Shown: positions 1 to 45,620 of the stretch, one piece after another
How the letters are laid out: each line of letters starts with the position of its first letter
Position numbering within the stretch: the first letter of the stretch is position 1
IMG/VR virus record: IMGVR_UViG_3300025429_000002
Coordinates: 1-45,620 of that record
Length of the DNA: 45,620 nucleotides
Source of the DNA: a virus
Taxonomy: Duplodnaviria > Caudoviricetes
Reading direction: 5' to 3' (one strand)
Notes under the pieces: generated by a model
Told to the model about the DNA's origin: nothing
Databases searched by the model: none
Seen by the model: only the letters and a program-made list of their open reading frames with translations
Program-made: the position numbers and the translations under genes

Positions 1-99
1 GTATCGGACATTAAGTATAATGAACCATTGTCATCATCTAATACAAAGTATTGTGAACCGTAACCAGCAAAGAAGCTTGGTCTAAAGTATTGCTCTGCA
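1..99. repeat. Terminal overlap, copy 1 (identical to 45522-45620)
   Basis: gtatcggaca...ttgctctgca occurs at both window ends, and a reading frame continues across the join. Confidence 0.97.
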
Positions 100-1568
100 T
101 AAATGCCAGTAATACCTGAACTAGAGTCTCCAATAGCAAACATAGTCCACTGATACCACATTCTTTCATTTACGTCAAACACTATTGTAACATTTAAATC
201 AGCTAATGTCAATACATAAAACATATGGCCATTAAACTTAAATGTGTAGGCTTTGATCTCTGACAAGTTACTATTGCCTAAAATACGATCAATATACACA
301 GTAGACACTTTAACTGGTGCTGTACCATCCATTAAATAGATACCAGCACCTGTAGCTTTAGACACCCCAATCCATAATACAGACTGTTCAAACTGCACAA
401 TAGAATCACCATTAGCACATCCAATTTCAACCTTGTATGACGGTGCAGCACCTAAAGGTGAGGCTACTGGGTTACCAGCGTCATAGAACAGCTCTGTAGA
501 CCACTGACCAAAGCCTAAGATGTAGTTTAAGTGTTTGGAGATACCTACTAAGTTATCTGGATCACCTTCAAGGCTAATATAGTCTAATGGGTTCCATATA
601 GTAGGATCATTAACATTAGATGTGTAGATACGGCCACTTGGTGTACCAACAACAATGTAACTATCTAAAAAACAAGCACCAGGAACTAAGCCACCGGTAG
701 GAAAGAAGTTTAATAAAGATGTAGCAGTAGCGTATGCACCAAGATCCGTAAAAGTTGCAGAAGTAACAGCAGAGGTTGTAATAGAGCTTAATGTAATTGT
801 ATATGGCCCAGTTCCTGCAATAGCTGTTACTGTAGTTCCTGATTGTATACCTGTACCGGTAACTGCCATGCCTACGTATACTGTACCAGTAATCGATGCA
901 GCAGTTAAGGTATTAGTACCAGATGTATTTGTTACTGTCACACCTGATACGGTTGCCGCAGGAGTAAAAGTAATTGTAGGTGCTGTTGTATAACCAGATC
1001 CTGAATTAGTAATTGTAATACCTGTTATAACGCCACCAGTTATTAACAACGTACCAGTAGCTGTAACACCACTAGAAGGTGCTGAAAAAGTCACTGTAGC
1101 ACCATTACTGTAGCCTGTACCACCTGTTAATATAGTAGTTGTTGCTACACGATCATTAGTTATTTGGGTAAAAGCACCAGTACTGCCATTAACTAAATAA
1201 CCATTTACTTGATTATGTAAAAACAGATAACCGTTGTTTAATGTCTGTGTAAAGTAAGCATTAGCTACAGCACCGTTAACAGTACCGGTCAATGTACCTA
1301 CAGTAGTCATTGCATATGTAGTAGGATTAATTTTGTATAGTACATTGTTAACTACAGCATACAAGTAGCTATTGAACAAGTACATACCTTGGCCCTGTGC
1401 AGACGGTATAACAGGCGTTGTTGTTACTAAAGACAATCCAGGTCTTTTAATAAACTCTCTCTTCTCATTTCTACTTTCAAAGTAACCATTTACGCACTTT
1501 GAATCAGTAGACAAAGTTCCATCACGGGTCTCAATGGGTTGTGATAAAGGTATTCTTTGTATAGCCAT
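1..1568 (-). CDS. P22 gp10-like DNA stabilization/tail hub protein, 5' part; joins 45521..45170 for ~639 aa total
   Basis: Missing from the ORF track. Manual translation from ATG at 1568: MAIQRIPLSQPIETRDGTLSTDSKCVNGYFESRNEKREFIKRPGL; in frame with 45170..45532 across the overlap; follows the adaptor gene with TAATG overlap. Confidence 0.85.
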   Translation of the reverse strand, partial: MAIQRIPLSQPIETRDGTLSTDSKCVNGYFESRNEKREFIKRPGLSLVTTTPVIPSAQGQGMYLFNSYLYAVVNNVLYKINPTTYAMTTVGTLTGTVNGAVANAYFTQTLNNGYLFLHNQVNGYLVNGSTGAFTQITNDRVATTTILTGGTGYSNGATVTFSAPSSGVTATGTLLITGGVITGITITNSGSGYTTAPTITFTPAATVSGVTVTNTSGTNTLTAASITGTVYVGMAVTGTGIQSGTTVTAIAGTGPYTITLSSITTSAVTSATFTDLGAYATATSLLNFFPTGGLVPGACFLDSYIVVGTPSGRIYTSNVNDPTIWNPLDYISLEGDPDNLVGISKHLNYILGFGQWSTELFYDAGNPVASPLGAAPSYKVEIGCANGDSIVQFEQSVLWIGVSKATGAGIYLMDGTAPVKVSTVYIDRILGNSNLSEIKAYTFKFNGHMFYVLTLADLNVTIVFDVNERMWYQWTMFAIGDSSSGITGIYAEQYFRPSFFAGYGSQYFVLDDDNGSLYLMSD

Positions 1569-2341
1569 TAGATAGTGTTTCCAATAATAGCGTTAGCCAT
1601 CCGCATATCGACTTGAAAGAATGTTGATGTAGGCTCTACGTCCCAGTCTGTTAATTGATCTCTATAAGCTTTAGCACGTGCAGCAATCTCTTGTCTGTGG
1701 TTTTGTGGTACAGAGTATTCAATAGCAAGTTGATCTGCTAAGTTCCATACTAAGGTGTTCATCCACTCATTAGGAAAGTCTGGAACATCTTGACCACGCA
1801 TTAGATCATTCATGGGCATCTGTGCAACTAAATGAATGTTTAAATTAGTAGCTACATAGCTATTGGGCTCAAGGTAAACATATAAGATACCATTAAGCTG
1901 TTTAACATCATAGAAGACACTGTTAGCCACACCTTGAGATTGTTTGGATCCTAAGATGTTATATTCTTGTTTAGACAGCAACTGTAACGGTGTGTCTACC
2001 GGAGGAGTAGATTGGTTGTTACGATACCACCCTTGAATAACCTTTAAAGGCTTGTCAGTGATCGGGGTAGTAAAGCTTGTGTCAAAGCTGTCATACATTA
2101 ATGCACTATTTGATCCACCTAAGATATAAGTGTACTGTGCGTTTGTCATTGGAATAACAAGCTCTTCTATTTTCCAAATCTTGAGACCTTCAGTAGCACA
2201 TTGCTTAATAAACAAGTTAAGTGCTAACGAAGCATTAGCAATTGTTGCTGAATCAGGAGTGTCGCCTAGTTCAAGTACGCCTAGCTTGCGTAATGCTAAA
2301 CTAATGATCTGATCACGAGATACGGTAAAAGTACTTGACAT
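1568..2341 (-). CDS. Head-tail adaptor (P22 gp4-like)
   Basis: N-terminus IISLALRKLGVL..G..P and C-terminal FPNEW..TLVWNLADQLAIEY pattern; directly upstream of the gp10-like gene. Confidence 0.7.
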   Translation of the reverse strand: MSSTFTVSRDQIISLALRKLGVLELGDTPDSATIANASLALNLFIKQCATEGLKIWKIEELVIPMTNAQYTYILGGSNSALMYDSFDTSFTTPITDKPLKVIQGWYRNNQSTPPVDTPLQLLSKQEYNILGSKQSQGVANSVFYDVKQLNGILYVYLEPNSYVATNLNIHLVAQMPMNDLMRGQDVPDFPNEWMNTLVWNLADQLAIEYSVPQNHRQEIAARAKAYRDQLTDWDVEPTSTFFQVDMRMANAIIGNTI

Positions 2342-2350
2342 TATTAATCC

Positions 2351-2509
2351 TTATTGTAACTTTAAAACTAAAGCTAATAAAGTTGTTATGATAAAGCCAG
2401 CAGATAAAAGTAGGATTTGCTCAAGACGTTTAAGCCTTGCATTAATGCCTGTATATCGCTCTGCACAGACTGCTTCGTGCGAGTTTAATCTTGATTCAAT
2501 ATCATCCAT
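2351..2509 (-). CDS. 52-aa coiled-coil protein with C-terminal transmembrane helix
   Basis: Manual translation MDDIESRLNSHEAVCAERYTGINARLKRLEQILLLSAGFIITTLLALVLKLQ. Confidence 0.75.
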   Translation of the reverse strand: MDDIESRLNSHEAVCAERYTGINARLKRLEQILLLSAGFIITTLLALVLKLQ

Positions 2510-2550
2510 GTTTAACTGCGTCCCTAGATTGTGAGTAAGTGGTTGTCATA

Positions 2551-2697
2551 TTATTCCGCTTTTGGTTCTTCAGTAATTAAAGCATACTATTGTTGTAGTT
2601 TTTGAAGCAATGGATATGCTCCTGATTCAGTAGGTAATTAACCTACCACACGGAGAATAAAGGCTGCTTCTTTATCTTCTAATGTAAATGTTTTCAT
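2551..2697 (-). pseudogene. Small tail-module gene with two in-frame stops
   Basis: MKTFTLEDKEAAFILRVVG*LPTESGAYPLLQKLQQ*YALITEEPKAE; TAA at 2638-2640, TAG at 2587-2589; fills the gap between neighbouring genes. Confidence 0.7.
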
Positions 2698-2702
2698 ATT
2701 AT

Positions 2703-4211
2703 TTATGGTGTATTAATTACAACGGATTCAATATAAGCTGTATTAGAACCACCAGCCGTATAGTTTACAAATTCAATTTCTAGTTCAGTTGTTGCTGTAA
2801 CACTTGCAGTAATTTGAAACCATTTAGGAGTAGTTGTCAAACTAATTGGAGTTAAAGAACCTCCTACAAAATTATCACCAGTTGAAACTTGTAATGTTTG
2901 ATTTCCTGAAGCATAGGCTAAAACATATACAGAAACTGTTTGAGTTAATTTATTATTAGGGTCACGCATCCAAACTAAATTACCACCTGAACTTGGAGGA
3001 ATAACTAAAACATTATTATTTATGTACGCGCTAGTACCATAATTTGTATTGACAATAGAACCATATAAACTAGGCGTTAAAACGCTTACTGTTTTATATG
3101 AAGTTAAAGGAAGCTGGTCACGAGATACTGTGTTCATTGGAATACCATTTTCAAATGTATTTCCCCAATGATTACATACTGTAATGCCAGAACCACTATT
3201 ATAAAATGGTTGTATTCCATTTCCAGCATTAAATATTGCTGGGCCAATTCCTGTGCCAATTAATTGATTATTAAAAATAGAAACTTGTTGAAGTGAGCTT
3301 GTATAACCCACATTTAACCAGTTAGGCCCACAAGCACTTGGAAATATAATTCCATTGTTTTCTATTGTAATTCTAAGATTATTATTACAAACAATCGCAG
3401 CAGCCATTCCAGTACCTTCTGCTGATGCTTGTTCAATATAATTATCTCTAATTGTAGGCTCGTAATCTGTTGCTAAAATAAATGCTAATGAACCTGTATT
3501 GCCCCAATACAATTCATTTTTTTCAATAAAAGCATCGCTACCATAACTGCTTGATGCATACAAACGAATTGCAGTATATCCAAACTGCCAAATACGATTA
3601 TGAGAAATCACAACAGTATCTGATTCATAAATATCAATACAATAATTAAAGCCTAATATTTCACATTGTTCTGTAATTTCTAATTTTGAACAAAATGTTG
3701 CTTGAATACCAGTACCAGTAAAAGTTGTTCCATTTTGAACAATATAAACTTTCCTAAAACTAGCGTTAAGAATTGTTCCTTCTGTTGAAGGAGAGCCTCC
3801 AGCAGTAGTGTTTAATTGAACACCATTTTGACAACTAATTTGAATATTAAAAAATCTTGGGCCTTCCCAAACTGCATTTGCAGGGCAACTCATTGTGTAA
3901 GCAAATGCTGATGTTGTTGTTTGCACAATTGAACTATTAGACGTTGTTGAGCCACCACTACCTGTTCCTTGCCCAATAATAATTGCACCAGAACCTAATA
4001 CAATTGAACTACTTATTTTATATGTTCCAACAGGATATATAACTCGCCTTGCTGCGTTGTGAGCTGCTTGTATAGCAGAAGTAGAATCAGCAACACCTGT
4101 AGGATCAGCACCAAAATCAAGAATAGAAACAGATTCTAATAACTTTTGATTAAAAGGTCTATTAACAGCACCTGTAGAGCTTTGGTCATATTTTGGAATA
4201 AGTGTTGTCAT
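2703..4211 (-). CDS. Tailspike/depolymerase, pectate-lyase-like beta-helix
   Basis: VSILDFGADPTGVADSTSAIQAA..YPVGTYKI motif, then Asn/Ile-rich beta-helix repeats and a beta-rich C-terminal domain. Confidence 0.85.
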   Translation of the reverse strand: MTTLIPKYDQSSTGAVNRPFNQKLLESVSILDFGADPTGVADSTSAIQAAHNAARRVIYPVGTYKISSSIVLGSGAIIIGQGTGSGGSTTSNSSIVQTTTSAFAYTMSCPANAVWEGPRFFNIQISCQNGVQLNTTAGGSPSTEGTILNASFRKVYIVQNGTTFTGTGIQATFCSKLEITEQCEILGFNYCIDIYESDTVVISHNRIWQFGYTAIRLYASSSYGSDAFIEKNELYWGNTGSLAFILATDYEPTIRDNYIEQASAEGTGMAAAIVCNNNLRITIENNGIIFPSACGPNWLNVGYTSSLQQVSIFNNQLIGTGIGPAIFNAGNGIQPFYNSGSGITVCNHWGNTFENGIPMNTVSRDQLPLTSYKTVSVLTPSLYGSIVNTNYGTSAYINNNVLVIPPSSGGNLVWMRDPNNKLTQTVSVYVLAYASGNQTLQVSTGDNFVGGSLTPISLTTTPKWFQITASVTATTELEIEFVNYTAGGSNTAYIESVVINTP

Positions 4212-4478
4212 TTAAGCACCTAAGTTATTTGTAAGTAGACTTGATTTTATAGACGCTTTATAAGCAGCTATTACATCAGGAGTCCAAGTAAGATTAGCAA
4301 TATCAACAACATTAACTGGTTGTCCAGTTAAATCCTGACCTGGAACTAAACTTGTTCTTGAATAGGATTGAGCAACTTGAGTTGTTTCATCCATAATTAC
4401 ATTGTTAGTTCTAACCAAAATAATTCCATTGGCTTCAATAGTAATTTGGTCAGTTGTTGATGTTTGAGTTAAAGCCAT
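4212..4478 (-). CDS. Small tail-fiber-associated protein
   Basis: 88 aa with RBS, directly after the fiber gene; TWTPDVIAAYKA ending typical of fiber-adjacent proteins. Confidence 0.65.
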   Translation of the reverse strand: MALTQTSTTDQITIEANGIILVRTNNVIMDETTQVAQSYSRTSLVPGQDLTGQPVNVVDIANLTWTPDVIAAYKASIKSSLLTNNLGA

Positions 4479-4487
4479 AATTATTCC

Positions 4488-5687
4488 TTAAGTTGACTTA
4501 TATACAGCAGTAAACAGAATATTCCCACCAGCAGCAATAGTTGCAGAACTAAAATTTGTAGTCACCATTGTTGTTGAACTTGCAACTATATAACCTCCAA
4601 CAGCAGAAGTTAATGTACCTCCAAAAAAATCTAATGTAACTGCTCCATATTGAGGTTGGTTTGTAAAAGGCAGTCCACCTATAGTTAAAGCTCCAGTTGG
4701 CGAACTTATTGCGCTTACATTTATATATCCATAAGCAAGTACCATATGCCCTATTTTAATATAGTTACTTCCTTGGTTTGCATAAGTTAAAGAACCAGTG
4801 CCAGTAGTTAATGTAGGACTCCATGTCCCTTCTTCATAATCTGCTAATAAAGAACTAGAGCCATTGTTAAATTTAATACCATTAGCATTTTGACTAAACT
4901 GTAAATTACTTCCAGAAGTCCTCATTATTTCGGTACTACCCGTAGTCCAAATAAATCCAAAACTTCCAGAGTTATCTACATTGTGAAAATATCCATCACC
5001 AGCTTGTCTGCTAAATGTATACGTTCCTGAACCGCCATCACCCATCTTAAATGTTGCATTAGGATAACCAGCTATTTCAATTTGAGCAGTAGGAGAGCTA
5101 AATCCAATTCCTAAACGACTATTTGTAGAATCCCAAAATAATCCAGAAGTAGATCCAAATGCACTTGTCCCTGTACCATAAGGAATGTATCCTTGCGTTA
5201 AACTGGATAATCCTGTTCCACCATTAGAAACAGATACTTGACCACTTAATGCACTAGTTGGAATAGTTGTACTTGCAGTTTGAGCAGATGATCCATTACC
5301 ATATACATATCCTGTTAATGTAGTTGTAATAGGTGCTGCACTAAATGTTTGTGTTTGACTATATGTATTAACTTCGTCTAACTTAGGAAAGTCATTTAAT
5401 GATGCACGAACTAATCTGAGTGATACTACATCACCTGAGTTAAACGCAGTACCTGAAGTACCATCTTGTCCTCGAACAATAGTAAATGTAGTACCTGATA
5501 CTGCTGTTACTTTAACAATTTCAATAGTTTGTTGTGTTGCGGCATCGGCTAATGTACAGTAAAAATATTGTGAACCTGTAGGAGATGGAAATGCAGTTGC
5601 AGACGTAACACTCATACTTGTAGCCGAGTTAGTTAAACTACTGGCTAAAGTAGTATTTGCATTATTAGCGAAAAGCATATTTGCCAT
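4488..5687 (-). CDS. Tail fiber protein
   Basis: S/T/G-rich; GGTG repeats, FWDSTNSRLGIG and DYEEGTWSPT..YIKIG..V fiber motifs. Confidence 0.85.
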   Translation of the reverse strand: MANMLFANNANTTLASSLTNSATSMSVTSATAFPSPTGSQYFYCTLADAATQQTIEIVKVTAVSGTTFTIVRGQDGTSGTAFNSGDVVSLRLVRASLNDFPKLDEVNTYSQTQTFSAAPITTTLTGYVYGNGSSAQTASTTIPTSALSGQVSVSNGGTGLSSLTQGYIPYGTGTSAFGSTSGLFWDSTNSRLGIGFSSPTAQIEIAGYPNATFKMGDGGSGTYTFSRQAGDGYFHNVDNSGSFGFIWTTGSTEIMRTSGSNLQFSQNANGIKFNNGSSSLLADYEEGTWSPTLTTGTGSLTYANQGSNYIKIGHMVLAYGYINVSAISSPTGALTIGGLPFTNQPQYGAVTLDFFGGTLTSAVGGYIVASSTTMVTTNFSSATIAAGGNILFTAVYKST

Positions 5688-5697
5688 TAATTAAACC

Positions 5698-7773
5698 TTA
5701 AAAAGAAGAAACTGCAACACGATACCATTGTGAGCCATTGTTAATATATAAATAACTTCCGCTAATTGCTAAATTTCCAACCGTGCCGCCAGCACTTGAA
5801 CTAACAGGAATAGTGCTAGAAATTACCGCATTAATAGATCCAGTAGGGCCTACTGCTACTGTTTGAGGATCACTAAAAAATCTTGGTGTTGCTTGAAAGT
5901 TAAATCCTTTAGATCCATGATAATTATTAATGTAATCATTATTTGAACAATTAGAAGTTAATTCAGTAATAGCGTAAGCACAAGTAGATGCTTCGTTATA
6001 TATAAAATTACCTTCCATAATTGTGTTTGTACAATCATGTACTGCTATACCACTAAAATTAAATGAAGAACTTAAACAATTGCCAGAAATATTATTACCT
6101 TTAATTAAACTATATCCAAGAGAACCATAAATTCCGTAATATTGATTTCTTACAATTATGTTACCTTCAATAACCATCTGAACTGCTGAATCAGCTTGAA
6201 TACCATCGTTTGCATTATCACGAATAATGTTATTTTTAATTGATACATTTTTGGTAATACCTGCACTTACACCAGGAGAACATAATATTCCTGAATGAAC
6301 ATTTGAATAACTTTCATTAGAATCTACTACACAACTTTCAACAGCTTCTTGTAAACAAATACCGGCACTACAGTTTGTTGTATGATTACCAATAATAACT
6401 GCACCAACAATCGGCTTGTTATTTGGATTATTTGTATTAATTTGTCCTCTAATTGCAATACCATAATTAACACACGTATTAACAATGTTATTAGAAATAG
6501 TGCCACTACCTGTTGAAATATTTTGAGTAACTAAAAATAGTCCATGATCTACTTCAATTCCGTAATCACCACTATTTGTAACTTTACATCCATCAATTAA
6601 ATATTCCATACTGTCGGCTAATTGAATACCATCAGCGTTAGTAGAATCTGTTTCACAGTTTAATATTTGAACTTTATCTGTGTAATTTAATTGAATTCCT
6701 TGACCTGCTGTATTTTGTGCCCTTACATTTTTAACTGTTATGTTACTGACACCAACAAAATATAAACCATAAGAGTAACCATTATTGGCTTTATTGCCAT
6801 CTAATGTCATATCAGAAATTGTGATATTTGTATTTAATGTTAAAGAAGAGACGTTTAGAACATTTGCAGGAATATTTGAATTATTAAAAATAGCACCACT
6901 TGTGGGGATTGTTGCACCGTTAGCTATTTTTAAAGTAGTTCTACCAATTCCATCACCATAAATAGTTATATTACTTGGAACTAATAAAGGTAATGTTTGA
7001 ATTTTATAAGTCCCTGAAGGAATATATAATTTTTTGTTTACTGCAGCATTAATAGCAGCCTGTAAAGCAGTTGTTGAATCATTTACGCCAGTAGGGTCAA
7101 CACCAAAATCTAAAGCTGAAATTGTTTCTTGTAATTTAGAAGTTACAGTACGATTAACAGAGCCTGTACCACCTTCATTATATGTAACATTACTGGCAGT
7201 AATTGTACCACCTGCTAAAGGCAAGTTATAAATAACTTCTACTAAGTCACCAGCGTTTAACCCGCTGACAAACGTAATACTTGTTGTAGATGATTCAGTA
7301 TAGTTTGAAGCAGAGATTTGTTTACTACCGTTTACAAACACAACTAAGTTATTAATACCTGTAACATAAGTAAAAGGTAATGTAAAGACTGTTTGTCCCT
7401 GCGTTGCTGTAAACTCCGCTACAGAACTACCGGAAGCATTAACACCAGTAGAGCCACCTGCAGCAAACAAGTTTAAACTAGCAGCAGTAATACGAAGTTG
7501 TACGCTATCACTAATGTTAAATGATTTAGCTGTAGTGCCTTCTTGTGCACGTACAATCGTTAACATATCGACACTACGAGCAATACACTCTACAATCTCA
7601 AAATAAGTAGGATCTGTGATACTTACTAATGTTAAAGTAAAGTATTCACCAATGTTTGACGGCTGTGGGAATAAACTGCCTGCTCCGGCATTTAATTGAA
7701 TGTTTGTTGTTGTTGCTGTAATACCAAGGGCTAAAGAGCCTTGAGCGTTATTGGTAAATAAAGGTTTTGACAT
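5698..7773 (-). CDS. Tailspike with anchor domain, T7-fiber-like linker and beta-helix
   Basis: FTATQGQTVFTL..LVVFVNG linker; ISALDFGVDPTG motif; right-handed beta-helix repeats. Confidence 0.85.
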   Translation of the reverse strand: MSKPLFTNNAQGSLALGITATTTNIQLNAGAGSLFPQPSNIGEYFTLTLVSITDPTYFEIVECIARSVDMLTIVRAQEGTTAKSFNISDSVQLRITAASLNLFAAGGSTGVNASGSSVAEFTATQGQTVFTLPFTYVTGINNLVVFVNGSKQISASNYTESSTTSITFVSGLNAGDLVEVIYNLPLAGGTITASNVTYNEGGTGSVNRTVTSKLQETISALDFGVDPTGVNDSTTALQAAINAAVNKKLYIPSGTYKIQTLPLLVPSNITIYGDGIGRTTLKIANGATIPTSGAIFNNSNIPANVLNVSSLTLNTNITISDMTLDGNKANNGYSYGLYFVGVSNITVKNVRAQNTAGQGIQLNYTDKVQILNCETDSTNADGIQLADSMEYLIDGCKVTNSGDYGIEVDHGLFLVTQNISTGSGTISNNIVNTCVNYGIAIRGQINTNNPNNKPIVGAVIIGNHTTNCSAGICLQEAVESCVVDSNESYSNVHSGILCSPGVSAGITKNVSIKNNIIRDNANDGIQADSAVQMVIEGNIIVRNQYYGIYGSLGYSLIKGNNISGNCLSSSFNFSGIAVHDCTNTIMEGNFIYNEASTCAYAITELTSNCSNNDYINNYHGSKGFNFQATPRFFSDPQTVAVGPTGSINAVISSTIPVSSSAGGTVGNLAISGSYLYINNGSQWYRVAVSSF

Positions 7774-7775
7774 AA

Positions 7776-8054
7776 TTATCCTGGTTCATAAACATTTAAT
7801 TCGTACCCATCAACTAAACGTGGATAAACTTCGTTTTGTATAAAGAGGTCCGATGGCTCTGGCCTTGTCCAAGGTGGTGCTTGGTAATCTGCTACGCCTC
7901 TTACAAAGTCTTGTGGCTGTCTCGGCTCCCAATCATCTTGACAGACCTTAAGGCCGTCCCAGCGTTGACGTAACTCTGAAGCTTTTAGTTTACGACCACA
8001 TGAGTCGCAAATAGATGCCCAATCGCCTCGATCATATCTTGGAGAGTAACTCAC
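7776..8054 (-). CDS. Small Cys-containing phage protein
   Basis: ICDSCG..LRQRWDGLKVC..DWEPRQPQDFV. Confidence 0.7.
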   Translation of the reverse strand: MSYSPRYDRGDWASICDSCGRKLKASELRQRWDGLKVCQDDWEPRQPQDFVRGVADYQAPPWTRPEPSDLFIQNEVYPRLVDGYELNVYEPG

Positions 8055-8362
8055 ACGGCACTCACATCGTAAATAGTTAGGTCGCCTACACCAACATATG
8101 TGTTACCTATAGATGTAACTATTGTCATACTGAGTCGATAAGTAACTTCACTCACGCCACTAATAATACGCTGTGAAGCAGTCTTGTTAGCTATGATAGG
8201 CACACCTTGAAGAATTGCTGTAGGATTATTGTCTGTACCATTCATTACAATAACAGCACAAGTAGCCGATGAAATAGTCTCAGATGCCGTTAATACCTGC
8301 GTAAAGTCAAAAGTAAATAATTCACTTTCGCTAGTAATTTTGTATGAAAAGGACTCAGCCAT
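8051..8362 (-). CDS. Putative fiber/tail adaptor (beta-sandwich)
   Basis: 103 aa; K..SESELFTFDF..L...ETI pattern; overlaps both neighbours in the structural operon. Confidence 0.55.
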   Translation of the reverse strand: MAESFSYKITSESELFTFDFTQVLTASETISSATCAVIVMNGTDNNPTAILQGVPIIANKTASQRIISGVSEVTYRLSMTIVTSIGNTYVGVGDLTIYDVSAV

Positions 8363-9638
8363 TTTTATTCCGATATAACATTATAACACGGTTTTTAATA
8401 AATTGCAACACTTTTGCTGCAGCTTTAACTACTATTAATTGATTTTTTGTTATCTTTAAATATAACTTTTTAGGTTGTACAATAAAAGTATATTTAGCTA
8501 CTGCACCAAACTTTTCTACATACTGGGCATATAACTTTAGTATAGCCACACTTGCTACAGCTAATAATTTACCAATTAGTCTAGTACTTGTTATTGTGTT
8601 CATTACTACAATGTTAAGTATCTTTTGTAATAACTTACTTAATGTACTAGTTGATGTTACTGTAACTTGTAATATCTTATAAAAGAAAAAGTGTTTAACA
8701 ATAGAAGCTGTACTAGTAGAAGTTACACTAATAAACTTACCTACAGACTTTATAATACTTATTAAGCTACTTGATACAACACTTAATGTTTTTGGTATTG
8801 ATTTAAACAAAGAAACTGTATTAGTTGAAACAACACTCTTAGTTACGGCTATTGCCTTTTTAATCGTTATTACACTTGCTTCTGTAACAGATAATAAAAC
8901 TAAATGGAATGCACTTTCAGTTAATACAACTACAGACATCTCGCTAATGGTACTAAATATCTTACTGATTGCTTTTTTAATACTGACTAAACTTGTGGAC
9001 GTTACCGCTAATAATTTATTAGGTAACTTAACTATGCTTGCTGTTGACGTACTTGTAATAGATTTAAATAAACCAATTAACTTTACTATCGCTGTCGTAT
9101 TTGTAGATGTAACGCTTAATGTTCTAAATAAACTTAATAGTCTACTTATAATTGCTGTACTTGTTGATACAACACTTAAGTATTTGTAAACTGCTTTAAT
9201 AATACTAGATGTACTAGTAGATGTAATATTTAAATACTTGTTAACTAATTTTGTAATACTTGATGTACTACTTGATATTACACTTAAATACTTGTTAACT
9301 AATTTTGTAATACTACTTGTTGATGTACTTGTAATTGTTTTTGTTATTGATATTGCTTTTTTAATCGTTATTACACTTGCTTCTGTAACAGATAATAAAA
9401 CTAAATGAAATGCACTTTCAGTTAATACAACTACAGACATCTCGCTGATGGTACTAAATATCTTACTGATTGCTTTTTTAATACTTGATGTGCTGCTTGA
9501 TATTACACTTAAATACTTTAAGGCTTGCTTAACGATAGTACTTGTTGATGTTGAAGTAACTGCGAATGAATCAATAAGTTTGATAGTATCTTGAGCATTA
9601 ATCGTAACTCGATCAATAGCACTACCGTTAATAGCCAT
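8355..9638 (-). CDS. Basic S/T/K/I/V-rich repeat protein, probably a fiber or whisker
   Basis: ~19-aa periodic units (S/T run then IxK...KxL), very few acidic residues. Confidence 0.7.
   Translation of the reverse strand: MAINGSAIDRVTINAQDTIKLIDSFAVTSTSTSTIVKQALKYLSVISSSTSSIKKAISKIFSTISEMSVVVLTESAFHLVLLSVTEASVITIKKAISITKTITSTSTSSITKLVNKYLSVISSSTSSITKLVNKYLNITSTSTSSIIKAVYKYLSVVSTSTAIISRLLSLFRTLSVTSTNTTAIVKLIGLFKSITSTSTASIVKLPNKLLAVTSTSLVSIKKAISKIFSTISEMSVVVLTESAFHLVLLSVTEASVITIKKAIAVTKSVVSTNTVSLFKSIPKTLSVVSSSLISIIKSVGKFISVTSTSTASIVKHFFFYKILQVTVTSTSTLSKLLQKILNIVVMNTITSTRLIGKLLAVASVAILKLYAQYVEKFGAVAKYTFIVQPKKLYLKITKNQLIVVKAAAKVLQFIKNRVIMLYRNKNG
8850..9485. repeat. 135-bp intragenic direct repeat (8850-8984 and 9351-9485)
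   Basis: Copies 501 nt apart with 3 mismatches; both encode KKAISKIFSTISEMSVVVLTESAFHLVLLSVTEASVITIKKAI. Confidence 0.9.
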
Positions 9639-9641
9639 TTC

Positions 9642-10007
9642 TTAACTAAACTGTACTTTAAAAGTAAACTGAATTGAATCTCCAGTATTTAAAGCAATAC
9701 CTGTAAAATCACCTTTAACAAACAAGTTACCAGATGTAGAAGCATCAAACAAACCAGCATTTGTGATTGTCTCAGTAGTGCCTGCAGTTTGTGTTGCTAC
9801 AACTTGAAAAGTGTCGTTAGTAGTTGATGTTGTTTGCTGTGTAACTGTGCCTGATACTCTAGGTGTTACCTCAGTAAATAATGTTGTATCAGTCGCTGCT
9901 GTTGTTCCTGTACCAGTTCCCCAAGCAACATATTGTGGTATTGTTCCACCACTGTTGAGACGGTTAGTAACAATAGCTTTGCCTGTATTTACGAGCAGTG
10001 TAGCCAT
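9642..10007 (-). CDS. Virion structural protein (collar/fiber-base type)
   Basis: VAWGTGT..AATDTTL.TE and ITNAGLFDASTSGNL..GDSIQFT motifs. Confidence 0.7.
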   Translation of the reverse strand: MATLLVNTGKAIVTNRLNSGGTIPQYVAWGTGTGTTAATDTTLFTEVTPRVSGTVTQQTTSTTNDTFQVVATQTAGTTETITNAGLFDASTSGNLFVKGDFTGIALNTGDSIQFTFKVQFS

Positions 10008-10147
10008 TTTTTAATTCTCCATAATATTCGTTTAATGAAGCTTTGGTGCCAATAGTCGATAGTGCCTAATTCTTCAACAGTACCGTCAGCACGAGTAATC
10101 GTAGCGACAAGTTGAATTTCTTTTGCGTAACTATTGGCAATCTGCAT
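9989..10147 (-). CDS. 52-aa hypothetical protein
   Basis: Manual translation MQIANSYAKEIQLVATITRADGTVEELGTIDYWHQSFIKRILWRIKKWLHCS; abuts both neighbours. Confidence 0.65.
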   Translation of the reverse strand: MQIANSYAKEIQLVATITRADGTVEELGTIDYWHQSFIKRILWRIKKWLHCS

Positions 10148-10552
10148 TTAAACTCCGATTTTAACCATTTCTAAAACTACTGAAAATACTAAAGGTGATG
10201 TACCTAAAGTAGTTGCATTATATCCAGAAGTTAATAGATTAATTTTACCTGTTACGCCAGCTCCACCGTTATCTTGTAGACCACCGAAGTTCCAGAAACT
10301 CATACGACCACGACCTGCTATAGGAAGAATATCAATAGGGGTTGATGCATCCCATTGTAGTCTTACTTCAAGAGGGTCTGAGATAGAATAATCTAAGTGA
10401 TCAATTCTAAATGAAGTAGGTTTTGGTGTGAAACTTGCGGGATCAACTACTACTGTAGAAGACACGTTACCCGTATCTAATACACCAGTAATTTTAACAA
10501 CAGCGTTGCGAGCACCGTCAACTAGGATTTGCGTATTGACTACGTTAGCCAT
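10148..10552 (-). CDS. Virion structural protein
   Basis: 134 aa, GGGG RBS, beta-rich, in the head operon. Confidence 0.65.
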   Translation of the reverse strand: MANVVNTQILVDGARNAVVKITGVLDTGNVSSTVVVDPASFTPKPTSFRIDHLDYSISDPLEVRLQWDASTPIDILPIAGRGRMSFWNFGGLQDNGGAGVTGKINLLTSGYNATTLGTSPLVFSVVLEMVKIGV

Positions 10553-10564
10553 ATTAGCCCCCTA

Positions 10565-11272
10565 TTAACGTGTAACTTCTTGAGCTACCCCAACAAAGTC
10601 CACTGTCATTGTTTCAGTTGCTGCTGGAGTAATCTCAAATACAGGTGACAATGTAGTATTAGTCAATGTAGTTGCAGAAGATCCAATAGTCGGTGAAGTT
10701 ATGCGTGTTTGTAATTGGTTGCCGGCATATACTAATAAATCAGTACCGTTATAATAGAAACCTAATTCTACATACGTGGCAGCAGTAACAGTTGTTAAAC
10801 CAGTAACTAAAGTAGTTGATGTAGAACCTACAACAGATACTAAGTTAATAGAAGATGAACTAGCTGCTTTGCTAAACCAAATACCGTCGTTAGCACTTGT
10901 TCCATTCTGTAAACCAACATAGAAAGAATCAGCACCTACGCCAGAAGCTTGAAAGCGAACTGTGTACCAAAAACGATTTCCTGATTGGAATTGAAAAGCT
11001 TGGCCATTTTTAGTCACAGTAGTTGCTGTGGTTGCTCCGCCTGGAGTAATGATTGCTACACCACCTACACCATTGGTTAAAGCAAAGGTTGAACTTGTAC
11101 CGGCAACAGCATAATCTGTACCGACAAGAGTGTTAAAATCATTTAAGTAGTTTGTGCTACCTAATGCTTGTGTGCTTCCAGTATGAAATGGATCTGGGAA
11201 TGGATAGCTGTGAAATATTTCATTTGTATAGGCTGTAGATAAGCCTGCGTATAATCTGGTTGGATTGCTCAT
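10565..11272 (-). CDS. Putative capsid decoration/lectin-like structural protein
   Basis: 235 aa, T/S/G-rich beta protein downstream of the major capsid gene. Confidence 0.6.
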   Translation of the reverse strand: MSNPTRLYAGLSTAYTNEIFHSYPFPDPFHTGSTQALGSTNYLNDFNTLVGTDYAVAGTSSTFALTNGVGGVAIITPGGATTATTVTKNGQAFQFQSGNRFWYTVRFQASGVGADSFYVGLQNGTSANDGIWFSKAASSSSINLVSVVGSTSTTLVTGLTTVTAATYVELGFYYNGTDLLVYAGNQLQTRITSPTIGSSATTLTNTTLSPVFEITPAATETMTVDFVGVAQEVTR

Positions 11273-11282
11273 TTTATGTGTT

Positions 11283-11320
11283 CCTTAACGTGAATGAGTT
11301 CACGCCCGAAGGCGTTAAGG
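11283..11320 (-). promoter_or_regulatory. Branched leader RNA occluding the Shine-Dalgarno of 10565..11272
   Basis: mRNA CCUUAA-CGCC(UUCG)GGCG-UGAA(CUCA)UUCA-CG-UUAAGG; the 3' arm holds the AAGGA RBS. Confidence 0.6.
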
Positions 11321-11329
11321 TTAAAAGTA

Positions 11330-11536
11330 TTACTTAGGTTTTTTTACTGATGCAACAGCAGTCATGCGTTTCTTTTTAACGCCAGACTCTTGTGCCCCTG
11401 ATGTCTCAGAAGCTTTTAAATCTTTCATGTCTTTTGCCATTTTCATAGCAGGAGGTGCTTTACCTTTCATACGATTCTTAGCAATACCTTTGGTAGGTGT
11501 TTTAATCGTAGGATTGGCTTTAGTAACTTTTTGCAT
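11330..11536 (-). CDS. Small Lys-rich basic protein
   Basis: 68 aa, GGAG RBS. Confidence 0.6.
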   Translation of the reverse strand: MQKVTKANPTIKTPTKGIAKNRMKGKAPPAMKMAKDMKDLKASETSGAQESGVKKKRMTAVASVKKPK

Positions 11537-11545
11537 ATTTGCTCC

Positions 11546-11590
11546 AAAAAAAGGTTAAGGAAGAGATTCTTTTGAAACCTCAACCTTAAC
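11546..11590 (-). terminator. Intrinsic terminator after the major capsid gene
   Basis: GUUAAGG...CCUUAAC stem followed by C and U7. Confidence 0.6.
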
Positions 11591-11593
11591 TCT

Positions 11594-11622
11594 ATTATAC
11601 CACTAATTTATAATTTTGTCAA
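11594..11622 (-). promoter_or_regulatory. Sigma70 promoter
   Basis: TTGACA-N17-TATAAT with extended -10 TG. Confidence 0.85.
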
Positions 11623-11667
11623 CCATTATTTTAACTATTATGGACCTTTTGAGCCATAAATAGTACA

Positions 11668-12582
11668 TTAAGGGCCATTTGATCCATAAATAGCACGTGG
11701 GTCTGTCCAGCCGAAGCTATAACGCTCGTAGCCTTTAGCCTTAGCATTCATGGTATCAAAATCATTGTCTTGATCAAACATGATGCCTACACGCTCATAA
11801 TACTTTAAGCCATTCATGATATTAGTTCTGATGAACCAAGCATGAGGAGCTGTCAAGTAATGGTTCATAACGATTCCTTCAGGGAATGCGTTAGTTGCTT
11901 TCAACACGTTAATGTCGTTGTTAGCAGAACCAGGTGTGTATACAGACTTCAGAATACGGTTAGAGTTATACCACTCTTGACGAGCAACAACTAAACTCTT
12001 AGGCATTACATTGATCAATAAACCACGATCATTTTGGAATCCCATAATAGCAATAGTTGCATCTTCTAAAGAGGCTTCAGAAAGGTCAACGTCAACAGTT
12101 GGTTTGTTTGCAAAAGTTCCACCAGATGTATTTGGGTGAGCTGTTGAGCAAAGAGGCTGTGCATCGCCACCAGTATAAGTGCTATTGAAAGCACGGTTAT
12201 AGATATTGGCAGCTACGTTTTCTTTAGTTTGACGGAAAGACATCGCTAAAGCAGCAGCACGACGCTTAGAGACGTTTTCATACAGATTATCGTCTAATTC
12301 TTCTTTAGTAACGATATAACCCAAAGCGTAAGCAATGTGTGTATAGCGTGTAACGAAGCCTTGAACTTCTGAATCATACTGAACGCCTTGGCCTTCAGGC
12401 TTAGTTTGTGCTAAACCGAAACCAGTTAATTGAACATCTTCTTCGTAATTCTGTGAAGAAGTATCTTTGTCGAAGAGATGAATATACTCTTCTGGGTGCT
12501 CGTCATAAACCTGACCCCACCAAGCTTTTACGCCAGGCCATAGGGCTTTTGGATGAGTACCAGTTGTAATTACACCAGCCAT
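11668..12582 (-). CDS. Major capsid protein (HK97 fold)
   Basis: KALWPGV..W.G, KPEGQGV.YD, YALGYIVTKE..DDNLY, ERYSFGWTDPR motifs; strong GGAG RBS. Confidence 0.9.
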   Translation of the reverse strand: MAGVITTGTHPKALWPGVKAWWGQVYDEHPEEYIHLFDKDTSSQNYEEDVQLTGFGLAQTKPEGQGVQYDSEVQGFVTRYTHIAYALGYIVTKEELDDNLYENVSKRRAAALAMSFRQTKENVAANIYNRAFNSTYTGGDAQPLCSTAHPNTSGGTFANKPTVDVDLSEASLEDATIAIMGFQNDRGLLINVMPKSLVVARQEWYNSNRILKSVYTPGSANNDINVLKATNAFPEGIVMNHYLTAPHAWFIRTNIMNGLKYYERVGIMFDQDNDFDTMNAKAKGYERYSFGWTDPRAIYGSNGP

Positions 12583-12598
12583 GTTTTATTCTCCTAAA

Positions 12599-13222
12599 TT
12601 AAGCAGTGCCTTGGGCTTGCTTGAATTGATGTCTATTAAAAATTACTTGTACGTCTGCATAAGCACCAGGTGCATTGTCAGGACGTTGAGTAATACCAAT
12701 AACTGTCAAAGGCAAAGCTAAAGAACCAGAAGATCCTTGTGCAAGCAATGAAGAACTGTTTAACACAGTAGAAGACAATGGGCTAGACTGAGACAATGAA
12801 GTCTGGTTAGCTGTAATTGTCATACCTGCATTTTTATTAACATCAGCAGCAGCAACGCCTGTAGCATCAGATTCAATAGAGAAAATGATGTTAGGATCAG
12901 TAACTACTTGTGCATAGCGTGTACCAGCAGAAAGATTTAAATAAATCTTAGTTAAATCTAAGTTAATACCCTGTAAAGAAACACCAGGATCTGCAACACG
13001 AATACCAACGATAACTCCAACTGGAATATCGGTAGTAGCTGCTTTAATACAATACGGAACGCCATTTGTATCGGAACCGGTTGCGAGCTTTACTACATCG
13101 CCAATAGCGTATGTGTTTGAAGTGTCGGAAGCGATAGCGTACAATTGGCCCTGTTCATTGAAGGGTGCACCAGTAAGTGTTCCTACTGGAGACAACCCAC
13201 GTGGGCTATTTGTGTTTGCCAT
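12599..13222 (-). CDS. Minor capsid/cement protein
   Basis: MAN..SPRGL.PV..IGDVVKL start; directly upstream of the major capsid gene. Confidence 0.65.
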   Translation of the reverse strand: MANTNSPRGLSPVGTLTGAPFNEQGQLYAIASDTSNTYAIGDVVKLATGSDTNGVPYCIKAATTDIPVGVIVGIRVADPGVSLQGINLDLTKIYLNLSAGTRYAQVVTDPNIIFSIESDATGVAAADVNKNAGMTITANQTSLSQSSPLSSTVLNSSSLLAQGSSGSLALPLTVIGITQRPDNAPGAYADVQVIFNRHQFKQAQGTA

Positions 13223-13242
13223 TTAATAAAACTCCTTATGGA

Positions 13243-13701
13243 TTAATATTTAATTCCAGCATTGTAGAAGCCTTCTGATGACATTCCATCACCAGTTAAT
13301 TTACCTCCACGAATTGCTGCGTCTGTTTTATCGTTCCTGATCTGTAGTTCCTTTTGATCTTCTAACCACCACTCTTCTTTAATCTTCATTAAATAAGCGT
13401 ACTGTGGTTCACCGTCTTGAGAGCCTACTAAGAACCGAACCTTATCTCCTAAATCCGTATTACGAGAAGTTACATTCTCTGTAACACCACCTACCTCGTC
13501 GGGATGGACAAACTCATACCCCGTATCTAATGATGCTTGGATTCTTCCTGGCGTATCATTAAAAATATGCAAGTGAAAACCTGGTATAGATTTTCCTACT
13601 TGTAACTTCCCACGAGTCCCGTTAAATGCACCACGTTGGCGTGGACGCTCTACCTTAGTAGACTCTGTAGTAGTTTTGTTTTCACGTTTAGTATCAGTCA
13701 T
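13243..13701 (-). CDS. Head-module protein
   Basis: PGFHLHIFND..GRI....GYEFV..LMKIKEEWW; lies between scaffold and capsid genes. Confidence 0.65.
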   Translation of the reverse strand: MTDTKRENKTTTESTKVERPRQRGAFNGTRGKLQVGKSIPGFHLHIFNDTPGRIQASLDTGYEFVHPDEVGGVTENVTSRNTDLGDKVRFLVGSQDGEPQYAYLMKIKEEWWLEDQKELQIRNDKTDAAIRGGKLTGDGMSSEGFYNAGIKY

Positions 13702-13711
13702 TCCTATCTCC

Positions 13712-14083
13712 TTATTCCTTAATATTTGAAAAATTGCTTAAATAATCTATTGCTGTTTGTAATATATTTATATTATCTTTAAATTTACCAAGTCCATGAT
13801 TGCAATGTGTACAAAGTAACCCTCTAACTTTTTTAGTAACATGACAGTGATCTACAGCTAATTGGCGAATGTTTCCACTTCTTTTATCAATAGCTGTTTC
13901 TGGCTGTTTACAGATAGCACATAGACCTTTTTGATTTTCAAACATTTGTTTAAATTCATCACGTGTAATACCGTATCTATAAACTAATTGCCATTCATTA
14001 TCGTACTGTTTTCGTTTTTCTTTGTTTTTTTCGTACCATTTTTTCCATTGAGCTGCTGCTTTAATTTTGTCACGAGTAGACAT
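13712..14083 (-). CDS. Endonuclease VII-family HNH nuclease, probable homing endonuclease
   Basis: YGIT..Q.GLCAIC..LAVDHCH..VRGLLC..CN.GLG.FKD; ATG at 14083 preferred over TTG at 14110. Confidence 0.88.
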   Translation of the reverse strand: MSTRDKIKAAAQWKKWYEKNKEKRKQYDNEWQLVYRYGITRDEFKQMFENQKGLCAICKQPETAIDKRSGNIRQLAVDHCHVTKKVRGLLCTHCNHGLGKFKDNINILQTAIDYLSNFSNIKE

Positions 14084-14084
14084 A

Positions 14085-14912
14085 TTAATCCCAATCGTAA
14101 TCCGCAACATACTGCTCTCTAGTCATCAACCCTTGTTTTGTGAATCGGTCACATGCTGCTTTTGCTTCAGGTGGCAAACTGTTGTAAGACTTCTTACCAC
14201 CAGTTACCGGTCTTGTGTTTGTACTAGATGTACCTTCCATTGGATTTGGTGTCTTTTTCTTACCAAACTTTTCAGGAATCATTTCAGCTAGTTCTTCATC
14301 TAATTTCTTTAAGAAAGCTTCACCGATTAGGGAAGGATTCTCACGACGAAGTTCAACTCCAAGGCTGTTAGCTACTGCAGTCATTTTTGTATCTTTACCA
14401 AACCAGTCGTTACGGTCAATCCATGCGTTAAGCATTGGGTCTTCTGTAATCTGTGGCGTAGCCTTAGCTGCTTCTTCTGCTTTTTTAACTTCTGCCTTTG
14501 CTTCAAGACGCTCTTCTTTAATAGCATCCATTGCATCGTCAATCGCTAAAACTCGATCACCGTCACCAGTGTTGATTGCATCACGTTTAGCCATTTTCAA
14601 TTGTTCTAGTTGAGTTTCAAGATCTTTACTCTTACGCTCATACTGTTCTTTTTGAAACTGTTTAAACTCTAGTGCAGCTTCACGAGCCTCATTAGCAGCT
14701 TTTTTTGCTTCAGCTAATTCTTTAAGCAATTTCTCATTGTTCTTACGTAAGATTGGCATAATCTCTCTACCACGACGTACAAACGTCTCAGCATCAACCC
14801 AATCATTCTCAGAACCTCTAAAATCATCCTTTGGTACCCAACCTTGTGCTTTCGCTTCGGATTCGTACTCAGGAGCTTCTTGCTGTTGCTCTACTACCTG
14901 TTCATCGCTCAT
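14085..14912 (-). CDS. Capsid scaffolding protein
   Basis: E/K/A-rich coiled coil, W..RN.WF motif, between portal and capsid genes. Confidence 0.75.
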   Translation of the reverse strand: MSDEQVVEQQQEAPEYESEAKAQGWVPKDDFRGSENDWVDAETFVRRGREIMPILRKNNEKLLKELAEAKKAANEAREAALEFKQFQKEQYERKSKDLETQLEQLKMAKRDAINTGDGDRVLAIDDAMDAIKEERLEAKAEVKKAEEAAKATPQITEDPMLNAWIDRNDWFGKDTKMTAVANSLGVELRRENPSLIGEAFLKKLDEELAEMIPEKFGKKKTPNPMEGTSSTNTRPVTGGKKSYNSLPPEAKAACDRFTKQGLMTREQYVADYDWD

Positions 14913-15253
14913 TACTTTAATCCCTTAGTTAAATGTGGATCTACTAAATCCATATCATCATCTAGCTTACCTGTCAAATCATCGTAGTTCACCATACGGT
15001 AGCCTTTTTTATCTTTACCGGTATACATTAAACCTGCATACTTAGCAAAAATAACTTTATCGCCTACTGCCACAATACCTGCTGGAATTTCTTCGCCTAG
15101 TGCTACAATCTGACCTGTAGTGTTTGCTAACTGTTCTCTTTCGGAAGCTTCTTCAGTGTTTAACTGAAAACCCCATTCTGTTTTTTCAACTACCTGTAAC
15201 GGTAGAATTAAAACTCTGTCAAAGATTGGTGTTATTCCTGATGGATTAATCAT
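14912..15253 (-). CDS. GroES-like co-chaperonin
   Basis: PIFDRVLI..GQIVALG..VGDKVIFAKYAG Cpn10 signature. Confidence 0.85.
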   Translation of the reverse strand: MINPSGITPIFDRVLILPLQVVEKTEWGFQLNTEEASEREQLANTTGQIVALGEEIPAGIVAVGDKVIFAKYAGLMYTGKDKKGYRMVNYDDLTGKLDDDMDLVDPHLTKGLK

Positions 15254-15470
15254 CTTTTCTCTCCTTTACTGCATGCATCAATTCCTCATAAGTAATTCTT
15301 AGAATCTCTGTAACTGCTGCGGCACGTCCTCTAATGTTGTCATCATTCTCTGTACCCGCTAAGAGCATCTCTTTAAGATATTCTCTTTCGTTATTTAAGC
15401 CCTTCATAAATGCTTCTGTTACTCTTGACTTTTTCCATTCTAAAAACTCTTGCTCTGTTACTACTATCAT
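15246..15470 (-). CDS. Small helical protein after the portal
   Basis: EFLEWK...VT..F..RG pattern; overlaps the next gene. Confidence 0.65.
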   Translation of the reverse strand: MIVVTEQEFLEWKKSRVTEAFMKGLNNEREYLKEMLLAGTENDDNIRGRAAAVTEILRITYEELMHAVKERKDD

Positions 15471-15485
15471 TTACTTCCTCCTTGT

Positions 15486-17528
15486 TTACATCTGTGGTTC
15501 TTGTGATTCCTTTTCTCCAAAGTGTCCTAGATCAGTCATATGCTTTTCTAAGTCCATCATTGTTTTTAATGCACTTTGTATTCCATCTTGTTTTGCTCTA
15601 GCAGCACCAATCTGTGCGTCTATCATAGCAATCTCATGTCCTGTTTGTACACCACCAGCTTGTTCCACAGCAAGGATAGCTTCAGCTTCCAGCTTGTGAA
15701 TCTTAGCTTGTTGGAGTTCAACATCTTTCATCATCTTCATCATTGCAAGCTTAGTCTGAATCTGCATATCCATCTGCTTAGTCTGCATACGCATTTGTTC
15801 AATTTGTACCTTCTCGCTAGGTCCTGGTTTGATTGCTTTAGGTCCTTGTGGGTCAGGTAGCACAGCTTCAATATTAGGTACCTTCATTGCCTTGAGGTAC
15901 ATCTTCTGTACTTCATACATATTCATACCAGGTGTTGTTCCTGCAAGCTGTAACAGTGCTGTAGCTTGTTGTACACGCTGTGTATCAGAAACAATATTAG
16001 GATCTGCACTTGGGCGTACATCAGATACTGGACCTAAGTAGTCATCAGCATCAATAAAGTTTTTACCACCTTGACTGTTGTAGTCTTCAATGCCTTGTAG
16101 ATATAGTTGGTTAAGTCGGTACATCTTTCTAAACTCATCACGTAAACTTCTGTAGGTACGTTTAAAGATACCTGAGAAGATTTTCATTCCTTGTTCAGCC
16201 ATTGTTCTTGTTGTTTCAGCCGCTGTATTCTGTCCCGGATTTTGGCCTGACAGTATGTCGACAGAACCACCAATACGCTCACCGTAGTTGATGAGAAGAT
16301 TAAGAAGAGTAAAGAGTACTTGAGAAGGCTCTCTAACAGGCAAAGGCATGATACCTTTACGGAGATCATCTCCTGTTGAGTCAACATGTTTCCACTCCAA
16401 AGGTGCAAAGTTATAATTACCGCCTCTTAGTTTGATTCCCCTAGAAAGGAATCCACCTGCTGTATTTGCCATTGTGCCAGCATCAATGAGTTGGTTAAGC
16501 AAAGTGTCGATGCTTTGATTAAGGGGTCCCAATAAGACTCCAAATCCCAAATCATAAAATCCACCATCTGGGGAAGGGATGAAAGGAAATTTTGTAAAAT
16601 AGTTTTCTGATTTGATTCTGAGAACATTGCCCTTATTGTCCTTCTCAATAGAATTTTTAAAGTATCTTGCAACAATACGTAAGATGTTTTTGTTATCACG
16701 ACGCATCCATACGATGTACGGTTCTGCGTAACCATCGCCATCAAAGTCAATATAGCAGTGCTGTTCTAAGATTTCATATGGTGTGCTGTCATCAATCGAT
16801 TCAGGTGCATTAAGTCCTTGTGCCTTGTTCTGAGCTAATTTAAGACCTGTTTGTGGGACCGCTGAAGGACGTGATTCATCAAACTCAATAAACAGTCCAC
16901 GAGCAACACGCTCATAGATGTCATTGGAACTAAAGTACTGTACGTGCGTAATACGAGGAGCATCTTCTAAGTTCTTGGTCCAGTAGTTAACGACAAAGTC
17001 TTTAGCAAGAATGTTTTCTGATACGTTATGTTTTTTAATTGGATCAAAGAATGTCTTTTTAAACGCACAACCAACAATCGGCTGTGAGATTAAGACACGA
17101 TCCATCTCGGATTCCCAGTTCTCATCTTCTTCAAGAATCTGGTATGACATGTGGTTACCAACACGTTCTGCCCTAGCATACTTCTCACCGGTAGGATCTT
17201 CACCGTATGTACGGCAATGTACAGGAGTCTCACCGTTAATGAGGACAGGGTAGCTACGTGCATGGTACTGCAGAGCTGCAATAGTAATTAAAGGGAACTT
17301 GACGTTAGAAGCACCTGGCCAAGGAAACGACTTAGCCTCTGCTACTTGCAAAGCAAGCTTCATCGAGTCTTCGGTACGTTTCTCCCAAGCAGAACGAGAA
17401 TTAATGTCTGTCTCAAAGTTCTTATGGATGTTATAACTGATTGTTGTTAAATCGTCCTTTTCCAATATCTCAGCGATATTAGGCATAGAAACGAGGTCAT
17501 CTAAGTTATAAGTATTTTTTAATTTCAT
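15486..17528 (-). CDS. Portal protein (P22-like)
   Basis: 680 aa after TerL; PWPGASN, GCAFKK, FYDLG.G, Q/M-rich helical C-terminus. Confidence 0.9.
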   Translation of the reverse strand: MKLKNTYNLDDLVSMPNIAEILEKDDLTTISYNIHKNFETDINSRSAWEKRTEDSMKLALQVAEAKSFPWPGASNVKFPLITIAALQYHARSYPVLINGETPVHCRTYGEDPTGEKYARAERVGNHMSYQILEEDENWESEMDRVLISQPIVGCAFKKTFFDPIKKHNVSENILAKDFVVNYWTKNLEDAPRITHVQYFSSNDIYERVARGLFIEFDESRPSAVPQTGLKLAQNKAQGLNAPESIDDSTPYEILEQHCYIDFDGDGYAEPYIVWMRRDNKNILRIVARYFKNSIEKDNKGNVLRIKSENYFTKFPFIPSPDGGFYDLGFGVLLGPLNQSIDTLLNQLIDAGTMANTAGGFLSRGIKLRGGNYNFAPLEWKHVDSTGDDLRKGIMPLPVREPSQVLFTLLNLLINYGERIGGSVDILSGQNPGQNTAAETTRTMAEQGMKIFSGIFKRTYRSLRDEFRKMYRLNQLYLQGIEDYNSQGGKNFIDADDYLGPVSDVRPSADPNIVSDTQRVQQATALLQLAGTTPGMNMYEVQKMYLKAMKVPNIEAVLPDPQGPKAIKPGPSEKVQIEQMRMQTKQMDMQIQTKLAMMKMMKDVELQQAKIHKLEAEAILAVEQAGGVQTGHEIAMIDAQIGAARAKQDGIQSALKTMMDLEKHMTDLGHFGEKESQEPQM

Positions 17529-19046
17529 CTAGTATCCGGTTGTTCCGTTTCGACCTATTTCGTCGTATCCATATTCATGTAAGGCAAACCTGTACTCTTC
17601 GTCCTCTAGTTCTTTTGGTGTAGCTGCTTCCATCATTTTGTCGATCATCAAACCTATATAAGCCCAGGCGTCAACCTGATCATCATGACGGTCACGAGGA
17701 AACCTCAACAGCTCATCCTTAAACACTTGGAACCAATCGCTATGTGTATCAAACTTTACACCACCCGCTCTCATTCGTGCTTGCATACTACGTGCTCTAC
17801 TTAGTTTATCTCCGCTAGGCTTAAGCAGAATTAAATTAACAAAAACACCAGTTTTAAGCATCGCTTCTTTTAAGTAGGGTCCGATACTCTTTTCAATTGT
17901 TCCAACTTCAAGGCCGAAGAGTTCTGGTTCGTAAGTTCGCTGTAACGCTAAAATGGTATCAACAATCTGTTTAGCATCCATCCTATCACGGATTACGTTT
18001 ACGCATTGCAAACGATTCTGATCGTCCATTCCAGCTACAGCGAATACAGTATAATCACTATGTTGCCTTTGACTAATCGCTAAGTCAGCAGCAATATAAT
18101 AATTCAATTTTACTTTTCTATCTTCATCTTTAAGTGGTACAAAATCACTGTCTTTAAAGAATCCATTTGCATCATCAAGAGGAATATTCAACATCTCCTG
18201 ACTATACGCATCAGCAAGACCTTGCATGATGTATTGGTTCTTACGCTCTATTAGAGACTGCTTATTCCATCTGTCTGGCCATAAGATGCTATTAAAGTCA
18301 TCTGTATGGGCACGGTACTTAATTGATGTCCAAGGTGTCTTATAACTTGTAAACTGTTTTAAATCTTGTGTGATTAAGTGTTTAAGACCTTTAGAACCTA
18401 ATGCAGCAAGTTGTGACTCAGGCATTAATCGTTCTAAGAGTGAGTCTAAGTGTAAGATGGTACCTACGATTCTAATCTTACCGGTCACTGACAAACAAGG
18501 TATCAATGCTGAGTAGAACCACCTACGAAACTTCTCACGTCTTTCTTTATTCAGAACCTGTTCATCAGATTCCATATCATCACAGATAATTAAATCAGGT
18601 CTTCGGTTTAACCATTTAAGACCACGAAGCTTTTGTTCTGAACCTTTAGCTTGGATACGAAAAACAAATCCATCACTGAATTTACATATTATATCATCTT
18701 CTGTAGACTTTGTAAACTCTATGTCACCAAATAATCCATGTATGTCTTCGTTATCTCTTAACTCTTTAATTACATCACCCAAGAACAATCCAGCTTGAGA
18801 AAATGAATCTGAGACAATTAACACATAACGAGACTTACGAAACAACACCTCAGCTAACAAATACGCATACGTTACTGCTGTAGACTTACCATGTCCACGT
18901 GGTGCCGCTATAGCAACAAACTTATCCTGGTGGCAACAGTAACGCCACAACTCACGATGGAACTCAGGAGTCTCTGTAGCTTGGTCATAGTTCTTGACAA
19001 GACAGGCATTACTGAATCCTTCGATAACATCACTGGTTAATTCCAT
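17529..19046 (-). CDS. terL: Terminase large subunit
   Basis: Walker A APRGHGKST, Walker B IICDD, nuclease motifs AADLA and HDDQVDA. Confidence 0.95.
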   Translation of the reverse strand: MELTSDVIEGFSNACLVKNYDQATETPEFHRELWRYCCHQDKFVAIAAPRGHGKSTAVTYAYLLAEVLFRKSRYVLIVSDSFSQAGLFLGDVIKELRDNEDIHGLFGDIEFTKSTEDDIICKFSDGFVFRIQAKGSEQKLRGLKWLNRRPDLIICDDMESDEQVLNKERREKFRRWFYSALIPCLSVTGKIRIVGTILHLDSLLERLMPESQLAALGSKGLKHLITQDLKQFTSYKTPWTSIKYRAHTDDFNSILWPDRWNKQSLIERKNQYIMQGLADAYSQEMLNIPLDDANGFFKDSDFVPLKDEDRKVKLNYYIAADLAISQRQHSDYTVFAVAGMDDQNRLQCVNVIRDRMDAKQIVDTILALQRTYEPELFGLEVGTIEKSIGPYLKEAMLKTGVFVNLILLKPSGDKLSRARSMQARMRAGGVKFDTHSDWFQVFKDELLRFPRDRHDDQVDAWAYIGLMIDKMMEAATPKELEDEEYRFALHEYGYDEIGRNGTTGY

Positions 19047-19573
19047 TATATTTCTTCATGCTCTATAACCTTGGGCTTTGGTGTAACATCTTTAGCTTTA
19101 GCAAACCTAGCAAACTCATCTGCCAGTTTAGCAAGTCTGTCATCAACAGTCTTTTCAATTTGTTCTTGCATCGGTTGTTGGCGTAGTATTTCTCTACGAT
19201 CCATCAAGTCTGCAGTGGCCTTCATTGAATCTCTCAGGTTTACTGGAACTCGAACATTCCCACCTGTCTTTGGATCATATTGGAAGTTACCGTTGTCTAG
19301 TCTATCCTCCACCACAGCTAATGCTTTATTAACGATCTTACTGAGCCTACCGTCTAGTGCAAGTGTTTCTTCAGAACGTATCTGAAGCACCAACTCTTTC
19401 CACCAATCGGTATAACGCCATCTGACTATAGTGTCCTTCGGGATACCTGTCGCTGCTGCCGTCAATGGTAACGATCCAAGAGCCAGCCAAGTTGTCACTG
19501 CTTCGATCTTCTGAGCTTCGCTCCACCACTTCCCGCTTGCCTTTAAGTCTCTCTTTTTTCGTCTTCTTGGCAT
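19046..19573 (-). CDS. terS: Terminase small subunit
   Basis: N-terminal HTH (TAAATGIPKDTIVRW); overlaps the terL start. Confidence 0.75.
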   Translation of the reverse strand: MPRRRKKRDLKASGKWWSEAQKIEAVTTWLALGSLPLTAAATGIPKDTIVRWRYTDWWKELVLQIRSEETLALDGRLSKIVNKALAVVEDRLDNGNFQYDPKTGGNVRVPVNLRDSMKATADLMDRREILRQQPMQEQIEKTVDDRLAKLADEFARFAKAKDVTPKPKVIEHEEI

Positions 19574-19603
19574 CAGTCATATCTTTAATTATTTAATGAT
19601 ACC

Positions 19604-19632
19604 ATTATATCATATAAGTTTAAATTTGTCAA
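19604..19632 (-). promoter_or_regulatory. Sigma70 promoter of the packaging/structural arm
   Basis: TTGACA-N17-TATAAT with TG extension; upstream AATAAT shared with the 11594-11622 promoter. Confidence 0.88.
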
Positions 19633-19665
19633 GTATTATTTTATAGAGGGGACATAAAAAACTTC

Positions 19666-19694
19666 TTGACAAAAGATAAAAAATGTGCTATTAT
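19666..19694 (+). promoter_or_regulatory. Divergent sigma70 promoter facing the non-coding region
   Basis: TTGACA-N17-TATTAT with TGn extension. Confidence 0.75.
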
Positions 19695-19704
19695 AAGTAC
19701 TATA

Positions 19705-19819
19705 TAGTAAATACATAGTAACGCTATAGTAAAGCTTTTTATAGAGTTTTATCTATGTATGTATTTACTAAGATGTAACTAAGTAGACCTAACGAGAACA
19801 GTTCAGTAAACTACTTAGT
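19705..19819. repeat. Two long inverted repeats
   Basis: TAGTAAATACATA (19705-17)/TATGTATTTACTA (19758-70); ACTAAGTAG (19778-86)/CTACTTAGT (19811-19). Confidence 0.8.
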
Positions 19820-20078
19820 GCTTCGTGCACATATTGTAATTATTTTAAAGTGTATTCACTATTCTTGAATAAAGAATGTCTCAGTGCTTCTCAGCACATC
19901 GTAGGCTACCCTACCCTCAACTTGTAATTTAAAATCAATACAGAGCTGTTTAGAGCCTCTGGTGAGCATTTTAGACCTGTCTAGACCCTACCCCCTATTC
20001 TAAAAATTATGCCAGCGTTAAAAATAGCGTTATATATATTTATAAAGAATTCTTTTTGCCCCTCCCCAGCCCTAGTTA

Positions 20079-20326
20079 GTAAGCACTTACTTCCTATACA
20101 GGTTAGTGAGTACTTACTTACATCTATACAGGCGAAGTGAACACTCACTTACTTAGTAGTGACTCTGTCCCTTATACTTGTTAGTGTGTCCTTACTTACT
20201 AGGCTACTCTGTCCCTGCACCATGTCAGTGCATATTACTAAAAGTTATATAAGTTGTTGTTTTTAGACAACAAAGTAGTAAGGCGTAACGCAACCGTATA
20301 AAATCAATAAGTTAGCATGCACTTAC
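20079..20326. promoter_or_regulatory. Cluster of five SlmA-binding-site-like 12-mers
   Basis: GTAAGCACTTAC 20079, GTGAGTACTTAC 20106, GTGAACACTCAC 20137, GTGTGTCCTTAC 20184, GCATGCACTTAC 20315; E. coli SBS consensus is GTGAGTACTCAC. Confidence 0.6.
20302..20314 (+). promoter_or_regulatory. IHF binding site
   Basis: AATCAATAAGTTA matches WATCAANNNNTTR exactly. Confidence 0.55.
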
Positions 20327-20349
20327 ACTACACCATTTAACTATCTAAA

Positions 20350-20421
20350 TGATAATGATTCTCACTTGTATTTGATTAGTTATTGAGAATGATTCTCACT
20401 TGTAAACGATAACGATTCTCA
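20350..20421. promoter_or_regulatory. Three Fur boxes
   Basis: TGATAATGATTCTCA 20350, TGAGAATGATTCTCA 20384, CGATAACGATTCTCA 20407; fit the 7-1-7 consensus TGATAATnATTATCA. Confidence 0.75.
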
Positions 20422-20524
20422 TTTAAAGCACTGTTGTATTTTGACAACATAGGGTTTGTCCCTATAGTTTTTTTGTTGCATATCTATAAAATAGAATCAT
20501 CAACACAAAAAAGGAGCTTTAAAA

Positions 20525-20680
20525 ATGAAAACATTTAAACAGTTAAACCGTACAGCAATAAGAGAAGCAATTAAAAATGATATTCTTTTTACTTGGTATC
20601 AAAGAGAAGGAGAGTTAAAGCATGGTAGTGCAATTGTTTTAGCTATAGCATCGAGAACGCCATTTTCATACATTAAATAA
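20525..20680 (+). CDS. First early protein, 51 aa
   Basis: AAGGAG RBS; MKTFKQLNRTAIREAIKNDILFTWYQREGELKHG... Confidence 0.7.
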   Translation: MKTFKQLNRTAIREAIKNDILFTWYQREGELKHGSAIVLAIASRTPFSYIK

Positions 20681-20693
20681 GAGAGGATATATC

Positions 20694-21413
20694 ATGTTTA
20701 TTAGAAAACAATTACTAGGTTTTAACACCAACGCTAAAACAATCAAAGGAGAAAAGATCGGTTATTATACCGGCATTCTATATCTTGCTCCAAGTGATAT
20801 CTCCGGCTTTCAAGTATGCCCCTTAGCTAAATTGGCACAATGTGAGAAAGCCTGTTTATATACATCGGGAAGAGGGGCGTTTAATTCTATCCAACATGCT
20901 AGAATTGAGAAAACAAAATACTTTTTTAATGATCGTAACAATTTTATGATCAATATCTTTAAAGATATTGAAAAGGGTATTAAGAAAGCTAAACAATTAA
21001 ATCAAGAGTTATTGATTAGATTAAATGGTACAAGTGATATTAAATGGGAAAATGTATCATTTGAATATAACGGGATCACTTATGACAATATTATGAGTGC
21101 ATTTCCTACTGTTCAATTTTATGATTATACTAAAATACCGAATAGGGTTAACTTACCGAAAAATTATGATTTAACATTCTCTTATTCTGGCGTTATTAGT
21201 TTTCAAAAGTACGTTACAAAAGCAATTGAGAATAAAAACCGTATCGCTGTTGTTTTTAGGTATGAGAGAGACATTCCTAAAATGTTCAAGGGTTTAAATG
21301 TAATCGGAGGAGATAATTCAGACGTGCGGCATATTGAGGATAAAAATATTATTGTCGCATTGTATGCTAAGGGTAAAGCTATCAAGGATACTTCCGGCTT
21401 TGTTGTCAATTAA
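20694..21413 (+). CDS. GP88-family protein (three-Cys, Fe-S/radical-SAM-like)
   Basis: VCP....C...CLYTSGRG, IRLNGTSD, QFYDYTK, LTFSYS motifs. Confidence 0.75.
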   Translation: MFIRKQLLGFNTNAKTIKGEKIGYYTGILYLAPSDISGFQVCPLAKLAQCEKACLYTSGRGAFNSIQHARIEKTKYFFNDRNNFMINIFKDIEKGIKKAKQLNQELLIRLNGTSDIKWENVSFEYNGITYDNIMSAFPTVQFYDYTKIPNRVNLPKNYDLTFSYSGVISFQKYVTKAIENKNRIAVVFRYERDIPKMFKGLNVIGGDNSDVRHIEDKNIIVALYAKGKAIKDTSGFVVN

Positions 21414-21428
21414 AAAGTATTGCTACCT

Positions 21429-21477
21429 TATAGGGCATTTAAACAAATACCCTATAGGATTATCAATAGATAATCTT
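21429..21477 (+). other. Intergenic hairpins in the early transcript
   Basis: TATAGGG..CCCTATA and AGGATTATC-AATA-GATAATCTT stems. Confidence 0.45.
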
Positions 21478-21506
21478 TTAATTAACTTGAAAAGGAATAT
21501 TAAACC

Positions 21507-21668
21507 ATGAACAATGAAATTATTATTAAAGTAAAAAACCATGAAACAGAAGAGATTTTTAACATTATTGGATTAGATAATTTTATTAACTTTTTAAATG
21601 ATAATGACGATATTTTTACTTTTTGTTTACAGAAAATAAACCCAATGACAAATAAAATGGAATATTAA
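21507..21668 (+). CDS. Early hypothetical protein, 53 aa
   Basis: AAGGA RBS; MNNEIIIKVKNHETEEIFNIIG... Confidence 0.65.
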   Translation: MNNEIIIKVKNHETEEIFNIIGLDNFINFLNDNDDIFTFCLQKINPMTNKMEY

Positions 21669-21669
21669 A

Positions 21670-21921
21670 ATGAGTAAATATTGGATTGATTTTTTAAACG
21701 ATATTGATTTAACTATCGAGGATATACACGAAGTGATTACAAGTGATTTCAAGGATGATAAGGGTAACTATTACCTGATCGCATCGTACTACAACAAAGA
21801 GGGGTTAAGCCTATTTAATTCGATCCCTTATTACACTATAAAAGATTGTTTACGAGACAATGAAATATTTGTAAACAATGGCACATTTTTATTACAATAT
21901 ACGGAGGATTTTAAAGCATGA
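21670..21921 (+). CDS. Early acidic hypothetical protein
   Basis: 83-aa ORF closely packed with its neighbours. Confidence 0.7.
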   Translation: MSKYWIDFLNDIDLTIEDIHEVITSDFKDDKGNYYLIASYYNKEGLSLFNSIPYYTIKDCLRDNEIFVNNGTFLLQYTEDFKA

Positions 21922-22016
21922 ACACATTTTTAGATTACTTACTAGGCACTATTTTTACTGTAATTGTCGCAATTGTTTTAGCACTTGTTTATATTTTTCG
22001 TACAGGAGGGTTTTAA
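21918..22016 (+). CDS. 32-aa single-TM membrane peptide
   Basis: GGAGG RBS; MNTFLDYLLGTIFTVIVAIVLALVYIFRTGGF. Confidence 0.7.
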   Translation: MNTFLDYLLGTIFTVIVAIVLALVYIFRTGGF

Positions 22017-22018
22017 TC

Positions 22019-22249
22019 ATGGATAACGTAACAAAGATTCTAAACAGTAACGGGAAAATATTCACAGTTACTTTTATTAAAAAAGATGGGTCATTGCGGG
22101 TATTGAACGGGAGATTAGGGGTTACAAAGCACTTAAAAGGCGGTTTAAGCACTTTAAACCCGTTAGAATACATAACCGTATACGATTTACAATCGAAGGG
22201 TTACAGGGCTATAAATCGATCAACCATTATTGACGTGAAGGGGTTATAA
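22019..22249 (+). CDS. Sm/WYL-like SH3 beta-barrel protein
   Basis: FTVTFIKKDGSLR..VYDL..KGYRAIN; GGAGG RBS supports start at 22019, not 21878. Confidence 0.7.
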   Translation: MDNVTKILNSNGKIFTVTFIKKDGSLRVLNGRLGVTKHLKGGLSTLNPLEYITVYDLQSKGYRAINRSTIIDVKGL

Positions 22250-22250
22250 A

Positions 22251-22580
22251 ATGATTACAGCATATACAGAAAAACAAAAGACATTGATTGTCAATAATGT
22301 AATTAAGGCGTGCACTGATATAAACAAGCTTAGTAAACCCGCTTACAAGTACTTATACTTATGTAGTGGATTTATCGCTCATTACAATCATTATGGGTTT
22401 ATGTCGCATTATGAGGATGATTCTCTCACTAATGATATTTTAAATAATGTACATTTTAATCAATGGAATAATTTTAAAAATACGGATAAGGATTATGATT
22501 ATTACATGAGTAAAAAAGACATTTATAACCGTATTGTCTCAAAATTAAACAATCAAGCTTTAAATTTATATAACACTTAG
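22251..22580 (+). CDS. Early hypothetical protein
   Basis: 109 aa, GFIAHYN..GF motif, RBS present. Confidence 0.7.
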   Translation: MITAYTEKQKTLIVNNVIKACTDINKLSKPAYKYLYLCSGFIAHYNHYGFMSHYEDDSLTNDILNNVHFNQWNNFKNTDKDYDYYMSKKDIYNRIVSKLNNQALNLYNT

Positions 22581-22593
22581 GAGGGTTTAAACA

Positions 22594-22725
22594 ATGAAGT
22601 ATGATTACTTAGTATGTTATTTAGACAAGAGCGGAGAACAAGCTACAATCCCGTTTACTTCGCTTACACATGCCCGAAAATGTGCCTTACGCATTGGCGG
22701 GTTAGTTATTAACTTAAAAGGATAA
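22594..22725 (+). CDS. Early hypothetical protein, 43 aa
   Basis: GGAGG RBS; MKYDYLVCYLDKSGEQ... Confidence 0.65.
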   Translation: MKYDYLVCYLDKSGEQATIPFTSLTHARKCALRIGGLVINLKG

Positions 22726-22728
22726 AAC

Positions 22729-22887
22729 ATGTCTACGCACGATGTAAACTATAAAGATATGAGCTTGGATGAGCTTCTACGCACATATGAATTATATAAA
22801 GAATGCAATAGTAAGGGATTTTCTGATTACTTGCGTATTGCTAAAATTGAAAACGAATTACAAAATAAAGGGATTAAAAATGGATAG
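22729..22887 (+). CDS. Early hypothetical protein, 52 aa
   Basis: AAGGA RBS; MSTHDVNYKDMSLDELLRTY... Confidence 0.65.
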   Translation: MSTHDVNYKDMSLDELLRTYELYKECNSKGFSDYLRIAKIENELQNKGIKNG

Positions 22888-23047
22888 CTATAACTTAGAA
22901 GACCAATACGCAGAGTACTTATACGAACACACATCCATAAACAATGGCCACCAGCTTATAACAAAAATGGAAAATGGTTATTTGTTGGATGATTTTTTAA
23001 ATAGTATAGGTTTAACACTTGAACAATACCAGGAGATCACAGGATGA
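22880..23047 (+). CDS. Early acidic protein, 55 aa
   Basis: RBS supports the internal start MDSYNLEDQYAEYL. Confidence 0.65.
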   Translation: MDSYNLEDQYAEYLYEHTSINNGHQLITKMENGYLLDDFLNSIGLTLEQYQEITG

Positions 23048-23238
23048 TACATCATATAGTATTTAATAATAACGAAGACTTACATAAGTATTTAACAGAG
23101 AATTTTCCTAGTCATAGTGTAGATAACTCGGAAGTATCATTGTCTACGCATGTCACACGCATGAAGTGTGGAGACATGGGACTAACCATATTTGATGGTA
23201 AAGTATTAGCCATCGATTTGACGGAGGCAGTATTATGA
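23044..23238 (+). CDS. Early hypothetical protein
   Basis: AGGAG RBS, ATGA overlap. Confidence 0.65.
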   Translation: MIHHIVFNNNEDLHKYLTENFPSHSVDNSEVSLSTHVTRMKCGDMGLTIFDGKVLAIDLTEAVL

Positions 23239-23393
23239 GACCATCACTAAAACTAATCCACAAAGAAAAATGTAATATATTAAACAAAGATTTTCTATAT
23301 ATTCCATCGTATAAAACCGATCTCGCACGAATACTAAGTGAAAAGTACGGGTTCGCACCACCTAGCAGACTAAAGGAGGCAAAAAAGCCATGA
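23235..23393 (+). CDS. Early hypothetical protein, 52 aa
   Basis: GGAGG RBS; ...DFLYIPSYKTDLAR... Confidence 0.65.
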   Translation: MRPSLKLIHKEKCNILNKDFLYIPSYKTDLARILSEKYGFAPPSRLKEAKKP

Positions 23394-23632
23394 TAACCTA
23401 TTTAAGGCACATTAGAGAGGCATACAGCAAGATGTCTACAGTCGCATGTATAGTGCTTGGATTCTTAATCATTCAAGCTACAAATTACAGCGTCTTCCAT
23501 TCTGATCAAAGGCACTTACTTACTCTGACATTCTGGGAAGGGTTTAAACAATTTGAAACAATCCCTATACTTGTTAAGATTATTTTGATAGAATTATTTT
23601 TACCATCATTTAAGAAAGAGGATAAAAAATGA
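23390..23632 (+). CDS. Early membrane-associated hypothetical protein
   Basis: GGAGG RBS; two hydrophobic stretches. Confidence 0.6.
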   Translation: MITYLRHIREAYSKMSTVACIVLGFLIIQATNYSVFHSDQRHLLTLTFWEGFKQFETIPILVKIILIELFLPSFKKEDKK

Positions 23633-23826
23633 GCTACACGCATGAGATGAGTCCATATGAGTTACAAGAAGTCTATGAAGAAGCACATTATCATCAGTGT
23701 ATTAGTGATATTGTGTCTCTTATGTTAGAATATGGAGATGAGCAAGTCTTTGGTGACATCAAAGAAATGCTTTTAAAATTAAAGTGTATTATGCAACCAC
23801 CTACGGAGATTATAGAAAATGTTTAA
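23629..23826 (+). CDS. Acidic hypothetical protein
   Basis: GAGG RBS, ATGA overlap. Confidence 0.65.
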   Translation: MSYTHEMSPYELQEVYEEAHYHQCISDIVSLMLEYGDEQVFGDIKEMLLKLKCIMQPPTEIIENV

Positions 23827-24070
23827 TAAGAAAAAAACAGTTAAAGAAAATAAAAAGTTTGTGCCTCAATATGTCGTTCATTATGGTGATTGTTATGACG
23901 ATTTAGATAATAGGAGTTTGACATATAGTTTATGGAGAGTGCAGATATTTGATTCATATGATAAAGCAGTTGAATTTGCAAAAGAGAATAGTAAATATAA
24001 ACCAACGTACTTATCAAAAGTAGAAAATGTGTTTAAATTTAGCAATGAACCAAAAGTAGAGGTTTTATAA
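23819..24070 (+). CDS. Hypothetical protein
   Basis: GGAG RBS. Confidence 0.65.
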   Translation: MFNKKKTVKENKKFVPQYVVHYGDCYDDLDNRSLTYSLWRVQIFDSYDKAVEFAKENSKYKPTYLSKVENVFKFSNEPKVEVL

Positions 24071-24421
24071 GTGAAGGAATTGATTGAACAGGCAAGAGCC
24101 TACGCAGACAAGGATGACTATTTTACAACCCGCAACCTATTAAGGTTATTGTGTAACGAATTGGAGAAAACAATGCAAGCAAAAGTAAGTTTAGAATTTG
24201 ATTTATGGTTAAATACTAAAGGTATTTTAGTATTTATAGAAGGAAACGATGAACCAATAGCGAATGTTTCGTTAAAAAAACTAATTGAACAAGAATTAAA
24301 AACATATAGATTATTGGATGGAAGTATTCCTAATTATCATCAAGAAGATCTAGAAAACATGATTAAATTGTTTACTGATTGCAAAAATCAATTAGAGAAA
24401 GAATTAAAGAATGTCAAATAA
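24071..24421 (+). CDS. Hypothetical protein
   Basis: GAGG RBS with GTG start. Confidence 0.6.
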   Translation: MKELIEQARAYADKDDYFTTRNLLRLLCNELEKTMQAKVSLEFDLWLNTKGILVFIEGNDEPIANVSLKKLIEQELKTYRLLDGSIPNYHQEDLENMIKLFTDCKNQLEKELKNVK

Positions 24422-24575
24422 GTATTATGTCTACGATGAAGATAATATTGCATTAAGATGGTTTTATTGCAAAGCAGACGCTATTAAATTCGTAGATAAT
24501 AATACTTGGACCATTATATTAAAGAAAAAGCCTAAATTAGATTTATATGCATTATTAGGTGAATCACCATTTTAA
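24411..24575 (+). CDS. Hypothetical protein, 54 aa
   Basis: MSNKYYVYDEDNIALRWF...LLGESPF. Confidence 0.6.
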   Translation: MSNKYYVYDEDNIALRWFYCKADAIKFVDNNTWTIILKKKPKLDLYALLGESPF

Positions 24576-24590
24576 ATGATTAAGGATAAT

Positions 24591-24749
24591 ATGACAGATA
24601 ATGAATTAAAAGAGATATTAAAACAAGGCGGTATTGGTGAAACATTATATGAGGGTGAAATAGGTAAAACTAATATGCCAACATGGTTTAAATTAGCTGA
24701 GGCATTTAAGGATTATTATGATCTCCAAGAATATAATGCCAGAAACTGA
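24591..24749 (+). CDS. Hypothetical protein, 52 aa
   Basis: AAGGA RBS; MTDNELKEILKQGG... Confidence 0.6.
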   Translation: MTDNELKEILKQGGIGETLYEGEIGKTNMPTWFKLAEAFKDYYDLQEYNARN

Positions 24750-24867
24750 TCGTGCTGCTACTTACTCACCTGAACAGATGGATTGCGAGCATGTTTCGTG
24801 GGATTGCGATAACGTCTCAGGTGAGTTTATTTCTGAATATGAAGGCTACCCCTCAACCGATGACTAA
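24736..24867 (+). CDS. Possible 43-aa acidic peptide
   Basis: MPETDRAATYSPEQMDCEHVSWDCDNVSGEFISEYEGYPSTDD; weak RBS. Confidence 0.4.
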   Translation: MPETDRAATYSPEQMDCEHVSWDCDNVSGEFISEYEGYPSTDD

Positions 24868-24918
24868 AAATGCCTTGTAGACCCCTTAAAACACGTTTAA
24901 ACCATATTTGGAGACAGT

Positions 24919-25140
24919 ATGAGATGTAATTGTTGCAATGTTTTACTGACCGACTTCGAGTCAACGAGAAAATCTTTGGTGACGAATGAATATTATGATT
25001 TTTGTAATGCTTGTTTTAAAACCATTAAAGATGATTTAGTTTATAAAGAAAGAATTGATTTAATCAGTAATAATGATTTAGATGATTTAGAAGACATTAT
25101 GTATTTAGATAATTTCTTAATTGATCTAGATGATTACTAA
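24919..25140 (+). CDS. Zn-finger protein with acidic tail
   Basis: MRCNCC..CNAC; GGAG RBS; upstream of the primase. Confidence 0.75.
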   Translation: MRCNCCNVLLTDFESTRKSLVTNEYYDFCNACFKTIKDDLVYKERIDLISNNDLDDLEDIMYLDNFLIDLDDY

Positions 25141-25208
25141 GTAGATAAGTAGTTAAATACATAAGAAGTACTAACTGAGATGTTGCTAAATAGATACTAT
25201 ATAGTATC
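25136..25208. other. AT-rich intergenic element with a 16-bp palindrome (origin candidate)
   Basis: GATACTATATAGTATC at 25193-25208; sub-motifs shared with 19695-19787. Confidence 0.5.
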
Positions 25209-25220
25209 ATAGGAGGAATT

Positions 25221-26798
25221 TTGTCTAATTTTATTAAACATATCGCATGTGAGAAGTGTGGAAGTTCAGACGCTAATGCCCTTTTTACAGACGGGCATCA
25301 GTACTGTTATGGCTGCCAGTCGTATATTAAAGCAGATAATCAAGATAATAATGTCGTAATTAAAAAGAAAGTTAATATGATTGAAATAGCTGGAGAGATT
25401 AAGTCGATAATCGACAGAGGCATTACTAAAGATACTTGTCAGCATTATGGTGTACGCATTACAGAAGATAAACAATATTATCCCTATACAGACTGTGAGG
25501 GTAGTGTTGTTGCATGTAAAACAAGAAGTGTTGCAGATAAAACTTTTGCTATCTCAGGTGATTGGAAGTCATCTACACTTTTCGGACAACATCTGTTCGC
25601 AAAAGGTGGTAAAAACGTCACTGTTCACGAAGGCGAATTAGATGCCCTAGCAGGCTTTCAGATGTCGGGAAGCAAGTACGCACACGTCTCAGTACGAAAT
25701 GGTGCTCAGGCTGCCTTAAAAGACGTTAAAATGGCTTACGAGTGGCTTAACTCATTCGAGTCCATCATCTTGGACTTTGATGCCGATGAAGTAGGACAGA
25801 AAGCAGTTAACGAAGTAGCAGAGCTTCTTGGTAGTAAGTGTAAGATTCTAAAACATGCGGTAGGTATGAAGGACGCATGTGACTATTTAAAGAATCATAA
25901 GTCGACTGAGTACATCAAACAATGGTGGGCCTCTGAGCAGTGGACTCCTGACGGCATTATCGCAGGTTCTACACTCTGGGAAGAAGTCAATAAGCCGGTA
26001 GAGAAGTCCTCAGCACTATACCCTTGGGCAGGTGTGAATGATTTAACCTATGGTATCCGTCCGGCAGAGCTGGTAACGGTCACAGCAGGTTCAGGGTTAG
26101 GTAAATCACAGTTCTTACGTGAGATTCTGTGGCATTTGATTAGCACTACAAAAGACAACATTGGACTTATGTTTATGGAAGAATCGGTGCGTAAGACTGC
26201 TAGATCGATTATGTCCATTTATCTTAATAAACCGTTACACTTACCTGACACATTCGTGTCTCCGGAGGAATTAAAAGATGCTTTTGATATTACGTTGGGT
26301 ACTGACCGGCTTTTTTTATGGGACAATTTTGGGTCTACTGATATTGATAATGTCGTCAACCGTATTCGCTATTTTGCTAAAGCTGCAGATTGTAAGTATG
26401 TTTTCTTAGATCATATTTCGATGGTTATCTCAGCACAGGGTCAAGGTGATGAGCGTAAAGCAATTGATGAGTTGATGACCAAGCTTCGCATGTTGGTGCA
26501 GGAAACAGGCATTTCATTGATTGCTGTTTCGCACCTGAAGAGGCCCGAGAACAAAGGTCATGAAGAGGGTGCTGCGACTTCACTGTCACAGTTACGAGGT
26601 TCAGGATCGATTGCACAACTTAGCGATATTGTGATAGGATTAGTGCGTAATGCTCAGGCAGATGATCCAGTTGAAAGAAACACAACAAAGGTATCTATTC
26701 TTAAGAATCGATTTAGTGGTTTAACTTCTCCGCATTGTGCTAGTTTGCTTTACAACAAAGATACTGGTAGAATGTTGGAAACATTGGAGGATTTATGA
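25221..26798 (+). CDS. T7 gp4-like primase-helicase
   Basis: Zn ribbon CEKCGSSDA..CYGC, Toprim EGELDA/DFDAD, Walker A AGSGLGKS, FLDH, LRGSGSIAQLSD, KNRFSG. Confidence 0.95.
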   Translation: MSNFIKHIACEKCGSSDANALFTDGHQYCYGCQSYIKADNQDNNVVIKKKVNMIEIAGEIKSIIDRGITKDTCQHYGVRITEDKQYYPYTDCEGSVVACKTRSVADKTFAISGDWKSSTLFGQHLFAKGGKNVTVHEGELDALAGFQMSGSKYAHVSVRNGAQAALKDVKMAYEWLNSFESIILDFDADEVGQKAVNEVAELLGSKCKILKHAVGMKDACDYLKNHKSTEYIKQWWASEQWTPDGIIAGSTLWEEVNKPVEKSSALYPWAGVNDLTYGIRPAELVTVTAGSGLGKSQFLREILWHLISTTKDNIGLMFMEESVRKTARSIMSIYLNKPLHLPDTFVSPEELKDAFDITLGTDRLFLWDNFGSTDIDNVVNRIRYFAKAADCKYVFLDHISMVISAQGQGDERKAIDELMTKLRMLVQETGISLIAVSHLKRPENKGHEEGAATSLSQLRGSGSIAQLSDIVIGLVRNAQADDPVERNTTKVSILKNRFSGLTSPHCASLLYNKDTGRMLETLEDL

Positions 26799-26983
26799 CA
26801 GCGAATGAATTAGCAGATTTAATTGAAGATGTATACCCAAGAGGTTTTGTAAAAGATGCTGCTGATTTGTTACGTCAACAACAAGCTGAAATAGAAGCGT
26901 TGAAAAACGCAAGAGACTATTGGTGTTTGGCTTACAAAGATGTATTTAATAAATTGGAGACATTAAAAAATGACAGCAAATGA
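26795..26983 (+). CDS. MTANELAD-type coiled-coil protein, copy 1
   Basis: GGAGG RBS; LLRQQQAEIEALK. Confidence 0.7.
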   Translation: MTANELADLIEDVYPRGFVKDAADLLRQQQAEIEALKNARDYWCLAYKDVFNKLETLKNDSK

Positions 26984-27158
26984 ATTAGCAGATGAATTAA
27001 CAAAACTGTTCAGGGGCGAGGAATATGACAGGCTTGTACATGAAATACCTGATTTGTTACGCCAACAAGCCAAAGAAATAGCAATGCTAAAACAAATTAT
27101 TGACGCAAACAATTTAAAGTCAGATATTGGACAATTAAAGAAAGCGAGTGACAAATGA
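26970..27158 (+). CDS. MTANELAD-type coiled-coil protein, copy 2
   Basis: Paralog of the preceding ORF. Confidence 0.7.
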   Translation: MTANELADELTKLFRGEEYDRLVHEIPDLLRQQAKEIAMLKQIIDANNLKSDIGQLKKASDK

Positions 27159-27409
27159 GTGAACCCATAGCTTGGACTACAGACAAATTAGATACTAATG
27201 AATGGGAAGAAGGAGATTATCAAATTACAGTTACAAAAGAAAAGTGGTCAGAAAAACAAATACCTCTTTACACCCATCCCATTCGTGAACTAACCAATGA
27301 GGAAATAGAATCTGCGTGGTTTAAAGTTTTTAAACCCGAATCTGGAATAGGAAAAAATATAACTAATGGAGTTTACGAGTTTGCAAGATTAATTAGAGAA
27401 AGCGAGTGA
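27155..27409 (+). CDS. EPxAW...PLYT-type small protein, copy 1
   Basis: EPIAW..IPLYTHPIRELTNEEI. Confidence 0.7.
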   Translation: MSEPIAWTTDKLDTNEWEEGDYQITVTKEKWSEKQIPLYTHPIRELTNEEIESAWFKVFKPESGIGKNITNGVYEFARLIRESE

Positions 27410-27412
27410 AAA

Positions 27413-27604
27413 ATGAGAACAATTACAGAACATAATAGCCAAGTACATGAAAAAATAAAAATGGAACGTAAAGCAAATGTGCTATGTGACGATTGCAAAG
27501 TAGAAATGTTTTACAAAGACGTTAATATGGTTTTGGCTTCTTGTCCACCTAAAAAAACTGTTCAATGTCCACAGTGCCATAAACTTGACTACAAAATTAT
27601 ATAA
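27413..27604 (+). CDS. Zn-ribbon protein
   Basis: CDDC..CPQC. Confidence 0.7.
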   Translation: MRTITEHNSQVHEKIKMERKANVLCDDCKVEMFYKDVNMVLASCPPKKTVQCPQCHKLDYKII

Positions 27605-27620
27605 AGAAAGCGAGTGAAGA

Positions 27621-27818
27621 ATGACAAAAGAAATAGTAAATAGGCTTCAATGTAAAAAATGTGACGATGTTATTGAGTCTAAAACTCGGCATGACTTTGT
27701 GTGGTGCAAGTGTAAATCTATTTTTGTTGATGGTGGTAAGGAATACTTTAGGCGTGGTGGTGATCCTAAAGATATGATTGACCTTTCTGTTTATTTAGAT
27801 GATGAAGAAAGTGAGTGA
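27621..27818 (+). CDS. Zn-binding small protein
   Basis: CKKC..IES..HDFVWCKC..VDGG. Confidence 0.75.
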   Translation: MTKEIVNRLQCKKCDDVIESKTRHDFVWCKCKSIFVDGGKEYFRRGGDPKDMIDLSVYLDDEESE

Positions 27819-27821
27819 ACA

Positions 27822-28058
27822 ATGAATCAACCAGTAGCGTGGATTAATGTAGAAGAAAAAAAACTAGAGTGGAATGAACCAATGGTATGGAAAACACCAA
27901 TTACTGTCAAATTAGATAAAATTCCATTGTATACTCGACCAATACGTAAATTAACAGATGAAGAAATATTAAAGATGGCAGCAAATAAGTTTCATTTTTC
28001 TGAATATAAACTAGTAATTCAATTCGCAAAAGACATACTAAAGAAAGCTAAAGAATAG
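27822..28058 (+). CDS. EPxAW...PLYT-type small protein, copy 2
   Basis: QPVAW..IPLYTRPIRKLTDEEI. Confidence 0.7.
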   Translation: MNQPVAWINVEEKKLEWNEPMVWKTPITVKLDKIPLYTRPIRKLTDEEILKMAANKFHFSEYKLVIQFAKDILKKAKE

Positions 28059-29714
28059 ATGGCCAAAAGCATCGTACTTGATATTGAAACAAACATGGCA
28101 CACGATAAGATTTGGTGTTGTGTTACTAAAGATATAGATACTAAATTAATCACTACTTGGTACGAAACTAGCTTCGGGCTGGCAACTTGTTTAAAAGAAG
28201 CAGATAAGATTATTATGCACAATGGTATTAGTTTTGATGCTCCTTTACTAAACAAGTTATGGGGCACAAAAATTAAATTAAGCCAGTGCATAGATACTCT
28301 TTTATTGTCTAGATTAGCCGATCCAGCAAGAGATGGTGGCCACAGTTTAGAAGTTTGGGGTAATCGATTAGGATTTAATAAGATTGAATTTAGCGATTAC
28401 GATGCTGGACTTACTGATGAAATGATTACGTATTGCATTCGTGACGTAGAGCTTACAGAGAGGGTATACAATACTCTTCTTAATGATTTAAGCAAGTTAA
28501 AGATAACTGAGCAAGCAATAAAGATTGAACATGAAGTACAAGCTATCGTTACTGAACAGGAAAGGAATGGGTTTAAACTTGACATACCTTATGCACAGAC
28601 GTTGCTCTGCAACATTAAGACAGAAATGTCGCAAATTGAAGAATCGCTACAGGAAATCTTCCCTCCGATCACGACTGAACGGATTTCTGAGAAGACTGGA
28701 AAAAGACTCAAAGACAATGTTGAATTTTTTAATGTTGGGTCGAGGCAACAGATTGCGAAGCGTCTTATATCGAAGGGATGGAAGCCTGAAAAGACTACCG
28801 ATAAGGGCCAGATCATTGTTGATGAAACGACGCTTGAGGATTTGGATATCCCAGAGGCAAAGCCTATTGCGAAGTATTTGATGTTACAAAAGAGAGCAGC
28901 ACAATTAAACAGTTGGTTAGATAACGTAAAAGAAGATGGGAGAGTACATGGAAGGGTTATTACTATGGGTGCTGTTACTGGTAGAGCTACTCACTCTAGC
29001 CCTAATATGGCACAAGTGCCGGCAGTTAGGGCACCATTGGGCAAGGAATTCCGTTCATGTTGGACGGTTGATCAGGGAAATGTGCTCGTTGGCTGTGATT
29101 TGTCTGGGATTGAACTTAGGTGCTTTGCTCATTACCTTAATGATAAGGACTATATAAATGAAGTTGTCAACGGTGATGTCCATACAAGAAATCAGAAAGC
29201 ATTTGGAGTTGAGACGAGAGACCTCGCTAAAACAGTACTCTACGCTACTCTCTACGGTGCTTCTCCAGTCAAAATTGCAAAGATTGTGGGTCTTAGTCCG
29301 AAAGAGGGAAAAGCCATTATTGATCGCTTCCAGTCGGAAGTGCCTTCCTATCTTGCACTCAAACAGAAAGTGGAGACATTTTGTGAAAAAGGGTCGCTAC
29401 CAGGGCTTGGGGGTTATCGACTTCAAATCAGGTCGGCTCATTCAGCACTCAATACGTTATTACAATCAGCCGGAGCTATTATCAGTAAGGTCTGGCTTAT
29501 ACAAATTAAGAAGTTATTGACAGAAGCTAAAGTAAAGTATAAGCTTGTTGCTTGGGTCCACGATGAAGTGCAGATCGAGACACCTGAGCAGTATGGTGAC
29601 ATAGTGGGTGAGCTTTGTGTAAAAGCTGCTGCCCAAGCAGGAGAAATATTACAGTTCCGTTGTTCAGTCGGGGCTGAGTATGGTATAGCAAAAAACTGGG
29701 CAGGATCTCATTAA
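28059..29714 (+). CDS. polA: Family A DNA polymerase (T7-like, with 3'-5' exonuclease)
   Basis: Exo DIET/HNGISFD; motif A DLSGIELR, motif B KTVLYATLYG, motif C VHDE. Confidence 0.96.
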   Translation: MAKSIVLDIETNMAHDKIWCCVTKDIDTKLITTWYETSFGLATCLKEADKIIMHNGISFDAPLLNKLWGTKIKLSQCIDTLLLSRLADPARDGGHSLEVWGNRLGFNKIEFSDYDAGLTDEMITYCIRDVELTERVYNTLLNDLSKLKITEQAIKIEHEVQAIVTEQERNGFKLDIPYAQTLLCNIKTEMSQIEESLQEIFPPITTERISEKTGKRLKDNVEFFNVGSRQQIAKRLISKGWKPEKTTDKGQIIVDETTLEDLDIPEAKPIAKYLMLQKRAAQLNSWLDNVKEDGRVHGRVITMGAVTGRATHSSPNMAQVPAVRAPLGKEFRSCWTVDQGNVLVGCDLSGIELRCFAHYLNDKDYINEVVNGDVHTRNQKAFGVETRDLAKTVLYATLYGASPVKIAKIVGLSPKEGKAIIDRFQSEVPSYLALKQKVETFCEKGSLPGLGGYRLQIRSAHSALNTLLQSAGAIISKVWLIQIKKLLTEAKVKYKLVAWVHDEVQIETPEQYGDIVGELCVKAAAQAGEILQFRCSVGAEYGIAKNWAGSH

Positions 29715-29715
29715 T

Positions 29716-29726
29716 TGTGGTATAAT
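29716..29726 (+). promoter_or_regulatory. Extended -10 promoter
   Basis: TGTGGTATAAT in the gap after polA; no clear -35. Confidence 0.55.
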
Positions 29727-29753
29727 AACAACTCAACTTTAGAAAGGCATTAA

Positions 29754-29954
29754 ATGATTAATTTAAATTTAACAATCCAAGAAATTGAAACAGTTTTAAA
29801 ACATATTGAACAATCTGCAGTCAGTTTGATTGATAAAATTCGTGGTCAAGCACACCCACAAGTTCAATCACTTGTAACACCAGAAACAGACCCAACAGCA
29901 ACTCCAGTAGCAACTCTAGTAACTTCAACAACAACTTCAGCAGTAACAAACTAA
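29754..29954 (+). CDS. Small protein with T/P-rich tail
   Basis: MINLNLTIQEIETVL..LIDKIRGQAHPQV; AAGG RBS. Confidence 0.65.
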   Translation: MINLNLTIQEIETVLKHIEQSAVSLIDKIRGQAHPQVQSLVTPETDPTATPVATLVTSTTTSAVTN

Positions 29955-29977
29955 ATTAAACTAAACAGGGAGGTAGT

Positions 29978-30388
29978 ATGAGTACAGGTAAATCAGTATC
30001 GATTCAAGCAGATTTGTATTGGGCAGCACTTAAAGAAAAGAACACAATGAGTGGTAAGTATCAAGTTGATTTGTGTAATTTATCTGATAAAGACGTAGAA
30101 GCGTTAACAACTCTGGGTTTGAAAGTCAATAATAAACCCAACAAACCTGAACAAGGAAATTACATTACAGCAAAAAGCAATTATGAAATTGTTGCTTATG
30201 ACGCTGAGGGTAATGAAATTGCTCCGGACTTCCGTATTGCCAATGGTAGCAAAGCAAAAGTAATTGTTAGCTCTTATGCTTTCCCTAAACCCTATGCCGG
30301 CTTCGGGGCAAGCATTAAGAAATTAGTAGTTACACAACCAATTGAATATAAGGCCTCACTAGCTGAACTTGAGGACGATATTCTTTAA
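29978..30388 (+). CDS. Single-stranded DNA-binding protein (T7 gp2.5-like)
   Basis: GKYQVDL..IANGSK OB-fold pattern, acidic C-terminus, in the replication module. Confidence 0.75.
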   Translation: MSTGKSVSIQADLYWAALKEKNTMSGKYQVDLCNLSDKDVEALTTLGLKVNNKPNKPEQGNYITAKSNYEIVAYDAEGNEIAPDFRIANGSKAKVIVSSYAFPKPYAGFGASIKKLVVTQPIEYKASLAELEDDIL

Positions 30389-31185
30389 TGCGTGTACTTA
30401 TCGATGGTGACATTATTTGTTACAGGATTGGTTTTTCTACTCAGGACGAAAGTGAATCCATCGCTATTGCAAGAACTGCAACTTTTGTAGAAACACTGCT
30501 TTGGGAGGACTTACAAGCTTTATTTGAAATAAAGTCCTACCAAGGCTACTTAACAGGGAAAACAAATTTTAGAAATGAAATAGCTGTTACTGCTCCTTAC
30601 AAGGGAAACAGAACATCAGCTAAACCTAAACACTTAGAAATTATTCGTGAATATTTATCTAAGGCTTGGGATTTCATGATCTCTGAAAACGAAGAAGCAG
30701 ATGATTGTATAGCAATAGACCATGTAGAAAATAAGTTTAAATCAGTAATAGCAAGTATCGACAAAGATTTTATGCAACTTAAAGGTAAACATTGGAACTT
30801 TGTCAAAAAAGAAATGACTTACGTATCAGAAGAGCAGTCCTTATTAAACTTTTACTTACAGGTACTCACAGGTGACAGAACAGATAACATCATTGGTCTC
30901 AAAGGCGTCGGTCCTGTTAAAGCTAATAAGATCCTCGAATCCTATACAAGTGCAACAGAAATGTATATTGCTTGTGTTGAAGCTTACGGAGGAGCAGAAG
31001 AAAGAGTTATTGAAAACGCAAGACTCCTTTACCTTAGAAGGAAAGTAGGAGAAATTTGGCAACCACCAACGAAAGAGATAGATGGAAATTATATTGGACT
31101 TAGACAAGCTTCAGGATGCCCCGATTGTAAAGATAACGTGGGTGGATGCACAAACCAGTGCGGGATGGGACAAACCAAAGGTTGA
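30388..31185 (+). CDS. 5'-3' exonuclease (T7 gp6-like)
   Basis: LIDGD, NFR..YKGNR, EADD, SIDKD, GDRTDNI.GL.GVG. Confidence 0.92.
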   Translation: MRVLIDGDIICYRIGFSTQDESESIAIARTATFVETLLWEDLQALFEIKSYQGYLTGKTNFRNEIAVTAPYKGNRTSAKPKHLEIIREYLSKAWDFMISENEEADDCIAIDHVENKFKSVIASIDKDFMQLKGKHWNFVKKEMTYVSEEQSLLNFYLQVLTGDRTDNIIGLKGVGPVKANKILESYTSATEMYIACVEAYGGAEERVIENARLLYLRRKVGEIWQPPTKEIDGNYIGLRQASGCPDCKDNVGGCTNQCGMGQTKG

Positions 31186-31426
31186 CCTTGCAACATGTAT
31201 TACAGTAGGCTTTTTAGTATCAGAAACAGAGGAAGGTATTTGTGTGGCCGGTACAGTATCAGATGGAATGTGTAACAACACCATGTCAATACCACGTACT
31301 TGGATTATTGATCAACAATTAGAGGAATCAGATGAAACCCCAGTCCGCAAAGCAAAAGGGAAGACTTCTACAGCAAAAAGTAAGAGACGGAATATTAAAA
31401 AATTATCCGCAACTCGAACCAGATGA
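31082..31426 (+). CDS. Phage hypothetical protein
   Basis: ITWVDA...GW..CITVGFLV..IP pattern. Confidence 0.65.
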   Translation: MEIILDLDKLQDAPIVKITWVDAQTSAGWDKPKVDLATCITVGFLVSETEEGICVAGTVSDGMCNNTMSIPRTWIIDQQLEESDETPVRKAKGKTSTAKSKRRNIKKLSATRTR

Positions 31427-31670
31427 TGTAAGAAGCACTTCAATGGGTGCTGGTGGTACCGATGTACAGTTAAGTCCTGCAGCAAAAAGATTATTCCCAT
31501 ATGAAATTGAGTGCAAGAATTTAGCTAAAGTTAGTGTATACAAGTTTTATGAGCAAGCAAAGACACATGGTAAAGCTGAACCGTTAGTTGTTGTAAAACA
31601 AAATAATAGTAAGCCTCTAGCCATTGTAGATTTAGAACACTTTTTAAACTTAGTAAAGGAAAGTAAATGA
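31332..31670 (+). CDS. PD-(D/E)xK Holliday junction resolvase-like nuclease
   Basis: KQKGR.LQ..G.D..EIECKN..QA. Confidence 0.8.
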   Translation: MKPQSAKQKGRLLQQKVRDGILKNYPQLEPDDVRSTSMGAGGTDVQLSPAAKRLFPYEIECKNLAKVSVYKFYEQAKTHGKAEPLVVVKQNNSKPLAIVDLEHFLNLVKESK

Positions 31671-31885
31671 TAGTAGAAAAGTTAATTGAACATGCTGATG
31701 GTTCTGCAACAGTAATTATTGAAATGGATGAAAAAGAAAAGGAAGCACTTATTGAAGAAGGTTTTGTTTCTATGTTAAAGAAAAGCATTGAGCATTTTAA
31801 AGAAACATGTCCAGATGCTACTAAATACAAAGAAGAAAACCCTTTAAAGAAACAAAATAAGAGAAAGACTAAGAAAAATGTATAA
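31667..31885 (+). CDS. Hypothetical protein
   Basis: EHADGSAT motif; ATGA overlap. Confidence 0.65.
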   Translation: MIVEKLIEHADGSATVIIEMDEKEKEALIEEGFVSMLKKSIEHFKETCPDATKYKEENPLKKQNKRKTKKNV

Positions 31886-32144
31886 GTTTATTTTTGAAGA
31901 AGATTTAGACAATCAAGATCCTAAATATCCAAGACGTATTGAAATGCAGTTTGAGGACAATACAACTTGGGATGATTTATTACATGGCTTTACTTATTTT
32001 TTAAGAGCTAATGGATTTATGTTTCCTAACGATGTTGAAGCAACAATCATTGACAATACCACTGGCGAAGATTTAGGATTAAAAGCTAGATTTTTTAAAG
32101 ATGAATACTTAACTGAGGAAGATGATGAAGATACTTCTTCTTGA
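31878..32144 (+). CDS. Acidic hypothetical protein
   Basis: TWDDLL..F..FLRANGF. Confidence 0.65.
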   Translation: MYKFIFEEDLDNQDPKYPRRIEMQFEDNTTWDDLLHGFTYFLRANGFMFPNDVEATIIDNTTGEDLGLKARFFKDEYLTEEDDEDTSS

Positions 32145-32862
32145 TATTGAGTCTTCACCAAACACAGCACACGTTTGGGGTCTCTGGCAGCAGAATGTAG
32201 GTATTAAACAGATCATGGAATCCTCTTATGTCCTTTGTTGGGCTGCTAAGTGGTTAGATGATAAAGAAATTATGTTTGATTCTGTACACCAATCTACTGC
32301 TAAGACTATGCTAAAGTCTATCCATAAGCTAATCAGCGAAGCAGATGCTGTGGTCCACTACAATGGTACCAAGTTTGACATGCCAACACTCAACAAAGAG
32401 TTTTTATTGCATGGTTTAAATCCTCCAGCACCTTACAAGCAAATTGATCTACTCAGAACAATGCGTAGCCAGTTCCGCTTCCCTAGTAATAAGCTAGACT
32501 ATGTAGCACAACGTCTTGGACTTGGTTCTAAAACAGAACACGAAGGCCATGAATTATGGGTTAAATGTATGAATGGAGATAAAGATGCTTGGAAAAAAAT
32601 GGAGAAGTATAACAAACAGGATGTCATTCTTTTGGAAATGGTTTATCAACGAGTTCTTCCTTGGATTAAGCTTCATCCTAATCGTAATCTCTTTAGTGAT
32701 AGACCGTGCTGCCATATTTGTGGTGAAGAAAACCTTAAAAAGCGTGGGACGGCTATTAGTTCAACAGGGACTTACCAACGATACCAATGCGGTAGCTGTG
32801 GTTCTTGGTCACAAAGCACAAAATCTACAAAAACTTCAGTAGAAATTAAAGGGGTAGTATAA
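32122..32862 (+). CDS. RNase H-like (DEDD/YprB-type) exonuclease with C-terminal Zn ribbon
   Basis: LDIES, HYNGTKFD, SNKLDY, YNKQDV, CHIC..CGSC. Confidence 0.85.
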   Translation: MMKILLLDIESSPNTAHVWGLWQQNVGIKQIMESSYVLCWAAKWLDDKEIMFDSVHQSTAKTMLKSIHKLISEADAVVHYNGTKFDMPTLNKEFLLHGLNPPAPYKQIDLLRTMRSQFRFPSNKLDYVAQRLGLGSKTEHEGHELWVKCMNGDKDAWKKMEKYNKQDVILLEMVYQRVLPWIKLHPNRNLFSDRPCCHICGEENLKKRGTAISSTGTYQRYQCGSCGSWSQSTKSTKTSVEIKGVV

Positions 32863-33155
32863 TGCCTTTATGCAATATTCATAATAAAGATTACCACACA
32901 ATGTGTGTACAATGTGCTTTAGACGATATTAAACCTAAAGATGTAATAAATAAACCTGAGCATTATAATAAAGGTGGTGTAGAATGTATTGACGCTATTA
33001 CTGAAGCAGTAAAGGGTTTAGTGGGTATAGAGGCCGTGTGCATTGCCAATGTTATTAAGTATCTGTGGCGTTGGAAAACAAAGAATGGCCTTGAAGATTT
33101 AAAGAAAGCACAATGGTATTTACAAAGGTTAATAAATGTCGTTGACACTAAATGA
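32862..33155 (+). CDS. DUF3310 (T7 gp1.7-related) protein
   Basis: INKPEHY..ECID..NVIKYLWR..KNGLEDLKKAQWYL. Confidence 0.85.
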   Translation: MPLCNIHNKDYHTMCVQCALDDIKPKDVINKPEHYNKGGVECIDAITEAVKGLVGIEAVCIANVIKYLWRWKTKNGLEDLKKAQWYLQRLINVVDTK

Positions 33156-33291
33156 AATCTGTGAAAGATTAAAGTCTTTAGGGGAAGTTGATCTCCTAGA
33201 GTTGTTAAACATTAACTCGGAGGATATTGTAGAAAGATTTAAAGACATCATTGAAGATAACGCCGACCAATTAGAAAGAGAAATTGAATGA
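33136..33291 (+). CDS. 51-aa acidic protein
   Basis: Manual translation MSLTLNEICERLKSLGEVDLLELLNINSEDIVERFKDIIEDNADQLEREIE. Confidence 0.7.
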   Translation: MSLTLNEICERLKSLGEVDLLELLNINSEDIVERFKDIIEDNADQLEREIE

Positions 33292-33506
33292 GTAAAGGTA
33301 AAATAGATATGGGTGAACCTATCAAAGACGAAATACCAGGATTGCTGGATTTCTTTGCAACAAGTATTGCTTCTGGTGCTATCGCTTCCACTGGTGTACC
33401 AGATGCTGGTAATATCGATGATTTTATGGAATACATTGCAGAATTTAGCTACAAAATGGCTAGAGCATTATATTCAGAGAAATATAAAAACCAATTAAAA
33501 CATTAA
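33288..33506 (+). CDS. Hypothetical protein
   Basis: LLDFFA..A..SYKMA pattern; ATGA overlap. Confidence 0.6.
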   Translation: MSKGKIDMGEPIKDEIPGLLDFFATSIASGAIASTGVPDAGNIDDFMEYIAEFSYKMARALYSEKYKNQLKH

Positions 33507-33522
33507 CCAACAAGGATTTTGA

Positions 33523-35430
33523 ATGAGTACATATGTAATGACACCTTATAACGAGTTTATTTCCAAGAGTCGCTACTCTCGTTATCTTGACGACAAAGGT
33601 CGTAGGGAACATTGGAGTGAAACTGTAAAGCGTTACTTTGACTTTATGGAGAAACATTTACAAGCTAACAAAAACTATACATTAACTAAAGAATTACGCA
33701 GTGAATTAGAAACAGCAGTAAACAATTTAGAAGTAGTACCATCAATGCGAGCTATTATGACTGCAGGGCCTGCTCTTGAGCGTCAGAATGTAGCAGCATT
33801 TAATTGTAGTTACTTACCCATCGATGACCCTAAATCATTTGATGAAGCAATGTACATCCTTCTCTGTGGTACTGGAGTGGGCTTCTCAGTGGAGCAACAG
33901 TATGTTAATAAATTACCTGAAGTACCGGATCAGTTGTTTAATAGTTCGACTACTATTGTGGTTTCAGATTCTAAAGAAGGATGGGCTAAATCTCTTAGAC
34001 AGCTCATTGCTCTTTTGTATTCTGGTGAAATTCCAAAGTTTGACTTGTCAAAAGTACGTCCTTCCGGAGCAAGACTTAAAACATTTGGTGGACGAGCAAG
34101 CGGTCCTAAGCCACTTGAAGACTTATTCAAATTCACTATCACCAAGTTCAAACTTTCCGCTGGTCGCCGTTTATCATCGCTGGAATGTCATGACATACTA
34201 TGTAAAATCGGGGAAGTTGTTGTCGTGGGAGGTGTTAGAAGGTCGGCAATGATTAGCTTGTCTGACTTAGCTGATGACCGTATGGCACATGCTAAGGCCG
34301 GTAACTGGTGGGAAGCACAAGCACAAAGAGCACTGGCTAACAACTCCGCAGTATATGAGGAAAAGCCCACAATTGGACAATTCATGCGTGAATGGTCATC
34401 TATTTATGAATCACATTCAGGTGAGAGAGGAATTTTTAGTCGATATGCGTCAGCGTTACAAGCGAAGAAGAATGGCAGACGTGATGCCGAGCAAGAGTTT
34501 GGAACGAACCCGTGTTCAGAAATTATCTTACGTCCTTACCAGTTCTGTAACCTTAGTTCCTGTATTATTCGTTCTGATGACACTATGGAGTCTCTCAAAA
34601 CTAAAATCCGTTTGGCAACGATTCTGGGTACCTTCCAAGCCACGTTAACAAACTTCCCATACCTACGTAAGGTCTGGCAACGTAACACCGAAGAAGAGGC
34701 GTTATTAGGTGTTTCTATGACTGGTATCTTGGATAATGCTTTATTGAACAATCCTGATGATGTTGAACTACCTGCTAAATTGGAGGCTTTACGTGACATT
34801 TCTATTGCAACTAATGCTGAGTTTGCTTCTGCTGTGGGTATTAATCAATCCGTCGCCATTACTGCGATTAAGCCCGAGGGTACGGTCAGTCAGTTATGTT
34901 CTACTGCTAGTGGTATTCATCCTCAACATTCTAAATATTATATTCGTACTGTTCGAGGCGATAATAAAGATCCTCTCACACAGTTTATGATCAATGCTGG
35001 TTTTGAAGCTGAACCTTGCTTTATGAAACCAGATACAACTACAATATTTAGCTTTCCCGTGAAAGTTGCTGATGGTGCTTTATTACGTGAAGAGTTAACT
35101 GCTATTCAACATTTAAAATTGTGGTTAATCTATCAACGTCATTACTGTGAACACAAGCCGTCTGTAACGATTTCTGTTAGAGAACATGAATGGATGGAAG
35201 TAGGTGCGTTTGTGTATGAGTACTTTGATGAGATTACAGGAGTATCTTTCCTGCCTTATGATGGTGGAACATACAAGCAAGCACCGTATCAAGAGTGTAC
35301 TGAAGAAGAGTATGAGGCCCTCAAAGCAAAGATTCCTACAGGTATCGATTGGGATAATTTCTTAGAGTTTGATGACAACGTAGAAGGTGCACAGATGTTA
35401 GCGTGTACTGCAGGAGCATGTGAAATATGA
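33523..35430 (+). CDS. nrdJ: Class II (B12-dependent) ribonucleotide reductase
   Basis: PSMRA, FNC, VRRSAMI, TNPCSEI, QFCNL, IKPEGT, C-terminal CTAGACEI; no beta-subunit gene. Confidence 0.93.
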   Translation: MSTYVMTPYNEFISKSRYSRYLDDKGRREHWSETVKRYFDFMEKHLQANKNYTLTKELRSELETAVNNLEVVPSMRAIMTAGPALERQNVAAFNCSYLPIDDPKSFDEAMYILLCGTGVGFSVEQQYVNKLPEVPDQLFNSSTTIVVSDSKEGWAKSLRQLIALLYSGEIPKFDLSKVRPSGARLKTFGGRASGPKPLEDLFKFTITKFKLSAGRRLSSLECHDILCKIGEVVVVGGVRRSAMISLSDLADDRMAHAKAGNWWEAQAQRALANNSAVYEEKPTIGQFMREWSSIYESHSGERGIFSRYASALQAKKNGRRDAEQEFGTNPCSEIILRPYQFCNLSSCIIRSDDTMESLKTKIRLATILGTFQATLTNFPYLRKVWQRNTEEEALLGVSMTGILDNALLNNPDDVELPAKLEALRDISIATNAEFASAVGINQSVAITAIKPEGTVSQLCSTASGIHPQHSKYYIRTVRGDNKDPLTQFMINAGFEAEPCFMKPDTTTIFSFPVKVADGALLREELTAIQHLKLWLIYQRHYCEHKPSVTISVREHEWMEVGAFVYEYFDEITGVSFLPYDGGTYKQAPYQECTEEEYEALKAKIPTGIDWDNFLEFDDNVEGAQMLACTAGACEI

Positions 35431-35699
35431 GCACTAAAGAAGAGTTTATTGAAGGTATGAAGTTGTTAAACAAAGCGTTAAACATTGCTGATGATTGTCA
35501 GCCAGTGTTGGCTAAGTTTTTAATGGAACAGCCTAAGCAACTAATGGTTATGGACAATCTTGATTGGATTGCCTGTGATGAGAATGTACGGTTAATTATT
35601 AAGCCAGTACAAGAATTATTACAGCAAGTAATTGACACTCCGTTCTTCAAAGAATTAGCTGAAGATAAAATTAGTCAAATATCTAGTTTATTAATTTAA
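35427..35699 (+). CDS. Hypothetical protein
   Basis: AGGAG RBS, ATGA overlap. Confidence 0.65.
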   Translation: MSTKEEFIEGMKLLNKALNIADDCQPVLAKFLMEQPKQLMVMDNLDWIACDENVRLIIKPVQELLQQVIDTPFFKELAEDKISQISSLLI

Positions 35700-35720
35700 G
35701 GTTTGATGTTGGTACTTTAT

Positions 35721-35746
35721 GGCCTCTCTTCGGAGAGGTCTTTTTT
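35721..35746 (+). terminator. Intrinsic terminator of the plus arm
   Basis: GGCCTCTC-TTCG-GAGAGGTC-TTTTTT. Confidence 0.9.
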
Positions 35747-35752
35747 ATTGGT

Positions 35753-35842
35753 GATGGGGACACAAGCTCGCCTGCCAATTCGTTGATGCCCTAGATAGAA
35801 ACCCGAAAAATCACTAGGTTCTTGATACCCATCTGTCGGGTT
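35753..35842 (-). ncRNA. Candidate pseudoknotted RNA
   Basis: Nested stems GAUGGG/CCCAUC, CAAG/CUUG, CCUAG/CUAGG plus crossing helix AACCCGA/UCGGGUU; strand inferred from operon direction. Confidence 0.5.
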
Positions 35843-35844
35843 AA

Positions 35845-35994
35845 CTACTTTTTAGCAGTCTTAGCTGACTGTTTAAATGCCTTAGCAGTTGGTGCACCTT
35901 TACTACCTACTTTACGCATTTTCTCTCCGGATCCTTTTTTAATCCGTTCCTTCTTTGCATGAATGTTTGCATACAATCCAGGCTTAGTTGCCAT
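35845..35994 (-). CDS. 49-aa basic protein
   Basis: MATKPGLYANIHAKKERIKKGSGEKMRKVGVKGAPTAKAFKQSAKTAKK. Confidence 0.75.
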   Translation of the reverse strand: MATKPGLYANIHAKKERIKKGSGEKMRKVGSKGAPTAKAFKQSAKTAKK

Positions 35995-36228
35995 TTAACA
36001 CCCCCATCTTTTACGAGCTGCTTTACCACGTTCACCAGTCCAACTAGAGGATCTAGCACAAAACGACTTATGTCTTGGATTAGATTTTTCTTTAGTTGGT
36101 GCCTTTAAATTACTACCTGTTTCTTTGTTGTATTTCGCCCTGCCTTTTTCTGTAAGCCCAGCACCAGCCTTTACAGATTTCTTTTCACCACGACCTACAG
36201 ATAATTTAACATTCTTTTTAGTTGCCAT
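35995..36228 (-). CDS. Basic protein with SFCAR..W.C motif
   Basis: GLTEKGRAKYN..GSNLKAP..KSFCAR..RWGC; GGAG RBS. Confidence 0.75.
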   Translation of the reverse strand: MATKKNVKLSVGRGEKKSVKAGAGLTEKGRAKYNKETGSNLKAPTKEKSNPRHKSFCARSSSWTGERGKAARKRWGC

Positions 36229-36736
36229 TGATCATCTCCATTGCTTTTGTTTTAACTTGCTCTACTCTGTTTAACCAGCCCTTACCAAATATAGGGAATG
36301 TCTTTAATTGTTTATAAAAATCTTCTTTCTCTGTCGAAAAGTTATTAACAATAGATATTGGGTTAACATCTTCAATAGCATTTAACGTATTAGGACCTAA
36401 CACACCGTCAGGAAAACAACCCAGAGCTTCTTGAAGTAACTTAACGCTTTGTCCAGGTCCCATGTTGACTGCTGCATCAAATATAATGTAGTCTACTCCT
36501 ACCGGCAACTCATCACAATAAGTTTTATCCCAGTACAATGCTTTGTAAAAAGGTGTAACGTCTTCAACGGTTAGCTTGGCCATCTCACCATCTTCGATAG
36601 GACGTTTCAGCCAACCAGCCCAAGCATTGCGAGTAACGCCCCGCATAGTTTCTCCGCCTGGATCTTTGCTATTATCAACGTATAGTCCTTCTGACTGAAG
36701 CACTAAATTTAAACATTTATTAAAATTAGTATTCAT
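36218..36736 (-). CDS. Endolysin, glycoside hydrolase family 108 with PG-binding domain
   Basis: EGLYVD..DPGGET..G, FDAAVNMG, DG.LGP.T, FGKGWLNR. Confidence 0.92.
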   Translation of the reverse strand: MNTNFNKCLNLVLQSEGLYVDNSKDPGGETMRGVTRNAWAGWLKRPIEDGEMAKLTVEDVTPFYKALYWDKTYCDELPVGVDYIIFDAAVNMGPGQSVKLLQEALGCFPDGVLGPNTLNAIEDVNPISIVNNFSTEKEDFYKQLKTFPIFGKGWLNRVEQVKTKAMEMINGN

Positions 36737-37231
36737 TTATTTAATAGGTGTAGAGTTGTGAATCATCTGATCTTTTGTCTGACTAGAAGCAGAAGAGCCG
36801 AAATAGAAAGAAATAATACCTACCCAAGCAGTCGATAACGATCCAAGCATAATCATTAATTCATCAGACTTTGTAGCATAGCCCATCATCAAAGCACCTA
36901 AGATACCAAAGAAACCTAAAGTAACTCCTGTAGCAAGCAAAGGAGGGACAATAGACTTAGTAGTAGACTGCATATCTCTAGCAGACTTACGATCATCGAC
37001 AGCAAGAGTTTCAAAGTTTAATCCAAGCTGTTGAGCTTGAGATTGTAGTTGTAACTCAGCTTGTTTAATAGCTACTAATTGATCTGAATTTAACTTACCT
37101 TGATCAATAGTAGACTGTACATCTTTTTCATCAATTCCTAATGCTTTAGAGATTGCAGTAACTGCTAATCCTGCCAAAGGCCCACCAAGTGCTGTAGCAA
37201 TACCTGGTGCTATCTGTGCTAACCATCCCAT
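36737..37231 (-). CDS. Holin-like membrane protein
   Basis: IATALGGPLAG..DRKSARDM..two TM helices..FYFGSS; AAGGA RBS supports start at 37231. Confidence 0.75.
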   Translation of the reverse strand: MGWLAQIAPGIATALGGPLAGLAVTAISKALGIDEKDVQSTIDQGKLNSDQLVAIKQAELQLQSQAQQLGLNFETLAVDDRKSARDMQSTTKSIVPPLLATGVTLGFFGILGALMMGYATKSDELMIMLGSLSTAWVGIISFYFGSSASSQTKDQMIHNSTPIK

Positions 37232-37233
37232 AT

Positions 37234-37311
37234 CTAATCCTTTAAAAGTAATATAAACATAATGCAAACTAATGCAAAAATCGTCCAATATTTAAATATT
37301 TCATCATCCAC
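37234..37311 (-). CDS. 25-aa TM peptide
   Basis: GTG start, AAGGA RBS; MDDEIFKYWTIFALVCIMFILLLKD. Confidence 0.5.
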   Translation of the reverse strand: MDDEIFKYWTIFALVCIMFILLLKD

Positions 37312-37468
37312 GAACGATATCCTTTTTTGTTGTTGGTTTAACTATTATTCTTATACTTCTTTTATTTTTATGTTGTAATTGTTTAATGTCGTGGTTTAGT
37401 ATTAAAACGTAACTCCAAATACCAAGCTCAATTAAAAAGACAATAAACCAATAAGTATTCCATGTCAT
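37304..37468 (-). CDS. 54-aa protein with N-terminal TM helix
   Basis: MTWNTYWFIVFLIELGIWSYVLILNHDIKQLQ...; ATGA overlap. Confidence 0.55.
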   Translation of the reverse strand: MTWNTYWFIVFLIELGIWSYVLILNHDIKQLQHKNKRSIRIIVKPTTKKDIVRG

Positions 37469-37917
37469 ACAAGTCTAAAATAGAATAACAAACTTGTAAT
37501 AACGAATGCAGCAAAGAAACAATAAAACTGTACTCTCTTTACATCATCTAATTTATGTCCGTAATACAGTCTATTTTCATAATGTTCTTTTTCAACAACA
37601 GTTTTTAATTCTAAAACTTTATTCCATTCTGTAACGCCATATTTTTCTTTGAATTCTTTTTCAGCTTTGTTTTCTGCTTCAATAATTGCACTTTGGTTTT
37701 TATATTCTCTGATAGCTCGATAGATCATTGAGTTATCTAAAGCCTCTTCATAAGCCTTATGGCGTTGCTGTGCTTCGAGTTCCTGTTGTGCTACATCTAA
37801 ACCATCATGTTGAATATTTTCAATACTTTTGGTAAGACTCTTCCCTGCTTCACGAGCTTGATTAAGACCGTCACTTAACGATTTTGCTCCTTCGGCAATT
37901 GGATTAACACTAGGCAT
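37465..37917 (-). CDS. Coiled-coil protein with C-terminal TM helix
   Basis: 150 aa in the lysis region. Confidence 0.7.
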   Translation of the reverse strand: MPSVNPIAEGAKSLSDGLNQAREAGKSLTKSIENIQHDGLDVAQQELEAQQRHKAYEEALDNSMIYRAIREYKNQSAIIEAENKAEKEFKEKYGVTEWNKVLELKTVVEKEHYENRLYYGHKLDDVKRVQFYCFFAAFVITSLLFYFRLV

Positions 37918-38074
37918 TGTTTTCTTTTAATTGTTGTTTAGCAAACTCTAATAAGATGTTAAAGTCTGCCTTTAATCTATAACCTTCACATACTCTATTC
38001 TGAATTTGTTCTAACAGCTTTAATGTGACTTTTTGTTCTGTGTCAACTACAGGTAAGTGATTTGTAAATGTCAT
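37910..38074 (-). CDS. 54-aa hypothetical protein
   Basis: MTFTNHLPVVDTEQKVTLKLLEQIQNRVCEG...; ATGA overlap. Confidence 0.55.
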   Translation of the reverse strand: MTFTNHLPVVDTEQKVTLKLLEQIQNRVCEGYRLKADFNILLEFAKQQLKENNA

Positions 38075-38472
38075 ACAATAGAAGTTATAATCCCGTTAAC
38101 TACAGTAATTGTTTTTGGTGTTGTATCACCAGATAAAAATGAACCAGTAGTACCTTTGTTTTGTGTAACAATAGTACCTAATCCAGTTACATTGGTATAT
38201 GGAATAGAACTACCTGTTAAATTAACTCCAGATATGGTTCCACCAGTGATAGAAACAGTACTAGAATTTTCTACAGCCATTGTACCAAGCCCTAAGTTCT
38301 GCCTAGCCCCTTGTGCATTATTAGCACCAGTACCACCTTGTAAGATAGTCCACACAGTGTTACCTACTTGTGCAGCTTGGATGTAACTACCTAAGTTACG
38401 AAACCATTCTCTCCACCGAGGATTCTCTTTAATCTCATCTTGAGGTATTGGAGGTAAGTTATTAACAGCCAA
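38071..38472 (-). CDS. Tail needle/plug-like protein (P22 gp26 role)
   Basis: LPP.P..PRWREWF start, GGTGA..AR.NLGLGTMA repeat, ITVVNGIITSI tip; TTG at 38472 has a GGAG RBS. Confidence 0.55.
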   Translation of the reverse strand: MAVNNLPPIPQDEIKENPRWREWFRNLGSYIQAAQVGNTVWTILQGGTGANNAQGARQNLGLGTMAVENSSTVSITGGTISGVNLTGSSIPYTNVTGLGTIVTQNKGTTGSFLSGDTTPKTITVVNGIITSIV

Positions 38473-39802
38473 TCTCAACTCCTAATCCGTAACCATAGCT
38501 TTGTAGTTCATCAAGTTTCTTTTGTACCTTCTCACCAATGTCAGTACGATAAGCAATGCTATTAGGAATACAAATCTTTTTCTTAATCTTACCGTAAACA
38601 GACTCACGAGCAAGTTCAATATCATCCCCAAGCCCTACAACGGTACATACATAATCACCGGCAGTAACAAACATGGGTACATTCTCTTTGATCTCACCGT
38701 CTTCCATTGCAGGGCCTTTGCCCCACTGTACTTCACAAAGGTGTACATCTTTAACAGCATCTTCTAATGTTAGACCCCACATAGGATAGCCAGAACATTC
38801 TTTCTTAGGTTTAGTACAGTAAGGGTAATCAGGTAAACTAATTACAACACCACATGCTACTTTGTCTGATACTTTAAGTGTATCTTTACCATCTAATAAG
38901 TCAAGCATCCACTGTGCAGGATCACCTTTGTGTAAAGACAATTGAATGTTAAATAAAGGCCATCCTGGACGCATAGTAAACTCTAACGGCCATGCTTGAC
39001 CCTTCTTATCCACGATACAGTTTACATCGATGTAGCCTGTATAGCCTAAACCGTGAAGCATATCTTCTAACGGTCTTAACATCTCATCAGCAAGCTTAGA
39101 GTTATCTGTGTAGCGGACAATAGTGCCTTGCTCACCGGTAGTGACACCTAACTCACCGTCCATGAGCTTCTTGTGTTCCCAAGACTCTGAGAAGTATCTA
39201 TTAAACCCACCAGGACCAAACCAACCACCAACACCGAACTCAATACCAGGTCTAAACTCTTGCAGAATAAACTCTTCGCCCTTATGAGCATTTGTTTTCT
39301 TCCACTTGTTTAACATATAGACTAGATCAGCAGGTGAGCTTGGTACATAGGATAATGTCTTGTCACCGTCACCAATAGGCTTACTAACATACATACGGCC
39401 AGTATCTTTAACGTACTTAATAGCTTCATCATAGTTATTAAAGGTCTGGCTTGGAATAGTCTCAATGCCAGCTTTCTTCATAATCATCTCACCATGATCA
39501 CGTTGCTGTTCCCACCGATTAGTATCGATAGAAGGGCCTAAGATAGGATAGCCCTTATCTCTGTACCGTTCTAAGCCGTGAATGTAATAGATGTTATCTG
39601 TACAGAATATAAGGTCAGCCCAATCCATATGGTCTTCCCAGTTACTAACACGCTTTACTAAGCCACCATCACCAACTTCACTTCTTGAACCGTCTTTATT
39701 GTGACGAATAAACATCTTAACTTCATGGTCATAGTGTTGACTACGGAGTGCAAAAGACAAACCACAACCACATCCTGATGGATCTATAATTAATATTTTC
39801 AT
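38462..39802 (-). CDS. PurD/GARS-like ATP-grasp ligase
   Basis: ILGPS..E..R, YVSKP, ILQEF..G.E, EHKKL..G..TGEQG, PLEFTMRPGWP, YRTDIG. Confidence 0.85.
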   Translation of the reverse strand: MKILIIDPSGCGCGLSFALRSQHYDHEVKMFIRHNKDGSRSEVGDGGLVKRVSNWEDHMDWADLIFCTDNIYYIHGLERYRDKGYPILGPSIDTNRWEQQRDHGEMIMKKAGIETIPSQTFNNYDEAIKYVKDTGRMYVSKPIGDGDKTLSYVPSSPADLVYMLNKWKKTNAHKGEEFILQEFRPGIEFGVGGWFGPGGFNRYFSESWEHKKLMDGELGVTTGEQGTIVRYTDNSKLADEMLRPLEDMLHGLGYTGYIDVNCIVDKKGQAWPLEFTMRPGWPLFNIQLSLHKGDPAQWMLDLLDGKDTLKVSDKVACGVVISLPDYPYCTKPKKECSGYPMWGLTLEDAVKDVHLCEVQWGKGPAMEDGEIKENVPMFVTAGDYVCTVVGLGDDIELARESVYGKIKKKICIPNSIAYRTDIGEKVQKKLDELQSYGYGLGVEIGC

Positions 39803-41925
39803 TCTTTTCCGCCAATGTCAATTTGACCCGATACAGCAGTACGTGCTGTGCTTTTACCAAAACTTTCAAATATTAACTTTTGAATATTTAATTTAGCAGG
39901 TTCTGTAAGAACTTTACGATTAGCGTCAACAACTTCTTGGACACCTTTTCTTAACTGAGTAAGTTGAGAATCTGTTACTAACCCAGATCCTTTTAACGCC
40001 GGTAGTATTCTATCAAATTCATTCATAATGTTACTTGGGCTTTTTCCACTTAACCAAGTAGAAACAGCTTGAGGAAACTTTTCACGAATAACAGGAGCAT
40101 CGTTAGCATACTTAGAAATAGCTTCTAATTGTTTTTGGGTATGTTTACCGTTTAAAATATCTATTACAATGGCATTTGGATCTTTTGTAAGACCGCCTTT
40201 AGTTGTTAATCCTAATTGATCTAAAATATTTTTAGCATAAGAATCAACTTGAGAAGACCAGTTTTTTTCTCCTGCTTGACCAACACGTTCTTTTAATGTT
40301 AATGCTTTATTTTCTAAGCTAGAAAGTTTATTAAGATGTTCTTCAACAACATTTTTAACTTCGGGAAATTCACGTGTTAAAAACTCATGCTGATCTGCCC
40401 ACTTACGAGTAGCTTTTAAATCTTTACCGGCCAATTCATTATGAACATATTGCTGTGCGTATTGTGTTTGTTTAGCAGGATCAGGCAACATTGCTTTAAA
40501 TTCATTTAATCCTGATTCACTACCTAATAATTGCTTAGGAAGTTTTTCTGCATCCACAGAATATAATCCCATGTCTTGTTTTCCTAAAACACTTTCACCA
40601 CGCTTAGATTCAAAATCGGATAAATTTTCTAATGCTGTAGCATATTTTGATTTAGCGGGTCCTAATCCTGACCAGTTGTAAAAACCACCTTGTCGCACTC
40701 CGTCTTTTTCAATTCCTTTTACAATATCTGCACGAAGTTCTTTTGCTACATTTGTACTAATTCCTTTATATCCTTCAACTTCTTTACCTGATGCAACTTC
40801 ACCAAGTTGTCTAACAATTTGATCAATCCCTTTTGCGGATAAATTACTTGCAGGAATTTGAGAACCATCCGGAAGAGTTTGAGCAGGTCTCCATATATCA
40901 TTAATAATGTTTTTAATGGTTGTGCCAATAGGACCACTAGAATCTTTTGCTTCTTTCTTCCATTTTCTTTTAATATCTAAAGCTTCTGATTGTTGTCCCC
41001 AATAAGAACCCTGTGTTTGGGATTGCTCTGCATTAAGCATTGCTGCTTTATAAGAGTCATCATATTCTTTTTTCATTGTGGCAATTTGCGGATTTCTAAT
41101 TCCTTCTATATCAGAACGTATATTAGTTCCAAAGTTATAAGAAGATTCTGTTTTACCTGAACCTTTTTCAATAGTAGAAGTTAATTCTTGTTCTGCTTTT
41201 TCTTGTTGTTGACGCAATGCAGTTGTCTCTGCTGTTTGTGCCTTTTCTTTACGAGCAGCTAAATCTTGTGCTCTTTGCACCCTAGCATCTACTTGAGACT
41301 GTATGGCTTGTCCCACATCTTCCACTGAGCCATAACCATATTTAGCTAATTTTTGTTTAGCAAGCTCTGTAAGTTCTTGACGTTTAAGAGTAACAGCTTC
41401 AGGTTCTGCAGATTTAAGTAAGTTTTCAAATTGTTTTGCATAAGGAATAACACTTCTAGCAATTTGTTTTCCAATGCTTGGAACAGCTTCGGCTAAACCG
41501 CCAGTCATTAAACCACCTAAAATTTGTTGGCCTCGACTACCACCAGTGGCACTAATTAATTGTTCTCCTATTTCTCCAAGAACACCTGCAATACCTCCTG
41601 TAATAGCACCCGCAGCCATTGTAGCGGGACCGCCTATAGCACCAACTCCACCACCTACAGCCATGCTTGTTAAACCCGCAGTACCTATACGTTCAATGCG
41701 TTGTAAGGGTGTGGTTTCTTTTGTAGTGCCTTTACCAAACAGCTGTTCTACAGGACCCATAGTTACAGTCCCTTTAATTTCTTTTTTTTCAGGTGTTGTT
41801 CCTACAGAAGTTGTATTTGTTTGTTTAGCTTCTTGATAAGCTTTAGAAACCGTTTCAAATTCAGGAGTACCTTTTTTATCTTGATTAGAAACAATCCATT
41901 GTGCATATTGTTCAGCAGTAGCCAT
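39799..41925 (-). CDS. Large DNA ejection/internal virion protein
   Basis: 708 aa, helical A/Q/K-rich with a Gly-rich hydrophobic segment; P22 gp16-like position. Confidence 0.7.
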   Translation of the reverse strand: MATAEQYAQWIVSNQDKKGTPEFETVSKAYQEAKQTNTTSVGTTPEKKEIKGTVTMGPVEQLFGKGTTKETTPLQRIERIGTAGLTSMAVGGGVGAIGGPATMAAGAITGGIAGVLGEIGEQLISATGGSRGQQILGGLMTGGLAEAVPSIGKQIARSVIPYAKQFENLLKSAEPEAVTLKRQELTELAKQKLAKYGYGSVEDVGQAIQSQVDARVQRAQDLAARKEKAQTAETTALRQQQEKAEQELTSTIEKGSGKTESSYNFGTNIRSDIEGIRNPQIATMKKEYDDSYKAAMLNAEQSQTQGSYWGQQSEALDIKRKWKKEAKDSSGPIGTTIKNIINDIWRPAQTLPDGSQIPASNLSAKGIDQIVRQLGEVASGKEVEGYKGISTNVAKELRADIVKGIEKDGVRQGGFYNWSGLGPAKSKYATALENLSDFESKRGESVLGKQDMGLYSVDAEKLPKQLLGSESGLNEFKAMLPDPAKQTQYAQQYVHNELAGKDLKATRKWADQHEFLTREFPEVKNVVEEHLNKLSSLENKALTLKERVGQAGEKNWSSQVDSYAKNILDQLGLTTKGGLTKDPNAIVIDILNGKHTQKQLEAISKYANDAPVIREKFPQAVSTWLSGKSPSNIMNEFDRILPALKGSGLVTDSQLTQLRKGVQEVVDANRKVLTEPAKLNIQKLIFESFGKSTARTAVSGQIDIGGKE

Positions 41926-41927
41926 TA

Positions 41928-43652
41928 TTATTTAATCCCTAAAATTGCATCAGCATCTTGCATTATTTTACTAGGTTGTCCTTTAACTGTTGCTTCACCA
42001 AAAGACTTACCACTTGATTTAGCTTTTCTTACTGCATTAATTTGATCCATATTAAATGGAATTGCTTTATTAAGTTTTTCAAGTTCTTTCTTCATTCCTT
42101 CTTTTTGTTCTTTACTAGCAAATGGATTTTTATCGTAATTGTTAATTACAGTTTCAAGCTCTTGTTTAATTAAAGCTAAAGATTCAATACTTTGTTCAGA
42201 AGTTTCACCAATTCTAGAAAGTTGTTTACCGTATGCTGCAATTTTACTAGCAGAGGTAGCACTTGCAAAACCACCGCCGACAGCTGAAGCCATTGCAATA
42301 TCTAAACCAGCAGTAATCTTTTCAAAACTACGTTGGTCCTCCGTTGTCCAATTTCTACCAATAATTCCTTTCAAACCTTCTGTAAAACCTTTAGAATCTT
42401 TACCTGTTAATCCGCTAAAAGCACCTAAAGTTGTATTAGAAGGTAAAGAAGAAATAGTTTGAAATCTGTTAACAGCTTCTCCTACACTAACTAATACGTT
42501 TTGAGCACGTTCTTTAGGAGCTGCTGCATTGCTTTGTTTTGGGGGTAATGTTATGCTTCCTGATGTACTTGAAGGTGAAACAACACCTTCTTGTTTAATA
42601 ATTGCATCTTTAAGTAATTGACGATTTTGTGGAGTATCCTCAATTTTATCTGTAGGGTTAATCCCAAGAGCTTTAGCAACATTGTTAATATAAGAATTAG
42701 TTGTAGCATCTGGATTGTCACCACCTTTACTTTTAGGAGGGGCATACTTTTCAATAAATTTTTGAGGTGTGTCAAAACCTTTTGTTAATTTAACAGAAAT
42801 GTCTTGCTCAAGTGCTTTTATACCTGCTTCTGGTGTGGCAAAGGTAGCAAATCCGTTTTTATCTACTCCAGACATATTTTCATATTTTATAGAACCTGGA
42901 CGTAAGTTTCCTACGTTAAATTTACGACCAGGTTCTGCTGTATCTGTTTTATTAGAAACATCGCCACCGCCTAATAATTTAATTTGTTCTGGAGAAAAAC
43001 CAGCAGCAGAAAATAATTCAGAAGTTATAGGAACTTGTTTATCTTGTAGTACTTTAATTTGTGCTAAAGCATTAGCTTTTGTTGCATTACCTGTTAATCT
43101 TTCTTGATTAATATCAAATTTGTTTATACTGTCTATTTGTTTAAGAATTAACAAATCATCTCTTTGCTTTTGTAATTTTTCTTTAGCAGTCATTGTCATG
43201 TCTGATAAAGATTTTTTCTTAGCTTCAAAATCTAAATTAGGATTACGCATAACACTTTCAACAACCATTCTAGCCGCAGGGTCCTTTACTGTTTGTCCAA
43301 TAACAGATTTTAAATCCTCTTCAGTAGTTGCACCAGATAATAATTGTCCAGCATATGATATTTCATCTTCTTTAATTTTTAAATCATTTAATTGTTTTGT
43401 TTGAGCAGCACCCTCTAATTCTTTAGCTTGCTTTTGAAATGAATATGCTAACGATGCTTGACCACGTTGGCCAGCCATTATTGCAGCTTGGTTATAAATG
43501 TTTTGTTGTGCTTGTGGGTCTTTGGCTTGGTCAGGAGTTGCTGAAGCATAGGCTTGTTTAAGAATGTCTTTAGAAGCCATATCTTCTTGCACGGCTCCTA
43601 TTGCTGCATAACCTTTTGCAAAGGATTCTAGTGGATTTGTGTATTCAGCCAT
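41928..43652 (-). CDS. Ejection protein with an internal lysozyme-like domain
   Basis: NVGNLR..GFATFATPEAGIKA..KYAPP..N..T.SYI..VA motif inside a helical protein. Confidence 0.72.
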   Translation of the reverse strand: MAEYTNPLESFAKGYAAIGAVQEDMASKDILKQAYASATPDQAKDPQAQQNIYNQAAIMAGQRGQASLAYSFQKQAKELEGAAQTKQLNDLKIKEDEISYAGQLLSGATTEEDLKSVIGQTVKDPAARMVVESVMRNPNLDFEAKKKSLSDMTMTAKEKLQKQRDDLLILKQIDSINKFDINQERLTGNATKANALAQIKVLQDKQVPITSELFSAAGFSPEQIKLLGGGDVSNKTDTAEPGRKFNVGNLRPGSIKYENMSGVDKNGFATFATPEAGIKALEQDISVKLTKGFDTPQKFIEKYAPPKSKGGDNPDATTNSYINNVAKALGINPTDKIEDTPQNRQLLKDAIIKQEGVVSPSSTSGSITLPPKQSNAAAPKERAQNVLVSVGEAVNRFQTISSLPSNTTLGAFSGLTGKDSKGFTEGLKGIIGRNWTTEDQRSFEKITAGLDIAMASAVGGGFASATSASKIAAYGKQLSRIGETSEQSIESLALIKQELETVINNYDKNPFASKEQKEGMKKELEKLNKAIPFNMDQINAVRKAKSSGKSFGEATVKGQPSKIMQDADAILGIK

Positions 43653-43665
43653 ATTTTATCCTTAA

Positions 43666-44304
43666 TTATTCTATAAATGGACCAGTAATACCTGGATTAG
43701 CTGGACCAACCGAAGAAGGATCCGTGTAAGTATATCCTGCACTATTACTTCCACTAAGACCCATATTAGAATAAGGATTTGAACTATTATAAATACTAGC
43801 TAAACCACCTAATCCGGAAGTCACTTGCCCTAAAGCCCCAGACTGTAATCCAAACTGTGAAGATGCACCTTGTTGTGCAGCTAAGTTAGCCTGTGCAGGT
43901 GCCTGAGTAGCACCAGACAATTGTTCTAGCTGTGAAGTTAAACTATTGTAAAAAGAACCAAAGGTATTTTGACCTAACGTCTGCAAAGCAGCTTGTTCTT
44001 GACCAGACTGTATTCCACCACGTGCGGCTAACCCTCGTTCAGTTGCCTGCGTACCTTGTTGAAGCTGTTGTTGGTACCCAGGCTGTGCCATTGCTAAAGC
44101 AGGGTTCTGCATTACATTTTGTAACTGTGAAGCAGCCTGTGCTCTATAAGGGCCGTATGGATCGTATTGTTGTTGAGCACCTGTGGCACCACCTCCGCCA
44201 CCGCCTCCGCTAGTTAAACTTTTTAATCCAGAAGCTAAGCCTACACCTGCTGCCGCTGTTGTTAAAGCTGTACCAGCACTTACTCCGAATATTACTGCAG
44301 ACAT
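43666..44304 (-). CDS. DNA pilot protein (P22 gp7-like)
   Basis: G/A/Q-rich; PY..A, PGYQ..L.QG..AARG..SG motif. Confidence 0.75.
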   Translation of the reverse strand: MSAVIFGVSAGTALTTAAAGVGLASGLKSLTSGGGGGGGATGAQQQYDPYGPYRAQAASQLQNVMQNPALAMAQPGYQQQLQQGTQATERGLAARGGIQSGQEQAALQTLGQNTFGSFYNSLTSQLEQLSGATQAPAQANLAAQQGASSQFGLQSGALGQVTSGLGGLASIYNSSNPYSNMGLSGSNSAGYTYTDPSSVGPANPGITGPFIE

Positions 44305-45167
44305 TTATTTTCTCCATTCCATAAATTATTAAGTTGCATGACTTGTCTGTAATCTACAGTAATTTCTTCACCTAGACTAGCACCCGACATGCCTCCAATG
44401 TTCTTGATTGCTACTAAATACATATCTCCATTATCCATCTTAACTGCCATAGCATTTGGTTCTTTTGCATGATTTACTAAGTAGCCTGCTGGGGTTCTTA
44501 AACCATTTAGCCTCATTGGTGCTATAAATTCATTTACATTTATTTGAGATGTACAAAATAAACCTTTACCTTGTATTGGGGAATCTCCAGGAGCAACAGA
44601 ATAACTACCATGAGGAAAAGGAATACAGTCTTCTCGATAATGAGATAATCTTAATACGTCTTTTTCTTTCCAGCCTGTTTCTTTAAGCATACTTTGAAAG
44701 TCTTGCCTATCTTCTTCATGCTTTATAATTTGTTCTTGTAATTGGCTTGCTAAATGTTTTTTAAACATATCAGGAACCCTAAACAAAGTCTTTTCAAGAA
44801 CTTCAACATCTGTTTCAGTAGTGGCATAAATGTTTTGCCAAGTAACTTCTTCTAATGTATATCCTATTTTACTTCCTGGAGGAGCTACAAACATGTAAGG
44901 AGCCTTTAAAGTAACAACTTTACCTGTTGAATCAATTACATTAATACTACCTTTTAAAAGCATGTTAATGTGTTCCGAGACATGTTCTTGACCCACAATA
45001 AGAGTATTAGCAGGGTATGTACCTTCTCTGATGTAAACACCAGGACCAAATCGATGGACAATAGGGCAATTAACTTGTTCTTCTTTTAGCATGACTTCTG
45101 CTAATGCCATCTTACCTTCTGTCGTAGTTAAGTCTAAACTTTTTTGTACATCAACTATTGAATCCAT
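44292..45167 (-). CDS. Cupin-like plus SET-domain fusion protein
   Basis: HRFGPGVYIRE..G..H...H N-terminal domain; SPIQGKGLF..VNHAKEPN..GEEITVDY SET motifs. Confidence 0.82.
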   Translation of the reverse strand: MDSIVDVQKSLDLTTTEGKMALAEVMLKEEQVNCPIVHRFGPGVYIREGTYPANTLIVGQEHVSEHINMLLKGSINVIDSTGKVVTLKAPYMFVAPPGSKIGYTLEEVTWQNIYATTETDVEVLEKTLFRVPDMFKKHLASQLQEQIIKHEEDRQDFQSMLKETGWKEKDVLRLSHYREDCIPFPHGSYSVAPGDSPIQGKGLFCTSQINVNEFIAPMRLNGLRTPAGYLVNHAKEPNAMAVKMDNGDMYLVAIKNIGGMSGASLGEEITVDYRQVMQLNNLWNGENKCLQ

Positions 45168-45169
45168 TA

Positions 45170-45620
45170 TTACTTTCTATATTGTGTAGGTGAGCCGCCT
45201 TCGTTATCTAGTTCACCAATACTAAAATCTATTTCAGCACAGTCTAGTCTTAATGGTTGATTATCGGTGCATAAAAACTCCCACGCCCTACGGCGAGCAG
45301 CACCTGTTTGATATATCTGAGAACGACCTTTATGTAAGTCTACGGTGCGATAAGGAGACCATGAAACATAGTCATTATCTGAATGACGTATATTCATAAT
45401 TGCTGAAACTTTGTCACCCACAATCTCAACACGGTTATAGAACTTACGCTTAGTAGTACCATTATCGATTAAGTCAGTAACAGCTCTGTAATAAATAGGT
45501 GCACCAGCATCATTATAATATGTATCGGACATTAAGTATAATGAACCATTGTCATCATCTAATACAAAGTATTGTGAACCGTAACCAGCAAAGAAGCTTG
45601 GTCTAAAGTATTGCTCTGCA
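45170..45620 (-). CDS. 3' part of the gp10-like protein that begins at 1568
   Basis: In frame across the circular junction; SDN..SWS..TG.ARRRAWE C-terminus. Confidence 0.85.
   Translation of the reverse strand, partial: AEQYFRPSFFAGYGSQYFVLDDDNGSLYLMSDTYYNDAGAPIYYRAVTDLIDNGTTKRKFYNRVEIVGDKVSAIMNIRHSDNDYVSWSPYRTVDLHKGRSQIYQTGAARRRAWEFLCTDNQPLRLDCAEIDFSIGELDNEGGSPTQYRK
45522..45620. repeat. Terminal overlap, copy 2
   Basis: Identical to 1-99. Confidence 0.97.

Follow-up and report, generated by a model that had tools for sequence, protein, structure and literature searches.

The 45,620-nucleotide stretch of viral DNA analysed here (the window) was assembled as a circle and represents a podovirus-type phage genome of 45.6 kb. 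Between a conserved block and the early genes lies a gene-free leader of ~450 bases, crowded with short sequences that resemble binding sites of bacterial proteins. What purpose could such an accumulation of sites serve at this position?

The leader lies between two divergent arms

The genes of the window form two divergent arms, with terL, terS and the portal gene oriented leftward from 19573 and small early genes running rightward from 20525. A T7-type primase-helicase and polymerase are encoded; no RNA polymerase match was found among the window genes and no regulator-type Pfam domain in the early proteins (28 scanned). Pfam and PHROG searches with the likely terS (19046-19573) were without a match, and its name comes from structural comparison, in which the top Atlas match may be terS's own cluster. 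The sequence occurs in freshwater metagenomes. The closest cultured terL is that of Alcaligenes phage QDWS535 (53%), and the top polymerase matches are pelagiphages (45%). The features of the locus are as follows.

17529-19046, minus strand: terminase large subunit, terL (phrog_38, E 1e-77)
19046-19573, minus strand: likely terminase small subunit, terS (nearest Atlas clusters so named, TM 0.76-0.82)
19604-19632, minus strand: sigma-70-type promoter toward terS (consensus match 12/12)
19666-19694, plus strand: sigma-70-type promoter toward the conserved block (match 11/12)
19984-20068, unstranded: conserved ~85-bp block bounded by C-tracts, likely a direct terminal repeat
20079-20195, unstranded: SlmA-type array (perfect sites at 20079 and 20106, degenerate ones at 20137 and 20184)
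20159-20216, plus strand: 11-mer repeat in two copies (20162, 20206), no protein assigned
20216-20232, unstranded: NtrC-type site (named by likeness to the consensus)
20255-20272, unstranded: dyad A copy 1, a 6-N6-6 palindrome whose regulator is likely a host protein
20302-20314, plus strand: oriented IHF-type site (named by likeness to the consensus)
20350-20421, unstranded: three Fur boxes (20350, 20384, 20407)
20432-20449, unstranded: dyad A copy 2, which holds the -35 hexamer of the early promoter
20441-20468, plus strand: first early sigma-70-type promoter (match 11/12)
20449-20465, unstranded: dyad B, which spans the spacer and the -10 of that promoter and also scores as terminator-like
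20525-21413, plus strand: first early genes, a 51-aa ORF and GP88 (20694-21413)

Endonuclease VII-like and GroES-like genes lie within the head module (13712-15253). QDWS535 also carries GroES, after its portal gene, and the GroES search gave no plasmid match. The 51-aa first early ORF is absent from a co-occurring variant, whose joint falls at 20522-20694.

Operator-like sites occupy half of the leader

Called sites occupy 214 of 401 leader bases. The motif cluster described in the original prediction is real, and all classes of site lie where they had been placed. The three Fur boxes have no equal in quality in the other 45.1 kb; they are 15-bp 7-1-7 palindromes with 1-3 mismatches to the consensus. 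Both copies of TGTTGT-N6-ACAACA (dyad A) are exact and occur nowhere else in the window, and the single IHF site at 20302 is one of two exact window matches. ATAGGG-N5-CCCTAT (dyad B) is present at 20449-20465, and the word said to be repeated at 20162 and 20206 is an 11-mer found at both. The names IHF, NtrC, LexA, parS and Fur follow general consensus sequences. The count of five SlmA-like sites was too high: scored by the base rules in the accessible part of PMC3020112, the sites at 20079 and 20106 are perfect, those at 20137 and 20184 miss a critical base, and 20315 is a half-site. With at most one mismatch, all three SlmA-type matches of the window fall inside the leader.

Three elements had been overlooked, namely the NtrC-type site at 20216-20232, a T-N11-A-type dyad at ~20235-20249 and the conserved block. 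The NtrC-type dyad itself is present, and no -24/-12 (sigma-54) element was seen by eye downstream of it. Dyad A is not the PhaR motif; HexR and RegA sites are possible look-alikes. We also discarded a structured-RNA reading of the leader: its fold z of -3.5 is what DNA palindromes give, and a search of Rfam returned no family at gathering score (best match 25.6 vs 90 bits).

In the within-window shuffle test only second and later copies count, because the sites were drawn from the leader itself; the comparison with relatives is the independent test. Palindromes are as dense on the terS side (190 vs 129 shuffled) as in the leaders (181 vs 115), so that their density by itself does not set the leader apart.

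A conserved block precedes the leader

The ~85-bp block was found in 30 of 38 close loci (terL 78-100% identical); in the remaining loci the sequence stops inside or before the block, or the block is a variant. Across 190 pairs from 20 non-redundant loci, the block had a median identity of 0.81, the terS side reached 0.59 and the leader 0.56, with shuffled sequence at 0.53. Contigs of co-occurring relatives align to the window only from 19981-19984 to 20053-20066.

The genome ends of LUZ24, tf and PaP3 are arranged like this part of the window: terS is followed by promoters, a short direct repeat that starts with a C-run, a leader devoid of genes, sigma-70 promoters and the early genes (PMC3517423; NC_010325, NC_017971), and in the accessible part of PMC3517423 the mapped left end of tf begins with a C-run, like the block of the window. 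A short block that starts with a C-run and lies between terS and the early genes is found here too. Since gene order and C-run start are shared with LUZ24 and tf, the block is likely a terminal repeat by analogy with these phages. The terminases of LUZ24 and the window have no detectable similarity. The data examined for termini, from 8 of 24 listed runs, all consist of contigs and contain no pile-ups of starts or ends, and the putative position of the virion ends comes from gene order and C-tract likeness.

Several short repeats surround the block. A six-letter G-rich word stands forward on the terS side (19649-19654), ahead of the promoter at 19666-19694, and inverted within the leader (20166, 20210), as in many relatives. 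Mirror symmetry about the block is seen for one short word. C-rich repeats with a period of 4-6 bp occur in the window at 19909, 19986 and 20060 and in the first 80 bases past the block in relatives. KOPS-like octamers on the minus strand follow directly after the block (27 in 14 of 20 leaders) and are indistinguishable from simple 5-bp C-rich repeats. The C-rich repeats also include a Chi-like word; the Chi reading was dropped, as the accessible parts of the literature examined hold no established betaproteobacterial Chi. In L018 and L015, the first third of the block is tandemly triplicated upstream of the block end, and three LexA-type boxes with an 18-bp period follow.

Site types recur in relatives whose leaders do not align

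The original prediction had named motif enrichment in the equivalent regions of related phages as a check, and Fur, IHF, NtrC, SdhR and SlmA-type sites do recur there. From 27 leaders of at least 450 bases, 20 non-redundant ones were retained and 4 short ones were excluded; as relatives, these leaders are not independent samples. The comparison covers 9.6 kb of leaders and 8 kb of the terS side. Fur gave 16 matches in 9 of the 20 leaders (shuffle mean 1.2), with 5 on the terS side. All other classes gave none on the terS side: IHF had 15 matches in 14 leaders (shuffle mean 0.6), NtrC 9 in 9 (0.1), SdhR 5 in 5 (0.1), SlmA 5 in 3 (0.3), dyad A 25 in 8 (0.1) and dyad B 15 in 11 (0.5). The 11-mer repeat occurs in 6 of the 20. 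No enrichment in these close leaders was seen for LexA, DnaA, FNR, CRP, ArgR, NrdR or matS. The SdhR motif was used as printed in the accessible part of PMC4494728; the site is absent from the window's own leader.

In more distant leaders (terL 46-55%), an IHF-type site is present in 13 of 17 and never on the terS side. Most of these leaders hold the IHF-type site alone, with other classes sporadic. Its orientation is the same in 27 of 31 cases. One distant leader, L050 (55% terL identity), combines Fur with an SlmA-type array of four copies, and two others, L044 and L074, contain DnaA boxes.

The leader sequences cannot be aligned, yet the site types recur, and which of them is amplified differs by lineage. 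The SlmA-type site is multiplied in the window and L050, dyad A in L009, L013 and L021 (5-7 copies), Fur in L026 (four), the LexA-type site in L018 (three), DnaA boxes in L044 and L074, the SdhR-type site in L133 (five) and the parS-type site in QDWS535. One type can thus stand where a relative has another. The distance to the nearest predicted promoter is variable, and for most sites it falls between 100 and 350 bp. A further 15-bp dyad, absent from the window, is found in the leaders of L009, L013, L021, L022 and L033 (20 matches in 8 of 20); it looks IclR-like.

Similar arrays occur in unrelated phages

A one-site scan with the SlmA-type motif found 120 viral loci; the 80 among the matches listed comprise 62 non-redundant loci, almost all unrelated to the window phage, and only 1 of the 80 shares its terS. 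Within this same set of listed matches, 51 of the 62 loci lie outside ORFs and 27 have further SlmA-type copies. Other classes gather close to these 62 sites, with counts near versus further out of 13 and 1 for Fur, 15 and 0 for DnaA, 9 and 2 for LexA-type, 8 and 0 for NtrC and 10 and 2 for dyad A; for IHF the nearby count was 24, against a shuffle background of 14. A scan with dyad A gave 119 loci, 78 of them non-redundant. In 33 of these dyad A recurs within 300 bases; an SlmA-type site is present in 6 and SdhR-type repeats in 6.

A terminase gene lies beside the array in 17 of 31 loci, which had been picked for bearing arrays, and the large subunits belong to at least three families. In four loci (L267, L305, L326 and L332) a C-tract is followed by mixed arrays and then a promoter. 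L305 also contains DnaA boxes, and L326 and L332, which are unrelated to the window phage, both carry the NtrC-type site three times in tandem as well as the 11-mer repeat.

For cultured phages, the leaders were inspected by eye and searched with a single class of site. Matches to the Fur triple lie in terminal regions of T5-like phages, Muenster and Vibrio phage 355E48.1 as well. In Muenster, whose ends are mapped, a Fur run lies in the first 1.3 kb. In tf, also with mapped ends, LexA-type boxes stand at 96, 131 and 259, that is three in the first 275 bases, with one in the next 2.7 kb.

Individual loci showed further combinations. In the injection-stop region of the T5-like phage Kenya-K37 (L112:1110-1370, at the terminal repeat end), DnaA boxes precede a run of roughly five Fur-type boxes. 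A parS-type palindrome lies in the gene-free leaders of apparently lytic phages, at L081:47931-47946 (QDWS535) and in L182, L207, L224 and L267. A gene-free stretch of Limnohabitans phage DC31 (L108:5492-6424) holds five DnaA boxes, an SdhR-like core, a dyad B-like box and repeated TetR-like dyads. In L121, L151, L152, L161 and L169, dyad A stands between RegA-like dyads, directly beside an ArdC-type anti-restriction gene.

The sites resemble operators of host proteins

In the original prediction the leader was a landing pad for host proteins. The resemblance to host operators is borne out by a Fur matrix, the context of dyad A and the SlmA helix, and the clusters are kept in relatives; binding itself is predicted from sequence.

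The Fur matrix was built solely from the phage Fur-type sites. Applied to a 373-kb Comamonas replicon, it placed its top three hits upstream of a siderophore ABC transporter gene and two TonB-dependent receptor genes. Because its top score there equals, and does not exceed, that of the best control obtained by shuffling, the evidence lies in the context of the genes. None of the remaining eight phage-derived matrices scored above control in this one Burkholderiales replicon, which is a fraction of a genome and of another genus. The recognition helix of SlmA is identical in E. coli and Comamonas, which may not be the host. An exact copy of dyad A adjoins DUF3576 in 5 of 80 metagenome loci among the matches listed, opposite a porin gene in 3, so dyad A also sits in a bacterial porin/DUF3576 intergenic region, a context we take to be alphaproteobacterial.

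The SdhR, SlmA, NtrC and LexA-type sites, together with the terL of QDWS535 (53%), suggest that the host is a betaproteobacterium. The DUF3576/porin context of dyad A and the pelagiphage polymerase matches point away from such a host. A terL scan of named genomes returned 2 loci and was uninformative in this respect.

Possible functions of the array

We tentatively favour the explanation that the leader is an occupancy array, which would coat the leading DNA before phage proteins exist; we would place its probability somewhat below even. Sites that are one-sided, factors that are interchangeable across unrelated signals and copies that are amplified fit a selection that favours bound protein in itself and acts on DNA present in the cell while host proteins are the only ones there. 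By analogy with T7- and T5-type phages, the early-side end would enter first. The IHF, NtrC, SdhR, SlmA and dyad A sites are absent from the terS side and present in leaders, and several of the putative binders are chromosome-handling proteins, not signal regulators. Several observations count against a coat: the polarity suits DNA that is last packaged equally well as DNA that is first in, Fur sites do occur on the terS side (5 in 8 kb), LexA, DnaA, FNR, CRP, ArgR, NrdR and matS show no enrichment in the close leaders, most distant leaders hold the IHF-type site alone, and eight of the nine phage-derived matrices gave nothing above control in the Comamonas replicon.

Regulation of the first promoter is a rather unlikely alternative in our estimate. 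Here regulators would repress or activate this promoter and so time the lytic start to iron, nitrogen, damage or the cell cycle, a scheme put forward for CtrA sites ('lytic deferment'). Dyad A copy 2 and dyad B do overlap its -35 and -10 elements (20441-20468), 20-90 bp upstream of it are the Fur boxes, and one LexA-type box of tf abuts a promoter-like hexamer; moreover, CtrA sites cluster in terminal repeats or gaps and regulate phage genes, according to the accessible part of PMC9437464. This control by host state sits poorly with regulators of unrelated signals being swapped between close relatives, with most sites being promoter-distal at variable distance, with a single site in 5-7 tandem copies, more than repression needs, and with the same slot being filled by parS, DnaA and SlmA arrays. 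In CtrA-type deferment one host regulator acts on phage promoters, whereas the leaders carry many interchangeable, mostly promoter-distal site types. With two boxes lying on the first early promoter, the array may nevertheless serve ordinary regulation in part, and these boxes likely also tune early transcription.

IHF bends DNA for terminase at lambda cos, and the array could likewise be a packaging or replication element at the concatemer junction, where bound proteins would brake the motor ahead of the final cut or help to duplicate the repeat, or DnaA boxes would start host-driven replication. Arrays adjoin terminase genes, no site is better conserved than the IHF-type one, which is also oriented, the polarity fits packaging as well as a coat, the short word is mirror-symmetric about the block, and DnaA boxes are found in L044, L074 and L305. 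We still regard such an element as unlikely: the phage has proteins of its own at hand late in infection, when scarce regulators would be spread thinly over many genomes, the sites vary too much between leaders for a precise terminase signal, and a primase-helicase and polymerase are encoded by the phage itself. Replicated genomes might instead titrate Fur, SdhR, NtrC or a porin regulator as a DNA sponge and de-repress host uptake and metabolism. Such titration would work without polarity, whereas the terS side, just as free of genes, holds almost no sites, and the IHF, parS and DnaA sites are left unexplained; we find the sponge improbable, even with near-consensus sites in several copies and with iron, nitrogen and TCA regulators that would suit an oligotrophic host, given the freshwater occurrence. 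The SlmA arrays (27 of the 62 loci from the 80 of 120 among the matches listed), the parS-type sites and the KOPS-like octamers (27 in 14 of 20 leaders) evoke a positioning or division block, with SlmA, ParB and FtsK sites tethering the incoming genome or halting septation. This is the most doubtful of the explanations, because SlmA-type sites are found in just 3 of 20 close leaders, so that it fits only some lineages, and the KOPS-like words do not differ recognisably from plain C-rich repeats of 5 bp.

An occupancy array could work as follows. With the conserved block as terminal repeat, the leader would lie just inside the left genome end, and Fur, IHF, SlmA, NtrC and others would bind the entering DNA within seconds. 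IHF would fold the leader into a compact complex, which might slow end-resecting helicase-nucleases of the AddAB or RecBCD type and prevent the DNA from sliding back before host RNA polymerase has engaged at the 20441 promoter. Selection would act on the amount of bound protein, not on one signal. Against this mechanism, RecBCD is able to evict many bound proteins, and capsid pressure can push the first 500 bp in without a ratchet. Proteins bound at DNA ends are used to block nucleases in extracts, as cited for Ku and scCro in the accessible part of PMC8169995, and DNA ends are targeted by several defences (accessible parts of PMC12904381 and bioRxiv 2025.08.30.673261).

The original prediction had proposed much the same, with the leader as the first DNA to enter and host proteins as ratchet or shield, or with the sites as a sponge for regulators. 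In its support, the clusters are kept in kin and in unrelated phages, and by gene order their place is that of the mapped termini of LUZ24 and tf; a weak point is the two boxes on the promoter, which may be regulation. It is possible, with a likelihood that we again place somewhat below even, that many unrelated lytic phages have converged on an 'end coat', a plug-and-play cassette of host operators on the first-entering DNA that serves as shield and anchor, and that the DnaA-plus-Fur run of T5-like phages is the same device acting as injection stop.

Relation to known systems

An occupancy array would bear on how linear phage DNA survives its first seconds in the cell, before inhibitors can be made, and on which host factor brings about the T5 injection stop. 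The cultured phages T5, tf, LUZ24 and QDWS535 allow a direct test of the cassette idea, and the site vocabulary could serve host prediction and the marking of genome ends in uncultured phages.

Clusters of CtrA sites in alphaproteobacterial phages resemble the array in that sites for a host regulator lie at the ends or in the gap between divergent arms, with independent origins and fast turnover. They involve one regulator and are read as promoter control in the accessible part of PMC9437464, whereas the window leader holds sites for many interchangeable, unrelated factors, including non-regulators. The DnaA boxes of the T5 injection stop likewise lie in a non-coding region of the terminal repeat and are proposed to bind a host protein during entry; unlike the window leader, they lie ~9 kb inside a long repeat and are proposed to halt entry (bioRxiv 10.1101/866236, accessible part). 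Fur has no whole-word mention in the accessible text of that preprint. These two are single-factor precedents. We found no description of an interchangeable multi-factor operator cassette in the openly accessible literature searched. The array is real and widespread, a variation on the way in which phage ends recruit host operators, and a new function is plausible for it.

For LUZ24, tf and PaP3, whose terminases are not detectably related to those of the window, the accessible part of PMC3517423 describes no leader operators. The Spo0A and parS sites of phi29, as summarised in the accessible part of PMC9437464, are alike in recruiting host DNA-binding proteins in cis. In phi29 and at lambda cos the factors are fixed and have one defined job, whereas the window leader is a variable array. 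The IHF site at lambda cos is itself a case of a host protein recruited to a phage genome in cis.

Follow-up and report, generated by a model that had tools for sequence, protein, structure and literature searches.

SlmA-type operator boxes in a freshwater phage as a possible swappable module of a host-protein docking array beside a candidate terminase site

We analyzed a cluster of five SlmA-type operator boxes in the genome of a phage found in freshwater metagenomes, and our preferred, though tentative, reading is that the boxes are a swappable module of an array on which host proteins dock, at the end of the genome that is probably the first to enter the cell. To judge from the sequence, the array likely lies beside the packaging cut site, beyond a conserved block that ends in a T-run and a C-run. 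A docking array is the simplest account of the boxes because they stand strictly on one side of the C-run in unrelated phages and are exchanged among close relatives for operators that are unrelated to cell division.

Results

The window, by which we mean the whole stretch of 45,620 nucleotides that was analyzed (IMG/VR record IMGVR_UViG_3300025429_000002), is a complete circular assembly of 45.5 kb with a 99-base end overlap, and its virus record is rated 100% complete. Contigs from three runs that carry no mark as possible sources of the record (X8, X9 and X12) cover the stretch with zero differences, indicating that it is not an assembly artefact. PHROG annotation of the genome identified a T7-like primase-helicase, a DNA polymerase, an exonuclease, a ribonucleotide reductase and a terL-portal-capsid arm; most of the small early ORFs had no family assignment. 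The box cluster sits in 950 bp without genes that separate the putative terS (19573, minus strand) from the early arm (20525, plus strand), and the features of this region are listed in Table 1. The putative TerS (175 aa) had no PHROG or Pfam match. A 55-aa ORF at 19981-20148 (minus strand) was rejected as a gene since it spans the variable zone, and a structured non-coding RNA was rejected on a fold z-score of -1.13 and 0 Rfam matches at E <= 0.1 for the stretch. Elsewhere, an Endonuclease VII-type gene (13712-14110, minus strand) is inserted in the head cluster, and a 446-aa ORF of the virion arm (38462-39802, minus strand), which had no PHROG or Pfam match at the thresholds used, reads like an ATP-grasp ligase when judged by eye. 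Additional ORFs are inserted around terS in the relatives L011, L014 and L015.

The nearest cultured relative was the Alcaligenes phage vB_Af_QDWS535 (TerL 53%, capsid 54%), which makes a Burkholderiales host likely. A search for the host with the capsid protein found matches in 3 of 401 genomes, with the best in G217. This slmA-positive MAG contains four contigs with capsid genes (L373 and L376-L378) that are 52-66% identical to the phage capsid; they are probably the result of co-binning and may serve as a hint of the host.

The five 12-mers described in the first-pass annotation were each found once, at 20079, 20106, 20137, 20184 and 20315, and the CTATACAGG spacers that it had placed between the first three boxes were located at 20094 and 20124. 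Copy 5 was present, but its register is better 4 bp to the left of the position first given (core 20311-20322). When a degenerate 20-mer (GTWAGTRAGYRCTYACTWAC) was scored over the whole genome, a comparison that the same annotation had proposed, the five best matches were these five boxes. Four sites had at most 3 mismatches where 0.11 were expected, and 0 of 100 shuffles reached four, although these mismatch counts are partly circular since the pattern was written after viewing the window. A single site with 4 mismatches, such as box 5, is at chance level when taken alone (simulated mean of 1.07 per genome). As an independent check we scored the published oligos SBS12, SBS17 and SBScons, as given in the available text of PMC4423959. 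The best genome-wide match of each oligo fell in the box cluster, and SBScons matched 16 of 20 positions at both 20133 and 20102. The core consensus of the SlmA-binding site (SBS) is GTGAGTACTCAC, according to the accessible part of PMC3116907. The boxes match this core and the extended consensus, copy 5 only weakly, and their flanks follow variants known from real E. coli SBS, so that the likeness to SlmA-type operators first proposed for the 12-mers extends to the flanks as well.

Table 1. Positions in the window of the boxes, other sequence elements and neighbouring genes
Feature	Position	Strand	Remark
Terminase large subunit	17529..19046	-	phrog_38, E 1.2e-77
Putative terminase small subunit	19046..19573	-	By position only; 175-aa ORF directly upstream of terL
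Sigma70-type promoter facing terS	19604..19632	-	12/12 consensus match; putative function
Sigma70-type promoter facing conserved block and array	19666..19694	+	11/12 match
Conserved block ending in T-run and C-run	19984..20067	.	C-run at 20059-20067; candidate terminase site
SlmA-type box 1	20075..20094	.	1 mismatch to 20-mer; LexA-like box instead in L007
CTATACAGG spacer	20094..20102	+	Looks like a LexA half-site remnant, on what we take to be the LexA consensus
SlmA-type box 2, best copy	20102..20121	.	0 mismatches; core 11/12 to GTGAGTACTCAC; 17/20 to SBS17
Second CTATACAGG spacer	20124..20132	+	
SlmA-type box 3	20133..20152	.	3 mismatches to 20-mer; 17/20 to E. coli SBS12
SlmA-type box 4	20180..20199	.	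2 mismatches to 20-mer; 15/20 to SBS17
TGTTGT-N6-ACAACA palindrome	20255..20272	.	Exact; 0.33 expected at <=1 mismatch
IHF-consensus site	20302..20314	+	Exact WATCAANNNNTTR; not significant alone
SlmA-type box 5, weak	20307..20326	.	4 mismatches (3 in L007); overlaps IHF-like site
Three Fur-box-like 7-1-7 repeats	20350..20421	.	At 20350, 20384 and 20407
Second TGTTGT-N6-ACAACA palindrome	20432..20449	.	Overlaps early promoter -35
Sigma70-type early promoter	20441..20468	+	11/12 match
GP88-family gene, first large early gene	20694..21413	+	PF17338, E 5e-40

The conserved block is, we infer, a candidate for the terminase recognition and cut site. Its anchor was present in 33 terL-seeded clade loci and was common to co-occurring relatives in other runs. 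In four relatives (L019, L021, L022 and L023) a CAGCGT-containing unit of the block occurs as three tandem 40-bp copies to the left of the C-run, which fits the unit being bound by a phage protein. A TTGACA element like that of the plus-strand promoter on the terminase side is visible in relatives, and this promoter fires toward the putative cut site in a way that we take to be reminiscent of T7 phiOR. Beyond the block, the labels IHF, Fur and LexA are given to array motifs on what we presume to be the consensus sequences of these proteins. The Fur-like triplet showed BLAST similarity to the terminal repeat of the T5-like phage Kenya-K20 and to phi92-like phages. The TGTTGT-N6-ACAACA palindrome reached up to 6 copies in the arrays of relatives; HexR was rejected as its regulator because the published spacing is N7/8 and because the sites in host genomes do not adjoin sugar-catabolism genes. 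A TAGGG-N5-CCCTA palindrome (20450-20464) occupies the spacer of the early promoter, and related boxes were found in 10 of 17 clade arrays, with little excess in host genomes. The array also holds a ACTCTGTCCC repeat at 20162-20171 and 20206-20215, and similar CTGTCCCC units recur in the arrays of relatives.

We then considered which protein the boxes may bind. A scan of GTDB genomes identified the 20-mer in ~340 stretches from many phyla, and 85 of the 120 matches listed, out of the ~340, had a TetR-type HTH within 300 bp, as judged by a profile built from 38 strict-pattern hits among these 120 (a first pattern gave 25). The HTHs near the 20-mer carry the helix VSEAxL[YF]xHF, which is also found in Burkholderiales SlmA (VSEAALYRHF). 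The motif was not specific for SlmA; since the same 20-mer stands beside many TetR genes, including non-SlmA genes in many phyla, it is an operator of a TetR subfamily. The HTH profile detected no TetR-type HTH in this phage or in 202 viral loci, suggesting that the binding partner should be a host protein. Since 111 of the 151 genomes in the order to which G002 (Aquitalea) belongs have an slmA that scores over the NF007015 cut-off (110 of 150 without the unpublished G181), SlmA is the best single candidate, and sequence comparison points to host SlmA as the most likely partner of the boxes. As to the presence of slmA in the host, on which the first-pass annotation had made its proposal depend, the host is predicted from the nearest cultured relative and the gene is common in its probable order.

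In the order of G001, 0 of 151 genomes scored over the slmA cut-off; the top hits resemble genes of another phylum, so this search says nothing on Burkholderiales. Across 80 Burkholderiales genomes, strict SBS 12-mers were no more frequent than the control (84 versus about 128); one small genus had an excess (22 versus 4) and another had little (60 versus 42). The strict pattern is insensitive, as it gave 3 versus 0 in an Enterobacteriaceae MAG, and when the family of G204 was scanned with an SBS 14-mer, a pattern too strict to inform, the outcome was 7/33. In the small Burkholderiales genomes G258 (C1, 211-496 kb) and G204 (C2) the strict 12-mers clustered in one part, as would be expected of nucleoid-occlusion sites.

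The motif extends well beyond this phage. An 18-mer form, GTTAGTRAGYRCTYACTT, occurred in about 770 IMG/VR stretches. The 120 matches listed, which came from 10 of the 64 IMG/VR parts, yielded at least 89 non-redundant loci with 4 in an open frame, while a reversed-pattern control yielded 62 loci from 49 parts, of which 9 were non-redundant and 6 of these in an open frame. The box motif is real, non-random and widespread in phages. Among the matches listed, 80 loci had flanks and 65 of these were non-redundant; their ORFs of at least 200 aa were scanned (72 in Pfam and 31 in PHROGs), some loci having none. A terminase gene was identified within 2.5 kb in 44 of these 65 loci among the matches listed, and the motif lay upstream of it in 41 of the 44. 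In 33 of these 41 unrelated loci, again among the matches listed, a C-run separated the motif from the terminase gene. The boxes in the 33 loci were distal to the C-run in 112 cases and proximal to it in 0, with 33 of the 112 being the seeds of the search, and in most loci the array began ~10-100 bp from the C-run. When 10 whole records were scanned, 20 of 23 strict sites fell in the one cluster, 10 of the sites being seeds. Several TerL families and at least three unrelated families at the TerS position accompany the motif, with no other ORF in common. A GP88-family gene was near the motif in 6 of the scanned motif-seeded loci too.

The mixed array of the window is not universal, since IHF and Fur sites were each found in only 1 of the 33 unrelated arrays with SlmA boxes. 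DnaA, LexA and NtrC-like boxes occurred in 4-5 of the 33 (DnaA in 5), and arrays with SlmA boxes only were common outside the clade. BLAST of the box clusters against cultured phages gave matches at chance level only, the records of the Caulobacter RW, CRP-901, HTVC027P and Ralstonia phages contained no mapped end with the array layout, and the L264-type TerL had no match at 1e-50. No description of SlmA boxes at phage ends was found in titles and abstract openings, a set that leaves most subscription literature outside.

Close relatives were collected by a TerL search that gave 80 loci, to which 2 annotated records were added, and 71 loci extended far enough upstream for scanning. In 3 of the 71 (L007, L043 and L054) the scan found a site that differs from the core at 2 positions or fewer, several of the loci ending before the array. 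Beyond the conserved block the clade DNA is hypervariable. For motif counts we used 17 non-redundant complete clade arrays, the window included. The SlmA core at <=1 mismatch gave 4 sites in 2 of the 17 arrays (shuffle mean 0.15), and the remaining 15 had no such box, so that in the related phages, where the first-pass annotation had proposed to test conservation, the box is mostly absent. The IHF consensus gave 12 sites in 11 of the 17 (shuffle mean 0.62) and the Fur-like repeat 9 sites in 5 (0.03); LexA boxes were not enriched in the clade arrays, with 1 site in 1 of 17 against a shuffle mean of 0.75. Among the patterns that were read off the arrays themselves, which are all those other than IHF, Fur and LexA, TGTKGT-N6-ACMACA gave 20 sites in 5 of the 17 arrays (shuffle mean 0.10), TTTCAYANTRTGAAA gave 23 sites in 8 (0.23) and the TAGGG box 15 sites in 10 (0.50). 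The IHF, Fur-like, TGTKGT-N6-ACMACA and TTTCAYANTRTGAAA motifs were absent upstream of the conserved block in these arrays. TTTCAYANTRTGAAA fits the IclR group-1 consensus given in the available part of PMC8222616, for which there were 26 sites against 3.4.

The arrays are exchanged between phages that are otherwise nearly alike. L017 and L018 have identical TerL proteins and different arrays, and in 16 pairs whose TerS are 95-99% identical, at most 4% of the array 14-mers were in common. The relative L007 has a TerS 100% identical to that of the window; its DNA identity falls from 99% on the left of the C-run to 63% over the zone of boxes 1-4 and rises to 95% after that zone. In L007 box 1 is replaced by a LexA-like CTGT-N8-ACAG box, box 2 is identical and the remaining boxes are still SBS-like. 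The retention in L007 together with the replacement in relatives suggests that selection keeps the boxes in this lineage and that the clade as a whole can do without them. The Alcaligenes phage vB_Af_QDWS535 and the phage DSL-LC05 have the same C-run followed by other repeat arrays without SlmA boxes. In DSL-LC05 (L394:1000-1480) the T-run/C-run is followed by many copies of a TGACCCAGTGGGTCA-type palindrome, and beyond the C-run vB_Af_QDWS535 has repeated TGTCCCCA units and a palindrome (L086:9940-9955) that is parS-like on what we take to be the parS consensus. The contigs of 5 clade loci end 290-461 bp beyond the C-run, which assembly breaks in variable DNA would explain equally well. Assembled contig depth (X7, X8 and X12) was higher to the left of about 20260-20330, although contig depth cannot show ends.

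Discussion

How could such an array work? If the conserved block is the terminase site, packaging would start there and run toward terS, a direction assumed by analogy with lambda and T7. The array would then be the last part of the genome to be packaged and the first to leave the capsid, with the early genes following it. Host SlmA, IHF, Fur and other abundant proteins could bind the array as it emerges in the cell, and the bound coat may grip, anchor or shield the free end, acting as an entry ratchet, as a membrane tether or as protection against end-loading nucleases. Any abundant host protein that binds tightly would suffice for this, which would explain why arrays are swapped. In lineages with SlmA boxes, the many copies made by replication might also inhibit FtsZ, as a side effect or as a second benefit. 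SlmA binds membranes and, together with FtsZ, brings SBS DNA there, as described in the accessible part of PMC7468209.

A wider claim can be made, which we regard as doubtful at present: that convergence in many unrelated freshwater phages has produced a protein-free end module, in which host operators are arrayed next to the terminase site and can be swapped, and which in hundreds of phages is built of SlmA boxes, so that SlmA would grip the entering end and the replicating genomes would then act as a division inhibitor made of DNA only. How the last part of the phage DNA enters the cell and how the free end is protected are long-standing questions, and SlmA-, IHF-, Fur- and IclR-type boxes that interchange at a fixed position form a natural series with which to test the idea of an end grip or shield. 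If the SlmA version also arrests division, a host-takeover function would reside in non-coding DNA. The boxes may also help in assigning hosts and ends to uncultured phages.

The first-pass annotation had put forward a division block, in which the boxes were selected to recruit and activate host SlmA on replicating genomes, with FtsZ inhibited and septation blocked by DNA alone. We consider this unlikely. The underlying observation that the boxes resemble SlmA operators stood, but as the main purpose a division block fits poorly with boxes that are swapped by relatives and are one-sided at the C-run. Four good sites resemble real SBS variants, slmA is common in the probable host order (111 of 151 genomes), with the same VSEAALYRHF helix, the boxes were kept through sequence turnover in L007, and the motif is found in about 770 phage stretches, with SlmA-only arrays common outside the clade. 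That multicopy SBS can block division, as had been stated at the outset, agrees with the available text of PMC3573117, in which a plasmid with two tandem SBS (pUC-2xSBS) caused a lethal, SlmA-dependent division block in E. coli, although this assay relied on SlmA induced to about 4x the native level. On the other hand, 15 of 17 clade arrays lack a box at <=1 mismatch, a site within 2 mismatches was seen in just 3 of the 71 terL-seeded loci (some of which end before the array), and the operators that replace the boxes in relatives have no known link to division. A division block needs many SBS anywhere in the genome and does not require the polarity of 112 to 0 about the C-run; in addition, the motif is common to many non-SlmA TetR regulators, and a chromosomal excess of SBS was found only in one small genus (22 versus 4). 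A role in division block and one in docking at the end are not mutually exclusive.

The array could also serve transcriptional control, with host regulators tuning the early promoter or blocking read-through from the promoter at 19666, and so coupling infection to iron, DNA damage or growth state; the boxes nearest the promoter may be no more than regulatory sites. A TGTTGT box overlaps the early -35, Fur-like boxes lie 20-90 bp upstream of the same promoter, and TAGGG boxes recur downstream among the early genes of relatives (10 hits). We nevertheless find it decidedly unlikely, given that boxes 1-4 stand 240-365 bp from the early promoter, that functionally unrelated regulons swap freely, and that the boxes hug the C-run and not a promoter. 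In E. coli, SBS placed upstream of a promoter left lacZ unperturbed, according to the accessible part of PMC3573117. A role in DNA maturation, which we hold to be quite improbable, would have array-bound host proteins point terminase to its closing cut by blocking its path or bending the DNA, or else cap the end of the concatemer left by the cut. Such a role has an analogy in IHF at lambda cos; moreover, in most loci the array and the C-run are only about 10-100 bp apart, and a single IHF-like site is an almost constant feature of the clade arrays. Against it, the array changes without constraint in phages whose TerS, TerL and conserved block do not. Very improbable, in our estimate, is a coincidental likeness to SBS in repeats that serve as origin iterons or as binding sites for TerS or another phage protein. 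The cluster does adjoin terS, and the window TerS is ~58% identical to the TerS of box-less relatives, so a changed specificity is possible; the cumulative GC skew turns at 20-21 kb, but the coding strand switches at the same place. Phages with this motif have at least three unrelated families at the TerS position and several TerL families, the flanks match published SBS variants, and neither the window nor the 202 viral loci encode a TetR-type HTH. TerS and the repeats did not co-vary, with near-identical TerS occurring beside unrelated arrays and the same motif beside unrelated TerS, and binding of the boxes by TerS thus appears unlikely. The docking array remains the reading that we prefer.

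Comparison with known systems

The phage boxes are like E. coli SBS in their 12-bp core and in the extended 20-bp palindrome (available parts of PMC3116907, PMC3573117 and PMC4423959). The chromosomal SBS of E. coli are described there as dispersed, for the most part within coding sequence, and missing from Ter, whereas the phage boxes form one non-coding cluster that is one-sided to the putative terminase site and interchangeable with other operators.

A closer parallel in layout is the injection-stop (iss) region of T5, for which arrays of DnaA boxes have been proposed in silico (bioRxiv 10.1101/866236, as far as its accessible text goes). Both regions combine non-coding repeats with predicted boxes for host proteins, in T5 in the part of the genome that enters early and in the present phage at the end that probably does so. 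The T5 iss, however, lies about 9-10 kb inside a 10-kb terminal repeat, has a conserved order of DnaA boxes and belongs to a two-step injection, whereas the phage array is about 400 bp long, abuts the putative cut site, is hypervariable, with order and content that vary within the clade, and includes SlmA-type boxes. It also adjoins the terminase genes, between divergent arms. The available text of the T5 preprint names neither SlmA, Fur nor LexA. The Kenya-K20 counterpart of the iss region matches the Fur-like triplet of the phage. On what we take to be the LexA and Fur consensus sequences, the terminal repeat of Kenya-K20, a Salmonella phage, has a perfect LexA-type box (L371:1291-1306) among DnaA boxes, and its iss-type region, at about 1060-1600, has several Fur-box-like repeats among DnaA boxes.

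The operators of TetR regulators with the VSEAxL[YF]xHF helix share the same 20-mer with the phage boxes; unlike these operators, the boxes have no adjoining TetR gene, occur in several copies and are not at a promoter. Phage ends are also known to carry fixed signals for phage proteins, as in lambda cosB with IHF and in the end repeats of T7 with phiOR and CJ. The phage array resembles these elements in having non-coding signals, a putative site for a host bending protein by the candidate cut site and a predicted promoter directed toward the junction, but differs from them in being built of swappable operators of the host type instead of fixed signals for phage proteins.
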